From Xanthobacteraceae bacterium (GTDB lineage Bacteria > Pseudomonadota > Alphaproteobacteria > Rhizobiales > Xanthobacteraceae), in NCBI GenBank assembly GCA_049285335.1, contig JBAPZR010000639.1:12386-76385 (forward strand): a DNA stretch of 64,000 nt. Reading direction: 5' to 3'. A model generated the notes under the pieces. That model was not told where the DNA came from and did not search any database. It was given only the letters and a program-made list of their open reading frames with translations. Both the position numbers and the translations under genes were made by a program. Within the stretch, counting starts at the first letter, position 1; each line of letters opens with the position of its first letter. Positions 1 to 64,000 of this stretch are shown here, in pieces.

Positions 1-406
1 TCTCGCCTCGCGGCTCGAAGCGCGGACCAAGGACTATCGAGTGCCCATCGTCATAGGCTCGCGAACGGCGGAAGCGGCGCAGCGCAAATTCGCCGTCATG
101 GAAATCGATTTGATCCTGGTGAAGGGCAAAACGCAGCTGGAAGCCGTGTTCGCCGTGCTGGGCCGTGCCGAGATCGAAGCCGACGCCCGTTGCGTAGAGT
201 TGCGGGAGCTGAATGCGCAAATGCTTGCGCATTTCCGCAAACAGCAATGGGACGATGCGCTGCAAATAAGCTTGCGCTGCCGCAAGCTCGCCAATGGCTT
301 CGATCTTTCAGGTCTTTACGACATGTACGAGGAACGCATCGGGGCCTATCGTGCGCATCCGCCGGGATCGGATTGGGACGGGGTATACGAAGCCGAGACG
401 AAGTGA
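1..406 (+). CDS. Class III adenylate/guanylate cyclase, C-terminal fragment (5' end lies outside the window)
   Basis: Frame is open from position 2. Begins ..LASRLEARTKDYRVPIVIGSRT, matching the NLASRLE-type cyclase catalytic motif, and stops at 406. Confidence 0.7.
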   Translation, partial: LASRLEARTKDYRVPIVIGSRTAEAAQRKFAVMEIDLILVKGKTQLEAVFAVLGRAEIEADARCVELRELNAQMLAHFRKQQWDDALQISLRCRKLANGFDLSGLYDMYEERIGAYRAHPPGSDWDGVYEAETK

Positions 407-528
407 CCCTCTCCGGCCGAATGACCCTCGCGTCGCGCCGTACGGGTTATGCCCCTAAGCGGAATCAGGTGCGCGCAGAGCGATCCGGCCGCTTCGCGGG
501 TCCCGCGTTACAAATTGTCGCAGGATGA

Positions 529-1080
529 TCAGTTCCGGCCGCCGCCTGCCAGCACGGCGCGGGTGGCCCGATCGGGCCCAAAATCGTCGACGCTGTCGAT
601 GGCAAGGAGATCGGCAAGGCGCGTGCGAGCGCGATTGACGCGACTCTTGATGGTGCCGACGGCGCAGCCGCAGATGGCCGCCGCATCGTCGTAGGAGAAG
701 CCGGAAGCGCCCACCAAGATCAACGCTTCGCGCTGATCGGCCGGCAATTTCGCGAGCGCGGCGCGAAATTCCTGGAACTCGACGCGTCCAGTCTGTTCTG
801 GATGCGACTTTAAAGTTTCGGCATAGCGGCCCTCGGCGTCCTCCACCTCGCGCCGCCGCTTGCGATATTCGGATCGGAACAGGTTGCGCAAAATGGTGAA
901 CAGCCATGCCGGCATATTGGTGCCCGGCTCGAACGAATCGATATGGGCCAGCGCGCGCAGGAGGGTCTCCTGCACCAGATCATCGGCGCGATCGATGTTC
1001 CCGCACAACGAAATGGCAAACGCGCGCAGGCTCGGCACGGTGGCGAGAACTTGATCGCGTATCGCAGGGTCAAGCTTCAT
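529..1080 (-). CDS. ecfG: ECF sigma factor, EcfG (general stress response) type
   Basis: 183 aa with sigma-70 region 2 (DDLVQETLLRAL) and region 4 (REALILVGASGFSYDDAAAICGCAVGTIKSRV). Lies 16 nt downstream of nepR and divergent from phyR. Confidence 0.85.
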   Translation of the reverse strand: MKLDPAIRDQVLATVPSLRAFAISLCGNIDRADDLVQETLLRALAHIDSFEPGTNMPAWLFTILRNLFRSEYRKRRREVEDAEGRYAETLKSHPEQTGRVEFQEFRAALAKLPADQREALILVGASGFSYDDAAAICGCAVGTIKSRVNRARTRLADLLAIDSVDDFGPDRATRAVLAGGGRN

Positions 1081-1096
1081 GCTGCTCTGTCCACCA

Positions 1097-1354
1097 TCAA
1101 TCCTGGTCTTGGTCGCTCAAGCGACGAACGAGATCGGCGAGATGCTGGGGTACGCCTTGGTTGACGACGTCGTTGTACATAGCACGCAACTGCTGCCCGA
1201 TTCGGGCCTGAACCTCGCGACCCAGGCGTGCCTCGCCCCTGTGATGCGTCGTGGCTGGCCTCGCCATCGGATCTTGGCTCTCCGGCTTGTCCGCGACCGG
1301 GTCCAGGCTGGTCTTGCGGTGCTTCATCGCGTCATCTTTCCCCCGTTCGCCCAT
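1097..1354 (-). CDS. nepR: Anti-sigma factor NepR
   Basis: 85 aa with IGQQLRAMYNDVVNQGVPQHLADLVRRL, the conserved NepR helix pattern. Position between the promoter and ecfG fits. An alternative start at 1327 is possible. Confidence 0.75.
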   Translation of the reverse strand: MGERGKDDAMKHRKTSLDPVADKPESQDPMARPATTHHRGEARLGREVQARIGQQLRAMYNDVVNQGVPQHLADLVRRLSDQDQD

Positions 1355-1380
1355 TGCCGCTACCTCGATTAACGTGCGCT

Positions 1381-1406
1381 AACGCCCTGACAGGCGGGGG
1401 AGTTCC
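1381..1406 (-). promoter_or_regulatory. Sigma-EcfG type promoter for nepR-ecfG
   Basis: The minus strand reads GGAAC (1406-1402), 17-nt spacer, CGTT (1384-1381), about 27 nt upstream of the nepR start. Confidence 0.6.
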
Positions 1407-1424
1407 GCCCATCCGGCCACATCC

Positions 1425-1449
1425 GGAACTTTTTTTGCGTTTAGTGGTT
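1425..1449 (+). promoter_or_regulatory. Candidate sigma-EcfG type promoter for phyR (imperfect -10)
   Basis: GGAAC (1425-1429), 16-nt spacer, GGTT (1446-1449), about 45 nt upstream of the phyR GTG. Confidence 0.4.
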
Positions 1450-1492
1450 TTCGCCAATAACCTCAGCGCACTATGGAAGGGGAGGGTGTTTC

Positions 1493-2311
1493 GTGTCTAC
1501 TTCGCAAGCCGTACTCCAACATCTGCCGTCGTTGCGCCGCTATGCGCGCGCTTTGACCGGTAATCAGGCTTCCGGCGACGCCTACGTCGTCGCGACGGTG
1601 GAGTCGTTGATCGCCAGCCCGCAAACCCTTGAGGAAAGCGCCAATCTGCGCGTTGGCCTCTATCGGCTGTTCACGAAAATCTGGAACTCCGTGGCCGTGA
1701 ACGACAAAGCGGAAGCCGCCGCGACGGCCCTGCCGCCGGAACGGCACCTCACGCAGATCACGCCGCGGCCGCGTCAGGCTTTCTTGCTGGTCGCTCTGGA
1801 AGGTTTCTCCGAAGACGATGCGGCGGAAGTGCTCGATTGCGATCTGCAAACGCTTCGCGCGCTCGTCGAGGAATCCGGCCGCGAGCTCGCGGCCGAGATC
1901 GCAACCGATGTTCTCATCATCGAAGATGAGACTTTCATCGCGATGGACATCGAAGCCCTGGTCGAGAGCCTCGGCCATAAGGTCATCGGCATTGCGCGCA
2001 CCCACAGCGAGGCCCTGGCTTTGGCAAAAACAAAACGCCCAGGACTCATTCTCGCCGATATCCAGCTTGCCGACGGCAGTTCGGGGCTCGATGCAGTCAA
2101 TGAGCTCCTCGGCTCGTTCGAGGTGCCGGTGATCTTTATCACTGCTTATCCGGAGCGATTCCTCACCGGACAACGGCCCGAACCGGCCTTCCTGATCGCA
2201 AAGCCGTTCCAGGTCGCGGTGGTGTCGGCGGTCGTGAGCCAGGCGATGTTCTTCGGCCGCAAAGCGCGCCAGCGCGAGCGCAAGCCAAGCGAACGCCAAG
2301 CGAGCTTGTAA
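1493..2311 (+). CDS. phyR: Anti-anti-sigma response regulator PhyR (sigma-like domain plus receiver)
   Basis: 272 aa. The N-terminus is an ECF-sigma-like domain (LPSLRRYARALTG). The C-terminus is a receiver domain (VLIIEDETFIAMDIE...LILADIQLADGSSG). GTG start preceded by GGAAGGGGAGGG. Confidence 0.9.
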   Translation: MSTSQAVLQHLPSLRRYARALTGNQASGDAYVVATVESLIASPQTLEESANLRVGLYRLFTKIWNSVAVNDKAEAAATALPPERHLTQITPRPRQAFLLVALEGFSEDDAAEVLDCDLQTLRALVEESGRELAAEIATDVLIIEDETFIAMDIEALVESLGHKVIGIARTHSEALALAKTKRPGLILADIQLADGSSGLDAVNELLGSFEVPVIFITAYPERFLTGQRPEPAFLIAKPFQVAVVSAVVSQAMFFGRKARQRERKPSERQASL

Positions 2312-2483
2312 TTTCAAGCTTGCAAATTCTCGTCGCGTTGAATCCCGCGTGTGAAGCAAAATTGCGCTTGGTCGTGCGATGTTCTGCGCGCGGCCGGTGA
2401 CGATGGTGTTGTGGCGACGGCGTCGCGATGCGTTTGTTGCTCAGATTTGTTGTTTGATCCTGCGCACGGTCGGCGCGTTGGTC

Positions 2484-2525
2484 AAAAAAGTTCGGGCGCA
2501 GCCGATCGGCATATCGGCTGCGCCC
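2484..2525 (-). terminator. Rho-independent terminator oriented for the minus strand
   Basis: Perfect 13-bp stem GGGCGCAGCCGAT/ATCGGCTGCGCCC with a 6-nt loop. A T6 run is present only on the minus-strand side. Confidence 0.55.
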
Positions 2526-2576
2526 ACATTCACGAACGGCCAAGCACGGGGGAGGGGGAAAGAATGGCCGCTCGCA
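2484..2576 (-). ncRNA. Candidate small RNA: C-rich-loop hairpin plus intrinsic terminator
   Basis: Minus strand has a 12-bp stem (2576-2565 pairs with 2542-2531, 3 G-U pairs) around the 22-nt loop UUCUUUCCCCCUCCCCCGUGCU. A 5-nt linker follows, then a 13-bp perfect terminator stem (2525-2494), then GAAC and U6 (2489-2484). GGAAC-N16-GCTT lies just upstream (2607-2583). No minus-strand gene exists for several kb to the right. Confidence 0.4.
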
Positions 2577-2676
2577 GTTGATAAGCGCCAACCGCCATTT
2601 TTGTTCCCGCCTGTTCCCGTTGCTCATAATTCGCAAGGAGAAAATGGCAATAAGGACTTTGGCTGCCCCCGATGAT

Positions 2677-2701
2677 GGAACGCACGCCGCCGATGCACGT
2701 T
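2677..2701 (+). promoter_or_regulatory. Consensus sigma-EcfG promoter upstream of the small exported-protein gene
   Basis: Exact GGAAC (2677-2681), N16, CGTT (2698-2701), 86 nt upstream of the ATG at 2787. Confidence 0.6.
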
Positions 2702-2786
2702 AGCGAGGCGGTATGGTTGGCTTGGGGGGTTTTCGTGTGCCTGATCGATCCTAGGGGTGATCGCATCGGTGCGGCGGAGCGGTCCG

Positions 2787-3107
2787 ATGGCCAAGCTTAT
2801 GATACGAATTGCAGGCGCGTTCGGCGTAACGGCGCTGGCGGCTTTTTTCCTCGGCTTCCTTCCGCTTTTGGGTGATCCCACCGCCGGAGCCGGCGTGGCC
2901 GCCAAGAGAACGCCGTCGTTCTCGGTGAACCGGGAATTGAAGGGCGATCGTCTGCCGATTTCGAACGTAACGCCGGCGGCGCCGCGCAGCGGTTCGAATG
3001 TGGAGCGATCGGATAGGCCCGATCAGATTCCGGTTGGGTGCGAAGGCTCGTTTTCGCCGATCTCGGCTCCTCAGTTCGCCCATGTTTTCGGGCGTTGCAT
3101 GACCTAG
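2787..3107 (+). CDS. Small exported or membrane-anchored hypothetical protein
   Basis: ATG at 2787 with GGAG 6 nt upstream. N-terminal hydrophobic segment MAKLMIRIAGAFGVTALAAFFLGFLPLLG. The ORF-track GTG at 2757 is a less likely start. Confidence 0.6.
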   Translation: MAKLMIRIAGAFGVTALAAFFLGFLPLLGDPTAGAGVAAKRTPSFSVNRELKGDRLPISNVTPAAPRSGSNVERSDRPDQIPVGCEGSFSPISAPQFAHVFGRCMT

Positions 3108-3267
3108 TGTGCCGATTTCGAAGTTCGTCACACCTCGCGGCACTTTCTTAGCGAACTTCGGAATCGAAAGGACACTACCAAGTAAGTAATTCTAGTGTGG
3201 TTTTTGGATTTGAAGTTCCTATACGCGAGTGTCGCCAAATCATTGGAACTTCAAATCCACCACACTA
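3108..3267 (+). repeat. Composite double-hairpin repeat element, copy 1 (paralog at 42421-42577)
   Basis: Starts 1 nt after the stop codon. Hairpin 1 pairs 3113-3127 with 3152-3166 (15 bp). Hairpin 2 pairs 3193-3219 with 3245-3267. About 75 percent identical by eye to the second copy. Confidence 0.75.
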
Positions 3268-3446
3268 GGTCGTGGGACCTGATCGTTCGCACCGTTCCAT
3301 CTGATTGAAGAGTCTCCGAACCAAATTTACGACGGCGTCCCCAGATCGCACCCGTTGATTGGCGCCGTTGCCGTTTGCGTCGACATCCCCTTCCGTCATC
3401 GCACCAAATCGCTACAGTGGCGCCCGCTTGAGGCGGGGGAGACACC

Positions 3447-4349
3447 GTGAAAGAAGAAGTTGTCAGCTTTCAATCGGCCGGCTTGCGGCTGCATGGCATG
3501 ATCGGCGCGCCCGAAACATTACGCGCCGGGGGGCGGCGGGCGGCCTTTTTGGTTCTGCACGGCTTCGGTTCGAATTCGGAAAGCACCAACGTTTTGCAGC
3601 CGACCCGCGTTCTCAACGAATTCGGCTATGTCACGCTGCGTTTCGACATGCGCGGTTGCGGCAAAAGCGAAGGCCAATTCGGCCGCGTCATCTGTCTCGA
3701 GCAAGTTGAGGATCTCAACAATGCGTTGACGTTCCTGGCGACCCATCCCGCCGTCGATCCGGCGCGTATCGGCGCCATCGGTTCGAGCTTCGGCGGCGCG
3801 GTCGCCGTTTATGCCGGCGGCACCAATCCGCGCTTGGCCGCGGTGATTTCGAACGGCGGCTGGGGTCACGGCGAACGCAAATTCCGCGGCCAGCACCGCA
3901 CGCCCGAGGCGTGGGCCAAATTCACCAAAATGCTGGAGGAGGGGCGCGCTCATCGCGCGCGAACCGGACAATCGCTGATGGTGCCGCGCTACGACATCGT
4001 GCCGATACCCGAGCACGTCCGGCAGAAACTGGAGCGGCAAAAGGTCGGAATGCTGGCGCCGAATTCCGTCGAAATGTTTCCGGCGGAAACGGCGCAGAGC
4101 ATGTTCGATTTCCGCGCCGAGGACGTGGTCGGGCAAATCGCGCCGCGGCCGCTATTATTGATCCACGCCGCCAACGATTCCGTCACGCCCACCGAGCAGT
4201 CGATCGAAATGTTCAAGCGCGCCGGGCAACCGACCGAGCTGCATCTGTTCAGCGGGCTTGATCATTTTCTGTTCGCGGAGAATTCGACTCGGGTCTGGGC
4301 CGCGCTGCGCAATTGGCTCGACGCCTATTTCCCCACGGCGAGCTCATGA
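3447..4349 (+). CDS. Alpha/beta hydrolase
   Basis: 300 aa with the GSSFGG nucleophile elbow, HGFGS, and the late acid/His motifs ANDSV and LDHF. GTG start with GGGGGAGA upstream. Confidence 0.85.
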   Translation: MKEEVVSFQSAGLRLHGMIGAPETLRAGGRRAAFLVLHGFGSNSESTNVLQPTRVLNEFGYVTLRFDMRGCGKSEGQFGRVICLEQVEDLNNALTFLATHPAVDPARIGAIGSSFGGAVAVYAGGTNPRLAAVISNGGWGHGERKFRGQHRTPEAWAKFTKMLEEGRAHRARTGQSLMVPRYDIVPIPEHVRQKLERQKVGMLAPNSVEMFPAETAQSMFDFRAEDVVGQIAPRPLLLIHAANDSVTPTEQSIEMFKRAGQPTELHLFSGLDHFLFAENSTRVWAALRNWLDAYFPTASS

Positions 4350-4416
4350 TACGAAACAGTGCGGGGCTTTTTTTGATAAACGTTGCAAACGATCAGATGA
4401 CAGCCCGGAGCGCCGC

Positions 4417-5469
4417 GTGAATTCAGACAAGATCTCGGTCGGCCACGAGGAGCTCGGCCGTTTCATCCGCGATCTCCTTGTCAAGTACGACGCCAGCGAC
4501 CACGACGCCGCGGTGGTCGCGAACGGTTTGGTCTGGGCCAATCTGCGCGGCAGCGACGGCCACGGCGTGTCGCGCCTGCCGCGTTACCTCAATCTCCTCG
4601 CGCGCCGCGAGATCGATCCGAAGGCGCAGCCGCGCATCGTGCACGATCGCGCCGCGACCTTCGTGGTCGATGCCGGTCACGGATTTGGTCCGGTCGCGGT
4701 AATGCACGCGGCCGCGCTAACGGTCGAGCGGGCGAAGCAGACCGGCATTTGCTTGGCGCTCATTCGACATACCACGCATACCGGCGCGATCGGACGCTAT
4801 GCGCAATGGATTGCCGAGAACGGCTGCGCCGCGGTGCTGATGGGCGCAGGTCCCGCGTTGATGGCTTATTACGGCGCGCGCGTGGCGAGCATGGCGACAA
4901 GCCCGATCGCGATTGCGGTGCCGAGCGGCAAAGGCCCCATCGTGCTCGACATGGCGACCAGCACGATATCCAACGGAAAGATCCTGCAAGCGCGCAATAC
5001 GGGTGCGGCGCTCCCGGAAGGCGCCGCGCTCAATGCGGCCGGCCAAGCCACCACCGATGCGAAAGACGCCGAGATCCTTTTGCCGCTTGGCGGGCCTAAG
5101 GGCTCGGGTCTCGCCTTGATGTTCGAAATGCTGGCGAGCGTGCTCGCCGGCGCGCCGATTCAGGCGCGGGCGCTCGGGCCGGAAAAGCGCACGCGTCACA
5201 CCAGCAATACCGCGATGTTCGTCATCGACATCGAAACGTTCCGGCCGCTCGGCGAGTTCGACACCGACGCCGATGTGCTGACCGCCATCGTCAAAGCGCT
5301 GCCGTTGCAGGCGGGATTCGACGAAATTCTTCTGCCCGGCGAGCGCGGAAACCGCACCGCGGCCGCGCGCCGCATATCGGGCATTCCGATTCCGAAGAAG
5401 CTATGGGAGGAACTCGGCGCCATCGCCAAGGCGCATGGCGTCACGCCTCTGCAAGCCGCAGGCCGATAA
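4417..5469 (+). CDS. Ldh2-family malate/L-lactate/ureidoglycolate-type dehydrogenase
   Basis: ANLRGSDGHGVSRLPRYL and HTGAIGRY motifs are typical of Ldh_2. Start moved to the GTG at 4417 (GGAG 6 nt upstream); the track start at 4258 overlaps the previous gene. Confidence 0.85.
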   Translation: MNSDKISVGHEELGRFIRDLLVKYDASDHDAAVVANGLVWANLRGSDGHGVSRLPRYLNLLARREIDPKAQPRIVHDRAATFVVDAGHGFGPVAVMHAAALTVERAKQTGICLALIRHTTHTGAIGRYAQWIAENGCAAVLMGAGPALMAYYGARVASMATSPIAIAVPSGKGPIVLDMATSTISNGKILQARNTGAALPEGAALNAAGQATTDAKDAEILLPLGGPKGSGLALMFEMLASVLAGAPIQARALGPEKRTRHTSNTAMFVIDIETFRPLGEFDTDADVLTAIVKALPLQAGFDEILLPGERGNRTAAARRISGIPIPKKLWEELGAIAKAHGVTPLQAAGR

Positions 5470-6153
5470 GCCGCTCGAGCGCCTCATGATCGGCGAGAAG
5501 CTCAGCCGAGCGTCCACGATGGACGACGCGGCCCCGCTCCAGCACGATCACATTTTCCATGAGCGATAATGCAATTTCCACATGCTGTTCGACCAGCATG
5601 ACGGCGTTCGAACGCTCCTTCATCATGCGCTGGATTGCCGCGGCGAGTTCGTCGACGATAATCGGCGCCAAGCCTTCGAGCGGCTCGTCGAGCAGAAGCA
5701 AAGCCGGATTCGTCATCAGCGCCCGCGCAATCGCCAGCATTTGCTGTTCGCCGCCCGATAGCTGATTGCCGAAATTGCGCCGGCGTTCGGCGAGACGGGG
5801 AAAAAGCTCGTAGACGGCCGGCAGCGTCCAACGGCCGCCGCGCGCGGCGACGGTGAGATTCTCCTCAACGGTGAGGGTGGAGAAGATTTCCCGCTCTTGA
5901 GCCACCCAGCCGATGCCGGCGCGTGCGCGGCGATGCGGCGCCTCATAGGTGATGTCGGCGCCGCGCCAGAAGAGGCGCCCGCGGCTCACCCGTGTGTAAC
6001 CCATGATGGTGAGCAGCAAAGTGGATTTGCCGACCCCGTTGCGTCCGAGCACCGCAATACCGTCTTGCGCGGGGAGCTCGAGCGAAATGCCGTCGAGCAC
6101 GACAGCGGAGCCGTAGCCGGCGCGCAGATCGGCGATGGAAAGCAATAGCTCGC

Positions 6154-6157
<4 letters not shown>
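5441..6157 (-). CDS. livF: Branched-chain amino acid ABC transporter ATP-binding protein (LivF-like)
   Basis: Walker A GRNGVGKST, signature LSGGEQQML, Walker B LLLLDEP. Confidence 0.9.
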
Positions 6158-6908
<751 letters not shown>

Positions 6909-6912
<4 letters not shown>

Positions 6913-7898
6913 GATGCCGCCTTCGTCCGCTGCGCCAAAAGCGAAAGTCCGCCGAGCAGTCCATTCGGCAGAACCAGGACGACCGCAATCAACAGAAGGC
7001 CGATCCAGAAATACCAATATTGCGGATTAAGCCCGGAAAACTGATCGCGTGCGACCATATAGACGATCGCGCCCAGGAGTCCGCCATAGAGCCGGCCGGT
7101 ACCGCCGAGAATGAGCATCACCAGGACATCGGCCGAGCGTTGAAAGCCCAAGACTTCAAGCGAGACCGTCTCGGTCGTTTGCGCAAGGAGCGCGCCGGCA
7201 ACGCCGGCGATCATTCCCGCGATTGTATAGATGGTGCGGATATGGGAGCGCGTCGGCGCGCCGATCGCGCGCATGCGCTCGCCGTTGTCGCGAATGCCGC
7301 GGAGCGCCAGACCGAACGGCGAATGCGTCAGCCGCCGGGCGCCGAGAAATATCAGAAACAGCACCGCGAGCGCGTAGCCGTAAGCGGTATAGCCGTAGAG
7401 GTCGAAATGGAATTTTCCGGCGATCGGCCAGGTGTGAATCCCTTGCAAGCCGTCGAAGCCGCCGGTGAGCCAACTCGCACTGTTTGCGGCTTCCTGCAGC
7501 AACAGGCCGATGCCGAGCGTGATCATGATCAGCGGCAGATGCCGGAAGCGGGCGATGATGAAGCTTGTCAGATAGCCGAACGCACCGGCAACAAGGCCGG
7601 CGATCAACAATCCGGTGAGCGGTTCGCCCCAGCCCCATTTGGAAACGAGGCCGGCGGTGTAGGCGCCAACGCCGAAATAAGCGGCATGGCCGAGCGAAAC
7701 CATCCCGGCAAAACCGAGAATGAGATCGAGCGAGAGCACGAACAGAGCGGCGATAGCGACTTGGCTCGCCAAAAGAAGATAGTCCGGCACAAGGACGAAC
7801 GGCAGCAGCGTCGCAAGCCAGAACGCGATTTCGGCGGAGCGCCAGCGCGCTTGCGTTTGCAAAGTGTCGTGCGCTCCGGCGATTGTCGCGCTGGTCAC
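6909..7898 (-). CDS. livM: Branched-chain amino acid ABC transporter permease (LivM-like)
   Basis: Multi-TM permease (LDLILGFAGMVSLGHAAYFGVGAY). The GTG at 7898 overlaps the livH stop. The upstream part of the 522-aa track ORF is livH read out of frame. Confidence 0.85.
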
Positions 7899-8761
7899 GC
7901 CTGGCGTCTCCCGAAAAGGCCTCTCGGACGCGCCATGATCAACACGATCATCACCAAGTAAATGAGGAACGAGCCGATCGCGGGCACGTAATATTTGCCG
8001 GCGATATCGCTGACTCCGAGCAGCATGGCAGCCGCGAATGAACCGGCAACAGAGCCGAGCCCGCCGACCGAAACGACGATCAAAACGTAGATCAAATAGG
8101 TGAAGGCAAAGGACGGATCGAGACCGACCATGGCGATTGCCAGCGCGCCGCCGAGCCCGGCGAGGCCGCTGCCAAGCGCGAAGGTGATCGCAAACACCGT
8201 ATCGACGTCGATGCCAAGCCCGCGCGCCATTCTCTGATTGTTGACGGCGGCGCGAACCTGGGCGCCAAAGCGGGTCATTTCCAGTGCGGCGACAAGCAAC
8301 ACCGTGATCAAGAGCGCGGCGGCGATGAGGAATAGCCGATAGACGGCCAGGTAGAGGCCGGCAAACGCAATCGAACCACGCAGGAAGTCCGGCAATTGAA
8401 CCGGCTGCTGGTCGGTGCCGTAAATATAGGCAGCTGCGGCGATCGAAACGAACACCACGCCGATCGTCAAAAGACACTGGTCGAGGTCGCTCGCGTGATA
8501 GAAGCGACGAAAGATGGCCCGCTCCAGGACGACGCTTGCCGCGGCGGCTGCGATGAAGGCAATGGGCAGTGCGGCAAAGAACGGCCAGCCGAGGAAATTC
8601 ATTAAACTGACGGTGACATAACCGCCGAGCATGGCGAAGCTGCAGTGCGCCAGGTTGACGAAGTTCATCATCCCGAGCGTCACCGAAAGCCCCACCGACA
8701 GCAGGAACAACAGCATTCCGTAAGCGATGCCGTCGAACAGCACGCCGAAGACCGGGGGCAT
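7895..8761 (-). CDS. livH: Branched-chain amino acid ABC transporter permease (LivH-like)
   Basis: 288 aa, hydrophobic throughout, MNFVNLAHCSFAMLGGY motif typical of LivH. Confidence 0.9.
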   Translation of the reverse strand: MPPVFGVLFDGIAYGMLLFLLSVGLSVTLGMMNFVNLAHCSFAMLGGYVTVSLMNFLGWPFFAALPIAFIAAAAASVVLERAIFRRFYHASDLDQCLLTIGVVFVSIAAAAYIYGTDQQPVQLPDFLRGSIAFAGLYLAVYRLFLIAAALLITVLLVAALEMTRFGAQVRAAVNNQRMARGLGIDVDTVFAITFALGSGLAGLGGALAIAMVGLDPSFAFTYLIYVLIVVSVGGLGSVAGSFAAAMLLGVSDIAGKYYVPAIGSFLIYLVMIVLIMARPRGLFGRRQA

Positions 8762-8814
8762 CGCGCGTTCGCCTTAAGTGTGATGCTGCCGCGTCACCGC
8801 GGCGTCGTTCCGGA

Positions 8815-9990
8815 TCATTTCGTCATATGACCCGGGTCCTTGACGTTCGGCACCTTGTCGATTTCGACGTTGCGCAGCTCGCCGCCGACTTTTTCGACCT
8901 TGAAGATGTGAACGGTCTGGACGACGTCGCGCGTTTCCGGATCGATCGACATCGGGCCGCGCGGGCTCTCCCAAGCCATGCCTTTGGCGGCTGCAATCAA
9001 TGAATCGCCGTCGGTCTTGCCGCCTGTTTTCTGCAACGCCGCGTCGATGAGGCGCATGCCGTCGTAGCCGCCGACCGAGAAGAAGTCGGGATTGCGATGA
9101 AACGCGTCGTTGTAGGCCTGCACGAAGGCTTTGTTTGTCGACGAATCGAGATTGTAGTCATAGTTGGCGACCATGATGATGCCGAGAGCCTGATCGCCCA
9201 TGCTCTTGAGCACGCTCTCCGCGGTGAGAGCGTCCTGACCCAAGACTTTCGTCTTCGCGGTATCGATCCCGCGCTCCGCAAGCGCCTTGCCGACCGCCGC
9301 CGGCTGCGCGCCGCCAGGCACCCAGACATAGATCGCATCGGGGCTTGCATCCTTGGCGCGCTGGACGAAAGCCGAGAAGTCCGGATTGGCGACCGGAAAG
9401 CGCACCGAGCCGACGATCTCGCCGCCGCCGTCCTTGAAGCCTTTCTGGAACCAGGTCTCCGCATCAATTCCCGGACCGTAATCGGAAACCATTGTGTAGA
9501 TTTTTCTCATTCCGTTTTTGGCGGCCCAGGTGCCGAGCGTGTAATTCAGTTGCGGTGTCGTCAGCGAGGTGCGGGCGAGATAAGGCGACTTCGTCGTGAT
9601 GATCGACGTTGCCGCATTCATCACCACCATGAACTTCTTGGCTTCGGCCGAAACGTCGGCGGCGGCGAGCGCGTTCGGCGTCAGCACGAAGCCGCCGAGA
9701 ATATCGGCGTGATCGCGCACGATGGCTTCCTGCGCCAGCCGCTTGGCGATGTCGGGAGCGATTCCGCCGGTGTCCTTGCGAACAAACTCGACCTTGGCGC
9801 CGCCCAGGATGTCGCCGTGCTGTTTCATGTAGAGCCTGATGCCGTTATCCATTTGCGTGGCGGTGTCGGCGAACTGGCCGGAATAGGGCATGATGAGCCC
9901 GATTTTCACCGCGTCCTGCGCGACCGCCGCTCCCGCGCCGAGCAGCATCAGCGCGCAGCTGGCGAGACCGCATAGCATTCGTTGCATCAC
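8815..9990 (-). CDS. ABC transporter periplasmic substrate-binding protein (LivK/Peripla_BP_6-like)
   Basis: Signal peptide [25 protein letters not shown] followed by [14 protein letters not shown]. First gene of the liv-type operon. Confidence 0.9.
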
Positions 9991-10130
9991 TCCCTCCCGG
10001 TTTTTGTAATGCGCAACCCTGTCCCAGAGCTTATCCTGGTGCAGGTCCGATAGGAGTGCAACATTCGCTCACTTTCGGATCGTGCAATCGGGCGACGGTG
10101 GGCTGTGGCCCCGAATTTTGGAGCGGAGGC

Positions 10131-10889
10131 ATGCAGCGGCAAAGCCATGGGAGCGATGCGAGCACTGTCGATCAGGATGAGGTCGAGCGCTTCTCGCGCA
10201 TCGCGGGGCAATGGTGGGATGTGCGCGGGCCGATGGCCGCCCTGCACAAATTCAATCCGGTCCGCCTTGCTTATATCCGCGACCGCGCGGCCGCCCATTT
10301 TGGGCGCGATGCGAACCGGCTCGACAGTCTCGCCGGGCTGCGCATGCTCGATATCGGTTGCGGCGGCGGCATTTTGTCGGAGCCGCTGGCACGGCTTGGC
10401 GCGTCGGTGATGGGCGCCGACCCCTCGGAGAGCAACATCGCCGTCGCCCGCCATCATGCCGCGCAATCGGGGCTTTCGATCGATTACCGCAATGTCACGG
10501 CCGAGGCCCTCGCGGCCGCCGGCGAGACCTTCGATGTCGTTCTGGCAATGGAAGTGGTCGAGCATGTCGCCGACCTCGGCCTGTTCGTCGAAGTCGCGAC
10601 GGGAATGGTCAAACCCGGCGGCCTCTTGTTCGTGGCCACGCTCAATCGCACGATCAAAAGCTTCGCGCTTGCAATCGTTGGCGCGGAATACATCCTGCGC
10701 TGGTTGCCGCGCGGAACGCATCAATGGGACAAATTCGTCACGCCGAACGAACTTGAAATCGCCATCGAACAGGGCGGCATGCAGGTCGAGGCTGAGACCG
10801 GCGTGATTTACAATCTTCTCGGCGACCGTTGGCAATTGTCCGCCGATTTGGACGTCAATTACATGGTGGTGGCGGAGAAAGCGGCGTGA
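10131..10889 (+). CDS. ubiG: Ubiquinone biosynthesis O-methyltransferase
   Basis: [27 protein letters not shown] and the SAM motif [15 protein letters not shown] at 10131 preceded by GGAGG. Confidence 0.9.
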
Positions 10890-11782
10890 CGGCGGCGCCC
10901 TGGCTGTGGGCCGTCTTCACGATCGTCGCCGCCTTCGCCCAGACCATCCGCAATGCGATGCAACGTGAACTGAGCGGCGGGCTCGGCGTCGTCGGCGCCA
11001 CCCACGTCCGGTTTCTGTTCGGCTTTCCGTTCGCGGTTATCTTTCTCGTCGTTTTGTTGTGGGTGACCGGCGCGCCATTGCCGCATCCGGGCCCATCGTT
11101 CTGGCCGTGGGTCGCGGCCGGCGCCTTCATTCAGATCGCCGCCACGGCGCTGATGCTGGCGGCCATGGGCGGCCGCTCCTTCGTCGTCACTATCGCCTAT
11201 ACCAAGACCGAGCCGATCCAGGTTGCCGTGTTCGGCTTCGTGTTTCTCGGCGACACGGTGACGTGGCCGATGGTGGCGGCAATCTGCACGGCGACGGCCG
11301 GCGTGATCGTCATGTCGACAAAGCCCGGCGGGATGGTGGGGGGAATAAAACCGACGCTCCTTGGTCTGGCCTCGGGCGGGGCGCTCGCTTTGGCCGTGAT
11401 CGGGTTTCGCGGCGCGATCCTGAGCCTTCATCTGCCGAATTACGTGATGGCGGCGACTTTCACGCTGCTCATTGGGCTCGCGCTACAGGCCACTGCGCTT
11501 TCGCTTTATCTCTCGCTGCGCCAGCCAAGCGTCATGTTCGCGCTGCTGCGAGCCTGGAAGGCCTCTTTGTTCGCGGGCTTCATGGGGGCGCTGGCTTCGC
11601 AATTCTGGTTTCTCGCCTTTGCGCTGGCGACCGCCGCGAGCGTGCGGACGCTGGCGCTGGTGGAAGTCTTATTTGCGCAATTGGTGGCGCGCTTTGCCTT
11701 CGACCAGCGCACCAGCGCGCGCGAAGGCATCGGCATGGCGCTCGTGGTGTGCGGCGTCGCGCTATTGATCTGGGCCTATTGA
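10886..11782 (+). CDS. EamA/DMT family transporter
   Basis: About 10 hydrophobic segments. The GTG at 10886 overlaps the ubiG stop (GTGA coupling). Confidence 0.8.
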
Positions 11783-11825
11783 TGCCTCGTGATTTCCCCT
11801 GCGGGACGACCGTAGCGCGGCAATG

Positions 11826-12326
11826 TCAATTCTTGTCGTCCGGCAGAACCGGCAACGGATGAAATTCGATTCCTTCTTCGTGCAAGGCCTTGGCTTCGTC
11901 GGGTGAGGCTTCGCCGTAAATCGAACGGTGCTCGGCCTCGCCATAATGGATCTTGCGCGCTTCTTCGGGAAAACGCTGCCCGACATAGCTTGCATTTTTG
12001 GTGACGTGGTCGCGAAGCTCCTTGAGCTTTTGCCGTAGCTCGCGCTCGGCTGCTGACACCATCGCGACCGGCGTCTTCGCCGAGACTGGCGGCGCGGGCG
12101 TCTGCGCAACCGGGGGCGGCGGCACGGGATTGGACGGTGCCACCGGCTGCGAACCGGCGTCGATGCGGGCCAGGCTCGGCGCCATCACGGCTTTTTCTAC
12201 CTTGGCGGAGCCGCAGACCGGGCAGGCGACGAGCGCGCGCTTGGCCTGCTTGTCGTAAGCGGCGGAATTCGCAAACCAGCTTTCGAAAACGTGGCCCCGG
12301 TCGCAGTTGAGCGCGTAACGAATCAT
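11826..12326 (-). CDS. DUF1178 family protein
   Basis: N-terminus MIRYALNCDRGHVFESWF...ACPVCGS is the zinc-ribbon-like DUF1178 signature. Confidence 0.85.
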   Translation of the reverse strand: MIRYALNCDRGHVFESWFANSAAYDKQAKRALVACPVCGSAKVEKAVMAPSLARIDAGSQPVAPSNPVPPPPVAQTPAPPVSAKTPVAMVSAAERELRQKLKELRDHVTKNASYVGQRFPEEARKIHYGEAEHRSIYGEASPDEAKALHEEGIEFHPLPVLPDDKN

Positions 12327-13207
12327 GTCTGCTCTCTGACCGCGTGCAGATAGACCGGCTCGGCCAAAGGCTCGACCAGTTCGAAGCGCCGTCCATGGTC
12401 CAGCGAGGGAACCCGTCCGCGCGCCGCGGCCACTTCGGCGGGCTTGATCTCCGCCATCACCACGCCAGGTTCGATACCGCCCTCAGCGAGGATGCGGCCC
12501 CACGGATCGATAACGAGCGAGTGACCGAAAGTCTCGCGGCCGTTTTCGTGCTTGCCGCCCTGGGCGGCGGCGAATACGAAGCAGCCGTTTTCGATCGCGC
12601 GGGCGCGTTGCAGCACATGCCAATGCGCTTCGCCGGTTTGCCGAGTAAAGGCCGACGGGATTGCGAGAAACGACGCGCCGGCTTCGGCGAGCGCGCGATA
12701 AAGCGCCGGAAACCGCAAATCGTAACACACCGTCATGCCAAGCCGGCCCCATGGCAGGTCGGCCAGAACGGCAAGTTCGCCCGGGCGGTAATTGTTGGAT
12801 TCCCGATAGCTCTCGTTGCCCGCGAGATCGACATCGAACATGTGGATCTTGTCATAGCGGGCGGCGACGACGCCCTTGCGATCGATCAGGAACGAACGGT
12901 TCGCGGCTTTTTCGGCCGAGGCCTTGATCGCAAGCGAGCCGATATGAACGTAGATCGCAAGCTCGCGCGCGACTTCGCGCAACGTCGCCAGCGTCGGATC
13001 GTTCTCCTCGGCGACGATATTCGCGAACAGATGATCGCGCTTGATGGCCAGGATATTGGTCAGTTCCGGCGTGAGCACATAATCGGCGCCGGCCTGTTTG
13101 GCTTGATCGATCAGCTCCAGGACCACCGCGAGATTGGCGGCGGGATCGAGTCCGGACCGCATCTGGATGAGGCCGACCTTGAAGCTGCCTGTGCCTAGCG
13201 CGCTCAT
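12323..13207 (-). CDS. Carbon-nitrogen hydrolase (nitrilase superfamily) protein
   Basis: Putative Glu-Lys-Cys triad context (VLTPEL, YDKIHMFD, TVCYDLRFP). Both ends overlap neighbouring genes by 4 nt. Confidence 0.9.
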   Translation of the reverse strand: MSALGTGSFKVGLIQMRSGLDPAANLAVVLELIDQAKQAGADYVLTPELTNILAIKRDHLFANIVAEENDPTLATLREVARELAIYVHIGSLAIKASAEKAANRSFLIDRKGVVAARYDKIHMFDVDLAGNESYRESNNYRPGELAVLADLPWGRLGMTVCYDLRFPALYRALAEAGASFLAIPSAFTRQTGEAHWHVLQRARAIENGCFVFAAAQGGKHENGRETFGHSLVIDPWGRILAEGGIEPGVVMAEIKPAEVAAARGRVPSLDHGRRFELVEPLAEPVYLHAVREQT

Positions 13208-13479
13208 GCCGGTGTGTCCTTCGCCGCGGCCAGCAAAGGATCGAGCCGGCCGGTTTCCTCAAGCGCATAGAGCTCGTCGCAACCGCCAACATGCGTCGCA
13301 CCGATGAAAATCTGCGGATAGGTGCTGCAGCCTTTCGCGCGCGCAATCATCTCTTTGCGAATGTCCCTTTTCCCGGTGACGTCGATCTCATGGAAGCGCG
13401 CACCTTTGCGGGTTAGTAGCTCCTTCGCGTCATGGCAATAGGGGCAGTATTGCACGGTGTAAATGTCGATGGCTGTCAT
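13204..13479 (-). CDS. grxC: Glutaredoxin 3
   Basis: 91 aa with the CPYC active site and TYPQIFIGATHVGGCDE. Confidence 0.9.
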   Translation of the reverse strand: MTAIDIYTVQYCPYCHDAKELLTRKGARFHEIDVTGKRDIRKEMIARAKGCSTYPQIFIGATHVGGCDELYALEETGRLDPLLAAAKDTPA

Positions 13480-13506
13480 GATCGAGCGTAATTTTTTATC
13501 AAAGTG

Positions 13507-14295
13507 TTATATGGACGTTTGGATCGGCTCGGCAACCCTCGCAAATACCAGCACATCCACATTGGCGGCCCCGGCGCGCAACAGCGCGCGGGCGCAGCCA
13601 TCCACCGTCGCTCCGGTGGTCAGCACATCATCGATGAGGACCAGGCGCCGGCGGGTCACCGCGGCCTTGCCGTCCGGCGGCACGCGAAACGCACCCTGGA
13701 CATTGGCCGCCCGCTCGGTCCGCGACAGGCCGAATTGTTGCGCGGTTGGCTTTACGCGCCTGAGCGCGTTGGCGGCGACCGGCACGCCGATCTGCGTGGA
13801 AATCGCGGCCGCAAGCATCGCCGACTGATTGAAGCGGCGCGCCCACAGCCGCCGCCAATGCAACGGCACGGGGACAAGCGCGTCGGCCTCGGCCAAAACT
13901 TCGCGTCCGGCGTGGGCGATGAAGCGGCCCATCATCGGTGCAAGGTCAAGACGATCGGCATATTTAAGGGCATGGACCAGCCCGCGGGAAATTTCGTCAA
14001 ATCGCACCGCAGCCCGGGCGCGATGGTAGGCAGGCGGGCTGGCGATGGCCTCCATGGACAGGATGCCCGGGCCGGGGTCATAGACGAACGGAATGCCGAG
14101 CCGCTCACAATAGGGTCGGGTGATGAAGGACAATTTCGACCAGCATGCCGGACAAAGGCCGCGGCCGTCGACGGGTTCGTGGCACGCGGCGCAGAGCGGA
14201 GGCAATGCGAGGTCGAGCGCAGCGCGCAAGGCCGTGCGCACCGCGCCGGCGGCGCGCTTAGCGGATGCGGATAGGACGCTCGCGTTGGTGAACAT
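13507..14295 (-). CDS. comF: ComF family protein (phosphoribosyltransferase domain)
   Basis: N-terminal Cys pairs (PPLCAAC...LCPAC) and PRTase motif VLIDDVLTTGATV. Confidence 0.85.
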   Translation of the reverse strand: MFTNASVLSASAKRAAGAVRTALRAALDLALPPLCAACHEPVDGRGLCPACWSKLSFITRPYCERLGIPFVYDPGPGILSMEAIASPPAYHRARAAVRFDEISRGLVHALKYADRLDLAPMMGRFIAHAGREVLAEADALVPVPLHWRRLWARRFNQSAMLAAAISTQIGVPVAANALRRVKPTAQQFGLSRTERAANVQGAFRVPPDGKAAVTRRRLVLIDDVLTTGATVDGCARALLRAGAANVDVLVFARVAEPIQTSI

Positions 14296-14352
14296 CGTGC
14301 TCCAACGCTACCGCCGCACGATGGCAATGTCACCGGCACGAGCCACAACCTC

Positions 14353-15240
14353 ATGACCGCAGCTCCATTGATCTTTGACCGTTCGCTGCAGCGCCACCGG
14401 CGCCGTCGCGCGACGCATGGCAAAGGTGCGACCTTCCTGCTCGAACGGGTTGCCGGCGAACTAACCGACCGACTTGCCACAGTACTGCGCCGGTTCGACA
14501 TCGTCGTCGATCTCGGCACGCCCGACGACGCGGTGCGTGCGGCGCTCCTCCGGCTGGATTCGATCGGCATGGTGGTCGGCGCCGATGTGCTGCCGCGAGG
14601 AAGACCGTTTGTGGTGGCGGACGAGGAAGCTCTGCCGTTCGCAGACGGCGCACTCGATCTCGTGGTCTCGGCCTTGGCTTTGCAATACGTGAACGATCTG
14701 CCGGGCGCGCTTTTACAGGTTTGCCGCGCCTTGAAACCCGACGGGCTATTTCTCGCGGCGCTTCTCGGCGGCGAGACGCTGACCGAACTGCGCCAATCCT
14801 TTGCCGCCGCCGAGAGCGAAATCGAGGGCGGCGTCTCGCCCCGCGTCGCCCCTTTCGCCGATCTGCGCGATCTCGGCGGATTGCTGCAGCGCGCCGGATT
14901 CGCACTACCGGTGACCGATGTCGATCGCCTGACCGTCCGCTACGAATCGGTCTTCGGCCTTTTGCGCGATCTCAGGCGCATGGGCGCGACCAATTCGCTC
15001 ATTGCGCGTCATCGTAAGCCGCTTCGCCGCGCGACGCTGCAGCGCATGGCGGAAATCTACGCGCTGCAGTTTGCCGATCCCAACGGACGTGTTCGCGCGA
15101 CGTTCGACATCGTGTGGCTATCGGGCTGGGCGCCGCATCCTGGTCAGCAGCAACCGCTCAAGCCCGGATCGGCGAAAAGCCGGCTAGCGGACGTCCTTGG
15201 CGCGCGCGAAATTTCGGCGGGAGAGAAAGCGGGCGGCTAG
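14353..15240 (+). CDS. Class I SAM-dependent methyltransferase
   Basis: VVDLGTPDD, DLVVSALALQYVNDLPGALLQVCRALKPDGLFL (methyltransferase type 11 pattern). Confidence 0.8.
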   Translation: MTAAPLIFDRSLQRHRRRRATHGKGATFLLERVAGELTDRLATVLRRFDIVVDLGTPDDAVRAALLRLDSIGMVVGADVLPRGRPFVVADEEALPFADGALDLVVSALALQYVNDLPGALLQVCRALKPDGLFLAALLGGETLTELRQSFAAAESEIEGGVSPRVAPFADLRDLGGLLQRAGFALPVTDVDRLTVRYESVFGLLRDLRRMGATNSLIARHRKPLRRATLQRMAEIYALQFADPNGRVRATFDIVWLSGWAPHPGQQQPLKPGSAKSRLADVLGAREISAGEKAGG

Positions 15241-15330
15241 GGTCTAACTCTCGGGAAAAGTCGACGGCCGCGAAGCGACCACCATAGTCGTGTGTCTTGA
15301 CCTAGCGGTGTCGCGCTCCGGCGGCGCGCG

Positions 15331-15519
15331 CTATTTCATCGCCGTCGCGACGCTCGTGAACAGGTCCTTGACCGTGCCGCCTAGATTCATGATCGCCGCC
15401 GCGATTGCGACAGCTACTCCCGAAGCGAGGATCGCATATTCGATAGCGGTGGTGCCCCGTTCGTCGCGCACCAGGCGCAGGGTCAGATCGGCGATCATGG
15501 CACTCTGCAATTTCGACAT
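15331..15519 (-). CDS. Flp family type IVb pilin
   Basis: 62 aa with RDERGTTAIEYAILASGVAVAI, the Flp motif (G/ATAIEY followed by a hydrophobic helix). Confidence 0.8.
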   Translation of the reverse strand: MSKLQSAMIADLTLRLVRDERGTTAIEYAILASGVAVAIAAAIMNLGGTVKDLFTSVATAMK

Positions 15520-15543
15520 GGTGTCGGGCCTTTCGCGTTTAAA

Positions 15544-15948
15544 CTAAATCAGTGTGGTCAGGTGCGAAATCAGCGGTTCATCGGCTGGCGGCATCGGATA
15601 ATTTCGCAGATCACGCGTTCGCACCCATTTGAGCTCCTGTCCCTCCTTGGCCTGAACGAACCCATCCCAACGCCGACAGACATAAAGCGGCATCAACAGA
15701 TAGAAGTCGGGATAGACATGGCTCGCAAAGGTCAGCGGCGCGAGGCATTCCTCTTTGACTGCGATTCCCAATTCCTCCTTCAACTCGCGGATCAGTGTCT
15801 GTTCCGGACGCTCGCCCGGCTCGACTTTGCCGCCGGGAAATTCCCATAACCCCGCCATCGTTTTACCGGGCGGTCGTTGCGCGATCAGGACCCGGCCATC
15901 GGAATCGATCAACGCGCAGGCGGAGACGAGAACGAGTCTGACGCTCAC
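15544..15948 (-). CDS. mutT: NUDIX hydrolase, MutT-like 8-oxo-dGTP diphosphatase
   Basis: Nudix box GGKVEPGERPEQTLIRELKEELGI. Confidence 0.85.
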   Translation of the reverse strand: MSVRLVLVSACALIDSDGRVLIAQRPPGKTMAGLWEFPGGKVEPGERPEQTLIRELKEELGIAVKEECLAPLTFASHVYPDFYLLMPLYVCRRWDGFVQAKEGQELKWVRTRDLRNYPMPPADEPLISHLTTLI

Positions 15949-16113
15949 AGCCGGTCTCAGTTTATGGATCGGAGGGTAAAGGCATATTCAAGCCACTCGC
16001 GGAAACCAGCCGGATTTACCATGATGGTCAACGAAAGCTTGCGATCGATAGAGAAAACAAGTGCTGTCAAAGGCAAATCAGCGGTTTTGTTGTCCGCTCC
16101 CGCGCGCAAAGTA

Positions 16114-17010
16114 TTAGCTCTTCATCAATTCGAGAACCGCGCCGGCGAATTCCCGCGGCGCCTCCTGAGGCGGGTTGTGGCCGATCCGCGGCAGGACGCG
16201 GCGCTCATAAGGTCCGGAAAAGAGCGCGGCGTGCCTTTCTGAAACCTCCGGAGGTAAAACGCCGTCGGCGTCGCCTTGCAAAGCGATGGTCGGCACGTTG
16301 ATTTTGGGCTTTGCGGCAAGCCGGCGCTCGATTGCTTCCAGCTTCGGATCGCCCGCGGCGTTGGCGTAACGGTGCCGATAGGAATGAATCGTGACCGCGA
16401 CGAAGTCCTCGTTTTCAAACGAGGCCGCGCTACGCGCGAACGTGGCGTCGTCGAACGCCCAATGTGGCGACCACAATTCCCACAACAGCCGGGACAGCGC
16501 GCCGCGATTGCGCTCGAGCCCGGCGCGGCCGCGCTCGGTCTGAAAATACCATTGATACCAGAACCGCCGCTCCTGCAGCGGCGTTTGCGGTTCGGCCGCG
16601 CCGGCAATGTCCTGAATATTGTAGCCGTTGACCGCCAGGAGGCCGCGCACGCGCTCCGGCCATAGCGCCGCGACAACGCAGGTGGCGCGACCGCCCCAGT
16701 CATAGCCGGCTAGTACCGCGCGATCGACGCAAAGGGCATCAAGCAATTCACGCAGGTCGTTGCCAAGCGCGGCTTGCTGCCCCGAACGCGGCGTCTCGCG
16801 CGAGAGAAAGCGCGTTGCGCCGAAGCCGCGCAGGTAAGGAACGATCAGGCGTGCGCCGGCAGCAACGAGCGGCGGGATCACCTCGTCGTAACTGCGCGGG
16901 TCATAGGGCCAGCCATGCATCAGGAAAACGGGCACGCCGTCCGCGGCGCCGCTTTCTTCGTAAGCGATGTCGAGGCTCGCGGTGCGAACGTGCTTCGTGG
17001 CGGCGGTCAA
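16114..17010 (-). CDS. Alpha/beta hydrolase (epoxide hydrolase-like)
   Basis: [10 protein letters not shown] and the GYDWGG nucleophile motif. Start overlaps the argJ stop by 4 nt. Confidence 0.85.
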
Positions 17011-18242
17011 CTCCGATAGTCCCCGTTGATCGCGACATACTCTTTGGTCAGATCGCAGGTCAGCACCCGATCGCGGCCCTTGCCGAGACCGAGCGCCACT
17101 TTGAGCGTGATTTCGGGTCGCGTCATGGCCGCCGACACGGCGGCCTCGTCATAGGCCGGATCGCGCGCACCCCTATGGGCAACGCGAATGCCGCCAAACC
17201 AGATCGACAGCCGGTCGCGATCGGCCGGCTCGCCGGCTTTGCCCACCGCCATCACGACGCGACCCCAGTTGGCGTCCTCGCCGGCGATCGCGGTTTTGAC
17301 CAAGGGCGAATTGGCGATCGATAGCGCAATGCGGCGCGCCGAGATTTTCGAGACCGCACCCTCGACGATGATCTCGACGAGCTTGCGGGCGCCCTCGCCG
17401 TCGCGCGCGACTTGCTCGGCGAGGCTTGCCAGCACGGCGAAAAAGGCCTTGCGGAACGGCGCCAGACGCGGATCGTTGCTGCGGGCGATGCGGGGCGCGG
17501 TCTTGGCGCCGCCGGTCGCAAAAGCCAACAGCGTGTCCGATGTCGAGGTGTCGCCGTCGATAGTGACCGCGTTGAACGTGTCGACGACGCCCTCGCGCAA
17601 CAAGGTCTGCAAAACCGGCGACGCTATCGGCGCGTCGGTGAAGACGAATGCGAGCATGGTCGCCATATCCGGCGCAATCATGCCGGCGCCCTTGGCGAAG
17701 CCATTGATGACGACCTCGGCGCCGCCAATGCGCGTGCGCGCTGTCGCCAGCTTTGGAAACGTATCGGTGGTCATGATCGCCTTGGCGGCGTCGCCATAGC
17801 CATCCGGCCGCGCCGCGGCGACAAGTTTGGTCATAACTCCCTCGAAGGCCTGCGCGGCGAGCGGCTCGCCGATCACGCCGGTTGAGGCGAGGAACACTTC
17901 CGATGTTTTGCAGCCGACCGCCGCCGCCGCAAGTTTCGCGGTCATGGCGCAAGCCTTGCGGCCGCTCTTGCCGGTAAAGGCGTTGGCATTGCCGGAATTG
18001 ACGACAAGCGCGCGGGCGCGGCGGCCCTTGAGGTGCGCGCGGCACCATTCGACCGGCGCCGAGGGACATTTCGAGCGCGTGAAGACCCCGGCGACGCTCG
18101 TGTCGCGGTCGAAGACCGCGAGCATCACATCGGTGCGGTCCTTATACCGGATGCCGGCGGCGGCGGTCGCGAAGCGCACGCCGGCGATCTCCGGCAGCGC
18201 AGGAAATGTCTTTGGGGCGAGAGGGGAAATGGCGGGGAACAT
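17007..18242 (-). CDS. argJ: Bifunctional glutamate N-acetyltransferase/amino-acid acetyltransferase
   Basis: 411 aa with [22 protein letters not shown] (autoprocessing site region), ending INGDYRS. Confidence 0.95.
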
Positions 18243-18370
18243 TGGTCATTCCGGCGGGCGGACGAGGCGCGCCAGTCCGGAATCCGTCATTCCAGCGTCA
18301 GCGGATCGATTTCCAAATGCTGGGACTCTGGATTCCGGCACTCGCGTCGCTTGGCCGCAATGACGTGTTT
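18243..18370. repeat. REP-like palindromic intergenic element
   Basis: Repeated GTCATTCC / CCGGAATCC / AATGACG arms between argJ and the PPIase gene. Confidence 0.35.
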
Positions 18371-18392
18371 TTGCGCACCCTGCAAGGGCAAA

Positions 18393-19271
18393 TTATTTCT
18401 TCGCCGGCGCCGCCGGGTTGAGCGAAGATGGATCAGGCGCGTTTGCCGGCTTGTCGAGCCGCTCGATGCTAGCGGATTTGCGCAGGTTCGCGACCAGTTC
18501 GGCCTGCGCGCGCCGGGCGATATAATTTTGCAATTGGCCCTTGACCTCATCGAAGGTCGGCGTCGGCTTCACGCGCTTGTCCTCGATCTTGATGATGTGC
18601 CAGCCGAACTGGGTCTTTACCGGATCGGAAATCTGTCCCTTGTCGAGCTTAAAGGCCGCTTCGGCGAATTCCGGCACCATTTGATCCTTGGTGAAATAGC
18701 CAAGGTCGCCGCCGTCGGCTGCGCCCGGATCCTTCGATTTCTGCTTGGCCAAAGTTGCGAAATCGGCACCGTTCTTCAGCTGCGTTTCAATGTCCTTGGC
18801 TTCGTCTTCGGTCGCGACGAGAATGTGCCGCGCGTGCACCTCTTCCTGGTTCGGCATCTGTTTGACCGCTTCGTCATAGACCTTGTGCAGCGCGTCGTCG
18901 GTCATGGCGGCCTTGCCGGCATCTTGAAGCATGGCCTCCATCAGCGCCTTGCGACGCTCGAATTCGATCCGCTGTTTGACGTCGTTGCGATTGGCGAGCT
19001 GCTGCTTGTCGGCGGCCTGCGACAGGACGACGATGTCGGACAGGTAAGTGATGATGTAGTCGCGTTTTTGATCGGGCCCCATTTGCGGCATGCCGGCACC
19101 GATATCGTCCTCGGCGAGGGCGATGTCGCTTTCGTGAATATCGACGCCATTGGCGCGGGCGACCACCGGGTCGGAATCCTGTGCGCGCAATCCAAAGGCC
19201 GGTGCCGTCAGAGAGGCCGCAAGCGCGAGTGCGCCGACAAGGCGAGGGTTGAATGGACGGAAAAGCATCAT
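18393..19271 (-). CDS. Peptidylprolyl isomerase (SurA-N plus parvulin/PpiC domain)
   Basis: Signal peptide MMLFRPFNPRLVGALALAASLTAPAFG. Rotamase motif ARHILV...GGDLGYFTKDQMVPEF. Start moved to 19271 from the track's 19478. Confidence 0.85.
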   Translation of the reverse strand: MMLFRPFNPRLVGALALAASLTAPAFGLRAQDSDPVVARANGVDIHESDIALAEDDIGAGMPQMGPDQKRDYIITYLSDIVVLSQAADKQQLANRNDVKQRIEFERRKALMEAMLQDAGKAAMTDDALHKVYDEAVKQMPNQEEVHARHILVATEDEAKDIETQLKNGADFATLAKQKSKDPGAADGGDLGYFTKDQMVPEFAEAAFKLDKGQISDPVKTQFGWHIIKIEDKRVKPTPTFDEVKGQLQNYIARRAQAELVANLRKSASIERLDKPANAPDPSSLNPAAPAKK

Positions 19272-19554
19272 GACGCGAGAATCCTTGGTATGGCGGTTGA
19301 GGCGTGACGATTGACCTTGCCGGTTGGCGCGGCGACTGGTCGGCCGGTCAAGCTGACCGCTGACACGGTCCGTAATGCAGTAGGCGACATTGCAGGCCAC
19401 ATGGCGCATCGATCGCAGGGTCGTTTTGGGGTGTCGGACCGTCGGTCCGGTCCGGGGCCGGCGCGGACAGTCGCGCAATCGTCCGCCCTTGGCAATCCCT
19501 TGCCGTGGGCGGAAGCAAGCCCAAATCTAACAAGCGCGTGAAATACGCGTCGCA

Positions 19555-19583
19555 TTGACAAGAAATCGACCCCCTCCTATCTC
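19555..19583 (+). promoter_or_regulatory. Candidate sigma-70 type promoter for secA
   Basis: TTGACA (19555-19560), 17-nt spacer, TATCTC (19578-19583), about 185 nt upstream of the secA ATG. Confidence 0.3.
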
Positions 19584-19767
19584 TCGACCAGATATCGGGA
19601 TGTTCAGTCGCCTCGCCAAAGCCCGAATAGCGCCGCATTTTCCGCCGGTGTGATCCGTGCCGGCCGCGAGTTAACAACAGCATGGCTGAGCAGCGGGAAC
19701 GGGTATCCAGGCAAGCTCTTGCGTCATATGACTGCCCAGACGAGCCGGGATTCAAAGGGATAATGCG

Positions 19768-22635
19768 ATGATTGGCGCTGTCGCGCGCAAGCTGTTTGGC
19801 TCCTCAAATGACCGTCGCATCCGGTCCTATCGGCCACGCGTCGAAGAAATCAACACGCTGGAACCAGAGCTCGCGGCGCTTTCCGACGAGGCGTTGCGGG
19901 CGCGCACCGACGAATTCAAGAAACTGCTCGCCGAAGGCCAGACCCTCGATGACATTCTCGTGCCGGCTTTCGCCACCGTCCGCGAGGCCGCCAAGCGCAC
20001 GCTTGGGCAGCGGCATTTCGACGTTCAGCTGATCGGCGGCATGGTCCTGCATGAGGGCAAAATCTCCGAGATGAAGACCGGCGAAGGCAAGACGCTGGTC
20101 GCCACGCTTCCGGTCTATCTCAACGCGCTTGCCGGCCGCGGCGTGCATGTGGTCACGGTCAACGATTATCTCGCCAAGCGTGACGCCGAATGGATGGGCC
20201 AGATCTATAAATTTCTGGGGCTCACCGTCGGCGTGATCGTGCACGGCCTCGAGGACGACGAGCGCAAGAAGCAATACGACTGCGACGTCACCTACGGCAC
20301 CAATAACGAGCTCGGCTTCGACTATCTGCGCGACAACATGAAGTACCGGCTCGAGGATATGGTGCAGCGCGGACACATCTACGCCATCGTCGACGAAGTG
20401 GACTCGATCCTGATCGACGAGGCCCGCACGCCGCTGATCATTTCGGGGCCGCTCGACGATCGCTCCGAGTTCTACAATACCATCGACGCCTACATTCCGC
20501 GCCTGGACAAGGACGACTACGAGCTCGACGAGAAGCAGCGCACCGTCAATCTCACCGAGATCGGCATGGAGAAGATGGAGACCTTGCTGCGCGACGCCGG
20601 GGAGCTCAAGTCGGATTCGCTCTATGACGTCGAGAACGTCTCGGTCGTTCACCACGTCAATCAGGCGCTGCGCGCGCACACGCTGTTCGCCCGCGACAAG
20701 GACTATATCGTCCGCAACGGCGAGGTCGTGATCATCGACGAATTCACCGGCCGCATGATGCCGGGCCGGCGCTACTCCGAAGGGCTGCACCAGGCGCTCG
20801 AGGCCAAGGAGCATCAGGCGATCCAGCCGGAAAACCAGACGCTCGCCTCGGTCACCTTCCAGAACTATTTCCGCATGTACGAAAAGCTCGCCGGCATGAC
20901 CGGCACCGCGGCGACCGAGGCCGATGAGTTCCACGACATCTACAATTTGGAAGTCCTGGAAATTCCGACCAACATGCCGATGATCCGTCTTGACGACGAC
21001 GACGAGGTCTATCGGACCTCGGCGGAGAAATTCCGCGCTATCTTGGCCCTGATCGAGGATTGCAAGTCGCGCGGGCAGCCAGTCTTGGTCGGCACCACCT
21101 CGATCGAAAAATCCGAGCAGCTTGCCGAAATGCTGCGCAAACAGGGCTGGGAGCAGCACGACTTCGCCGATCCCAACGCATTCGCGGCGCTCTATTCGGG
21201 CGACGAGGGCGCCTCCAAAGCAAAAGTGTTCGCCATCCTCAACGCGCGCTATCACGAGCAGGAAGCCTATATCGTCGCCCAGGCCGGCGTTCCCGGCGCG
21301 ATTACGATTGCGACCAACATGGCGGGCCGCGGTACCGACATCCAACTTGGCGGCAATGCCGACATGCGTATCCGCCAGGAATTGGCCGATATCGCCGATC
21401 CGCGCGAGCGCGAGAACAGCGACCGCGCAGCTACGATCCGCGCGCAAGTCGCCCGGCTGAAGGAAAAAGCGCTAGTCGCCGGCGGTCTTTACGTCCTCGG
21501 CACTGAACGCCACGAAAGCCGCCGCATCGACAATCAATTGCGCGGCCGTTCCGGACGCCAGGGCGATCCGGGCCACTCGAAATTCTTCTTGTCGCTCGAA
21601 GACGACCTGATGCGCATTTTCGGCACCGACAAGCTCGACGGCATGCTGCAACGGCTCGGCTTGAAGGAAAACGAGGCGATCATTCATCCCTGGATCAACA
21701 AGGCGCTGGAAAAGGCGCAGCAGAAGGTCGAAGCGCGCAATTTCGACATCCGCAAGAACATTCTGAAATTCGACAACGTGATGAACGATCAGCGCAAGGT
21801 GATCTTCGATCAGCGCGTCGAATGGATGGAGGATCAGGCGGTAGGCGAAGTGGTCGGCGACATGCGGCATACCGTGATCGACGATCTGGTCGCCAAGCAT
21901 ATTCCGGAAAACGCCTATCCCGAGCAATGGGATTCGATCGGTTTGCGCGAGGAAATCAAGCGTGTGTTGAACCTCGACCTTGCGACCGACGAATGGGCCA
22001 AGGAAGAAGGCATTGCCGACGAGGAAATCTTCAGCCGCGTCGAACGTCGCGCCGATGAGCACATGGCGGCGAAGGCCGCCCAGTGGGGTCCCGACGTCAT
22101 CCGCTACATCGAGAAGTCGATCCTGCTGCAGACGCTGGATCACCTCTGGCGCGAGCACCTGGTCATGCTCGATCACTTGCGGCAGGTCATCGGTTTTCGC
22201 GGCTACGGTCAGCGCGACCCGTTAAACGAATACAAGGCGGAATCCTTCAGCCTGTTCGAGACCATGAGTCAAAGCCTGCGCGAAGCGGTGACGGCGCAAT
22301 TGATGCGCGTGGAAATCCAGGCGGCGCCGCCGCAAGAGCCTACGGCGCTGCCGGCGATGGCTGCGCATAAGATCGATCCGACGACGGGCGAGGACGAGAT
22401 GGCCCTGGCGCTAGCCGGCGCCGAAACACTGGCCCGTCATGGCATTGGATCCGGCGGCGCGGCAGTGGGTGGCGCGGTGGGCGCGGGCTCGCCGCAGGGC
22501 GCGGCTCTGCTGCGTCAGCGGGCGCCAGCCCGCAATCCGCAAGATCCGCAGAGTTGGGGAAAAGTCGGCCGCAACGAATCGTGTCCGTGCGGTTCAGGCA
22601 AGAAATTCAAGCATTGTCACGGACGATACGTTTAG
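19768..22635 (+). CDS. secA: Preprotein translocase ATPase SecA
   Basis: 955 aa with [29 protein letters not shown] and the C-terminal zinc motif [14 protein letters not shown]. Confidence 0.97.
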
Positions 22636-22659
22636 CCGCAATCAGCGAACGTCAATCAA

Positions 22660-22700
22660 CGATCAGAAAACAGGCATCAGAAACCTGATCGCTGTTTTTT
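22660..22700. terminator. Probable bidirectional terminator between the convergent secA and L,D-transpeptidase genes
   Basis: Outer stem AAAACAG/CTGTTTT and inner stem ATCAG/CTGAT, with T-runs on both strands. Confidence 0.5.
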
Positions 22701-22718
22701 GACTTCCGTTCCCTCTGA

Positions 22719-24287
22719 TTACTGCAGCCCCGCCCATCGGCCATCGAAGGAGCCGCTTGGAACGACCGCCTGCGCGCCCTTCATCAGGCTGCCGGTGGCG
22801 GGTGGCGCATAAGCGTTGGCTTCTTGCGAAGGTTTGGCTGGAGTCTTCGCCGCTGCGGCGGCTGCGGTCTCCGGCTTCTGCGCCTCAGGATGCTCGATCT
22901 TCGCCACTTCGCTCTTCGCCGCTTCGATCTTCGGCGCCTCTGTCTTGCGCGGCTCCGGCGCCGGACGTAGGCCCGCAAGGATGACGCCTGGGGCCGCCGG
23001 TTGCTGGGTGGTCGTGTCCTTCGGCTTGAACAGCTTGGCAAAGAAGCCTTCCGAGGAGCCGCTATCGGTGGCCGCGACTTGATTGCTCTGGGACGTGGTC
23101 TTGGCGTCGAACAAGCTGCCAAACATTGCAGGCTTTTGCGCGCTGGATGCGGTCTTGACAATACCAGCCTCAGGATCCTCGCGCGGTCCACTGAGCGTCG
23201 GCGCGGACATGCCGGGATGGATCGGCGGCGCATGCAGCCGGCCATCATTGTCAAGAACCGGATTTGTCTCTGCGAGCCTGGGCGCGAAGACGCGGTTCAT
23301 TCCGCCGTCGGTGCCCATGACGACCGGCGCTGTGGGTACGTTTTCCTTCGTCAACTGGGCGACTTGATAATCGTCGTTGCGCTGCTTCTGCAATGCCGGG
23401 CCGGCGATCTCCTGAGGGACTTCATAAGCCGGACAGTGGCCGGTCGGGCTGAACGCTAGCGGCTTGGTCGAATTCGCCGGCGGTTGCGCATCGAACACGT
23501 AATGGCGATCGCAGACGTCGACCTTCGGCTCCTGATGCGTCACTTCGAAATGGTCGTTGCCCTCTTTGAGCATCGTCCAAAACGCCATGTTCGGATTGGT
23601 GCGGTGCCGGGCGAGATTCGCGGGCGTCAGGCGGAACGGATAAGCCTGGATTTGGAATTCCTTTTGGCCGCCGAGGAAAGCTTCACGCGCCAAGGAATAG
23701 ATCTCGCCGATCTGCTCGTCGGTCATGGCGTAACAGCCGCGCGACGAACAATCGCCGTGGATCATGAGGAATCCGCCGGAGTAGCCGTTCGCTTTGTCAT
23801 AAGCGTTGGGGAAACCGATATTGATGGCGAGGAAGTAACTGGAATTGGGATTCATCAGACCGGGCGTGATCGAATAGAATCCTTCCGGCGCTTGGCGGTC
23901 GCCCTCGACTTTCTTCGGGCCGAGCTCGCCGGACCAGCGGCAAATCGGATAGACCTTGAGCAATTGGTATGCCCCGGTGGTGTCTTCTTTCCAAACCTCC
24001 AATTCCGATTCCTCTTTGAACAGGCGAACGAGGATCGGCGAATCCTTCGGCATATTTTTCTGCTGCAGCAGGGTCAGCATTTCCGGCGAGAGCTCTTTCA
24101 TCGCCTGGGTCGGCAGCTGATAGCCTTCGTCGCCGTAACAGCCGGCAAGCGCCAAAGCGCCGGCCAACGCCGCGCAAGTGACGAGCGAGCGCGCCGTCAC
24201 AGGCGTGCGCCAACGCATCGCGCGCAACGCAAACGCGCGGGCAAAGCGGGCGCGGATCAAGGCGAGATTCCCCGACAGATGAACCAT
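22719..24287 (-). CDS. L,D-transpeptidase (YkuD-like) lipoprotein with low-complexity C-terminal tail
   Basis: Catalytic motif MIHGDCSSRGCYAMTD. Lipobox LALAGC. The likely true start is near 24218. The tail is rich in A/P/K/E. Confidence 0.85.
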   Translation of the reverse strand: MVHLSGNLALIRARFARAFALRAMRWRTPVTARSLVTCAALAGALALAGCYGDEGYQLPTQAMKELSPEMLTLLQQKNMPKDSPILVRLFKEESELEVWKEDTTGAYQLLKVYPICRWSGELGPKKVEGDRQAPEGFYSITPGLMNPNSSYFLAINIGFPNAYDKANGYSGGFLMIHGDCSSRGCYAMTDEQIGEIYSLAREAFLGGQKEFQIQAYPFRLTPANLARHRTNPNMAFWTMLKEGNDHFEVTHQEPKVDVCDRHYVFDAQPPANSTKPLAFSPTGHCPAYEVPQEIAGPALQKQRNDDYQVAQLTKENVPTAPVVMGTDGGMNRVFAPRLAETNPVLDNDGRLHAPPIHPGMSAPTLSGPREDPEAGIVKTASSAQKPAMFGSLFDAKTTSQSNQVAATDSGSSEGFFAKLFKPKDTTTQQPAAPGVILAGLRPAPEPRKTEAPKIEAAKSEVAKIEHPEAQKPETAAAAAAKTPAKPSQEANAYAPPATGSLMKGAQAVVPSGSFDGRWAGLQ

Positions 24288-24506
24288 CCCCGTGCCGTTA
24301 CAGCGTAATCGTTACTCACAAGCGCCGGTTTCCGCAAGACAATCCCCACCGGCGCCCCCGCCAAACATGCTGCCGTAAAACAAAAAATAAATGAGCAGAA
24401 AATTTGATCACGAATCCAAAGCATTAGCTAACAGCGGCGCGTGGAGGAATCGAGGCGAGATTGTGGCAACCGCGGCCGGCCGCGGTCTTATTGCGTCGCC
24501 AGTCGA

Positions 24507-25463
24507 CTATCCCAGCGTCCGACCGAGCGCCGTGAATTTCTCCCGCCGCAGCCGTGTGATGGTTGCGCGATCGAGTCCCCGCAACTCGACGAGCGCCTCC
24601 GCGATTGCTTCGCCGGTCGCTTCAATAGCAGTGGCTGGTTCGCGATGCGCCCCTCCGGTTGGCTCGGCCACGATCGTGTCGATGACGCCGAACCGCGCCA
24701 AATCCTGTGCAGTGATCTTCATGTTGGAGGCCGCGTCTTCCGCCCGTGTGGTGTCCCGCCACAAAATCGAAGCGGCTCCCTCGGGAGAAATGACACTGTA
24801 GATAGCGTGCTCCAGCATCAGCACGCGGTTGGCGGTGGCGATGGCGATCGCCCCTCCGGAGCCGCCCTCGCCGATGATCGCGGCGACATTCGGCACGCCG
24901 ATGCCGAGACACGCCTCGGTGGAGCGGGCGATCGCCTCCGCTTGACCGCGTTCCTCCGCGCCGATGCCCGGATAAGCGCCCGCGGTGTCGATTAGCGCCA
25001 CGACCGGAATGTCAAAATGATCGGCCATGGTCATCAGCCGCGCGGCCTTGCGATAGCCTTCCGGCCGGGCCATGCCGAAATTGTGCTTGAGCCGACTGTC
25101 GGTATCCGATCCCTTTTCATGACCGATGACGCAGATGCTCTCGCCACGGAAGCGGCCGAAGCCGCCGACGATCGCTTCATCCTCGCCGTGCTTGCGGTCG
25201 CCGGCGAGCGGCACGAAATCGGCGATCAACGCCGCAATGTAGTCGAGGCAATGCGGCCGTTGCGGGTGGCGCGCCACTTGCGTTTTCTGCCACGGCGTCA
25301 ATTCGCTGTAGAGCTCCTTGAGCGCTTGCGCGGCCTTGCCTTCGATGCGGTTGATCTCTTCGCCGATTGCAATGGAATCGCCGTCGGTTTGCAGCGCGCG
25401 CAATTCCTCGATCTTGGCCTCTAGCTCGGCCACCGGCTTTTCGAAATCCAGATAGCTACGCAT
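24507..25463 (-). CDS. accA: Acetyl-CoA carboxylase carboxyltransferase alpha subunit
   Basis: [22 protein letters not shown] and [15 protein letters not shown] motif ([11 protein letters not shown]). The upstream GTG at 25481 is an alternative start. Confidence 0.95.
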
Positions 25464-25509
25464 CACGCGGGCAATTTGCACCAGGAGAATTGTTGAGGCG
25501 ACACTTATT

Positions 25510-26463
25510 TTATCCCTGCGCCAGCGGGTGCAGGTCGCGCACCACGCTTTTCAGGCGTTCCTCGAGGACGTGGGTGTAGATTTGCGTCGTTGAAATATCG
25601 GCGTGGCCAAGGAGCGTCTGCACCACCCGCAGATCGGCGCCGTTGTGCAAAAGATGGCTGGCGAAGGCGTGGCGCAGCACATGCGGGCTGACCTGCTCGG
25701 CGCGCAGCCCCGCGGCGCTTGCAAGGGTTTTGAGTTCGCGCGCCAGGTGCTGCCGCGTGAGATGCCCGCTTTCGCCGAACGACGGGAACAGCCATTTCGA
25801 TCGCGCGTCGCGCTCGGACAGCGCAAGAAGCGCAAGATAGTTGGCCGTTGCGTGTTTGGCGGCGTCGTTGAGCGGCACCATGCGTTCTTTGCTGCCCTTG
25901 CCGCGCACCACGATGACGCGCGCATCACGGCGCGCCGCCGAGATCGGAAGCGCGACCAGTTCGGAGACGCGCAATCCGGTGGCGTAAAGCATCTCGACCA
26001 GGCAGGCGAGCCGCGCCACGCGCAAGCGCACTGGCAATGGGGCGGCCGGATCGCTTTGCCCGGCGATCCGCAGCAGGTGATCGACCTCGGCAAGCGTGAG
26101 CGTCTTCGGCAAAGTCCGCTCGCGTTTGGGACCTTCGAGCACGGCAGCGGGATCGTCGGCGCGGTGGCCTTCCGCATAGAGAAAGCGGTAGAGCTGGCGA
26201 ATCGCGGAGAGCCGCCTTGCCACCGTCGCGACACGCAAGCCGCGCCGAGAGAGTTCTCCGAGATAGGCGCGCAGATCGGCGGTACGCGCTTTGGCGATGG
26301 AGCGCCGCGCGGCTTTGAGGGAATTGGACAGATCTTCGAGATCACGGCCATAGGCCGCAAGCGTGTTGTCTCCGGCGCCGCGCTCCGCCGCCAGCATGTC
26401 GAGATAGAGGCCGATGAGCCTCTCGTCCGAATTTTGCACCGAACGGACCGTTGCGCGAGCCAT
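25510..26463 (-). CDS. xerD: Site-specific tyrosine recombinase XerD
   Basis: 317 aa with [27 protein letters not shown] and [16 protein letters not shown] (R-H-R-Y catalytic pattern). The track ORF to 27414 is a spurious extension. Confidence 0.9.
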
Positions 26464-26471
26464 GACCGTTC

Positions 26472-26621
26472 TCAACGCTCCTTGAAGAACTTCTCCGGCG
26501 GAATCGAGACTGATATTTCGCGAGACTTGGGCTGCACGAAATGCGCAAGCGCATAGAGTCCGCCGTAAACGGCGGCGCACAGAATCGCAACGACTGTCAG
26601 TAACCGGACCAGGCTCGGCAT
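26472..26621 (-). CDS. Small (49 aa) single-TM protein upstream of xerD
   Basis: Not in the ORF track (<60 aa). MPSLVRLLTVVAILCAAVYGGLYALAHFVQPKSREISVSIPPEKFFKER. Stops 8 nt before the xerD start. Confidence 0.4.
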   Translation of the reverse strand: MPSLVRLLTVVAILCAAVYGGLYALAHFVQPKSREISVSIPPEKFFKER

Positions 26622-26778
26622 CGCCCGCGCTTATCCCCATTGGTGCCGGTGGACGGGACCGAGTACGATCATGTTCGGGCCGCACTGGCAAGTGATCATC
26701 GGGGTGGCTCGCAGACGGCAGCCGCACAAAGATCGGACGGCGGCGGCTCGCGTCATGATGCTTTCTCCAAGGAACTAA

Positions 26779-27393
26779 ATGATTGATATTATTGATGAAA
26801 ATAGCGCAGTCGGTGGGATATCCGAGGCCGAAATCGTTCCCAATCTGGGGCGCCGCTCGATCGTGCTTATCGGCATGATGGGCGTGGGCAAGTCGTCCAT
26901 CGGCCGGCGGCTTGGTGCGCGATTGAGCATCCCCTTCATCGATGCCGATGGCGAGATCGAAAAGGCCGCCGGCATGAGCATCGCGGATATTTTCGCACGC
27001 CACGGCGAAGCCGCGTTCCGCAGCGGCGAATCGCGAGTCATCGCGCGCCTGCTCGATAGCGGCCCGCAGGTTCTGGCGACCGGCGGCGGCGCGGTCATGA
27101 ATCCGGAGACGCGAGCGCTCATCAAAGATAAAGGCGTTTCGATCTGGCTGTCGGCGGAATTGGATCTGCTGATGCGGCGGATCAGCAAGCGCAAGGCGGA
27201 ACGTCCGATGCTGCACGCCGCCGATCCGGCCGCGACCCTGCGCGAGCTTTTGGCCGAGCGGGAGCCGCTCTATGCGCAGGCCGACCTCACGGTGCAGTCC
27301 CGCGAAGTGCCGCATGACGCAGTCGTGGCCGAAATCGTCGGCGCGCTGATCGCTTTTCTCGCTTCGCCCTCGCTGCAAGGTGACGTTGGATGA
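26779..27393 (+). CDS. aroK: Shikimate kinase
   Basis: Walker A IGMMGVGKSSIGRRL, then ATGGGAV. Confidence 0.9.
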   Translation: MIDIIDENSAVGGISEAEIVPNLGRRSIVLIGMMGVGKSSIGRRLGARLSIPFIDADGEIEKAAGMSIADIFARHGEAAFRSGESRVIARLLDSGPQVLATGGGAVMNPETRALIKDKGVSIWLSAELDLLMRRISKRKAERPMLHAADPAATLRELLAEREPLYAQADLTVQSREVPHDAVVAEIVGALIAFLASPSLQGDVG

Positions 27394-28532
27394 CCGCTCC
27401 CGTGCGCGATACATCGGCCGTCGTTGCCGTGTCGCTCGGGGCGCGCAGCTACGATATCGTGATCGGGCGCGGCGTTCTCGGCTCGCTCGGAACGTCGATC
27501 GCCGCGCTGCGCCCCGGGGCGAAGACCTTCGTGATCACCGACGCCAACGTGGCGCCTCATACACTGGCCGCGGCCGAAGCCGCGTTTGCGCGCGCCGGGC
27601 TCGCGACGCGGCATATGATTGTAGCGCCCGGCGAGGCGTCCAAGAGTTATCCGGTTTTCGAGCAAGTCTGCGAGGCGATCCTCAAGGCGCGGATCGAGCG
27701 CGACGATCTGATTGTCGCGCTTGGCGGCGGGGTGATCGGCGACCTCGCCGGCTTCGCCGCCGCCGTGGTGCGGCGTGGGCTCGATTACGTGCAAGTGCCG
27801 ACGACGCTGTTGGCGCAAGTCGATTCCTCGGTTGGTGGCAAGACCGCAATCGATTCCAGCCAAGGCAAAAATTTGATCGGCGCTTTCCACCAGCCCATCC
27901 TGGTTCTCGCCGACACCGCGCTTCTTGATACGCTGCCGCCGCGGGAATTCCGCGCCGGCTATGCGGAGCTCGTCAAATACGGCCTCCTCGGCGACGCCGC
28001 GTTTTTTGATTGGCTCGAGACCAACTGGCGCGACGTGTTTGCCGGCAACGCCGCCGGCAGCTTTGCGCGCGAGCACGCCGTTGCGGTGGCGTGCCGCGCC
28101 AAAGCCGCGATCGTCGGCCGCGACGAACGCGACATCGGCGAGCGCGCTCTTCTTAATCTCGGCCACACGTTCGGACATGCGCTCGAAGCGGCTTGCGGGT
28201 TTTCCGATCGGCTTCTGCACGGCGAGGCGATCGCCGTCGGCATGGCGCTGGCGTTCGATTTTTCGGCGCGCCGCGGGCTGCTGCCGGCGGCTGACGCCGA
28301 ACGCGTCAAGCGCCATTTGGCGGCAGTGGGCTTGCCGACGCGGCTTTCCGATATTTCCGGGCCGCTACCCAGCGTTGACCAGATGATGGAATTGATCGCG
28401 CAGGACAAGAAAGTCAAACGCGGAATGCTTACATTCGTACTGGTGCGCGCTATCGGCTCCGCCTTCGTTGAATCCGGCGTTGCGGAGTGCGAGGTGCGCG
28501 CGTTTCTCAGCGAGAAGCTTGCCGGGAAATGA
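27390..28532 (+). CDS. aroB: 3-dehydroquinate synthase
   Basis: LGGGVIGDLAGFAAA, PTTLLAQVDSSVGGKTAI, NLGHTFGHALE. ATGA overlap with aroK. Confidence 0.95.
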   Translation: MTAPVRDTSAVVAVSLGARSYDIVIGRGVLGSLGTSIAALRPGAKTFVITDANVAPHTLAAAEAAFARAGLATRHMIVAPGEASKSYPVFEQVCEAILKARIERDDLIVALGGGVIGDLAGFAAAVVRRGLDYVQVPTTLLAQVDSSVGGKTAIDSSQGKNLIGAFHQPILVLADTALLDTLPPREFRAGYAELVKYGLLGDAAFFDWLETNWRDVFAGNAAGSFAREHAVAVACRAKAAIVGRDERDIGERALLNLGHTFGHALEAACGFSDRLLHGEAIAVGMALAFDFSARRGLLPAADAERVKRHLAAVGLPTRLSDISGPLPSVDQMMELIAQDKKVKRGMLTFVLVRAIGSAFVESGVAECEVRAFLSEKLAGK

Positions 28533-29818
28533 ATATTGTCGATTGGCTGACCGTGCTTGCGGTCGTTTTGTGTCTCTTGGTCTCGGCGTTTTATTCCGCC
28601 AGCGAGACCGCGCTGTCTGCAGCCTCGCGGGCGGCGATGATGCGGCTCGAAAAACAGGGCAATCGAGACGCCGGCATCGTCAACCGGCTGATGGCGACGC
28701 GCGATCGGCTCTTGGGCGTGGTTCTGTTCGCCAACAATTTCACCAACATCGCCGCGTCGACCATGGCGACTGGCCTGCTGCTTGTGCATTTCGGCGGCGC
28801 CGGGGTCATCTACGCGACGTTTGTAATGACGCTCCTGATCTTCATTCTCGCAGAGGTTTTGCCGAAGACCGCGGCGTTCAATACCCCGGACCGCATTGCG
28901 CTCGTGGTGGCGCAGCCGATCGAGCGTACGGTGCGATTGCTCTCGCCGCTTCTGCGCGGCGTCGAATGGCTGGTGCGGTGGATATTGAGGGGCCTCGGCA
29001 TGCCGGTCGGCAAAATCCAATCGATCCTGTCGCCGGATGAGGAGCTGCGCGGCGCGGTCGACCTCATGCATCATGCCGGCGTCGTGGAGAAACACGACCG
29101 CGACATGATGGGTGGGTTACTTGATCTGCGCGCACTCACGGTTTCGGATGTGATGGTTCACCGCACCAAGATGGTGATGCTGGATGCCGACGAACCGCCG
29201 CGCGAATTAGTCGACGCGGTGATCGCCGCGGGCGTCACGCGTTTTCCCTTGTGGCGCAATTCTCCCGATAACGTGATCGGCATGCTCAACGCGAAGGAAG
29301 TCTGGCGCGCGCTTCAGGCTGCCGGCGGCGATATCGACCAGATCGACATTGTCGGCTTGGCAAAGCCGCCTTGGTTCGTACCCGACACGACGCCAGTTGC
29401 CGAACAGCTCAAGGCATTTCGCCACCGCAAAACGCCGTTTGCTCTCGTCGTCGACGAATATGGCGAGCTTGAGGGACTGGTGACGCTTGAGGATATCGTC
29501 GAGGAAATCGTCGGCGACATTACCGACGAGCACGATATTGCGGTGCCGGGCGTGCGACCGCTGCCGGACGGCTCGGTCAATGTCGACGGCAGTGTACCGA
29601 TCCGCGATCTCAACCGGGTGATGGATTGGAGCATCCCGGATGACGAAGCCACTACGATCGCGGGCATCGTCATTCACGAAGCACGGTCGATCCCCGAGCC
29701 GGGGCAGAGCTTCACCTTTCACGGCTTCCGCTTTCAGGTTCTGCGCAAGACGCGCAACCGCATCACGGCCTTGCGGGTCGCCCCGCTCGCGCGCAAGCTG
29801 ACGGCAAAGGCAAGCTGA
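28529..29818 (+). CDS. HlyC/CorC (CNNM) family transporter: DUF21, CBS pair and CorC_HlyC domains
   Basis: N-terminal TM domain (SASETALSAAS), CBS region, C-terminal TIAGIVIHE...FRFQVL. ATG at 28529 overlaps the aroB stop. Confidence 0.9.
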   Translation: MNIVDWLTVLAVVLCLLVSAFYSASETALSAASRAAMMRLEKQGNRDAGIVNRLMATRDRLLGVVLFANNFTNIAASTMATGLLLVHFGGAGVIYATFVMTLLIFILAEVLPKTAAFNTPDRIALVVAQPIERTVRLLSPLLRGVEWLVRWILRGLGMPVGKIQSILSPDEELRGAVDLMHHAGVVEKHDRDMMGGLLDLRALTVSDVMVHRTKMVMLDADEPPRELVDAVIAAGVTRFPLWRNSPDNVIGMLNAKEVWRALQAAGGDIDQIDIVGLAKPPWFVPDTTPVAEQLKAFRHRKTPFALVVDEYGELEGLVTLEDIVEEIVGDITDEHDIAVPGVRPLPDGSVNVDGSVPIRDLNRVMDWSIPDDEATTIAGIVIHEARSIPEPGQSFTFHGFRFQVLRKTRNRITALRVAPLARKLTAKAS

Positions 29819-30340
29819 ATGAGCGACAGATCGATCGATCCCGGCGTCCGTATCGGGCATGTGCATCTGAAGGTCGCAAATATCGATCGGGCGCTCGCGT
29901 TCTATTGCGGCGTGCTCGGCTTCCAGCTGATGCAGCGCAGAGGGCCGGATGTCGCCTTCATTTCGGCCGGCGGCTACCATCATCACATCGGGCTCAACAC
30001 TTGGGAGAGCCGCGGGGGGTCGCCGCCGGCGCCGGGCACGACCGGGCTCTATCACTTGGCGGTGCTTTATCCGACGCGCGCCGCCCTCGCCGATGCCTTG
30101 CGGCGCCTGATCGCGGCTGGCATTACGCTCGAGGGGGCGTCCGATCACGGCGTCAGCGAAGCGCTCTATCTGCGCGATCCGGACGATAACGGCGTCGAGC
30201 TTTATCGCGATCGGCCGCGCGAAGAATGGCCGCGCACCGCCGACGGCGCGCTCGCGATGTTCACCAAGCCGCTCGATTTGAGGGGGCTACTTGCCGAGCA
30301 CGAAAAGTCGGTCGAGCCGGCGGTCGAATTGGAGCGCTAG
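29819..30340 (+). CDS. VOC family protein (glyoxalase/dioxygenase fold)
   Basis: IGHVHLKVANIDRALAFYCGVLGF...HHIGLN...SEALYLRDPDDNGVELY. Confidence 0.85.
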   Translation: MSDRSIDPGVRIGHVHLKVANIDRALAFYCGVLGFQLMQRRGPDVAFISAGGYHHHIGLNTWESRGGSPPAPGTTGLYHLAVLYPTRAALADALRRLIAAGITLEGASDHGVSEALYLRDPDDNGVELYRDRPREEWPRTADGALAMFTKPLDLRGLLAEHEKSVEPAVELER

Positions 30341-30613
30341 TTAGGAGCCTTCCTCCGGCGCCGCGGCGTGAATGGCAAGCGCATGGACGCGGCCTTTTAA
30401 TTCGTTGACGAGCGCCGCGTTAATCATACGGTGGCGCTCGAGACGGCTCTTCCCGCGGAACGCGCTCGATACAATATAAAGCCTGAAATGGGTCTCGCCT
30501 CCGGGTCGGTGTCCGGCATGTCCTTCGTGGAGATGCGACTCATCTTCGACATGCAGACTCTCCGGTGCGAAAGCCGCCAACAGCTTCGTCGTGATGATAT
30601 CCTGCATTCCCAT
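30341..30613 (-). CDS. BolA family protein
   Basis: LHVEDESHLHEGHAG...HFRLYIVSSAFRGKSRLERHRMI. Start moved to the ATG at 30613 (30607 is also possible). Confidence 0.85.
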   Translation of the reverse strand: MGMQDIITTKLLAAFAPESLHVEDESHLHEGHAGHRPGGETHFRLYIVSSAFRGKSRLERHRMINAALVNELKGRVHALAIHAAAPEEGS

Positions 30614-30740
30614 TGTTTCTGTCCTGCGAACGACATGAGTCCGGGTGCAATGACAATAAAACGTTATAGTCGTCACTGCGATGCGCTGATTTGCTCTCTG
30701 TCAAGTCTTGAACCGTGGCGCGCTGCGCCCGCATAATCCG

Positions 30741-31367
30741 ATGATGAAATCCAACTCGCCGCTATTCGATCGGATCCGGGTCAAGCCCGACCAGGATCGT
30801 CGCCTGCGCGCCGAGCTTCCCGGCTGCCAATGGCCGAGCTGCAATGCGCCGGCAACCCATCGGGCGCCGAAGGGCCGCCTGCGGGCCAGCGAATATTGGC
30901 AGTTCTGTCTCGAACATGTGCGTGAATATAATAATTCCTACAATTTCTTCGCGGGCATGAGCGACGACGCCGTCGCGAAATATCAGAAAGAGGCGCTGAC
31001 CGGCCATCGTCCAACCTGGAAAATGGGCTCGGTCGGCGGCAAACGCACCCGCAGCGCGCAGAAGGGCTTTCGCGGGGCGGACCGGGAGACTGACGACCCG
31101 TTCTCCCTGTTCGGCGAGTGGGGAGCCCGGCGCGCCGGTCATGCGCGGACCGCGCCGGAGGGGCGCAAGATTTTCAACGCACAGCGTCGCGCGCTTGACG
31201 TCCTTGGGCTTGAAGCGGACGCCAAGCGGGCCGATATCAAGTCTAAATTCAAGACTTTAGTGAAGCGGCACCATCCCGACGCTAACGGCGGTGACCGCGG
31301 CTCCGAGGAGCGTCTGCGGGAGATTATCCAAGCTTATAACTACCTGAAATCGGCCGGTTTCTGCTGA
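30741..31367 (+). CDS. J-domain-containing protein (C-terminal DnaJ domain)
   Basis: C-terminal LGLEADAKRADIKSKFKTLVKRHHPDANGGD with the HPD motif. Confidence 0.8.
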   Translation: MMKSNSPLFDRIRVKPDQDRRLRAELPGCQWPSCNAPATHRAPKGRLRASEYWQFCLEHVREYNNSYNFFAGMSDDAVAKYQKEALTGHRPTWKMGSVGGKRTRSAQKGFRGADRETDDPFSLFGEWGARRAGHARTAPEGRKIFNAQRRALDVLGLEADAKRADIKSKFKTLVKRHHPDANGGDRGSEERLREIIQAYNYLKSAGFC

Positions 31368-31511
31368 TCTGATGGCTTTCGCCGCCTCGTGACTTTCTGC
31401 TAGAGATACCGCGAAAATCCGGCCGCCGATCGCATTTGCGGCTGGGATTTTGTTCGCGCCTCGGCTTGCCCGAGTTTACCGCCGACGCCCAGCCGAGGTC
31501 ACGGAGGAGCA

Positions 31512-32504
31512 ATGACCCTCGCAACTGACGCAGATACGCAATCTGGATTGCCGGACATGAAGGTTTCGGTCCGGCAAGTGTTCGGAATTGATACCGATTT
31601 GGAAGTGCCGGCCTATTCCGAGCCAGATGAGCATGTGCCCGAACTCGACTCCGATTACCGCTTCGACAGACCGACCACGCTCGCCATCCTCGCCGGCTTT
31701 GCCCGCAATCGCCGGGTCATCGTCACCGGCTATCACGGCACCGGCAAGTCGACCCATATCGAGCAAGTCGCGGCGCGGCTGAATTGGCCGTGCGTGCGCG
31801 TCAATCTCGACAGTCATATCAGCCGCGTCGATCTGATCGGCAAAGACGCCATCGTCATCCGCGAGGGCATGCAGGTCACCGAATTTCGCGACGGCATTCT
31901 GCCCTGGGCGCTGCAGAATAACGTGGCGTTGTGTTTCGACGAGTATGACGCCGGCCGTCCCGATGTTATGTTCGTGATCCAGCGTGTGCTCGAATCGTCG
32001 GGCCGCCTGACGCTCCTTGACCAGAACAAGGTGATCAAACCACATCCCGCCTTCCGCCTGTTCGCGACCGCCAATACGGTCGGGCTCGGCGACACGTCCG
32101 GGCTCTATCACGGCACGCAACAGATCAACCAGGGCCAGATGGACCGATGGTCCATCGTGACGACCCTCAATTATCTGCCGCACGACAACGAGGTCGATAT
32201 CGTCCTTGCCAAGGCCCGGCATTATCGCACGCCCGAAGGCCGCGACATCGTCTCCAAGATGGTGCGCGTCGCCGACTTGACACGCAACGCTTTCATGAAC
32301 GGCGATATTTCGACGGTGATGAGTCCGCGCACGGTCATCACCTGGGCGGAAAACTCCGAGATCTTCAACGATATCGGCTTTTCGTTCCGGCTCACCTTCG
32401 TCAACAAGTGCGACGAACTGGAACGTCCGCTGGTCGCCGAATTCTATCAGCGCTGCTTCGGTCAGGAATTGCCGGAGAGCGCGGTCAACGTAGCGCTGTC
32501 GTGA
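31512..32504 (+). CDS. cobS: Cobaltochelatase subunit CobS (AAA+ MoxR-like)
   Basis: Walker [34 protein letters not shown]. Confidence 0.9.
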
Positions 32505-32541
32505 TCGCCTCTCCTCGCCGGCGGGGAGAAATAAAGAAGCC

Positions 32542-34437
32542 ATGAGCTCCAACATCAAGCCCAAAGGGGCCGCAAAGGAAGCGCCGACCGAACCTTTCAA
32601 ACGGGCGGTCGGCGTTTGCACGCGGGCGATCGCCGGCAAGATCGGGCTTGAAGTCAGTTTCGCCTCCGAACGTCCGGGTCTCGTCGGCGGCAAGGCGCGC
32701 TTGCCGGAGCCGCCGCGGCGGCTCAACGAGCGCGAGGCCGCGATCGTGCGCGGCCACGCCGATGCGATCGCATTGAGGCTCGCCTGTCACGATCCGGCGG
32801 TGCATCGCAAATTGGCGCCCGGCGGCCAGCAAGCGCGCGCGGTGTTCGAAGCGGTCGAACAGGCGCGCGTCGAAGCAATCGGCGCGCGCCGCATGGGCGG
32901 AGTCGCTAAGAACCTTACGGCCATGCTGGACGACCGGTTCCATCGCGGCAAATTCGACGAGATCACCGACCGCGCCGATGCGCCGATCGAGGATGCGCTG
33001 GCGATGATGGTGCGCGAACGGCTGACCGGCGAGACGCCGCCGGCGGCGGCGCGCAAACTTGTCGATCTGTGGCGTTCGCTGATCGAGGAGCGCGCCGGCC
33101 GCGACCTCGATCGCCTCGAACGCGTGCTCGACGATCAGCGCCGGTTCGGCGATGTCGTGCACGATCTGCTCGACTGCCTCGATATGGGCGAGGATCGCTC
33201 CTCGGAATCCGACGAGGAGGAAGGCGAAGAAGGCGAAGAGCAGAGTCAAAAGGACGAGACCGGGCAGGACGGCGAAGCTTCCGAGTCCGCCGACAGCGAA
33301 AAGATGAGCGCCGAAGCCGAAGCTTCGGCCGACGAATTGCCCGACAGCGCCTCGGAAGCGGTCGATGCGCCGGCCGCCGAGATGGCCGACGACGCCGAAA
33401 TGGGCGATTCGGAAACCGCCGCCGAACCGTGGCGGCCGCGTCACCAGCGCAACGAGCCGCGCGGCCCCGACTACCGGCCGTTTACCTCAAGGTTCGACGA
33501 GACTGTGGGCGCCGAGGAATTGTGCGAGCCGGAGGAGCTCGACCGCTTGCGCGGCTATTTGGACAAGCAGCTCTCCCACTTGCAGGGCGTGGTGGCGCGG
33601 CTCGCCAACCGGCTCCAGCGCCTGCTCTTGGCGCAACAAAATCGCGCTTGGGAATTCGACCTTGAAGAGGGTCTGCTCGATCCCGCGCGGCTATCGCGCG
33701 TCGTCGTCGATCCGATGCATCCGCTGTCGTTCAAGCGCGAGAAGGACACCGATTTCCGCGATACGGTGGTGACGCTTCTGCTCGACAATTCCGGTTCTAT
33801 GCGCGGCCGACCGATCACGGTCGCGGCAACCTGCGCCGACATCCTGGCGCGGACGCTCGAACGCTGCGGCGTCAAAGTGGAAATCCTGGGCTTCACCACG
33901 CGCGCCTGGAAAGGCGGGCAGTCGCGGGAATCCTGGCTCGCCGCGGGCAAGCCGGCCAATCCCGGCCGGCTCAACGATTTGCGTCACATTGTCTACAAGT
34001 CCGCGGACGCGCCATGGCGCCGTGCGCGCAAGAATCTCGGCCTGATGATGCGGGAAGGTCTGCTGAAGGAAAACATTGACGGCGAGGCGCTCGATTGGGC
34101 GCACAAGCGGCTCTTGGCGCGCTCGGAGACGCGAAAGATCCTGATGATGATTTCCGATGGCGCGCCAGTCGACGATTCGACGCTATCGGTCAATCCCGGC
34201 AATTATCTCGAGCGCCATCTGCGCTGGGTTATAGAAGACATCGAAATGCGCTCGCCGATCGAGTTGATCGCGATCGGGATCGGTCACGACGTGACGCGCT
34301 ATTACCGGCGCGCCGTCACCATCGTCGATGCCGAAGAGCTCGGCGGCGTGATGACCGAAAAACTCGCCGAATTGTTCGAGGAACATCCTGCTACTGAGCG
34401 GATGCGGCCGGTGCGGCCGCGCCGCCTGCACGCGTAA
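32542..34437 (+). CDS. cobT: Cobaltochelatase subunit CobT (acidic linker plus vWA domain)
   Basis: 631 aa with an acidic stretch ([14 protein letters not shown]) and the vWA motif [13 protein letters not shown]. Directly follows cobS. Confidence 0.9.
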
Positions 34438-34475
34438 AACGCACGCTCCGGTTTAACGTCGAGCGCCAAACCGAG

Positions 34476-34766
34476 CTATGCGGTCGCCTGACGCTTCTTG
34501 ATAACCTGACGCTTGAGTTCGAGCGCCCGCGGCGACAGTTCGGCATCGTTGGCGGCGATCAAGAAAGCGTCGAGTCCGCCGCGATGATCGACCGTCTTGA
34601 GCGCGTTGGCCGAAATCCGCAGCCGCACCGAACGCCCGAGCGCGTCGGAAATCAGCGTTACGTTGAGTAAATTGGGCAGAAATCGCCGCTTGGTCTTTCG
34701 ATTGGAGTGGCTGACCTTGTGCCCGATCTGGCGCGTTTTTCCGGTCAGCTCGCATCGCCATGCCAT
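34476..34766 (-). CDS. rpmB: 50S ribosomal protein L28
   Basis: [33 protein letters not shown]. The track ORF to 35117 is a spurious extension. Confidence 0.95.
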
Positions 34767-34989
34767 GGTAGAAATCCTTAGCCGAAAATCCCGTCGGTCC
34801 CGGGCGCCGGGCGCCACAGCCGGACGAAATGGGGAGGTTGGCGCGGACCTATAGTGTCGCCATAGTTGAGCGTCAAGCGCGGCTTGCGGCAGCGGCTTGT
34901 GACCGTTTTTCGCAAATAAGAGGGCGACGCCGAACCACACAAACGACGCATTCTCCGACAAAACAAGGGGCGAGTTCCTGGTCCGGAAT

Positions 34990-35946
34990 ATGCCCTTGCA
35001 TAGCTTCGCGTTGCCAAGCCTCCGCCGAGCATGCGCCGCTGCGTCCGTCGCGGCGTTTTTAGTCTTGGTCGCGATATTGGCGGCGGTTTTCGTGCGAGCC
35101 GCCACCGCGGGAGACACGAGCCGTCAAGGAAACACGAGCCGTCAAGCAGGCGCCCAAACGGGCAGCCGCGGAGGGACCCAAGCGCGTCTCGAGGCGGAAT
35201 ACATCGTCACTCTGGCCGGTATCCCGATCGGTCGCGGCAACTGGATCATCGAACTGTCGGATGACCAATACACCGCGGCGGCAAGCGGCACGACCACGGG
35301 CGTCATTCGTTTCTTTACCGGCGGCCGCGGCACCGGCGCGGCGCGCGGCACGGTGAACGCGGGCCAACCAGTGCCGACAAGCTACGGCGCCACACTTGCC
35401 TACGATCACAAGGTCGACGATGTCCGAATTTCGCTGGCCGGCGGAAATGTGACGGACTATGACGCCGAGCCGCCGCTGCCGCCAATGCCCGACCGTATTC
35501 CGGTCACCGATGCCGACCGTCGCGGCGTCATGGATCCGATGACATCGATGCTCAATCGTGTCGCCGGAAACGGCGATCCGGTATCGCCGGAGGCGTGCAA
35601 TCGCAAAGTCGCGGTCTTCGACGGCCGCGTGCGCTACGATCTGCACAGCGAATTCAAGCGCATGGAAAGCGTCAAGGCGGACCGCGGCTATGAAGGCCCG
35701 GCCGTGGTTTGCGCGGTCTTTTTCACGCCGATCGCCGGCTATGTGCCGGACCGTCCGGCAATCCGATATCTCGTGACGCTCCGCGATGCGGAAGTGTGGC
35801 TGGTGCCGATCGAAGGCACGCGCGTACTTGTGCCGTTCCGGTTCGCAATGCCCACGCCGCTCGGAACCGGCATGTTGCAGGCGACCGAATTCGTCACCGT
35901 CTCCCAGCCCTCGCAATCGCCGCGTCCAACTGCTAAAACGCAGTGA
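34990..35946 (+). CDS. DUF3108 domain-containing exported protein
   Basis: Signal peptide, then a beta-rich sequence ([19 protein letters not shown]...). Typical neighbour of rpmB in Rhizobiales. Confidence 0.75.
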
Positions 35947-36306
35947 AATTCGCAAGGATTGGCGAAGCCGCCGGCCTCACCATCGCGCCCGCGTCCCCAT
36001 TATCCACAAGCAGTCGCCTCTTGACTCGGCGTGGAATCATGGTTGCAAGACGGGTTAACGGTCTTGGCGCTGTGACGGGCTTTCGTTTTCGCCGATTCCA
36101 CCCGATCTAGTATTCAATGTTGGAGATAGGGCCATATATCGCGGTGAACGAATTCGAACAGGTGTCGAGTCGCCGATTCGGCCGCGATTCGTTCCAGACT
36201 CGTTCCACATGTTAAGCACAGGGCTTTCCAGCGTCACATTGTGATACAGAAGCCCTATCGTCAGCACTGTCGTCGTCGCGCCGCTACCGCGTCTGTCGGG
36301 ACCTGA

Positions 36307-39300
36307 ATGTCGATTTCGTTTTCGCCTACCGCCGATCGTGAGCATCGCGCTCGCGGCGCCGGCGTCACTGCCGTATTGGGCCCCACCAATACCGGCAAGA
36401 CGCATCTGGCGATCGAGCGCATGCTTGCGCATTCCTCGGGCATGATCGGACTGCCGCTGCGGCTTTTGGCGCGCGAAGTCTACAATCGCGCGGTGGAGCG
36501 CGTCGGCGCCGAAGCCGTCGCACTCGTCACCGGCGAAGAAAAAATCAAGCCGCCGAATCCTCGATTTTGGGTCGCCACCGTCGAGGCGATGCCGCGCGAG
36601 CTCGACGTTGCGTTTCTGGCGATCGACGAGGTCCAGCTCGCGGCCGATTTCGAACGCGGGCACGTCTTCACCGATCGCATGTTGCATCGGCGCGGCCGCG
36701 AGGAAACTCTGCTGCTGGGCGCCGCGACGATGCGGCCGATCGTCGAACGGCTGTTGCCCGGCGCCAGCATTGTCAGCCGTCCGCGCTTGTCGCAGCTGAC
36801 GTTTTCCGGCGAGAAAAAACTAACGCGGCTGCCGCGTCGCTCGGCCATAGTCGCTTTCTCGGCGGAAGAGGTCTACGCCATCGCCGAATTGATCCGCCGC
36901 CAGCGCGGCGGCGCCGCGGTGGTGCTTGGCGCGTTGTCGCCGCGCACACGCAACGCCCAGGTCGAACTCTACCAATCCGGCCAAGTCGATTACATGGTGG
37001 CGACCGACGCGATCGGCATGGGACTAAATCTCGACGTCGATCACATCGCCTTCGCTTCCGATCGCAAATTCGACGGTTATCAGTTCCGCAAACTCAATCC
37101 GTCCGAGCTCGCTCAGATCGCCGGCCGCGCCGGCCGCGCTACCCGTGACGGCACGTTCGGCACCTGCGGACGCTGTCCGCCGTTCGAGACCGAACTGGTC
37201 CAGGCGCTTGAATCGCACACGTTCGAGCCGGTGAAGCTCGTGCAATGGCGCAATTCCGATCTCGACTTCTCGTCGGTCGGCGCGCTGCAGGCGACCCTTG
37301 CAGCGCCGGCGAGCGAAAGTGCGCTCGCGCGTGCGCCGGTCGCCGAAGACATTCTGGTGCTCGATCATGCCGCGCGCGACGACAATGTGCGCGCATTCAC
37401 ACGCACGCGCGCCGACGTCGAGCGGCTCTGGGACGTCTGTCAGCTCCCCGATTACCGCAAAATCGCGCCGGCCAATCATGCCGAGCTTGTCGTGACGCTG
37501 TACGGATTTCTGCAGCGCGACGGCACGATCAAAACCGATTGGTTCGAGCATCAGGTCGCGTTGGCGGATCGCACCGATGGCGATATCGATACGCTGTCGA
37601 CACGCATCGCTCACATCCGAACCTGGACGTTCGCGGCCAATCGCCCGGATTGGCTCGCCGATCCGGAACACTGGCAGGCCGTCACGCGCGGCGTCGAGGA
37701 CCGGCTGTCGGACGCGTTGCACGAACGGCTTACCGAGCGCTTCGTCGATCGCCGCACCAGCGTCTTGATGCGGCGGCTACGCGAAAACGCAACGCTCGAA
37801 CCGAACTTCAACAAGACCGGCGACGTCGTTGTCGAAGGTCATTTGATCGGCCGGCTCGACGGCTTTGTTTTCGTGCCGGATGCGGCCTCCGGCGGTTCGG
37901 AGGCGAAGGCGCTGCAAAATGCGGCGCAAAAGGCGCTGGCCGGCGAGATCGCCGCGCGTGCGGCGCGCTTGGCCGAAGCGCCCGACAGCCAATTCGTGCT
38001 GGCCGCCGACGGCACGCTGCGCTGGACCGGCGCCGCGGTCGGCAAGCTCTATGCCGGCGAGGAGGTGCTGCGCCCACGCGTCCGCATCATCGCCGACGAA
38101 CATCTCAACGGCGCGCCGCGCGAGGCGGTCGAGACGCGGCTCAATGCCTGGGTCAAGACACACATTGAGAAATTGCTTGGTCCGTTGTCCGAGCTCGCGG
38201 CTGCGGCCGACGTGAGCGGATTGGCGCGCGGGGTGGCGTTCCAGTTGGTCGAGGCGCTCGGCGTGCTCGATCGCCAGCGCGTCGCGGAGGAAGTGAAAGG
38301 GCTTGAACAACCCGCGCGCGCCACGCTGCGGAAATATGGCGTGCGCTTCGGCGCCTATCACATCTATATCCCGGCGCTTTTAAAGCCGGCGCCGCGCGCA
38401 CTGGCGACGCAGCTATGGATGCTGATGCACAATGGACCGCAAGACAAGCTGGTCGATCTCCTGCATCTTGCCGGCAGCGGCCGCACCTCGATCCCGATCG
38501 ATCGTGAGATCGATCCGGCGCTTTATCGCACCGCCGGATACCGCGTCTGCGGCGAGCGCGCGGTGCGCGTCGATATTCTGGAGCGGCTCGCCGATCTGAT
38601 CCGTCCTGCGCTTACCTGGCGGGAAGGAGCGCCTGGGGCGCGGCCGCGAGGCGCTTTCCCCGGCGGGGGCTTCACCGTCGTCAACACCATGACCTCGCTG
38701 ACGGGAGCGTCGGGCGAGGACTTCGCGTCGATCTTGCGCTCATTGGGTTATCGGATGGAGCGGCGGCCCAAGCCATTGGAGCCGCCACCGGAGCCTCCGG
38801 TCGCGGCCGCACCAGCCGCGAGCGAGGAGATAATTCAGTCACACATGCTCGACGGTGAGGCGCCCGGCGACGCCGCAAGATCGACAGAGCGCGCGGACGC
38901 CGCGCTCCAAGATCCCCAGCCGGCCGACCATACGGAGATCGTTTCAGCGGAGGGCGGCGATCGAGAGCCGGCGGCCGATGCTGCTGAAACGGGGCAGGAG
39001 GCGGCCCACGAGATTCGGGAACCGCCGCAAGAAACGGCCCAAGAAGGTGCCCAAGAAGGTGCCCAAAAAGCTGCTGAAGAAACCACCCAAGCAACGAGCC
39101 AAGAAACGAGCCAAGAAACGAGCCAAGCAACGAGCCAAGCAACGAGCCAAGCAACGAGCCAAGAAACGGCTCAAGAAACGGCTCAAGCAACGGCTCAAGC
39201 AACGGCACAAGAAACGGTCGAAGCTGCCGCCCCGGGATCGGCTCCATCACCAAGCGGAGAGCCGGAAATGGTCGAGGTCTGGCGGCCCGGCCGGCCGGAA

Positions 39301-39663
39301 GGCCGGTGGCGCCCCCGTGAGCGACATCGTGGTTCGGCGAGGCAGGCAAGAGAATTCGGCAAGCGCGCACCAAAGGCGGCGCAGGATTCCGCCGGGTCCG
39401 GGGCTGGCATGGCGGCTGCCGTTGAAGCGTCGCCGCCGACGGGCCAAACCGAATCGGCTCCTTCACCGGATGCGCATACCGATAGAGGACGACCGCGCCA
39501 TCGCCGCCATCAGGAGCATCATCGGCCCGACCGTCCGCCGCGCGAACGGCCGCCGGCCAAACGCTTCGAACGCCGCGAAAAGGCGCCCGATCCGAACTCG
39601 CCGTTTGCCAAACTCGCGGCCTTGAAGGCTCAGCTCGAGGCCGATGCGAAGGAGCGCCGGTGA
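36307..39663 (+). CDS. Suv3-like DExH helicase-related protein with long repetitive C-terminal tail
   Basis: GPTNTGKTH Walker A, AIDEVQL (DExx box), ATDAIGMGLNL, QIAGRAGR. The last roughly 330 aa are low complexity (QETS/QATS/QETA repeats, basic end). Confidence 0.85.
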   Translation: MSISFSPTADREHRARGAGVTAVLGPTNTGKTHLAIERMLAHSSGMIGLPLRLLAREVYNRAVERVGAEAVALVTGEEKIKPPNPRFWVATVEAMPRELDVAFLAIDEVQLAADFERGHVFTDRMLHRRGREETLLLGAATMRPIVERLLPGASIVSRPRLSQLTFSGEKKLTRLPRRSAIVAFSAEEVYAIAELIRRQRGGAAVVLGALSPRTRNAQVELYQSGQVDYMVATDAIGMGLNLDVDHIAFASDRKFDGYQFRKLNPSELAQIAGRAGRATRDGTFGTCGRCPPFETELVQALESHTFEPVKLVQWRNSDLDFSSVGALQATLAAPASESALARAPVAEDILVLDHAARDDNVRAFTRTRADVERLWDVCQLPDYRKIAPANHAELVVTLYGFLQRDGTIKTDWFEHQVALADRTDGDIDTLSTRIAHIRTWTFAANRPDWLADPEHWQAVTRGVEDRLSDALHERLTERFVDRRTSVLMRRLRENATLEPNFNKTGDVVVEGHLIGRLDGFVFVPDAASGGSEAKALQNAAQKALAGEIAARAARLAEAPDSQFVLAADGTLRWTGAAVGKLYAGEEVLRPRVRIIADEHLNGAPREAVETRLNAWVKTHIEKLLGPLSELAAAADVSGLARGVAFQLVEALGVLDRQRVAEEVKGLEQPARATLRKYGVRFGAYHIYIPALLKPAPRALATQLWMLMHNGPQDKLVDLLHLAGSGRTSIPIDREIDPALYRTAGYRVCGERAVRVDILERLADLIRPALTWREGAPGARPRGAFPGGGFTVVNTMTSLTGASGEDFASILRSLGYRMERRPKPLEPPPEPPVAAAPAASEEIIQSHMLDGEAPGDAARSTERADAALQDPQPADHTEIVSAEGGDREPAADAAETGQEAAHEIREPPQETAQEGAQEGAQKAAEETTQATSQETSQETSQATSQATSQATSQETAQETAQATAQATAQETVEAAAPGSAPSPSGEPEMVEVWRPGRPEGRWRPRERHRGSARQAREFGKRAPKAAQDSAGSGAGMAAAVEASPPTGQTESAPSPDAHTDRGRPRHRRHQEHHRPDRPPRERPPAKRFERREKAPDPNSPFAKLAALKAQLEADAKERR
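39028..39219 (+). repeat. 16 tandem 12-bp units (CAAGMAACGRSC) inside the helicase gene
   Basis: In-frame units read directly from the sequence. The 11 units from 39088 are near-perfect; the 5 units from 39028 are degenerate. They encode (Q-E/A-T/G-S/A)n. Confidence 0.9.
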
Positions 39664-39945
39664 GTGACCGCCGAGCTTGCGCGGCAACGGATTGACCGCT
39701 GGCTATGGCATGCTCGCTTGGTGCGCACACGCCACGCCGCCGCGGCGCTCGCGGAAGCCGGCTATGTCCGCGTCAACGGCGCGCGGATCGACGCGCCGGG
39801 CCGCATGATAAGAAGCGGCGACGTTATCACGGTCGCGCTCGACCGCGGCGTCCGGGTGGTCAGGGTCACGGGTTTTGCGGAACGGCGGGGACCCGCGGCA
39901 ACCGTGGCGGCGCTCTACCAAGACATCGATCGCGGAGGCCGTTAG
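39664..39945 (+). CDS. RNA-binding S4 domain protein (Hsp15-like)
   Basis: QRIDRWLWHARLVRTRHAAAALAEAGYVRVNG. GTG start directly after the helicase stop. Confidence 0.85.
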   Translation: MTAELARQRIDRWLWHARLVRTRHAAAALAEAGYVRVNGARIDAPGRMIRSGDVITVALDRGVRVVRVTGFAERRGPAATVAALYQDIDRGGR

Positions 39946-40036
39946 GGGTGCGGCGAGAGGACGATAGGGCCTTCTTGCGTGGCCGGGACCCATGCGATAG
40001 GAGCAAGGCTGCAAGAGCGCCGTTTAGAGTGTGCAA

Positions 40037-40375
40037 ATGACCTATATCGTCAACGACAATTGCATCAAATGCAAATACATGGACTGCGTTGAAGTCTGCC
40101 CCGTGGACTGCTTCTACGAGGGCGAGAATATGCTGGTCATCCACCCGGACGAATGTATCGATTGCGGCGTCTGCGAACCGGAATGCCCGGTCGAAGCGAT
40201 TAAGCCCGATACCGAACCCGGCGTCGAAAAATGGCTCGGCGTCAACGCCGAATACGCGAAAGTCTGGCCCAATATCACGACCAAAAAGACCCCTCCCGCC
40301 GATGCCAAACAGTGGGAAGGCGTCCCCAATAAATTCGAAGAGCAATTCTCAGCCAATCCTGGCAGCGGCGATTAA
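40037..40375 (+). CDS. fdxA: 7Fe ferredoxin (FdxA type)
   Basis: [29 protein letters not shown]...[12 protein letters not shown]. Confidence 0.9.
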
Positions 40376-40460
40376 TACACGTCTGAGTCGCAATCTTAAC
40401 CACTGTTGGAAATTCCTGCTTTTGCGGGGCTGATGCGACGCTTTTGCGCGCGTTAACGCT

Positions 40461-40488
40461 TTGATTTTGGCTGAAAATGTGTTATGTA
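40461..40488 (+). promoter_or_regulatory. Candidate sigma-70 promoter in the fdxA-carD spacer
   Basis: TTGATT (40461-40466), 16-nt spacer ending in TGT (extended -10 like), TATGTA (40483-40488). Confidence 0.35.
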
Positions 40489-40519
40489 GCTATTACACAA
40501 TGAAATAACGCCCCGAGGC

Positions 40520-40548
40520 TGCTCCCCCGACCGGGAGCATATTTTTTC
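40520..40548 (+). terminator. Short hairpin plus T-run in the putative carD leader
   Basis: Stem TGCTCCC/GGGAGCA (7 bp) with a 6-nt loop, followed by TATTTTTT, about 30 nt after the candidate promoter. Confidence 0.3.
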
Positions 40549-40788
40549 GAGGGGTTGCCGAGGAACCGTCAGAAGAGGCGTGATTTCCACGCGAGAGCAG
40601 TGGCAGAAAAAACTCGTCGTCGTCCTAAGAAGGGTGCGACCGGCATGAGCCGGAAGACCACTAAATCCTCCTCCCGCGCGAGCCGGAGGCCCACACAGTC
40701 CACGCGAGCGATGACCCGCACCCGGGTCAGCGTGGCAAAGCCCGCGCATCGGCGCAAGCCCGAGCCGGAAGGAGCAGCAACTTTGGGA

Positions 40789-41361
40789 ATGAACGCAAAG
40801 AAGACTACTCAACGACAGGGCTTCAAGACTCACGAATTCATTGTTTATCCGGCCCACGGCGTCGGCCAGATCGTTGCGATCGAGGAGCAGGAAGTCGCCG
40901 GCGTGCGGCTTGAATTGTTCGTCATCAACTTCGTGAAGGACAAGATGACGCTGCGGGTGCCCACCTCGAAGGTTGCCTCGGTCGGCATGCGCAAACTCGC
41001 CGAAACGGCGATGGTTAAGCGCGCCCTTGAAACGCTGAAGGGCCGCGCGCGCATCAAGCGCACGATGTGGTCGCGCCGCGCTCAGGAATACGAGGCCAAG
41101 ATCAATTCCGGCGACATCATCGCGATCGCCGAAGTCGTTCGCGATCTCTATCGCTCGGAGACGCAGCCGGAACAGTCCTATTCGGAGCGTCAGCTGTACG
41201 AGGCTGCGCTCGACCGGTTGTCGCGCGAAGTCGCGGCGGTGCAGCGCATCACCGAGACTGAAGCGATCAAGGAGATCGAGGCTGCGCTCGCTAAGGGACC
41301 TCGCCGCGGTCCGAAGCCTGAAGCCGACGAGGAATCCGTCGTCGAGGAAGAGGCAGCCTAA
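40789..41361 (+). CDS. carD: CarD family transcriptional regulator
   Basis: GFKTHEFIVYPAHGVGQIVAIEEQEVAG matches the CarD/CdnL N-terminal Tudor-like domain. ATG at 40789 with GGAG upstream. A basic N-terminal extension from 40555/40645 cannot be excluded. Confidence 0.85.
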   Translation: MNAKKTTQRQGFKTHEFIVYPAHGVGQIVAIEEQEVAGVRLELFVINFVKDKMTLRVPTSKVASVGMRKLAETAMVKRALETLKGRARIKRTMWSRRAQEYEAKINSGDIIAIAEVVRDLYRSETQPEQSYSERQLYEAALDRLSREVAAVQRITETEAIKEIEAALAKGPRRGPKPEADEESVVEEEAA

Positions 41362-41385
41362 GGCGTCGCGCTTTTCGCTTTCCAT

Positions 41386-41420
41386 AAAGGCCCGGCAGCA
41401 AGCCGGGCCTTTTTATTTTT
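41386..41420 (+). terminator. Rho-independent terminator after carD
   Basis: Stem AAAGGCCCGGC/GCCGGGCCTTT (11 bp) with a 5-nt loop, followed by a T-rich run. Next to it is a 17-bp tandem duplication, TTATTTTTTCGTCTTG x2. Confidence 0.8.
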
Positions 41421-41598
41421 TCGTCTTGTTATTTTTTCGTCTTGGCAAAATGTTGCGAAGCTGCGACCAGCGCGCGAGGCCACCGGATTATGCGCGTTTT
41501 ACTCATGATGCCGCCGGCAAAAAACCCGTGCTTAGTCATAAATTAAGCTTCCTTTGAAAGGAGATAGAGGGGACCACGCGGGGCAGGGGGCCTTCGTC

Positions 41599-42414
41599 AT
41601 GAGAAAGTCGAGCAAGGCCAGGCCGAAGCGCGGCCGGATCATTCCTCTGCTTTTGATCGGCGGCTTTGGTTACGTCTTGGGCGCTTGGCATATGTCCGCG
41701 TTGCGTGAGCCCGATCATGCATCAGCGGCGGCGGCGCGGGCAGTGGCGGTCCGTTTCCCGGCCGAATGGACCAATCCGCAACCGGCGGCTACGCCGGCAG
41801 TGACGTCACGTTCGGCGGCCACCGCGGTATTATTCAGTCCCGTGGCTTTGGCGCCGCAGCCGCTGCAGCCGGCGCAGGTAACCTTGCAACAGTCGGACGC
41901 CGAAAACGCTCCGATGCAATTATTCGACCCGCATGCATCCGACTCGCACGGGACCGATCCGCATGCGATGGTGCAAACCGCATCGCTGGAAAGCGTCGCA
42001 TTGCCCGCGGCATCCACGGCGCATCCCGCCACCGAGCCGGCCCGGCCGTCAGCCAACATGGCCAAGCCCGCGAAGATAACGGCTGCCGCGACGCGCGCTC
42101 CCGCAACCAATCGGTCGCCCTATCTTCTCGACGACGCGCAAATCGCCAGCATCAAAGCGCGGCTTCATTTGACGCCGGATCAAGAGCAGATGTGGCCCGC
42201 CGTTGAGGCGGCGCTGCGCAATATCGCCTATAGGCGCACGCAGCTGGCGCACGAGGGTGGCGCCGCGAACGTGCAATCATTGGACCCCAACGCGGTGCAG
42301 GGATTAAGAACCGCTGCGGTCCCGCTGATCATGAGCTTCAACGAAGAGCAAAAAGAAGAGGTACGCAACCTCGCGCACGTCATGGGTCTCGATCAGCTCG
42401 CCTCGCAGTTCTAA
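41599..42414 (+). CDS. Membrane-anchored/periplasmic hypothetical protein with LTxxQ-like motifs
   Basis: Basic N-terminus plus TM (RIIPLLLIGGFGYVLGAW), an Ala/Pro-rich linker, and C-terminal LHLTPDQEQMW and FNEEQKEEV reminiscent of the CpxP/Spy family. Confidence 0.6.
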   Translation: MRKSSKARPKRGRIIPLLLIGGFGYVLGAWHMSALREPDHASAAAARAVAVRFPAEWTNPQPAATPAVTSRSAATAVLFSPVALAPQPLQPAQVTLQQSDAENAPMQLFDPHASDSHGTDPHAMVQTASLESVALPAASTAHPATEPARPSANMAKPAKITAAATRAPATNRSPYLLDDAQIASIKARLHLTPDQEQMWPAVEAALRNIAYRRTQLAHEGGAANVQSLDPNAVQGLRTAAVPLIMSFNEEQKEEVRNLAHVMGLDQLASQF

Positions 42415-42420
42415 ATCAAG

Positions 42421-42577
42421 TGTCCCGATTCCGAAATTCTCCGCAGCTTGCGGCACGCTCTTAGCGAATTTCGGAATCGATAAAGACACTCGCAAGTTTA
42501 TAATTCCAGTTGTTTTTGGATTTGACGTTCCAATGCGCGTGTGCCGCAGAACGGTAGGAACTTCAAATCCACCACAC
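42421..42577 (+). repeat. Composite double-hairpin repeat element, copy 2 (paralog of 3108-3267)
   Basis: Starts 7 nt after the stop codon. Hairpin 1 pairs 42426-42439 with 42466-42479 (14 bp, perfect). Hairpin 2's right arm GGAACTTCAAATCCACCACAC is conserved; its left arm is degenerate. Confidence 0.75.
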
Positions 42578-42648
42578 GAGCGCGATCGCGATGGGCGCGC
42601 GCGAGCAGCTGCCGCGTTGGCCCGGCGGCCTGGCGAGATCGACTTATT

Positions 42649-43020
42649 CTACTCTTTGGTTGCCGTGTTTCGCTGCGGCAATTGAAAGGCCGGGCGCAGC
42701 AGATCGGCCGTGCATTTTGCTCCGATCAGCGCCAAGCCGACGAAGCATCCCAGCTCGCCTAGATCCAAGGGATTATAGACGTAGAAACTGTAAAGCGGCT
42801 CATAGAGAAAAAAAGCCGCGCACATTGCGGCCGCGATGGCGCAGACCGCGGCCGGCGCGCTACCATAAAGCGTCGCCACCAAAACCGTCGGAAAGAGATA
42901 AAAGAAGACGAGGTGCTGCGGCCCGACCGCCGAAATCCTGATAAGCCACAGAACGCCGGTGACCACCGATAAAACGGCAAGCGCCACAATCACGGGCATC
43001 GCCCGCTTCACAATCCACAT
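42649..43020 (-). CDS. Small integral membrane protein, DUF4118-like
   Basis: 123 aa with 3-4 TM segments (HLVFFYLFPTVLVATLYG pattern as in the KdpD DUF4118 domain). Strong RBS GGGGGGAGA. Confidence 0.65.
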   Translation of the reverse strand: MWIVKRAMPVIVALAVLSVVTGVLWLIRISAVGPQHLVFFYLFPTVLVATLYGSAPAAVCAIAAAMCAAFFLYEPLYSFYVYNPLDLGELGCFVGLALIGAKCTADLLRPAFQLPQRNTATKE

Positions 43021-43286
43021 TTGTCTCCCCCCAAGGCCTTTTGCGTGTTTATTTTCGGCCTTGCGGTCATGATAGCCGAGGGGAGGGATGGAGCAAATCG
43101 TCTAAAGGTCTAGGTTGGAAACCCATACAATTTACTGACTTTAAGGGGATCGCTTCGGTCCGCTGCGATCGATGGCTTTTGCCGAACGCCGTTATGAGTT
43201 TTGAGCAAAATTACATTGCCGCCCTGGCTCTTGCGGCCATTGTCATCGCGCGGATTGATTGAGTCCCAACCTAGGCCCTCATTGGC

Positions 43287-44771
43287 CTATTCGACGACGA
43301 TCTTCATCTCGCTGCCGGGCTTGAGGGTGTCGCCGGGGTCGAGCCCATTGAGCACGCGGAAACGTTCGACCGCGCGATCCGGGACCGCCATCTTGCTCGC
43401 CAGCTTCTCGACCGTGTCGCCCGGCGCGACCGTGACGATACGAAGCCGCAATGGTTTGGCCTGCTCGGTCTCGGCGATGGTCATGCGGCGGAAAGTGTTG
43501 ATCGATTCCCGGAAGCTGCGATCGGTTTCAGGGGTGCGATGTTTGGCGGCGAATATGAAACGGTACACGTCGCTGCCGAAACGGATAGCGTAGAGACGAA
43601 AGTCCCATTGGTCGCCCTTGGCGGCGGCGGTGGCGCCAGGGAAACCGTTGACGGCAATCTCTTCGACGGTGGATGGATCGATGTTTTCGATCCACCCGGA
43701 GTTCAGATAGTCGGTGAGTGTTTGTTCCGCCGGCACGTGCACGACGTCGAGGCGAACCGCCTCGCCGCCGCCGCGCTTGATGCCGAGGACAGCCTGGGCG
43801 GTGTTGTCGAGCGCGAAGCCATCAGGCGCGGTGAAGGTAAAGCCGAGCTTCGGATGCAGGAAACGCCGGCTGCGAACGAATCCCTCGCTCGGATCTTCGC
43901 CGTATACGATGCCGTTGATGTCGGCGAGGTAGGTCGCTTTGGCCTGGGCAAAATTCTGCCCGTTGTCCGCCGGCGCCCGGTATTGCCGGGCGGTGGCAAT
44001 GGCATTGGAAATGCGCTCGGGCGTCGCCGGATGAGACGACAGGAAATCCGGAGCGGCTGGATTGATCGCGCCCGTATCCTCCGGTTTGAGGTCGGCGTTG
44101 TGCTCCATTGCCGTGAGGAAGCGCACCGCGCCATACGGATCGTAACCGGCGCGCGCTGCAATGCCGACGCCGATGCCGTCGGCTTCGAATTCCTGGTTGC
44201 GGGAAAAGCTGGCCAGCGCCAGTTTCGATTTGGCAAGGGCAAGCGCGCCGGCCGCAGGATCGGTGACCACGTCGGAAACGACGCGGCTGACGAGCTCCGC
44301 TTCGCGCGCATGCTCCTCGCGGAGCTCGGCATGGTGCGCGATCACGTGACCCATTTCATGCGCGAGCACGGAAGCAAGCTCGGAATCGTCGTTGGCCAGC
44401 GCGGTCAGTCCGCGCGTGACGTAAAGCTGGCCGGTCGGCAGCGCAAAGGCGTTGACCGAATCCGAATTGAGAACGGTGACTTTGTAGTGAAGGTCGGGTT
44501 TATCCGATGCCGCGACAAGGCGTTCGACCATCGATTCGATCAGGCTTTGCAGCCGGGCATCGGTGTAGACGCCGCCATAGGTCGCGAGGATGCGCTGATG
44601 CTCGCGCAGCACCTCGGGCGACATCGGGACGTCGGCTTGTTTGACCAGCGCCGGAATTACGGCTTGCGGCCCAAGCGTGGACGGTGAGGCCGTGCAGCCG
44701 GCAAGCAGCAGCGCCGCGCAGACAATGCCTCCACGGCGGAGCCGAACCATTTCGAACCGTCCCCGTCCCAC
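43287..44771 (-). CDS. M48 family metalloprotease lipoprotein with C-terminal LysM domain
   Basis: HEMGHVIAHH zinc motif, lipobox LLAGC, C-terminal VTVAPGDTVEKLASKM...LNGL (LysM). Confidence 0.85.
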   Translation of the reverse strand: MGRGRFEMVRLRRGGIVCAALLLAGCTASPSTLGPQAVIPALVKQADVPMSPEVLREHQRILATYGGVYTDARLQSLIESMVERLVAASDKPDLHYKVTVLNSDSVNAFALPTGQLYVTRGLTALANDDSELASVLAHEMGHVIAHHAELREEHAREAELVSRVVSDVVTDPAAGALALAKSKLALASFSRNQEFEADGIGVGIAARAGYDPYGAVRFLTAMEHNADLKPEDTGAINPAAPDFLSSHPATPERISNAIATARQYRAPADNGQNFAQAKATYLADINGIVYGEDPSEGFVRSRRFLHPKLGFTFTAPDGFALDNTAQAVLGIKRGGGEAVRLDVVHVPAEQTLTDYLNSGWIENIDPSTVEEIAVNGFPGATAAAKGDQWDFRLYAIRFGSDVYRFIFAAKHRTPETDRSFRESINTFRRMTIAETEQAKPLRLRIVTVAPGDTVEKLASKMAVPDRAVERFRVLNGLDPGDTLKPGSEMKIVVE

Positions 44772-44873
44772 CAGAAATCACCCAAGCCAGTCGCACGTGT
44801 CTCGATCAGGCAAAGTCTCGATCGCGCCAATCTCGATCACGCAACTCCCTCACCACGCCTTGCTGCCGATCGA

Positions 44874-45731
44874 TTACTCCCCGTTCGCGTTCTCGATCTG
44901 CTCCGGACGCTCGGCTGCGATCCAGGCGCGGTCTTCGACACCGCGTTGCTCGACCCAGCCGCGGACCCGAATGCGGCGACCAGCCAGAGTCTTCAAATCA
45001 AGACCCGCCGCCGCGAATGTGCGCTCGTTTCGTTTCGGGACCGTAACTGTAATATCCTCAGACCGTCGCCGGCCGAAATTCACATAAATCGTGGCGCCGC
45101 TTTCACGTACGGAGGTCACCGTGCCTTCGACCAGCGCGAATCGGCCTCGCTGCGCCGGTACATCCACCGGGGTCTCGACGTTAACAACGTCATAATACGG
45201 ATCGGCCCAGAGGCCAAGCCTTGCCTTTCGGGCGGCCTTTTCACGACTCAAAAGTTCCCCGGCGCATGCGCGCCCGACCCGGTCGCCGACGCGGGCGAAA
45301 CCGTCCGTAACGAGTTCTCCTTGGACAAAAAGCTCGTCGCCGTCGCGTATGGTGTAAGCGTAGGCGACCAGGCGACCGTAGCGATCGGACGCGATCTCGG
45401 CGCTGCGGAGGATGACCTGATCGTCGGTGGCCAGCGCATTAAGCGCGGCGGCAGCGGCTTTGCCGTCCGGCGCCCGGCCGGGGTCGCGCAGCGCCGTCAT
45501 CGGCGGAACCTCAATCGCCGCCAAGCGAACTTCGCGTCCGTCCTCGAGCACGAAGGTGCGCCCGTCTACGATTCGGCTGACCGTGCCGCGAGCGATCGCA
45601 TCGCCGCCGCAAGCATGCGGCGCCGGCTGCTCCACCGCGCGCGCGGGCGCGTTGCCCGACGCTGCCGCAAAACCGGCTGCAACCATCGCTGCCAAATAGC
45701 GGTTCAAGACCCCGTCTTGCCGAAGCGCCAT
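44874..45731 (-). CDS. Thermonuclease (SNase-like) family protein
   Basis: Signal peptide, then GTVSRIVDGRTFVLEDGREVRLAAIEVP and LGLWADPYY, typical of the staphylococcal nuclease fold. Confidence 0.8.
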   Translation of the reverse strand: MALRQDGVLNRYLAAMVAAGFAAASGNAPARAVEQPAPHACGGDAIARGTVSRIVDGRTFVLEDGREVRLAAIEVPPMTALRDPGRAPDGKAAAAALNALATDDQVILRSAEIASDRYGRLVAYAYTIRDGDELFVQGELVTDGFARVGDRVGRACAGELLSREKAARKARLGLWADPYYDVVNVETPVDVPAQRGRFALVEGTVTSVRESGATIYVNFGRRRSEDITVTVPKRNERTFAAAGLDLKTLAGRRIRVRGWVEQRGVEDRAWIAAERPEQIENANGE

Positions 45732-45821
45732 CCGTCAAGCGAACGGCCCGAATGCGGCGCTACTGCGACCGTGCCTTGACACGGGCGCGACACAAATAGT
45801 GCCAAAACGCGGACCGCCGAC

Positions 45822-47153
45822 CTACCGGGGATGCGGCGCCGATCCGTCCTCGATCACGATCGGGGCTTTGAGCACAAGATGCCCCTTGGCGCCGAGGTCG
45901 GCGTCAAGCGTCACGGTCCAGTTGCCGCCTTCCGACAACGCGATGCCGTCGACGACCCAGGCGCCACTATCGTCCTGCGTGGCGGCGCGTGTGACGGGGC
46001 TACTGCCCGCCGCAGCGGGGGCGGTGAGCGCAAATGTCAGCGCTTCGGCTTTGAGCGGATCGAAATCGTCATCCCAAAGACGAACGGTGGCGCTCGCCGG
46101 TCCAACATGGCCGGGCATGATCGTGACATCGGCCATGCCTTGGAGCGAATGCATGTGAATGAAGGCTGCGCCTTCGGGGACGGCTTCGTATTTCGGGTGC
46201 ATCTGCAGGTGAATGGCCGGCGCCATGGATCCAAGAAAGCCGACCACGACGACCGCGGCGAATCCAAGCGCCGCTTCGGCGAGGCTGTTGCGTTCGAGCT
46301 GGCTCGCGGCGCCGGCAGCGGCCAGGCGGGGCGTGAGATAGAAGCGGTTGACGGCGGCAAAGGCGACCATGGCCGCAAACAGGCCGAACTTGGCGATGAC
46401 CAGCCAGCCGTAAGACGTTGCGACGAGGTTATCGATGCTGCCGACCTCGTACCAGCTATTGACGAGACCCGATGCGAGCAACAAGCCGACGCTGGCAATG
46501 CCAAGGAGCGAAAATCGCCGAACTGCTTCAGCCGTCAACGCAGCCCGGCTGGGCTGTTTTCCGCGCCACGTGCAATCAAGCAGCATCGCGAGCGGCAACA
46601 GGCCTCCGACCCAAGCGCCGGCTGCTAACAGGTGCAATGCGTCGGAGGCCAAAGCGAATTGGCCGACAGCGCCCGGCGTGGCGCCCGCATGTCCGGTCCA
46701 GGCCGGACCGATCAAGACGCCGATGGCAAGCACGAGTGCAATTCCGCGGATCCGGCTGCGCCGCGCCGGGTCCATGGATGCGTCAATGGGCGCCGCCATG
46801 AACGCTGCGAGCAGAATCCCCAGCGCGAAGCGCAACGACCACACTTGGCCGAAGCGAGTTTGGGCGATGACCGTCCAGACGCCGCCGCTGCGCCAGACCT
46901 GGCCGACGGGCGCGTCGTAGATATTGGCCGCGAGCAACAACAGCCAAACCGCCCCGGAAACCGCCGCAATGGCAAGGGCCGTCCACACCATCAATTTCCA
47001 TCGGCGGCGCAATGTCTCGATCAGCGGCTGAAAATCGCCGCTCGCCGTACGAAAGGCCGGTTCGGCGACCAAAAATTGGAAGATCACCACACCCGCCGCC
47101 AAGATCGTTGTGGCGAAATGAACGGCGCGCACATAAGCCAGCAGGTCGGTCAA
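45822..47153 (-). CDS. copD: Copper resistance/homeostasis membrane protein CopD with extra C-terminal soluble domain
   Basis: Multi-TM CopD-like core directly after copC. Start is uncertain: TTG at 47153 is chosen because the track ATG at 47303 overlaps copC by about 150 nt. The C-terminal roughly 130 aa are non-hydrophobic. Confidence 0.8.
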   Translation of the reverse strand: MTDLLAYVRAVHFATTILAAGVVIFQFLVAEPAFRTASGDFQPLIETLRRRWKLMVWTALAIAAVSGAVWLLLLAANIYDAPVGQVWRSGGVWTVIAQTRFGQVWSLRFALGILLAAFMAAPIDASMDPARRSRIRGIALVLAIGVLIGPAWTGHAGATPGAVGQFALASDALHLLAAGAWVGGLLPLAMLLDCTWRGKQPSRAALTAEAVRRFSLLGIASVGLLLASGLVNSWYEVGSIDNLVATSYGWLVIAKFGLFAAMVAFAAVNRFYLTPRLAAAGAASQLERNSLAEAALGFAAVVVVGFLGSMAPAIHLQMHPKYEAVPEGAAFIHMHSLQGMADVTIMPGHVGPASATVRLWDDDFDPLKAEALTFALTAPAAAGSSPVTRAATQDDSGAWVVDGIALSEGGNWTVTLDADLGAKGHLVLKAPIVIEDGSAPHPR

Positions 47154-47154
47154 A

Positions 47155-47511
47155 CTATTGCCCGCCGACGTGGAATGTGAAGCTGCCTTGTGTGGTGTGC
47201 GTGTCGACGGACAACGCGTGCCAGTGCACGTGATAGGTTCCAGGGCCAGCGGCTTTAAGTCCGACGCGCATAGTATTGCCGCTGATCTGTGCCTTGCCGG
47301 CATCGACGCGAGCGCCGTTGGGACCTGTCACCTCGACACTGCTAAACGACGGCTCCAAGTTTTGCGTGAACGAGAGTGAGAGCTCGTGTGGTGCGGTAGC
47401 CACAGTACTTCCGACGAGGGGGTTGGCATGGTCCAGGAAGGCGTGGGCCTGCGCGGCGGTGCTTGCCAAGGATATGAGCACGGAAGTTACAATCACGATA
47501 CGGGTTTGCAT
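47155..47511 (-). CDS. copC: Periplasmic copper-binding protein CopC
   Basis: Signal peptide ending AQA, mature N-terminus HAFLDHANP (N-terminal His site), ending YHVHWHALSVDTHTTQGSFTF. Confidence 0.9.
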   Translation of the reverse strand: MQTRIVIVTSVLISLASTAAQAHAFLDHANPLVGSTVATAPHELSLSFTQNLEPSFSSVEVTGPNGARVDAGKAQISGNTMRVGLKAAGPGTYHVHWHALSVDTHTTQGSFTFHVGGQ

Positions 47512-47521
47512 GACTACACCT

Positions 47522-48487
47522 TTAGAAGTTGAGCTTTCGCGGAGGAGCGCCGGTGCCGCCGAGGAGCGGCTGTCCGATTGTGGTCGGGAACATGTCATCG
47601 AGATAAAGATGCAGTTGTCCGATGACGCCGACGCCAGTCCCGCTCTCTCGGTTGACTGGGACAACCGCCTCGAGGCCCACCTGAAAATAAGTGCCGACCC
47701 AGATCACGCCCGGATTAACCGTGCCGGTCGTGACGGAGCTGTTGCCAAAGTTATTGGCAACCGGCGTCGAGAGCTGCGTTTCGACGATGGGAATCAGATG
47801 ATTGATGAAGTCGGGGAGCTGATAATCTTGGACCTCCGACTTAAGGTACGGCATGCTGAACTGCAGCGATGCGCCGTAAACGAGCACTTGCGGAATGAAA
47901 GCATTCAAGGCGGCGTCGTAGGATGAAGTCGGAATCTGATAACCGATCTGTCCCGTCACCGCGAAAGCACGCATCGCGCCGGCGCTGTCCGGAAGGTCAC
48001 CAAAGCCCTTGCCGAAATAGAATGTCGGGGTCAGCAGGCTGTAGCTCGTTCCTATCCCAGAATCCGTAGCGCCGGTGCCACCCCAATCGACGATGAGGCC
48101 GACCAGTAATGCGAGTTCGTGCGGAGCGTCTTTAAGCAGCTGGTATTGTGCTGTCGTTTCCAGGTCTGAGAAACCCGCCATGGTGGGACCACCCGGCGCG
48201 TGGACTTGCGACCATGTGTCGCCGATCGAAATGCCGAAATCTTCGGTGATGCGCTTCGAGAGCTCGGCCGAAACGTCCCATTCGGTCGCGGAAGGGACAC
48301 CGCCGGTTTGCGACCATTGCACTGTCGGAAGAGATAGTTCGTCCGCCACGCAAGGGTCATCGATGACCAATGTGGCGGGAAAGAACCGATCACCGACAAA
48401 GCAATGGGCGAAGGCGCCCGACAGCGGCAGCGTGACGAAAAACAGTAACAACGCGCAAAGGCGCGAGAAGCTTGGAATGCGGAGCAT
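47522..48487 (-). CDS. Putative outer-membrane beta-barrel protein in the cop operon
   Basis: Signal peptide ending AFA, alternating beta-strand pattern, Gly/Thr/Tyr rich, C-terminal Phe (..KLNF). Family not identified with certainty (MetA-pathway/transporter-like). Confidence 0.7.
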   Translation of the reverse strand: MLRIPSFSRLCALLLFFVTLPLSGAFAHCFVGDRFFPATLVIDDPCVADELSLPTVQWSQTGGVPSATEWDVSAELSKRITEDFGISIGDTWSQVHAPGGPTMAGFSDLETTAQYQLLKDAPHELALLVGLIVDWGGTGATDSGIGTSYSLLTPTFYFGKGFGDLPDSAGAMRAFAVTGQIGYQIPTSSYDAALNAFIPQVLVYGASLQFSMPYLKSEVQDYQLPDFINHLIPIVETQLSTPVANNFGNSSVTTGTVNPGVIWVGTYFQVGLEAVVPVNRESGTGVGVIGQLHLYLDDMFPTTIGQPLLGGTGAPPRKLNF

Positions 48488-48540
48488 GAAACCTCTCCAT
48501 CAGGCGCGAGAAACATTGCGGCCATCGGGGCCGCGGGGTT

Positions 48541-48942
48541 TCACGCGGCCGGTGGAGGCGCTCGCGAGCGATGATAGTGCGAGTCGGCTTTGCGAACGAG
48601 GGTGAAGCTCGTCAGCGTCGCGACACGTACTGTGCCGGATTGCAGGTGCGCGACAACCGTGGGCGGCGGCGGCAAGGCCCCCGGCATGGCCAGGCAGCCG
48701 AGGCAGCAATCGTCGACGCAGACTTTGCCCTGCGTGCCATCGTGGGATGCAGGCTGCTCCGCAGCGGTGTTATGGCAGAGAACGCCGCCGGGTTGTGCAA
48801 ACGCTTCGGCGGCAACCTGTGCAGCGCCAAAGCTTGCGATAAGACCTGAAAGCGCGATCGCGTAAGCTGTGGCAAGCGCGATGACGCGGCGCGACAACGA
48901 CCTCCGCCGCAACACCGCCGGTTTTTTCAACCCTACACGCAA
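48541..48942 (-). CDS. DUF2946-like cysteine-rich membrane-anchored protein
   Basis: One N-terminal TM, then VLCH...H...CVDDCCLGCL and the tail SRAPPPAA, resembling DUF2946 proteins found next to copper-uptake genes. Confidence 0.6.
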   Translation of the reverse strand: MRVGLKKPAVLRRRSLSRRVIALATAYAIALSGLIASFGAAQVAAEAFAQPGGVLCHNTAAEQPASHDGTQGKVCVDDCCLGCLAMPGALPPPPTVVAHLQSGTVRVATLTSFTLVRKADSHYHRSRAPPPAA

Positions 48943-49026
48943 TCCAAGGCCCCAAACGCGAAATCCCCATTCATGAACAGCTTAGTGGCAAAGAAATTCC
49001 CCCGCCACCGGAAAAACGCGCCCAAG

Positions 49027-49068
49027 CCGGCGCTTGCCAGCCGGTGCTTGCCAGCCGGTGCTTGCCCT
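49027..49068. repeat. Three tandem 14-bp direct repeats (CCGGYGCTTGCCAG) in the cop operon leader
   Basis: Read directly: 49027-49040, 49041-49054, 49055-49068. They lie 85-126 nt upstream of the DUF2946-like gene start. Confidence 0.8.
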
Positions 49069-49200
49069 GTCGATCGGCCGCGAGAACCCGGAAACGATCC
49101 GGCATGGAGAGAAAGTATGCCCCGGACGTGATCCGGGGATCATGCCTCATCAAATGCGCTCTCTGGCGAGACCCGCGGTTCTCGCCTGCCAATCCGCCGA

Positions 49201-49236
49201 GATGAATTAATGGTCGAGCCGACGCCGGCTCGACCG
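49201..49236 (-). terminator. Terminator after the psiF-like gene
   Basis: 10-bp stem GGTCGAGCCG/CGGCTCGACC (49212-49235) with a 4-nt loop, followed on the minus strand by AUUAAUUCAUC. Lies 21 nt after the stop. Confidence 0.5.
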
Positions 49237-49256
49237 ATGCGAAATGTAAGCTGGGT

Positions 49257-49490
49257 TTAGCCGCCCTTGACGCACTTGGCGACGTAACTGGTCTTGGCGG
49301 CGCCGGCCAGCGGCTTGCCGTCACTACCGATCGCACCGTCTGTGCAGCACTTTTTCATAAAGCTGGTTTTGGCGGCTCCGGCCAGCGGCTTACCGTCCGA
49401 GCCAACAGCCTTGGTTGCGCAGGATTGCGCCATCGCCGAACCAGCAGCAAAAGATGTGATCAAAATCGCAAGCGCAAGACGTTTCATCAT
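49257..49490 (-). CDS. Small secreted PsiF-repeat-like protein (two internal repeats)
   Basis: Signal peptide, then C-x3-A-x-GSDGKPLAGAAKTSF-x2-KC occurring twice. Strong RBS AAGGAGGAAA. Confidence 0.75.
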   Translation of the reverse strand: MMKRLALAILITSFAAGSAMAQSCATKAVGSDGKPLAGAAKTSFMKKCCTDGAIGSDGKPLAGAAKTSYVAKCVKGG

Positions 49491-49727
49491 TTCCTCCTTT
49501 TGGGGACCGACATACGGTCTTCCCGGAATGACCCCGTCCAGACACGATCTTCCTAGGCTAGAACCATTTCAATTTAGATCAAAACCGAGAGCGCCTCAAA
49601 CACCGAGATTGAGGGTTGCCCTAATTCGAAAGGCGCACCCGGGAGCCCCTGCGGAAGCCGATTCTGAAATCGCAACAGTGGTGAAATTCGTTGACACCCC
49701 GAGCCCTTGGAAGTTTCTTGGAGCTTA

Positions 49728-49943
49728 TCAGTCGTTCCTATTTGCGTCACCGGTTGCGCCAGTCTTGCCCATGACGGCCGTTCTGGATCCCGTGCGAGAA
49801 CCCGTCTCCCGCCTCCCGTCGCCCCTTTCCAGGAAATCGAGCGCCAAGCTCTCGTATCTTCTCTTGAGACTTGGATCGTCGGTTGCACGCGCCAGCGACA
49901 TGCACACCTGTGCTTGATGCCAATTGTAAGAACGCGGTGACAT
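49728..49943 (-). CDS. Possible small hypothetical protein
   Basis: The N-terminal 40 aa (SYNWHQAQVCMSLARATDDPSLKRRYESLALDFLE) resemble a small helical family common in Rhizobiales. No clear RBS, and the tail is low complexity. Confidence 0.3.
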   Translation of the reverse strand: MSPRSYNWHQAQVCMSLARATDDPSLKRRYESLALDFLERGDGRRETGSRTGSRTAVMGKTGATGDANRND

Positions 49944-50319
49944 GGTGCGACTCGGACCTGGGCGCAGCTTTTCTGTATCGGGACTTTGACGGAAAACACG
50001 GTTTTTCGTGTTGGGTTCCCTCTTACGGCGCCAAGCTACGTAAAAAATTTGTCATCGAGCGTGCGGTCCGGATTTCGGAACCACGCAGGGCCGGAAAACG
50101 GCAATTTTAGCGGCATTGCGCCGCACTATTTTTCGGCGGCGTGTGGCGTGGCGCCATCGCGCATTGAGCCTGCAAACGAATTTTGTCAGGGAATCCGCGG
50201 ATATTCCAAACCGACATTGTTGAATGGAGTTCCATGGATTCTCGTGCCGCAAATATCTGGAAATCAATAAGCTCGCGGCATATTCAAACGATGCTAGGCA
50301 ACCAAAGGAGAGGACAAGG

Positions 50320-50898
50320 ATGGCCAATCCACGTCAATCGGAACGGGACACGGTTGAAGCGGGTCACGAAACAACCCGGAGAGCCGCCGATCAGGCATCG
50401 CAGGTCGGCCGCACAATGTCGGACGCGGCGGAAGACACCGCGCGCGCCGGGAACGAGGCGTTCCGGCGCAATGCCGAAAGTATCAGCAGAACTTGGCGGG
50501 AAAGCAGTCAAGCCGCAACGCGAATTGCCGAGCGCTCGATGGATCAATTCTCCAAACTCTTCGGGCTTTCCGGCGACGGCGCCAGAGAAACAATGCAGCA
50601 GTCGGCCGGCAACGTCCAAGCGCTCATCGACAGTTCCACGGTAGTTGTCAGCGGTCTGCAGAACGCATCAGGCGAATGGGTGCGCTTCGTACAGAATCGC
50701 ATCGAGGAAAATCTCGACCACTTCGAGGAGCTTCTGGGCTGCCGCACGCCGCAAGAATGCATGGCGCTTCAGACTCGGGTCGCCCGAGACAATCTTGAGG
50801 CGTTGCTACAAAGCGCGCGCCGTACCTCCGAGCTTTCGACCAAGCTGGCCGACGAGGCGGTGAGAAGGATGAGCGACTCGGCGCTGGCGCCGCGTTGA
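50320..50898 (+). CDS. Phasin family protein
   Basis: 192 aa, helical, Phasin_2-like (FRRNAESISRTW...NLDHFEELLGCRTPQECMALQTRVARDNLEAL). ATG at 50320 with AAGGAGAGG upstream. Confidence 0.8.
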   Translation: MANPRQSERDTVEAGHETTRRAADQASQVGRTMSDAAEDTARAGNEAFRRNAESISRTWRESSQAATRIAERSMDQFSKLFGLSGDGARETMQQSAGNVQALIDSSTVVVSGLQNASGEWVRFVQNRIEENLDHFEELLGCRTPQECMALQTRVARDNLEALLQSARRTSELSTKLADEAVRRMSDSALAPR

Positions 50899-51357
50899 CG
50901 CGCATCGGTTCGGGCGACGCTATAATACGCCCGCCCGCACCATGATGACGCCGCGATCGATCACCCCGAACGCGCGGGCGGCGCCATGCAAAGATCAATT
51001 TCCCCGACCGCGGCCGAACGCAGCGCGGTCGGAGGAGTGAACCGGTCCCCATGGAAACGTCATACCGGTCTCGTCCGCTCAGGCGGCTTTACCCAATCCC
51101 CGGGACCGAAAGAATGACCGCCGCATTGCGGCAAACCAGTTCAAATTGGCGAGAGCTCAATCGGTGCGACCGTTGTCATCTGTTCACGATATGACTTTGT
51201 GTGTTTGATAAGGCGGATTGAAGCCGGACCGACCGTTGACGCAGATCAATGCCGGCAACGCGTTGATGGGTCTCAGTAATGGTTCTTGCTTGCCGCGGTG
51301 GCGCTCCCGCTCAAGCGGTTGATGCGCCGACGCGCTTGTCGAACGGGAGAATGACAC

Positions 51358-52263
51358 ATGCGGACCGATGATTTTCGTCCCAGCGACAATGTGGAAGACG
51401 ATCGCGAAGCGAGCGCGTCGCGCGGCATACCTGGCGGCAGGGGCGGACTTGGCATCGGCGCGATTGTCATTATTTTCATCGTCAGCTGGTTCCTCGGCAT
51501 CGATCCCCGCGTGCTGCTTAATGGCGCGCAGCTGGTCTTGGGCGGCGGATCGCCCTCCGAGCAGACCGACACCGCGCCGCCTGTGACGGCGGGTACGCCG
51601 AACGACCCGACCGGACAGTTCGTCGCCAAGGTCCTCGGCAGCACCGAAGACACCTGGAAGGAGATTTTCGCGCAGTACGGGCGGACCTATGATCCGCCGA
51701 AGCTGCGCCTGTACAGCGGCTCCGAGCCGACCGCTTGCGCCTTCGCCCGCTCGGCGATGGGTCCATTCTACTGCCCGCGCGATCAACGGGTCTATCTCGA
51801 CACCTCGTTCTTCAACGATCTGCAGAACAAGTTTGGCGGCTGCTCGAACAGCAAGGCCTGCCAATTCTCCGAGGCCTATGTCATTGCCCACGAAGTCGGC
51901 CATCACGTGCAAAACGAGCTCGGAATCCTGCCGCGCGTGACGCAGGCGCAACAAGCCGCGTCAAGCCAAACAGACGCCAACCAGCTACAGGTGCGTGTGG
52001 AGCTGCAGGCGGATTGCTTCGCCGGCGTGTGGGCGAACCGTGCTCAGAAGAATACTCCGTTCCTCGAGCAGGGCGATGTCGATCAGGCTCTGCAGACAGC
52101 TTCGGCGATTGGCGACGACCGTTTGCAGAAGGAATCGCAAGGCTATGTCGTGCCCGATTCCTTCACGCACGGCTCCGCCGCGCAACGCAAGCGTTGGTTC
52201 TCGACCGGTCTCACCAACGGGACCATCGAAAGCTGCAATACCTTCGCCTCCAATAATCTCTGA
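51358..52263 (+). CDS. YpfJ-type putative neutral zinc metallopeptidase
   Basis: MRTDDFRPSDNVEDDR, a TM segment, HEVGHHVQN zinc motif, ELQADCFAGVWA. Confidence 0.9.
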   Translation: MRTDDFRPSDNVEDDREASASRGIPGGRGGLGIGAIVIIFIVSWFLGIDPRVLLNGAQLVLGGGSPSEQTDTAPPVTAGTPNDPTGQFVAKVLGSTEDTWKEIFAQYGRTYDPPKLRLYSGSEPTACAFARSAMGPFYCPRDQRVYLDTSFFNDLQNKFGGCSNSKACQFSEAYVIAHEVGHHVQNELGILPRVTQAQQAASSQTDANQLQVRVELQADCFAGVWANRAQKNTPFLEQGDVDQALQTASAIGDDRLQKESQGYVVPDSFTHGSAAQRKRWFSTGLTNGTIESCNTFASNNL

Positions 52264-52410
52264 AGCGATCGCGCCGTCCGGCTCGCGTCTAGCGGCGGCG
52301 CGGTTAGCGTCCCTTCGCGACAGCGCGGTCAAAAAGCGCGCTTCTGTGCTGGCGATCACATTCCTTGTCGGCGGACCCTGTATATCGAAAGTGCGGACAG
52401 GGAGATGATC

Positions 52411-52581
52411 ATGAGCAAGTTGATGGCGGACGCTCGCAAGTTGTTAAATCTGGATCCAGTCGGCGGCTCTGGTATTCGATGCCAGGATTCAGCGACGCTT
52501 AGCGATTGGTGCTTGCAGGATATCGGGCTCACTCGGTTCACGCGGAATTTTGACGCAGCGAAGCCCTTCTGGATGGCCTAA
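52411..52581 (+). CDS. DUF1127 domain-containing small protein (56 aa)
   Basis: Below the ORF-track cutoff. Translation ends ..LSDWCLQDIGLTRFTRNFDAAKPFWMA, matching the DUF1127 C-terminal signature (L-x-D-I-G-L-x-R ... KPFW). GGGAG RBS; the ATG at 52405 is an alternative start. Confidence 0.7.
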   Translation: MSKLMADARKLLNLDPVGGSGIRCQDSATLSDWCLQDIGLTRFTRNFDAAKPFWMA

Positions 52582-52816
52582 AGCGCGCTCGGCGAATCGC
52601 GCCTCGACCGCGCAGCGTCTGCGCGAGGAAGCTCCCGCCTCAATTTTCACGCTAAATCGACTCTACAAAGCAACGCCGACCCTCACATGCCGGTGCGTCG
52701 TGTGCCCCAGCGTTCTCGCAGATGCGGCGCATGCGGCGATGTGAAACGCGCAAGGCATTGATCACAAGGGGCGGGCGCCTTGCGGAGTCACGGCAGCCCC
52801 AATATGGATCGGCGCC

Positions 52817-53638
52817 ATGATCTACTTTCTCACCAGCCAACCGATTTGGCTATCTGGCGTGCTGGTCGTCGGCTTGGGCACCCTGCTTTCGATGCTCGGT
52901 CCGGCATTGGTGCGCCGCTATGTTGGCATCAAGCGGCTGACGGCGAACAACGAGGTCGCCGGATTCAAATTTGCAACCATTGGCGTCCTTTACGCGGTCC
53001 TGCTCGCATTCGCCATCATCGTTGTGTGGCAGAAATTCAGCGACGCCGAAGTCGATGTCGTGCACGAGGCCGGCGCCGCTGAGAACATATACCGCCTGTC
53101 ACAAGGCCTGACCGACAAGGGCGGCATTGCCGTGCGCGACGCCGTCGCCAATTATCTCAAAGTGACCATAGATAATGACTGGCCGGCGATGGACCGCGGC
53201 ACGGCAGGCGCGGGCGGCGCCCCCAAACAGGCGCTCGATGCCATCTACGCGGCGCTGTTATCGTCGAACGCGCAGAGTAACGGCGCCGTCGTTTCGGAAA
53301 TGCTTCGCCAGCTCGAACTCATTACGCAGGCGCGCCGCGCCCGACTGGTCGCGTCTCAGGGCGCCGTACCGAACGTCATCTGGCTGGTGTTGCTGGGCGG
53401 AGCCGCGATCACGATCGGCTTTACGTTTTTCTTCGGCGCCGAAATCCTGCGGGCGCAAGTCGTGATGACGGCGTTTCTTGCCATGCTGATCTTTTCGGAA
53501 CTATTGATCGTCATCGCCATCGATCGGCCCTTCACCGGAACGGTAAAGGTCGAACCAAACGCTCTTGCCGCGGTGCTTGCCGACCTCGAAAGTCGGAGCG
53601 GCAGCAGCCCGGGCCAGGTCGCGCCGGAGCAGAAATAG
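52817..53638 (+). CDS. DUF4239 domain-containing membrane protein
   Basis: 273 aa with two N-terminal and two C-terminal TM segments around a soluble middle, the layout typical of DUF4239. Confidence 0.7.
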   Translation: MIYFLTSQPIWLSGVLVVGLGTLLSMLGPALVRRYVGIKRLTANNEVAGFKFATIGVLYAVLLAFAIIVVWQKFSDAEVDVVHEAGAAENIYRLSQGLTDKGGIAVRDAVANYLKVTIDNDWPAMDRGTAGAGGAPKQALDAIYAALLSSNAQSNGAVVSEMLRQLELITQARRARLVASQGAVPNVIWLVLLGGAAITIGFTFFFGAEILRAQVVMTAFLAMLIFSELLIVIAIDRPFTGTVKVEPNALAAVLADLESRSGSSPGQVAPEQK

Positions 53639-54158
53639 CGGGCCGAGGACCGCCGCCTTGCTCTCTCCCATATATCGACGAACGTTCACTGCCGCACGCG
53701 AGCCGACACGCGCGCACTGGCCTGCACGTTGATGCCGATACGCGCTTATTTGCTCAACGCGGACTCAAACTCTAGAAGCGTAACAACGCCTGATGCTGGT
53801 AAAGGCGGACCGGGCCGAGAATGACGGCGACGATTTGTATGATCTGTCTGACGCGCCACGGCGCCGGCAAGCCAGATCAGATAGAGGATCAGGAAAAAGA
53901 TCGCAGCCAATAAGAGCGAGCGAGGATCGCTGCGCAATTAGAGCGACTCGAAGGGTTTGCGGCGACCGAGCAGACGGCGCCGCGCCAGTCACTTCGTTGT
54001 CACGAACCGGGCGGATTATTGATTGTTGGGCGCCGGCGCCGGTCCTCGGTCGCTCCAGGCGTCGAGCCGACGCCCGACCGGTGATTCGCCGACCGGTTGA
54101 GTTGGCGCAAGCGCAGATCGTCATTGCCCCAACGTCAATCCCTTCGCTGAGGTCCAGA

Positions 54159-54392
54159 ATGCAAGATGACAATTCCGAACTCGATCGAATGCAGAACGCC
54201 TACAAAGCGGCTGTGGAGGAGTGGATCGCTGCGATCAAAACGGAGGAGGAGCTGGCGTCAGTCAATCATTCGATTGCCGAAGTCGACAAATGGGAAGACG
54301 CGCACTTCAAAGAGGATGAAGTACGCAATAAGGTAAAGGCGGCCAAGAGACAGTACGAAGATGCGCTGCGTGAAAAGTTCTTCGGCTTTTAG
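54159..54392 (+). CDS. Small helical hypothetical protein (77 aa)
   Basis: MQDDNSELDRMQNAYKAAVEEWIAAIK...KRQYEDALREKFFGF. GAGG RBS 8 nt upstream. The track ORF from 53793 has an implausible N-terminus. Confidence 0.6.
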   Translation: MQDDNSELDRMQNAYKAAVEEWIAAIKTEEELASVNHSIAEVDKWEDAHFKEDEVRNKVKAAKRQYEDALREKFFGF

Positions 54393-54816
54393 GGCATGAT
54401 CCGGAAAACGCCCGCTCCGGACTTGATCGGGGTGATGCCGGCATTCGCTGGATCATGCGGCATCAAATAAGAATGAGAAATCGTTCGGCTGACATTTCTG
54501 CTACAGTAAATGATTATTTTTGACTGCGGGGCGCGCGCCTTGTTGCGGTCAATATTGCTCGGGCCGCCGGCGTTTTGTGGAGGCCTTAGGGTTGTGAGCC
54601 GGTGCCTGTTCTCACACAATCCGATGCGCGATGAATGCGATAGAAGCGGTCAGGGCGGTCGTCGCCGCCTCTCGCGGGATGCGAAGCGTCACCATCAATT
54701 GATCATCCGACCTGCGCAATTCGGCCGTCACTGCACGCTCTAATCGGGGTCCGAGGAAAGAGTAGCCGTCCGCCGCCCCGGTCGCCAGTGCTGGCATTTT
54801 TACCTTCGTTAACGAA

Positions 54817-55077
54817 ATGAAAACAGCCAACCTCCTCACACTCGTCGTCGGCCGTCGCGCTCCTCATGATGCCACGCCCGAGCGGCGGCATTTTCAGCCG
54901 CCCTGGTTGGTGGAGGATCTCATGAGCTGCTTTGTGGTGAAGGCAAGAAGCGGCCAAGAATTGGCCTTTATCTACTACGAGGAGGACCCCCGACGGCGCT
55001 CGATCGTGAAGCTTTTGAGCCGCGACGAAGCGCGGCGCGTTGCGGCTGCTATCGCTAAGCTCCCGGAAATGGTGTGA
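54817..55077 (+). CDS. Small conserved-looking hypothetical protein (86 aa)
   Basis: PWLVEDLMSCFVVKARSGQELAFIYYEEDPRRRSIVKLLSRDEARRVAAAIAKLPE resembles a small Rhizobiales family of unknown function. Confidence 0.5.
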   Translation: MKTANLLTLVVGRRAPHDATPERRHFQPPWLVEDLMSCFVVKARSGQELAFIYYEEDPRRRSIVKLLSRDEARRVAAAIAKLPEMV

Positions 55078-55550
55078 AAAGGCGGAGTGGCAATCCCGTT
55101 GAAAGTCCTGCGCGCTGAAGTCCTGCGCGCTGAAGTCCTACGCTCCAAGTCTGGCGCCAAAGTCAAGCTGACATCCACGGCCGCCGGCGCTTCATCGACT
55201 GTCGGAAGCACGCGCAAGCCCTAACCGCGCACAAGTCTTCGTGAGCACAAGTGTTAACGACCGACGAAACTCCTCGGCGGCCTTTTGCGTTGTCGCTTTA
55301 GAGCAACAAGCCTAAGCGCGACGACCATTAGATAGGGTGCCGACCGAACTGCCTATGACATTTCCGCCACAGCAAGTGATTTTTTCCCGTTCGACAGCAG
55401 TGCGCCGCTGAGTTGCCCAAATTGGACGGTGATTAGAGACACACGCGACTTGCCGTCGCTTGGGTGTGATCCAGGTCACAGATCGGAAATGAGCAAGATG
55501 CAAGGACAGGCCGGGATCGCAAAACGTATCGCGACCGTTGGGAGCGTCAG

Positions 55551-55691
55551 ATGAGTTATTTGTCGAATGTCGTGAGCGAGCGTCCGATGCTCCGCGTGGC
55601 AGCGTCGGTCATTGTCGCATTCTGTTTTGCAGTGCCGCTGGTGTGGTTGTTTTCCAACCTGGTGGTCTACGGTCTACGTTCTTTTCTTTGA
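55551..55691 (+). CDS. Possible 46-aa hydrophobic micro-protein
   Basis: Not in the track. GGGAG lies 6 nt upstream. MSYLSNVVSERPMLRVAASVIVAFCFAVPLVWLFSNLVVYGLRSFL (one TM). Confidence 0.25.
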   Translation: MSYLSNVVSERPMLRVAASVIVAFCFAVPLVWLFSNLVVYGLRSFL

Positions 55692-55740
55692 ACGCAGGTT
55701 GCCCCGAGAACGGTTATCCGATCACCGGAGCGCCACCCTT

Positions 55741-55899
55741 TCAGCAGGCCTTTTCAATTCCGCCCGTGGCGTAGCACTTCAGGCTGCCGACCCCGCTCAT
55801 GGAAACGGTGTGGTGAGAAAGCGTCAGCAGCGTCGTTCCGATCAGCATCATAGCCACGGTGCCAACCAGGACCACGGGCCGCAATACGTCGTGTTTCAT
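55741..55899 (-). CDS. Possible 52-aa hydrophobic micro-protein
   Basis: Not in the track. MKHDVLRPVVLVGTVAMMLIGTTLLTLSHH... (one TM). Convergent with 55551..55691. Confidence 0.25.
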   Translation of the reverse strand: MKHDVLRPVVLVGTVAMMLIGTTLLTLSHHTVSMSGVGSLKCYATGGIEKAC

Positions 55900-56376
55900 G
55901 AAGCTACTCCCCGACTTCCCAGTGACATTCTAGCAACACTTATTGCCGATGGCGACCCCCAAAATGGCGAATTGTGGCCGCACTCTCCGCAGCCGGGGAG
56001 CGGTCTTTTTCGATAGATAGGCGTTAGACTTAGGTTCCGCCGGCGAATAAGCCCATCGACCCCGCCGCCCCAATCGCGCGGTGGCACCAGATGGCCGGGA
56101 GGCGGTGCAGGAGGCTCTGGTCGTGCCCGATCGGGGCCTCCACATCTGGCGTTCGCTGGCGGCGCATCCGCGCATTCTCGATTGATGGCCGTCGGCTAAG
56201 GTCAATGCCGTTTACCTTCGATTCAGCTTAATCCTTAAGCCTGAATTCAAATCTCCTCGCCATAATTGAATAACGCTCATTAGACGGGCTGGGGGCTCTT
56301 TCGAACTTCGCATTCCGGCGAACGCCTCACAGAACGGGCGGCCGATTTGATTTGTCCAGGATCGGGAAAACCGAAC

Positions 56377-56925
56377 ATGACGGCCTTAGGTCAAGCGCGT
56401 TTATTGCTTCTGCATTGCGTTCGACAGAACGTAAGTGCGGCGCGGCAACTGCACCCGGTCGCCCAAGCGCTCTTCCAAGCGCTCTTGGCGCTCGCCGCAG
56501 CTTCGCTCGTGCTGACGATTGCCGCTTGCTCTTCCAATTCGGCCCAGGAGAGGTCCGCGTCGGGCCAGGCGCCGAACCAAACCTCAAACCAAATAAGGTT
56601 AATGAGAGAGAAGTGGAGCAGGCAGAGGTTAGCGTCCTACCGTGCCGCGGTCGTCCATCCCCGGCCCGGACGACAAGCCCACCGATCGGACCGGACGCTC
56701 GTCGCTCACGAACCAGTCGATGAATCCGCCCACGCACCAATCCACGAACCGCCGCCGCCCGACTGCAAATTTAAAGGACCGGAGCCCGACACCGTCGATG
56801 CCGATCAATGGGCTCGCTTGAAGCTCGACTACGAGCGGCATTGCTATGAGCAGGCCGAGGAAGCCGACCGCAAGCAGTTGGAGCAGCTGTTGGCTTCGCG
56901 CAAATGCCGGGTCGAATCCAACTAA
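56377..56925 (+). CDS. Hypothetical lipoprotein
   Basis: Lipobox LTIAAC after a hydrophobic stretch. C-terminal WARLKLDYERHCYEQAE. Start is uncertain (long leader if 56377). Confidence 0.5.
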   Translation: MTALGQARLLLLHCVRQNVSAARQLHPVAQALFQALLALAAASLVLTIAACSSNSAQERSASGQAPNQTSNQIRLMREKWSRQRLASYRAAVVHPRPGRQAHRSDRTLVAHEPVDESAHAPIHEPPPPDCKFKGPEPDTVDADQWARLKLDYERHCYEQAEEADRKQLEQLLASRKCRVESN

Positions 56926-57069
56926 ACCGGCCACCGTTTCAACTCACTGTCACCAAACCGCCACAATTACGCTTCTGTTGGGTGAAAAATTTTCATTTTA
57001 TTGGCTTTATCGCCTGGAGTTTGCACCGGACTCTGCGGTGGAGGCCTTTGGCAGGAGTGCCACCGGGTA

Positions 57070-58257
57070 ATGACGACGCTTTACGACATGCTCGACGTTC
57101 GACCAGATGATGACGCCGGCGCGGTCAAGGAGGCATTCCGTAAGGCCGTCAAGGTCAGCCACCCGGACCTCAACGCGGACGATCCAAACGCTCCGGCGCG
57201 CTTCATGGAAATTGTCCGCGCCAACGCCATTTTGTGCGATCCGGAATTGCGCGCGGTTTACGACCGGATGCTCGAATTCGAGCGCCAGCAGCATCAACTG
57301 GCATCGGCGACTTATAAAATCTTTCCCGACGCCATCGTCGTGGTCGTCCTCGCGGTGGTGATGGCGGGAGCCTACACGCTCTATACCAACTTTCCGGAGG
57401 CGTCGGGTTATCTGCCGAGAATATTCACGACGAAAATCAAAGCGGGCGCGGATACCGCGCGCGCAGCGGCCGATGCCACCACAGTGCGGCCGTCGCCGCC
57501 GGATGAGACGCGCTTCGTCGACAGTCCGCGCGAAGAAGTTGAGAGCGCCGCAGTGCCAGTGCTCGGCGCTGTTGCAGCGACGGAGACGAACGCGGTTGCC
57601 GCCGAGGATGCCGCGCGTGCGTCGGCTAACTCCGCTGCGCAGTCATCGCCGCTACACGATTTAAACGCCGCAGGTGGCCCGCACGATCACGTCGGTGGCG
57701 CCGAGACCTCCGAAACGGCCGTTGCTACACCGACGGAGAAGAACGCCGCCACCGAGAATGCCGCGCATGCGTCGGCTAACTCCGCTGCGCAGTCATCGCC
57801 GCTACACGATTTAAACGCCGCAGGTGGCCCGCACGATCAAGGCGCGAGCGCCGCGCCCGCGCCGCCCGCCGCCGTTGCACCCGTAGCGAACGACAGCGCT
57901 TCAGCGAAGGATGCCGTGGCTGCGCCAGGCGCTGTTGCGCCGCCCGCGATCGATCACGCCGTCGACACGGCTTCCTCTCACGAGCCGCCCCCCAGCGCTC
58001 CCGTGAAGGACGCCGAGTTTTATCGCCGGCAGGGCATCGCCTCATACCGCAATGGCGATCTTCCCATGGCGATCGCCGACTTCGATCTCGCCATTCGGCT
58101 CGATCCGAATCTTGAAGACGTCTATATCGACCGCGGTATCGTTTTATATCGCCTGCACCAGTCTGACCGCGCTTTCGCGGATGTCGCCCAGGCGATGCGT
58201 ATCGAACATTCTCATCAAAATACGCCGCCGTTGCCGCGCGTCCGCCCGGCCGACTGA
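57070..58257 (+). CDS. Membrane-anchored J-domain protein with internal 50-aa duplication and C-terminal TPR repeats
   Basis: LYDMLDVRPDDDAGAVKEAFRKAVKVSHPDLN (HPD), one TM (IVVVVLAVVMAGAY), two copies of ASANSAAQSSPLHDLNAAGGPHD, and a TPR-like end (YRRQGIASYRNGDLPMAIADFDLAIRLDPN). Confidence 0.8.
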   Translation: MTTLYDMLDVRPDDDAGAVKEAFRKAVKVSHPDLNADDPNAPARFMEIVRANAILCDPELRAVYDRMLEFERQQHQLASATYKIFPDAIVVVVLAVVMAGAYTLYTNFPEASGYLPRIFTTKIKAGADTARAAADATTVRPSPPDETRFVDSPREEVESAAVPVLGAVAATETNAVAAEDAARASANSAAQSSPLHDLNAAGGPHDHVGGAETSETAVATPTEKNAATENAAHASANSAAQSSPLHDLNAAGGPHDQGASAAPAPPAAVAPVANDSASAKDAVAAPGAVAPPAIDHAVDTASSHEPPPSAPVKDAEFYRRQGIASYRNGDLPMAIADFDLAIRLDPNLEDVYIDRGIVLYRLHQSDRAFADVAQAMRIEHSHQNTPPLPRVRPAD

Positions 58258-58465
58258 CCAAGAATTAACCTGATCGAATTTTTCTCGTATGCGTCGCGAA
58301 AACTTGCGCGGTGCGATCACGCGCGTCTTTTCCGTCGCGGCGTTTTAATAAAAGTTGAATAAAAATCTCCCACCGCCCGCAGTCCTCTCTTCACCGCATC
58401 AACACTCAGATCAAAGAGCGCGCCGTGGTCTACTGTAAGGTGCATGTCGGTGAACTTGAATCGCA

Positions 58466-59035
58466 TTGGCGCCGCTCATGCAAACGCTGGCATGCATCGT
58501 AGGCCGATTCCGCAACCGCTTTTTCGGTTGCGAAGTTCTGCGATGCGATAAGGGCGCTGCCGTCGTCGAATTTGCGCTGGTGGCCGCGCCCTTCCTGGCG
58601 CTTCTCATGGCGCTGTTCCAAACAGTGCTCGTCTTCTTTGCCGAGAGAGTGCTCGACGAGACCACTGAGCAGGCAAGCCGGTACATCATGACCGGCCAGG
58701 CGCAGCAATCGAACATGACGCAGTCGGAGTTCGCGAACTACGTCTGCCAAAACACATTCGCGCTCTTCAACTGCAAGAATTTCATGATCAATGTGCAGAG
58801 CTACAACTCGTTTGCCGCCGCAAGCACCACGACGCCGACATTGACCTTCAACGCGAAGGGCCAGGTGACAAACGTATGGACCTACGACCCGGGCAATCCC
58901 GGCGAGGTGGTCATTGTCCAAGTGATGTACCAGTGGAAGGTGCTTTTGGGTCCGCTCGGTTTCGACCTTTCGAACATCGCAAACGGCAATCGGCTCTTGA
59001 TATCGACTGCCGCGTTCAGAAACGAGCCGTTTTAA
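58466..59035 (+). CDS. TadE/TadG family type IVb pilus assembly protein (pseudopilin-like)
   Basis: GAAVVEFALVAAPFLALLMALFQ, the TadE-like N-terminal motif. Confidence 0.8.
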   Translation: MAPLMQTLACIVGRFRNRFFGCEVLRCDKGAAVVEFALVAAPFLALLMALFQTVLVFFAERVLDETTEQASRYIMTGQAQQSNMTQSEFANYVCQNTFALFNCKNFMINVQSYNSFAAASTTTPTLTFNAKGQVTNVWTYDPGNPGEVVIVQVMYQWKVLLGPLGFDLSNIANGNRLLISTAAFRNEPF

Positions 59036-59036
59036 G

Positions 59037-59603
59037 ATGAGCACAACCGTCGCTTTGCTTCGTCGCACGCTTCGTCGCACGTTGGGTCGCTTCGCCCGCG
59101 ATCGCCGGGGTATCTCGGCGGTGGAGTTCGCAATCGTTCTCCCGTTCATGGCTGCGCTCTATGCGGGCAGCATCGAATTCGGCGAGGGTCTCTCGACCGA
59201 ATATAAAGCGACGCTTGCCGCGCGCACCGTGGCCGACATCGCCTCGCAATATACCAGCATCGACGCGGCGACGATGACCAGCATTCTTGGCGCGGCATCC
59301 ACCGTGATGGCGCCCTATCCGGCCAACAACATGACCGTGGTCGTGTCGGAGGTGACAACCGACGCTAACGGTCACGGCATCATCACCTGGAGCGCTGCGC
59401 AGAACGGCAACGCGCACAAGGTCGGGCAGGCGGTGACGCTTCCGGCCGACTTGCAGATCCCGAGCATCTCGCTGCTTTGGGGCGAGGTGACATACCCTTA
59501 CACGCCAAGCCTGGGTTACGTGGCCACCGGCACGATCAGCTTGTACGAGAGCGAATATTTCTATCCGCGGCTGTCGAGCTGCGTGTCGTTTGGCGGCGCC
59601 TGA
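59037..59603 (+). CDS. TadE-like pilus assembly protein
   Basis: RRGISAVEFAIVLPFMAALYAGSIEF. Starts 1 nt after the previous gene. Confidence 0.8.
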   Translation: MSTTVALLRRTLRRTLGRFARDRRGISAVEFAIVLPFMAALYAGSIEFGEGLSTEYKATLAARTVADIASQYTSIDAATMTSILGAASTVMAPYPANNMTVVVSEVTTDANGHGIITWSAAQNGNAHKVGQAVTLPADLQIPSISLLWGEVTYPYTPSLGYVATGTISLYESEYFYPRLSSCVSFGGA

Positions 59604-59731
59604 CAAATACGACGTTTGTTGTTTGGCGGCGTCCCGTCGTTTGGTGTGCGGGCCGGTAACCGCATAAATTTCAATGACCGAGAAAATGCCCGCCGATAGA
59701 ACCGCGCGCCTGCGGCTGCGACGCCCGCGGA

Positions 59732-61037
59732 TTATTGAGAAAGTCGCGCGCTGGAGATGGCCTCTTGAAACAGCGTCTGCATCGCCGCCGTGATGTCGCC
59801 GTCGGTAGTGACCTGAAAAAACAGCCCCGGCGAGGCGCAGCTTTCCATGTTCGGCTCGATATCGCTCTGAAACGGCGCGATAGAATCATTGTACCAAGAA
59901 TTGGTGGGCAGCGGCAGATACTCGGTATAGAGCACGGCAATAAAGATACCTCGAGACTTTATTTTCGTGCACCACGTCGTATCAAAGGGCTCCTGACAAC
60001 GGGTTCCGCTCAATTGCTGCGAGCAGGAGACGTCGATCTCGTCGTCGACCCCGTCGGTGACGAGGAACAAAACCTCTTGCGGCGGGCTGCCCAACAAACC
60101 CGATCCCGGGTTCGGCATGAGCGTGTTCATCTCCGACATGGCGGTTTCGAAGTTGGTATCGGTATCGTTGTTCTGATTCGTCTTTGTCAGCCAATTGTTG
60201 TCGTACACCTCCAGCACATTGATGTTCTGGGCGGCGGCTGCCGCCGTCGTCATATTGGAGGTCAATTTTTGGATTGTGCTGGTGCCGGAGCCGTTGAACG
60301 TGTAGATGGCCATCTGATACGTCGAATTGGTCGCGGTCGCCGTCGTGGCTGCGGTGGTCATCAGCGATTGCGTCGCGGTCGCCATGTTTTCGATTCGCGT
60401 TACGACATTCAGGTTTATTGCCAGCTGATAATTGTCTACTCCGCCCGGGTTGCCCAGGTTGTCGGCCTTGGGGTTCGATTCATGGCAGGCAAAGGCGCAG
60501 CCGCCCTGCGACTTGGTGTTGGCGACCATCGTGTTGATGCCGGATGTCGTCGCCGCAATGTCCATGGACGGCGAATTGTCGAGCAGCAAATAGAAGTTGA
60601 TGTTGGGCGAGTAACTCGACGTCGCGGTCGACGACCCTTGCCCAGGCCGGCTGTCCCAGGATGCCCTGGAACGCGTTGCTCGATGCGGCCGTGTAGGTCA
60701 CGGTAGAGGTGCGGACGAGTCCGTTCTGGACGATATTGATATTGGGGTTGCTGTAGCTCAGTCCCTTGACTGTCGACGCTTCGCCCGCGAAGACGGCCTG
60801 CGCGACGGCGTGCGCGGTGGCGATCGATTGACTTGCCATTTTAGGAGTGACGGCCGAGAGGGCAGCGGCGTCTGCCGCCGCATTGAGGCGCGCCCGCTTT
60901 TGCGTCGCCGACGTGAAGTCTAAGGCCATTCCCGCCAAGAACACGATCGGAACCAGCGATAGCGCAAAGATGATCGCGACGTTGCCTCTGAGGTTTCGAA
61001 TGAATCGCCTTGCAAAAGGTAAAAGCCGCCTCGACAT
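59732..61037 (-). pseudogene. TadG-like pilus assembly protein (Tad N-terminal motif plus vWA domain) interrupted by a 1-nt frameshift
   Basis: The N-terminal part (61037 down to about 60650, RGNVAIIFALSLVPIVFLAGMALDF) and the vWA part (about 60650 to 59732, NINFYLLLDNSPSM) lie in different frames. Both frames are open across 60600-60660. Confidence 0.7.
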
Positions 61038-61252
61038 GACGCACCCGGTGGTTAAACGGCGCTGATCGGAGCAAAACTTTAGGTCTCCGGTCTTGCCGAA
61101 GCCTTGCGCAAAAAGCGAAAATTTAAATCCATTTCGAAAGAAAGTCGGTGTGCGCCCCCATGTCGTTCGGCTGCCTACGCCGGAGCTCGATGCCCCGTTC
61201 AGATGACGTCCGCCTTGTCTCTGAAAAGCGGACATCCGGGACAGTCTTTGTC

Positions 61253-61353
61253 CACGACAGCTGCCTGTCGCTTCACTTTCCCAGGGCGTTCCGGTTAGAC
61301 AGGAGCACCAGTAAGGTCCCGTAGCTCAGCAGGATAGAGCAGCGGTTTCCTAA
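61253..61353 (+). repeat. Direct repeat A: tRNA-Arg upstream leader plus 5' half of the tRNA (truncated pseudo-tRNA 61315-61353)
   Basis: 61293-61353 is identical to 62571-62631 (61 nt). 61253-61292 is about 85 percent identical to 62532-62570. Similarity ends in the anticodon loop (..CCTAA). Confidence 0.85.
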
Positions 61354-61556
61354 TACGAATTGTGCTCTTTGCATGGAGCATCGTAGCGCTGCGTTTTTTA
61401 AATTAATCCAATAACTTGTATTCTTTGATCGTCTCATAGTGCTCTATGGATATCCGCCTCTAAACAGGTGATTGCGGAACAAAAACGGAGCGAAAAATTT
61501 GCCCTGCCGTTTTTACGAGCGTGAATGTTATCGGTCAGCCGATCACGTCACTTACA

Positions 61557-61655
61557 TTGGAGTTTGATATTGCCATCAATCTGAAGATCGCCAAGGTGCC
61601 TGACGGTGCCTCCAACGTTAGTTGCATCTGCCCGTCCGATTAGACGGAATGTTTG
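61557..61655 (+). pseudogene. Remnant of the C-terminus of an ABC substrate-binding protein gene (frameshifted)
   Basis: EFDIAINLKIAK in one frame continues as LTVPPTLVASA in another. Together they resemble the common C-terminal motif [26 protein letters not shown]. No upstream body is present. Confidence 0.35.
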
Positions 61656-62512
61656 GCCAAGAACGCAAGAACAAGACTGGCGACTTCATCGTTCTTCTCG
61701 TCCAAGGCGAAATGGCCGGCGTCGAGTAAATGTATTTCGGCTTCCGGAAGATCGCGATGGAACGCCTCGGCTCCCGGCGCGATAAACGATGGATCGTTCC
61801 GGCCCCATACAACCAAAGTCGGCGGTTTGTGCTCGCGCAGCCACGCCTGCCACGCCGCATAGGAAGCGACGTTGGTTCGGTAGTCGTAGAGCAGAGCGGC
61901 CTGAATCTCGCGTTGGCCTGGTTTCGACAGGTGAACATACTCATCGGTCCAGGTATCCGGATTATACCGCTCGGGATGCGAGGTACCGAGTGTATGACGT
62001 TGTTCGGTTGCTGCGAATGACACGAACGTATCGAACACTTCAGGATGCCCCTTTGGATCGGACCAATAATGCGCGATGCCGGCCCACTTGGCGCCCAGGC
62101 CTTCCTGATAGACGTTGGCGTTCTGAATGATGAGAGCCTGCACGCACTCGGGATGGGCCAACATGATGCGGAAGCCGACCGGGCCGCCGTAGTCATGAAG
62201 AAAGAAGATGCATTTCTCGATCTTGAGTTGCTCCAGGAAACTATTGGTCGTCTCGGCCAGGTGATCGAAGGTGTAGGCGTAGGACGACGGCGGCGGAGCG
62301 TCGCTCAAGCCGAAGCCCGGGAAGTCCGGTGCGACCACGTGATATCGTGTGGCAAGCAGCGGAATGAGCGAATCGAATTCGCGCGAGGAGGAAGGGAACC
62401 CGTGCAGCAGCACGATCGTCGGCGCGTTCTTCGGACCGGCCTCCCGATAGAAGATGCCGACACGATCGACTGTCACACGGTGATAGCTCGTCGTAGCAGC
62501 CGTCGACTCCAT
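61640..62512 (-). CDS. Alpha/beta hydrolase (epoxide hydrolase/haloalkane dehalogenase-like)
   Basis: LLHGFPSSSREF, nucleophile motif LHDYGGPVG, C-terminal DAGHFALDE. Confidence 0.85.
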   Translation of the reverse strand: MESTAATTSYHRVTVDRVGIFYREAGPKNAPTIVLLHGFPSSSREFDSLIPLLATRYHVVAPDFPGFGLSDAPPPSSYAYTFDHLAETTNSFLEQLKIEKCIFFLHDYGGPVGFRIMLAHPECVQALIIQNANVYQEGLGAKWAGIAHYWSDPKGHPEVFDTFVSFAATEQRHTLGTSHPERYNPDTWTDEYVHLSKPGQREIQAALLYDYRTNVASYAAWQAWLREHKPPTLVVWGRNDPSFIAPGAEAFHRDLPEAEIHLLDAGHFALDEKNDEVASLVLAFLAKHSV

Positions 62513-62592
62513 CGGATTTCCCTCTGCGAGGCACGACGGGTGCCTGTCGCTTCACTTTTCCAGGCGCTCTGGTTAGACAGGAGCACCAGTAA

Positions 62593-62669
62593 GGTCCCGT
62601 AGCTCAGCAGGATAGAGCAGCGGTTTCCTAAACCGAAGGTCAGAGGTTCGAGTCCTCTCGGGACCGCCA
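62593..62669 (+). tRNA. tRNA-Arg (anticodon CCT)
   Basis: Cloverleaf folded by hand. Acceptor GGTCCCG/CGGGACC, D arm GCTC/GAGC, anticodon loop TTCCTAA, T arm AGAGG-TTCGAGT-CCTCT, discriminator G, encoded CCA. Confidence 0.92.
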
Positions 62670-62689
62670 AGAAATCAACTACTTAGCTC

Positions 62690-63055
62690 TTAGCGGTTAG
62701 CTTGAAACGGTCGAATTGCCACCGACTTGCCACCGACCTTTTCAGCAAGCGCTTGCCGCAACCAAGTATCCACGCCTGCCGCAGCGTCGGCCTGCATGTT
62801 CGGAACGAACGCAGCGTAGACCGATAGATGCGCACGCTCACGAGCCTCGTCGAACAACTCAGGATGCAACGTCAGATACTCGTTGGCTTTGGCCGTGATC
62901 TCGGCAGGGCAGACCAGCGTCATCCGTCTGCCTTCATTGCGCAGTTGTTCTTTGACTGCCTTCTTGGCCGCCAATTTGGCCAGGGTGAAGATCGCGGACC
63001 TCGACCGCATTCGAGCCTTGCCCTGGACCTGGTGGCTGATTCCTCGCATTCTCAC
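62690..63055 (-). CDS. Hypothetical protein adjacent to the tRNA
   Basis: ORF only. The internal start at 63010 (MRSRSAIFTLAKLAAKKAVKEQLRNEG..) looks more protein-like. No recognisable motif. Confidence 0.35.
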   Translation of the reverse strand: MRMRGISHQVQGKARMRSRSAIFTLAKLAAKKAVKEQLRNEGRRMTLVCPAEITAKANEYLTLHPELFDEARERAHLSVYAAFVPNMQADAAAGVDTWLRQALAEKVGGKSVAIRPFQANR

Positions 63056-63065
63056 AAAAACCGGA

Positions 63066-63790
63066 ATGCGCCGTGTGTTGCGCCGCCCGATTGCTGACTT
63101 TGGCGATTACTCGGAATGTGTTGCTGGACGGAACGGCTTGGAGATCGGCGGCCCAAGTCAAATTTTTCGCCCCAGTGGACTAATCCCCGTTTACGAGTTG
63201 GCAGGCTCCATTGATAACTGCAATTTCAGTTCGGACACGGTATGGGCTAAGGGCCTAACGGCGGGGAAGACCTTCCGTTTTTCATCTGCAAAGCCTGCGG
63301 GCTATACGTTGTGGAGGCGACCTCTCTGCCCTCCGAATTAGACAGCCATTACGATTTCGTACTTTCAAGCCATATGCTCGAACACACTGCAAATCCATTG
63401 CAAGCTCTGTACGCATGGCGTCGAGTACTTCGGCCAGGTGGCAGCCTCCTTCTTGTCCTACCGGACAAACATTGGACATTCGATCACCTTCGCCCGATTA
63501 CCGAGATGCAACACCTAATTGATGATTTTGAAGCAGGCAGGGGCGAGGAAGATCTAACCCATGTGCCGGAGGTTCTCAGGTTGAATGATTTATCGCGTAA
63601 CTGGCCTATCACACGCAAACAGCTCGAAGAATCTGCGTGGCGAAACCCGGAACTGAGGTACATTCATCATCACGTGTTTGATACTAGGCTTGTTCGGCAA
63701 ATCCTTCAGCATTGCGGGTTCGCCATCAAGAAACTGTCGGAGCAATTTCCGAACCACATCGTCGCTCTTGCCAGAGTAGAAAGTCGCTAG
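63066..63790 (+). pseudogene. Class I SAM-dependent methyltransferase split by a frameshift near 63300-63312
   Basis: The N-terminal part (GLEIGGPSQIF...DNCNFSSDTVW) is in the frame of 63066..63341. It continues (EATSLPSELDSHYDFVLSSHMLEHTANPLQAL..LLLVLPDK) in the frame of 63311..63790. Confidence 0.6.
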
Positions 63791-64000
63791 AAGGGCAGGG
63801 CGGATTTTCCAGCCCACTAGTGGCCGCGCCCTGATCATGAGAACTGGGGTTCGCCGATAGCTCCGGCAGCAAAGTTCGTCGCAATCCGCCGTTGCCTCGT
63901 AGCGTTGTCCTAAATCCCAAGCGTGGTGGAACAAGAATGCGGTGATGTAGGTTGCCATTTATCACCGGCTGCGGCTCTGCCAAGGCGCTGGTGGCTGAGA

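Follow-up and report, generated by a model that had tools for sequence, protein, structure and literature searches.

We identified, in the spacer downstream of phyR in a Xanthobacteraceae bacterium, a gene that probably encodes an independently transcribed small RNA (sRNA) of about 90 nt, an EcfG-driven regulator with a C-rich loop. The gene lies in a stretch of 64,000 nt, here called the window, and the source organism is known solely through metagenome assemblies (MAGs). The boundaries, strand, structure, and noncoding nature of the gene are clear, as are the conservation of its promoter motif and its strict linkage to phyR. We infer that the RNA is expressed, that EcfG controls it, and that it acts in trans on mRNA targets.

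The gene is located at the general stress response (GSR) locus. phyR (positions 1493 to 2311, plus strand; Pfam domains PhyR_sigma2, PhyR_sigma-like, and Response_reg) is convergent with the sRNA gene, the 3' end of which is 172 nt downstream of phyR, and nepR (1097 to 1354, minus strand; Pfam NepR) forms an operon (529 to 1354) with ecfG (529 to 1080, minus strand; Pfam Sigma70_r2/r4). The sRNA is predicted to run from 2576 to 2484 on the minus strand, giving a transcript of about 89 to 93 nt with a transcription start site at 2576 ± 4 and a 3' end inside the U-tract. The first Pfam-bearing minus-strand ORF to its right is an ABC ATPase gene at 5441 to 6157, in agreement with the preliminary description of this DNA, according to which the strand is free of genes for about 3 kb. 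A plus-strand ORF of 106 aa (2787 to 3107; MAKLMIRIAGAFGVTALAAFF...) with a hydrophobic N terminus and no match in Pfam or NCBIfam is transcribed divergently from the sRNA gene. This ORF adjoins the sRNA in 44 of 55 sRNA-positive loci, whereas it is present in 8 of 25 sRNA-negative loci.

The minus strand bears an intrinsic terminator at 2525 to 2484, composed of a 13-bp stem, a 6-nt loop, GAAC, and U6. The 5' arm (GGGCGCAGCCGAT, 2525 to 2513) is followed by the loop AUGCCG (2512 to 2507), the 3' arm (2506 to 2494), GAAC (2493 to 2490), and T6 (2489 to 2484). When positions 1 to 6000 were scanned for terminators, this site ranked strongest, with 14 pairs, 10 of them G-C, and it scored on the minus strand only; the GC-rich hairpin of 13 to 14 bp with U6 on the transcribed strand is that of a rho-independent terminator. 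Hairpin 1 occupies 2576 to 2531, where 2576 to 2565 pair with 2542 to 2531 around the conserved core CGGCC/GGCCG; RNAfold retains 11 of its 12 pairs, three of which are G-U. It displays a single-stranded loop of 22 nt (UUCUUUCCCCCUCCCCCGUGCU, 2564 to 2543) with two runs of five to seven C residues separated by U, presumed to be the pairing seed, and a linker of 5 nt (2530 to 2526) leads to the terminator. The fold of a 97-nt RNA reached -48.9 kcal/mol, compared with -28.4 ± 3.0 kcal/mol for shuffled sequences (z = -6.9; none of 200 shuffles was as good), and the opposite strand folded more weakly (-41.7 kcal/mol).

Upstream of hairpin 1 on the same strand, an EcfG-type promoter consists of the -35 element GGAAC (2607 to 2603) and, after a spacer of 16 nt, the -10 element GCTT (2586 to 2583). 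GGAAC and the TT located 18 nt later are invariant in all 45 aligned relatives (TT at positions 24 and 25, counted from the start of GGAAC, in 44 to 45 of 45 sequences), while the sequence directly upstream of GGAAC is not conserved among them. Furthermore, GGAAC-N18-TT precedes the sRNA core in 95 of 117 metagenome contigs. The preliminary description had called the -10 element imperfect; it does read GCTT (family consensus G(Y)TT, with TT invariant) instead of the canonical CGTT, but the sites of Sphingomonas melonis EcfG, given as GGAAC-N17-20-GTT, include listed examples ending in GCTTT, CATT, and GATT (PMC6599016), so GCTT is within the published variation of EcfG sites. A consensus EcfG-type promoter (GGAAC-N16-CGTT, 2677 to 2701, plus strand) stands back to back with that of the sRNA and precedes the divergent ORF, nepR-ecfG has its own EcfG promoter (GGAAC-N17-CGTT, 1381 to 1406, minus strand), and a GGAAC-N18-TT site is also found upstream of phyR. 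Thus, four EcfG-type sites fall within 1.3 kb. Among the 52 homologous loci described below, 36 have a GGAAC-N15-17-[CG]GTT site no more than 700 nt (mostly 95 to 230 nt) from the 5' end of the sRNA.

The sRNA block is the sole strongly conserved island of the 450-nt spacer downstream of phyR, and about 2691 to 2759 is also kept in some closer relatives. We found homologues in more than 150 related sequences (MAG loci and metagenome contigs), comprising 52 full-length homologues (48 to 112 bits) among 80 related Xanthobacteraceae MAG phyR loci and at least 120 metagenome contigs containing the sRNA core. All 52 MAG-locus copies are antiparallel to and convergent with phyR, as is the RNA gene in 77 of the 77 metagenome contigs showing both genes, mostly with a gap of 120 to 340 nt; in several loci the RNA gene is 0.5 to 1.2 kb away from phyR. 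Conservation begins exactly at GGAAC and ends at the U-tract, with column identities of 41% in the upstream flank, 74% in the promoter, 88% in the RNA, and 36% in the downstream flank. The C-rich loop reaches 91%, exceeded only by the terminator stem (94%), and the most divergent homologues keep the loop while their terminator stems have changed through compensatory substitutions. About 20 Pseudolabrys-like loci showed no copy of the RNA in the 4 kb on either side of phyR, and nothing convincing was recovered when 11 no-hit loci, mostly Pseudolabrys-like, were searched again with filters off; no paralogues occur elsewhere in the 64-kb window.

A covariance model of the family (96 positions) scored 93.4 bits on the minus strand of the window, compared with 34 bits on the plus strand. 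Over its 22 modelled pairs, 97.1% of cells were paired and 12 pairs showed compensatory changes, a level reached by none of 500 shuffles, whereas alignments slid as controls gave 22 to 43% paired cells; an alignment made by MAFFT only gave 96.5% and six pairs with compensatory changes. Hairpin 1 contributed nine modelled pairs (94.8% paired over 51 distinct sequences; four with double compensatory changes), and the terminator contributed 13 (98.6% paired; eight with compensatory changes). The stems also carry a strand signal, with 39 G-U cells against 10 A-C cells, and a run of at least four T residues follows the terminator hairpin in 40 of 45 sequences on the sRNA strand and in 0 of 45 on the opposite strand. 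The preliminary description had placed the promoter, hairpin 1 with its 22-nt loop, and the terminator at these same positions, exact to the base, and had read them as a minus-strand sRNA gene of about 93 nt (promoter, C-loop hairpin, linker, and terminator). It had staked this reading on conservation of the hairpin and loop in related genomes and had suggested covariation analysis of phyR-downstream spacers; both are kept in the related sequences, and both helices covary. The architecture is therefore supported by conservation from GGAAC to the U-tract, covarying helices, a U-tract on one strand, and the lack of a conserved reading frame, which is considered next together with the other explanations.

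Because the DNA is GC rich, most frames remain open through the conserved block, and a 78-aa minus-strand ORF (2766 to 2530) stops just ahead of the terminator. A small protein encoded by this ORF or by one of 22 aa (MAVGAYQLRAAILSPSPVLGRS), rather than a regulatory RNA, is nevertheless almost certainly not what selection has kept: the loop segment varies between conserved flanks by single nucleotides (17, 18, 19, 20, and 21 nt, with 18, 19, and 20 all common, as its C-runs gain or lose 1 to 2 nt), so that no frame is preserved across the block, conservation sets in at the promoter and not at a start codon, the upstream two-thirds of the 78-aa ORF is unconserved, and the substitutions in the stems are compensatory. 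Both ORFs were rejected on account of these frame-breaking indels of 1 to 2 nt, and the ORFs of the conserved block matched nothing in Pfam or NCBIfam. A plus-strand ORF of 19 aa preceded by an AAGGAG Shine-Dalgarno (SD) sequence (2645 to 2704) was also set aside, since its 5' two-thirds had no blastn match in relatives; the 3' end of this ORF overlaps the conserved promoter region. The strict convergence with phyR and the near-palindromic terminator stem, which hence also folds on the plus strand, would suit a cis element serving phyR, either a bidirectional terminator or insulator or an antisense to the 3' untranslated region of a phyR read-through transcript. We regard this as very improbable. 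On the plus strand no U-tract follows the hairpin, phyR has an intrinsic terminator of its own in the gap at 32 of 52 loci according to a crude scan (a candidate at 2406 to 2431 in the window), many of these are strong (AUGGCCGGGC...GCCCGGCCAU-UUUU type), and the RNA gene is distant from phyR in several loci. The antisense or read-through interaction was rejected because phyR usually terminates itself and the plus strand is devoid of the U-tract, and a terminator role would leave the invariant GGAAC and the conserved C-rich loop unexplained.

It is likewise unlikely, though less so, that the RNA does not pair with mRNAs but is a decoy or sponge that binds or titrates a protein, such as Hfq or one with affinity for C-rich RNA, or a second RNA, such as a G-rich sRNA. 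The loop is kept as a pattern of composition (C-run, U, C-run) in which the runs differ in length, orientation controls revealed no extended target-specific complementarity, and a strong terminator with a U-tail, a typical Hfq-binding feature, would fit such a role. However, no candidate titration partner was identified, G-runs are rare in these genomes and yet one sits in the neighboring leader behind an EcfG-type promoter, and GsrN, the closest characterized analogue, pairs with mRNA through its C-run, as demonstrated with compensatory mutants (PMC5869019). A further reading, which we consider doubtful, is that the loop feeds back on the GSR switch by pairing with the phyR SD (putative site GGGGAGGG, 1479 to 1486, plus strand) and the first nepR codons (putative site GGGGGAAAGA, 1335 to 1344, minus strand), thereby tuning the PhyR/NepR ratio. 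Within the 64-kb window the exact 10-mer occurs in nepR only, besides the antisense strand of the sRNA gene itself, and the 8-mer occurs at the phyR SD and one other site only; self sites aside, only one of 25,588 windows suits the loop better than the nepR site, whose predicted duplex of -26.9 kcal/mol includes the AUG. Over the 52 loci, the start region of phyR ranked at a median in the top 0.43% and that of nepR in the top 0.25% for loop pairing. These initially striking ranks mostly failed the controls: loci without the RNA gave the top 1.05% for phyR and 0.69% for nepR with the same consensus loop, and such similar ranks indicate that the signal mostly reflects generic G-rich start regions. 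Moreover, a reversed loop was nearly as good, differing by -0.7 kcal/mol at phyR (P = 0.1) and by -1.95 kcal/mol at nepR. The nepR match varies in length, with GGGGAAAAGA facing UUCUUCCCCCC in many loci, and the nepR G-run is also under coding constraint (Arg-Gly-Lys). Literature searches returned no report of sRNA feedback onto the core GSR regulators, and we know of none. A composite version, in which an EcfG-made RNA would pair with the phyR SD and with nepR over its start codon and first seven codons (AUGGG...GGGGGAAAGA), reset the balance between anti-sigma and anti-anti-sigma factor, and besides coregulate the divergent EcfG-dependent small membrane protein, would be a minor possibility.

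After these controls, the sole surviving target signal for an mRNA-pairing sRNA was a rare G-run, positionally enriched in the leader of the neighboring divergent ORF, where GGCUUGGGGGG (2719 to 2729, plus strand) is a candidate site for loop pairing. A G-run of at least five residues occurs in 24 of 36 neighbor leaders, at a median distance of 25 nt downstream of the -10 element, compared with 2.4% of 80-nt background windows, and every aligned leader shares GGGG. For loop pairing, the neighbor leader ranked at a median in the top 5.9% of windows of the same locus. Pairing to this leader and to the phyR start region was equally good with the reversed loop, indicating that the signal amounts to a G-run meeting a C-run and not to an extended specific complementarity. 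A search of the neighbor leader for structure sequestering the ribosome-binding site yielded only a local hairpin of 4 bp without covariation. On sequence grounds, we infer that the leader of the divergent small-protein gene is the best candidate target of the sRNA.

Based on these features, the following mode of action can be proposed. Under stress, phosphorylated PhyR would free sigma-EcfG from NepR, and sigma-EcfG would then start transcription through GGAAC-N16-GCTT, about 7 to 10 nt past the -10 element. The 5' hairpin of the transcript would expose the 22-nt loop with its two C-runs ahead of the strong terminator and U-tail, and the loop may bind G-rich segments of mRNA leaders or of ribosome-binding sites, altering translation or stability, as GsrN does on katG and osrP. 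The likeliest specific target would be the leader of the neighboring EcfG-dependent small-protein gene; as EcfG would drive both this neighbor and the sRNA, the two might form a sigma factor-sRNA-target feed-forward loop. The sRNA and small-protein genes, with their back-to-back EcfG-type promoters and the G-run in the partner leader, constitute a testable candidate for such a module.

By analogy, the sRNA belongs to a class that has already been described, the GsrN-like RNAs. GsrN (CCNA_R0081) of Caulobacter crescentus pairs a G-tract at the 5' end of katG mRNA through its C-rich 5' loop (PMC5869019). Its homologues are "typically proximal" to ecfG, nepR, and phyR (Tien et al. 2018, PMC5869019), which gsrN adjoins in most Caulobacteraceae and, by prediction, in Rhizobiaceae, Brucella, Rhodopseudomonas, and Bradyrhizobium (PMC5869019). 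Tien et al. (2018) recognized GsrN-like RNAs by GSR-dependent intergenic transcription and by three further features, which are found here: an EcfG-type promoter (2607 to 2583), proximity to the GSR locus in the window and in the homologous MAG loci and contigs, and a C-rich loop exposed in a 5' stem-loop according to both the minimum-free-energy fold and covariation. The promoters are alike (GGAAC-N16-CGTT for gsrN and GGAAC-N16-GCTT for the phyR-linked sRNA), and comparison of the folds shows in both a 5' stem displaying a single-stranded C-run, followed by a 3' intrinsic terminator. The known targets of GsrN have a G-tract close to the 5' end of the mRNA and, like GsrN, depend on sigma-T, an arrangement that creates a feed-forward loop (Tien et al. 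2018, PMC5869019; 10.1101/344820); in the window, the leader of the EcfG-promoted neighbor contains a G-run at about 18 nt. The two RNAs differ in length, as the numbering of GsrN constructs runs to nt 112 (118 nt folded) whereas the phyR-linked sRNA has about 93 nt, and in the loop, as GsrN has a C6 tract and an internal mini-hairpin whereas the phyR-linked sRNA has one uninterrupted loop of 22 nt and no long second single-stranded region. In addition, the C. crescentus gsrN sequence shows no similarity to the family: nhmmer with filters off (--max), run with a 45-sequence profile against the gsrN locus taken from the supplement of the paper, gave no hit at E ≤ 10. Therefore, we file the phyR-linked sRNA as one that works like GsrN and not as a demonstrated homologue.

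A second precedent is ReC64 of Rhizobium etli, an 88-nt RNA whose gene follows phyR-tcrY and has an EcfG1 promoter (Jans et al. 2013, PMC3892343); it thus shares size class, locus, and promoter type with our sRNA. 5' RACE located the transcription start site of ReC64, ecfG1 mutants no longer express it, and EcfG activates it in E. coli (PMC3892343). ReC64 differs in belonging to Rhizobiaceae and in having a kinase gene between phyR and the RNA; the likeness is drawn from the published description, and the paper describes neither a function nor a C-rich loop (PMC3892343). The idea that an sRNA embedded in the PhyR-NepR-EcfG locus would be novel does not hold, as ReC64 (PMC3892343) and the GSR-linked gsrN homologues (PMC5869019) are RNAs of just this kind. 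Searches against Rfam 15 at gathering thresholds matched only a tRNA in the whole window, and at E ≤ 10 in 2250 to 3300 the only overlap was a 9.7-bit chance match to Pseudomonas P17. Rhodopseudomonas and Bradyrhizobium are presumably placed in Xanthobacteraceae by the GTDB taxonomy, and the predicted gsrN-like genes of these genera are for that reason the likeliest orthologues of the phyR-linked sRNA. The comparison with these genes rests on how Tien et al. (2018, Fig. 9) described them for Rhodopseudomonas palustris and Bradyrhizobium diazoefficiens, and the two features described there are conserved in our family as well.

The RNA family reported here is defined by comparative data alone, through the 96-position model, at least 170 sequences, and 12 covarying pairs; it is absent from Rfam and comes from an abundant uncultured lineage of soil Xanthobacteraceae. 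Tien et al. (2018) proposed that a phyR-linked, EcfG-driven sRNA with a C-rich loop recurs in the alphaproteobacterial GSR (PMC5869019), and our family extends this proposal to another lineage, although the primary sequence differs between families. It leaves the understanding of the pathway unchanged, since the concept and two experimental precedents predate our finding.

Stress-induced RNAs with C/U-rich loops are also represented by the CcsR1-4/alpha-r14 "cuckoo" RNAs of Rhodobacter and Rhizobiales, in which anti-Shine-Dalgarno-like CCUCCUCCC motifs are exposed in hairpin loops. The phyR-linked sRNA differs from these in its loop motif, CCCCCUCCCCC instead of CCUCCUCCC, in having one motif hairpin and not several, and in its promoter, which is of the EcfG type and not the RpoHI/HII type. 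Tandem copies exist for a few divergent relatives of the RNA (L106 and L116), an arrangement that recalls the cuckoo arrays.

The sRNA gene lies within the general stress response (GSR) locus, whose genes ecfG (529-1080, minus strand), nepR (1097-1354, minus strand), and phyR (1493-2311, plus strand) were identified by Pfam. All coordinates of the preliminary description held when both strands were read. On the minus strand, a promoter (GGAAC, 2607-2603; 16 nt; GCTT, 2586-2583) stands upstream of hairpin 1, a helix of 12 pairs, 3 of them G-U (2576-2565 with 2542-2531), which closes the 22-nt loop UUCUUUCCCCCUCCCCCGUGCU as read from the sequence. A 5-nt linker (2530-2526) directly precedes the terminator, which is composed of a 5' arm, GGGCGCAGCCGAT (2525-2513), a 6-nt loop, a 3' arm, AUCGGCUGCGCCC (2506-2494), and a tail read as GAAC followed by U6 (2489-2484). 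This terminator, proposed to be strong and to work on the minus strand only, was indeed ranked at the top of the first 6 kb by a consensus terminator scan, which listed it on that strand alone, and the reported gap of about 3 kb without a minus-strand gene to its right was also found, the nearest credible one by ORF and Pfam analysis being at 5441-6157. The 97-nt RNA folds with -48.9 kcal/mol (z = -6.9 versus dinucleotide shuffles), and the complementary strand folds more weakly.

By its PhyR relatives the window falls in an uncultured Xanthobacteraceae lineage, and we compared 80 loci with PhyR identities of 74 to 94%. Blastn of the entire phyR-downstream spacer revealed one strongly conserved island (2483-2610), coinciding exactly with the proposed promoter and RNA, and ~2691-2759 was additionally kept in some closer relatives. 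Among 45 sequences aligned with MAFFT, conservation sets in at the invariant GGAAC and ends after the U-tract; column identity rises from 41% in the upstream flank to 74% over the promoter and 88% over the RNA, then drops to 36% in the downstream flank. A covariance model derived from the RNA part alone detected 52 full-length copies, besides truncated and weak ones, every copy being antiparallel to phyR; in the window it scored 93.4 bits on the minus strand versus 34 bits on the plus strand and found no further copy in the 64 kb. Blastn and covariance modelling of these spacers bore out the proposed hairpin and loop as conserved in relatives. The sRNA is not universal among related phyR loci: ~20 Pseudolabrys-like loci lacked it although their sequence extended 4 kb downstream, and 11 no-hit loci, mostly Pseudolabrys-like, yielded nothing convincing when searched again with filters off. 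At one locus from a MAG (L028:4950-5125), an apparent sRNA gene remnant, the 3' half of the terminator alone remains downstream of phyR, and unrelated sequence takes the place of the promoter and C-rich hairpin.

As an independent sample, metagenome contigs were scanned by exact pattern with the loop-stem core as the query, giving at least 120 contigs. Among the matches listed, phyR was visible on 77 contigs and convergent with the sRNA gene on all 77, mostly across a gap of 120 to 340 nt and at times ~1.2 kb, and GGAAC-N18-TT preceded the core in 95 of the 117 contigs with enough sequence. About 15 lower-scoring contigs among the matches listed make up a divergent subfamily whose loop is longer, e.g., CCAUUCCCAUCCCCCCAAGCCCCCCGUGCUUGG. 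Two or three tandem units of this subfamily, with similar GGGCGCAG...CUGCGCCC terminators, occur in L106:1250-1483 and L116:2225-2690 and look like paralogue arrays; in L116, GGAAC-N17-CGTT precedes at least two units. These arrays call to mind the CcsR and alpha-r14 clusters.

Base pairing is maintained across the family. In the MAFFT alignment, 96.5% of cells were paired and 6 pairs carried compensatory double changes. The model-based alignment of 52 sequences, which is biased towards structure because it was fitted to the model, gave 97.1% paired cells and double changes in 12 of 22 pairs, a number matched by 0 of 500 shuffles (slid controls, 22 to 43% paired). In the most divergent members, compensatory changes alter the terminator stem and the loop-closing A-U becomes G-C, and the loop retains CCCCCUCCCC(U)CGUGCU. 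The strand signal (39 G-U versus 10 A-C cells) and the T-run after the hairpin (40/45 sequences on the sRNA strand and 0/45 on the opposite one) point to the minus strand. A 78-aa ORF overlaps the block, but it is scarcely credible that the block codes for protein, because indels break the frame: the loop segment measures 17, 18, 19, 20, or 21 nt among close relatives with both flanks conserved, a length comparison that left no reading frame through it, and the ORF had no Pfam or NCBIfam family match. A cis role for phyR, as terminator or antisense, is very improbable, since phyR is mostly followed in the gap by a strong terminator of its own (2406-2431 in the window), the plus strand has no U-tract, and the invariant GGAAC and conserved loop would be left unexplained.

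The 64 kb contain three strict GGAAC-N16/17-CGTT sites: one at the nepR-ecfG promoter (1381-1406, minus strand, N17), one at the promoter of the neighbouring 106-aa ORF (2677-2701, plus strand, N16), and an exact N16 site at 17453-17477 (plus strand), which possibly serves another EcfG-dependent gene. A relaxed GGAAC-N18-TT search adds the phyR promoter (1425-1449, plus strand) and the sRNA promoter, and therefore four EcfG-type sites lie within 1.3 kb. The promoters of nepR-ecfG and phyR stand back to back and would be expected to give positive autoregulation of the locus. In the 45 aligned sRNA promoters, positions 1 to 5 (GGAAC) and 24 to 25 (TT) are invariant at fixed spacing (consensus, GGAAC-A-AA-N13-G-Y-TT). 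For R. etli the published EcfG motif is GGAAC-N16-CGTT (PMC3892343); that of S. melonis is GGAAC-N17-20-GTT, and its listed sites include some ending in GCTTT, CATT, and GATT (PMC6599016). The -10 element had been called imperfect, and GCTT does differ from CGTT, but it is acceptable because published S. melonis sites vary likewise (PMC6599016). We infer that the sRNA is EcfG dependent, which is well supported at the level of sequence.

Two direct precedents exist in the literature. ReC64 of R. etli, described by Jans et al. 2013 (PMC3892343), has an EcfG1 promoter with a start site mapped by 5' RACE; ecfG1 mutants no longer express it, and in E. coli it is switched on by EcfG. According to Tien et al. 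2018 (PMC5869019), GsrN of Caulobacter depends on sigma-T, and its C-rich 5' loop targets a G-tract in the 5' end of katG mRNA. GsrN homologues are "typically proximal" to ecfG/nepR/phyR, and gsrN-like genes are predicted in Rhizobiaceae and Brucella, those in R. palustris and B. diazoefficiens resting purely on position and an EcfG site (PMC5869019). The sRNA shares the architecture of GsrN and has the position, promoter, and structure of a GsrN-like RNA, but it showed no detectable similarity to the Caulobacter gsrN locus sequence of Tien et al. 2018 (PMC5869019) and so stands outside the Caulobacteraceae GsrN family as defined by sequence homology. No Rfam 15 match was found for it. The sequence evidence argues that the gene is real, that it is conserved and independently terminated, and that, within the GSR locus, it combines an EcfG-type promoter with an exposed C-rich loop. 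Among RNAs of the known GsrN/ReC64 kind it is a new, clade-specific member, absent from Rfam, with ReC64 compared by description.

Our preferred reading of its function is feed-forward, in which the sRNA would act on the divergent neighbour gene (2787-3107, plus strand), which has an EcfG-type promoter, as in the sigT-gsrN-osrP coherent feed-forward loop of the follow-up to Tien et al. 2018. The 106-aa product is hydrophobic at its N-terminus, carries two cysteines at its C-terminus, matches no Pfam or NCBIfam family, and evolves fast (36 to 64% identity where PhyR is ~82 to 94% identical). It adjoins the sRNA gene in 44 of 55 sRNA-positive loci and is found in 8 of 25 negative ones, and the back-to-back arrangement of its consensus promoter with that of the sRNA recurs in 36/52 loci. 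In 24/36 loci, five or more consecutive G stand in its leader ~25 nt past the -10 element (background, 2.4% of 80-nt windows of the same loci); the aligned leaders have an invariant GGGG, within the conserved motif GCUYGGGGG(Y)UUUU (2719-2733, plus strand), and no conserved structure sequestering it was found there. Pairing of leader and loop has a median rank in the top 5.9% of same-locus windows. Between the divergent promoters lies a 19-codon ORF, MAIRTLAAPDDGTHAADAR, with a perfect AAGGAG Shine-Dalgarno (2636-2704, plus strand); by blastn its 5' two-thirds (2636-~2690) are unconserved in related loci, and its 3' end reaches into the conserved promoter region.

Feedback on phyR and nepR is more novel and of lower probability. 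Exact loop complements occur at the phyR Shine-Dalgarno (GGGGAGGG, 1479-1486) and nepR codons 4 to 7 (GGGGGAAAGA, 1335-1344), with almost no other copies in 64 kb, and these regions rank in the top 0.25 to 0.43% for loop pairing across loci. As controls, the same regions still rank in the top 0.7 to 1.05% for the consensus loop in loci without the sRNA, and the reversed loop pairs nearly as well as the real one; extended, specific loop-target complementarity was not demonstrated against these controls. Rare G-runs do stand in the leaders of genes at the GSR locus and around their starts, and these would pair with the C-runs. That the sRNA serves as a decoy or binds a protein seems improbable. 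Besides, third-codon-position variation across loci at nepR 1327-1354 (minus strand) points to the upstream ATG (1354), which suggests that nepR starts there, with a conserved N-terminal MGERGKDD extension before the MKHRK start; the loop's complementary G-run falls within the extension codons.

Elsewhere in the window, a palindromic element of ~90 bp and low GC (42%) at 3184-3274 and ~42518-42570, with arms containing GGATTTGAAGTTCC (5 matches versus 0.36 expected), resembles a MITE or REP-type repeat, and a mir-276 Rfam match arising from it is spurious. The sole Rfam match at the gathering threshold is a tRNA gene (62593-62666, plus strand).
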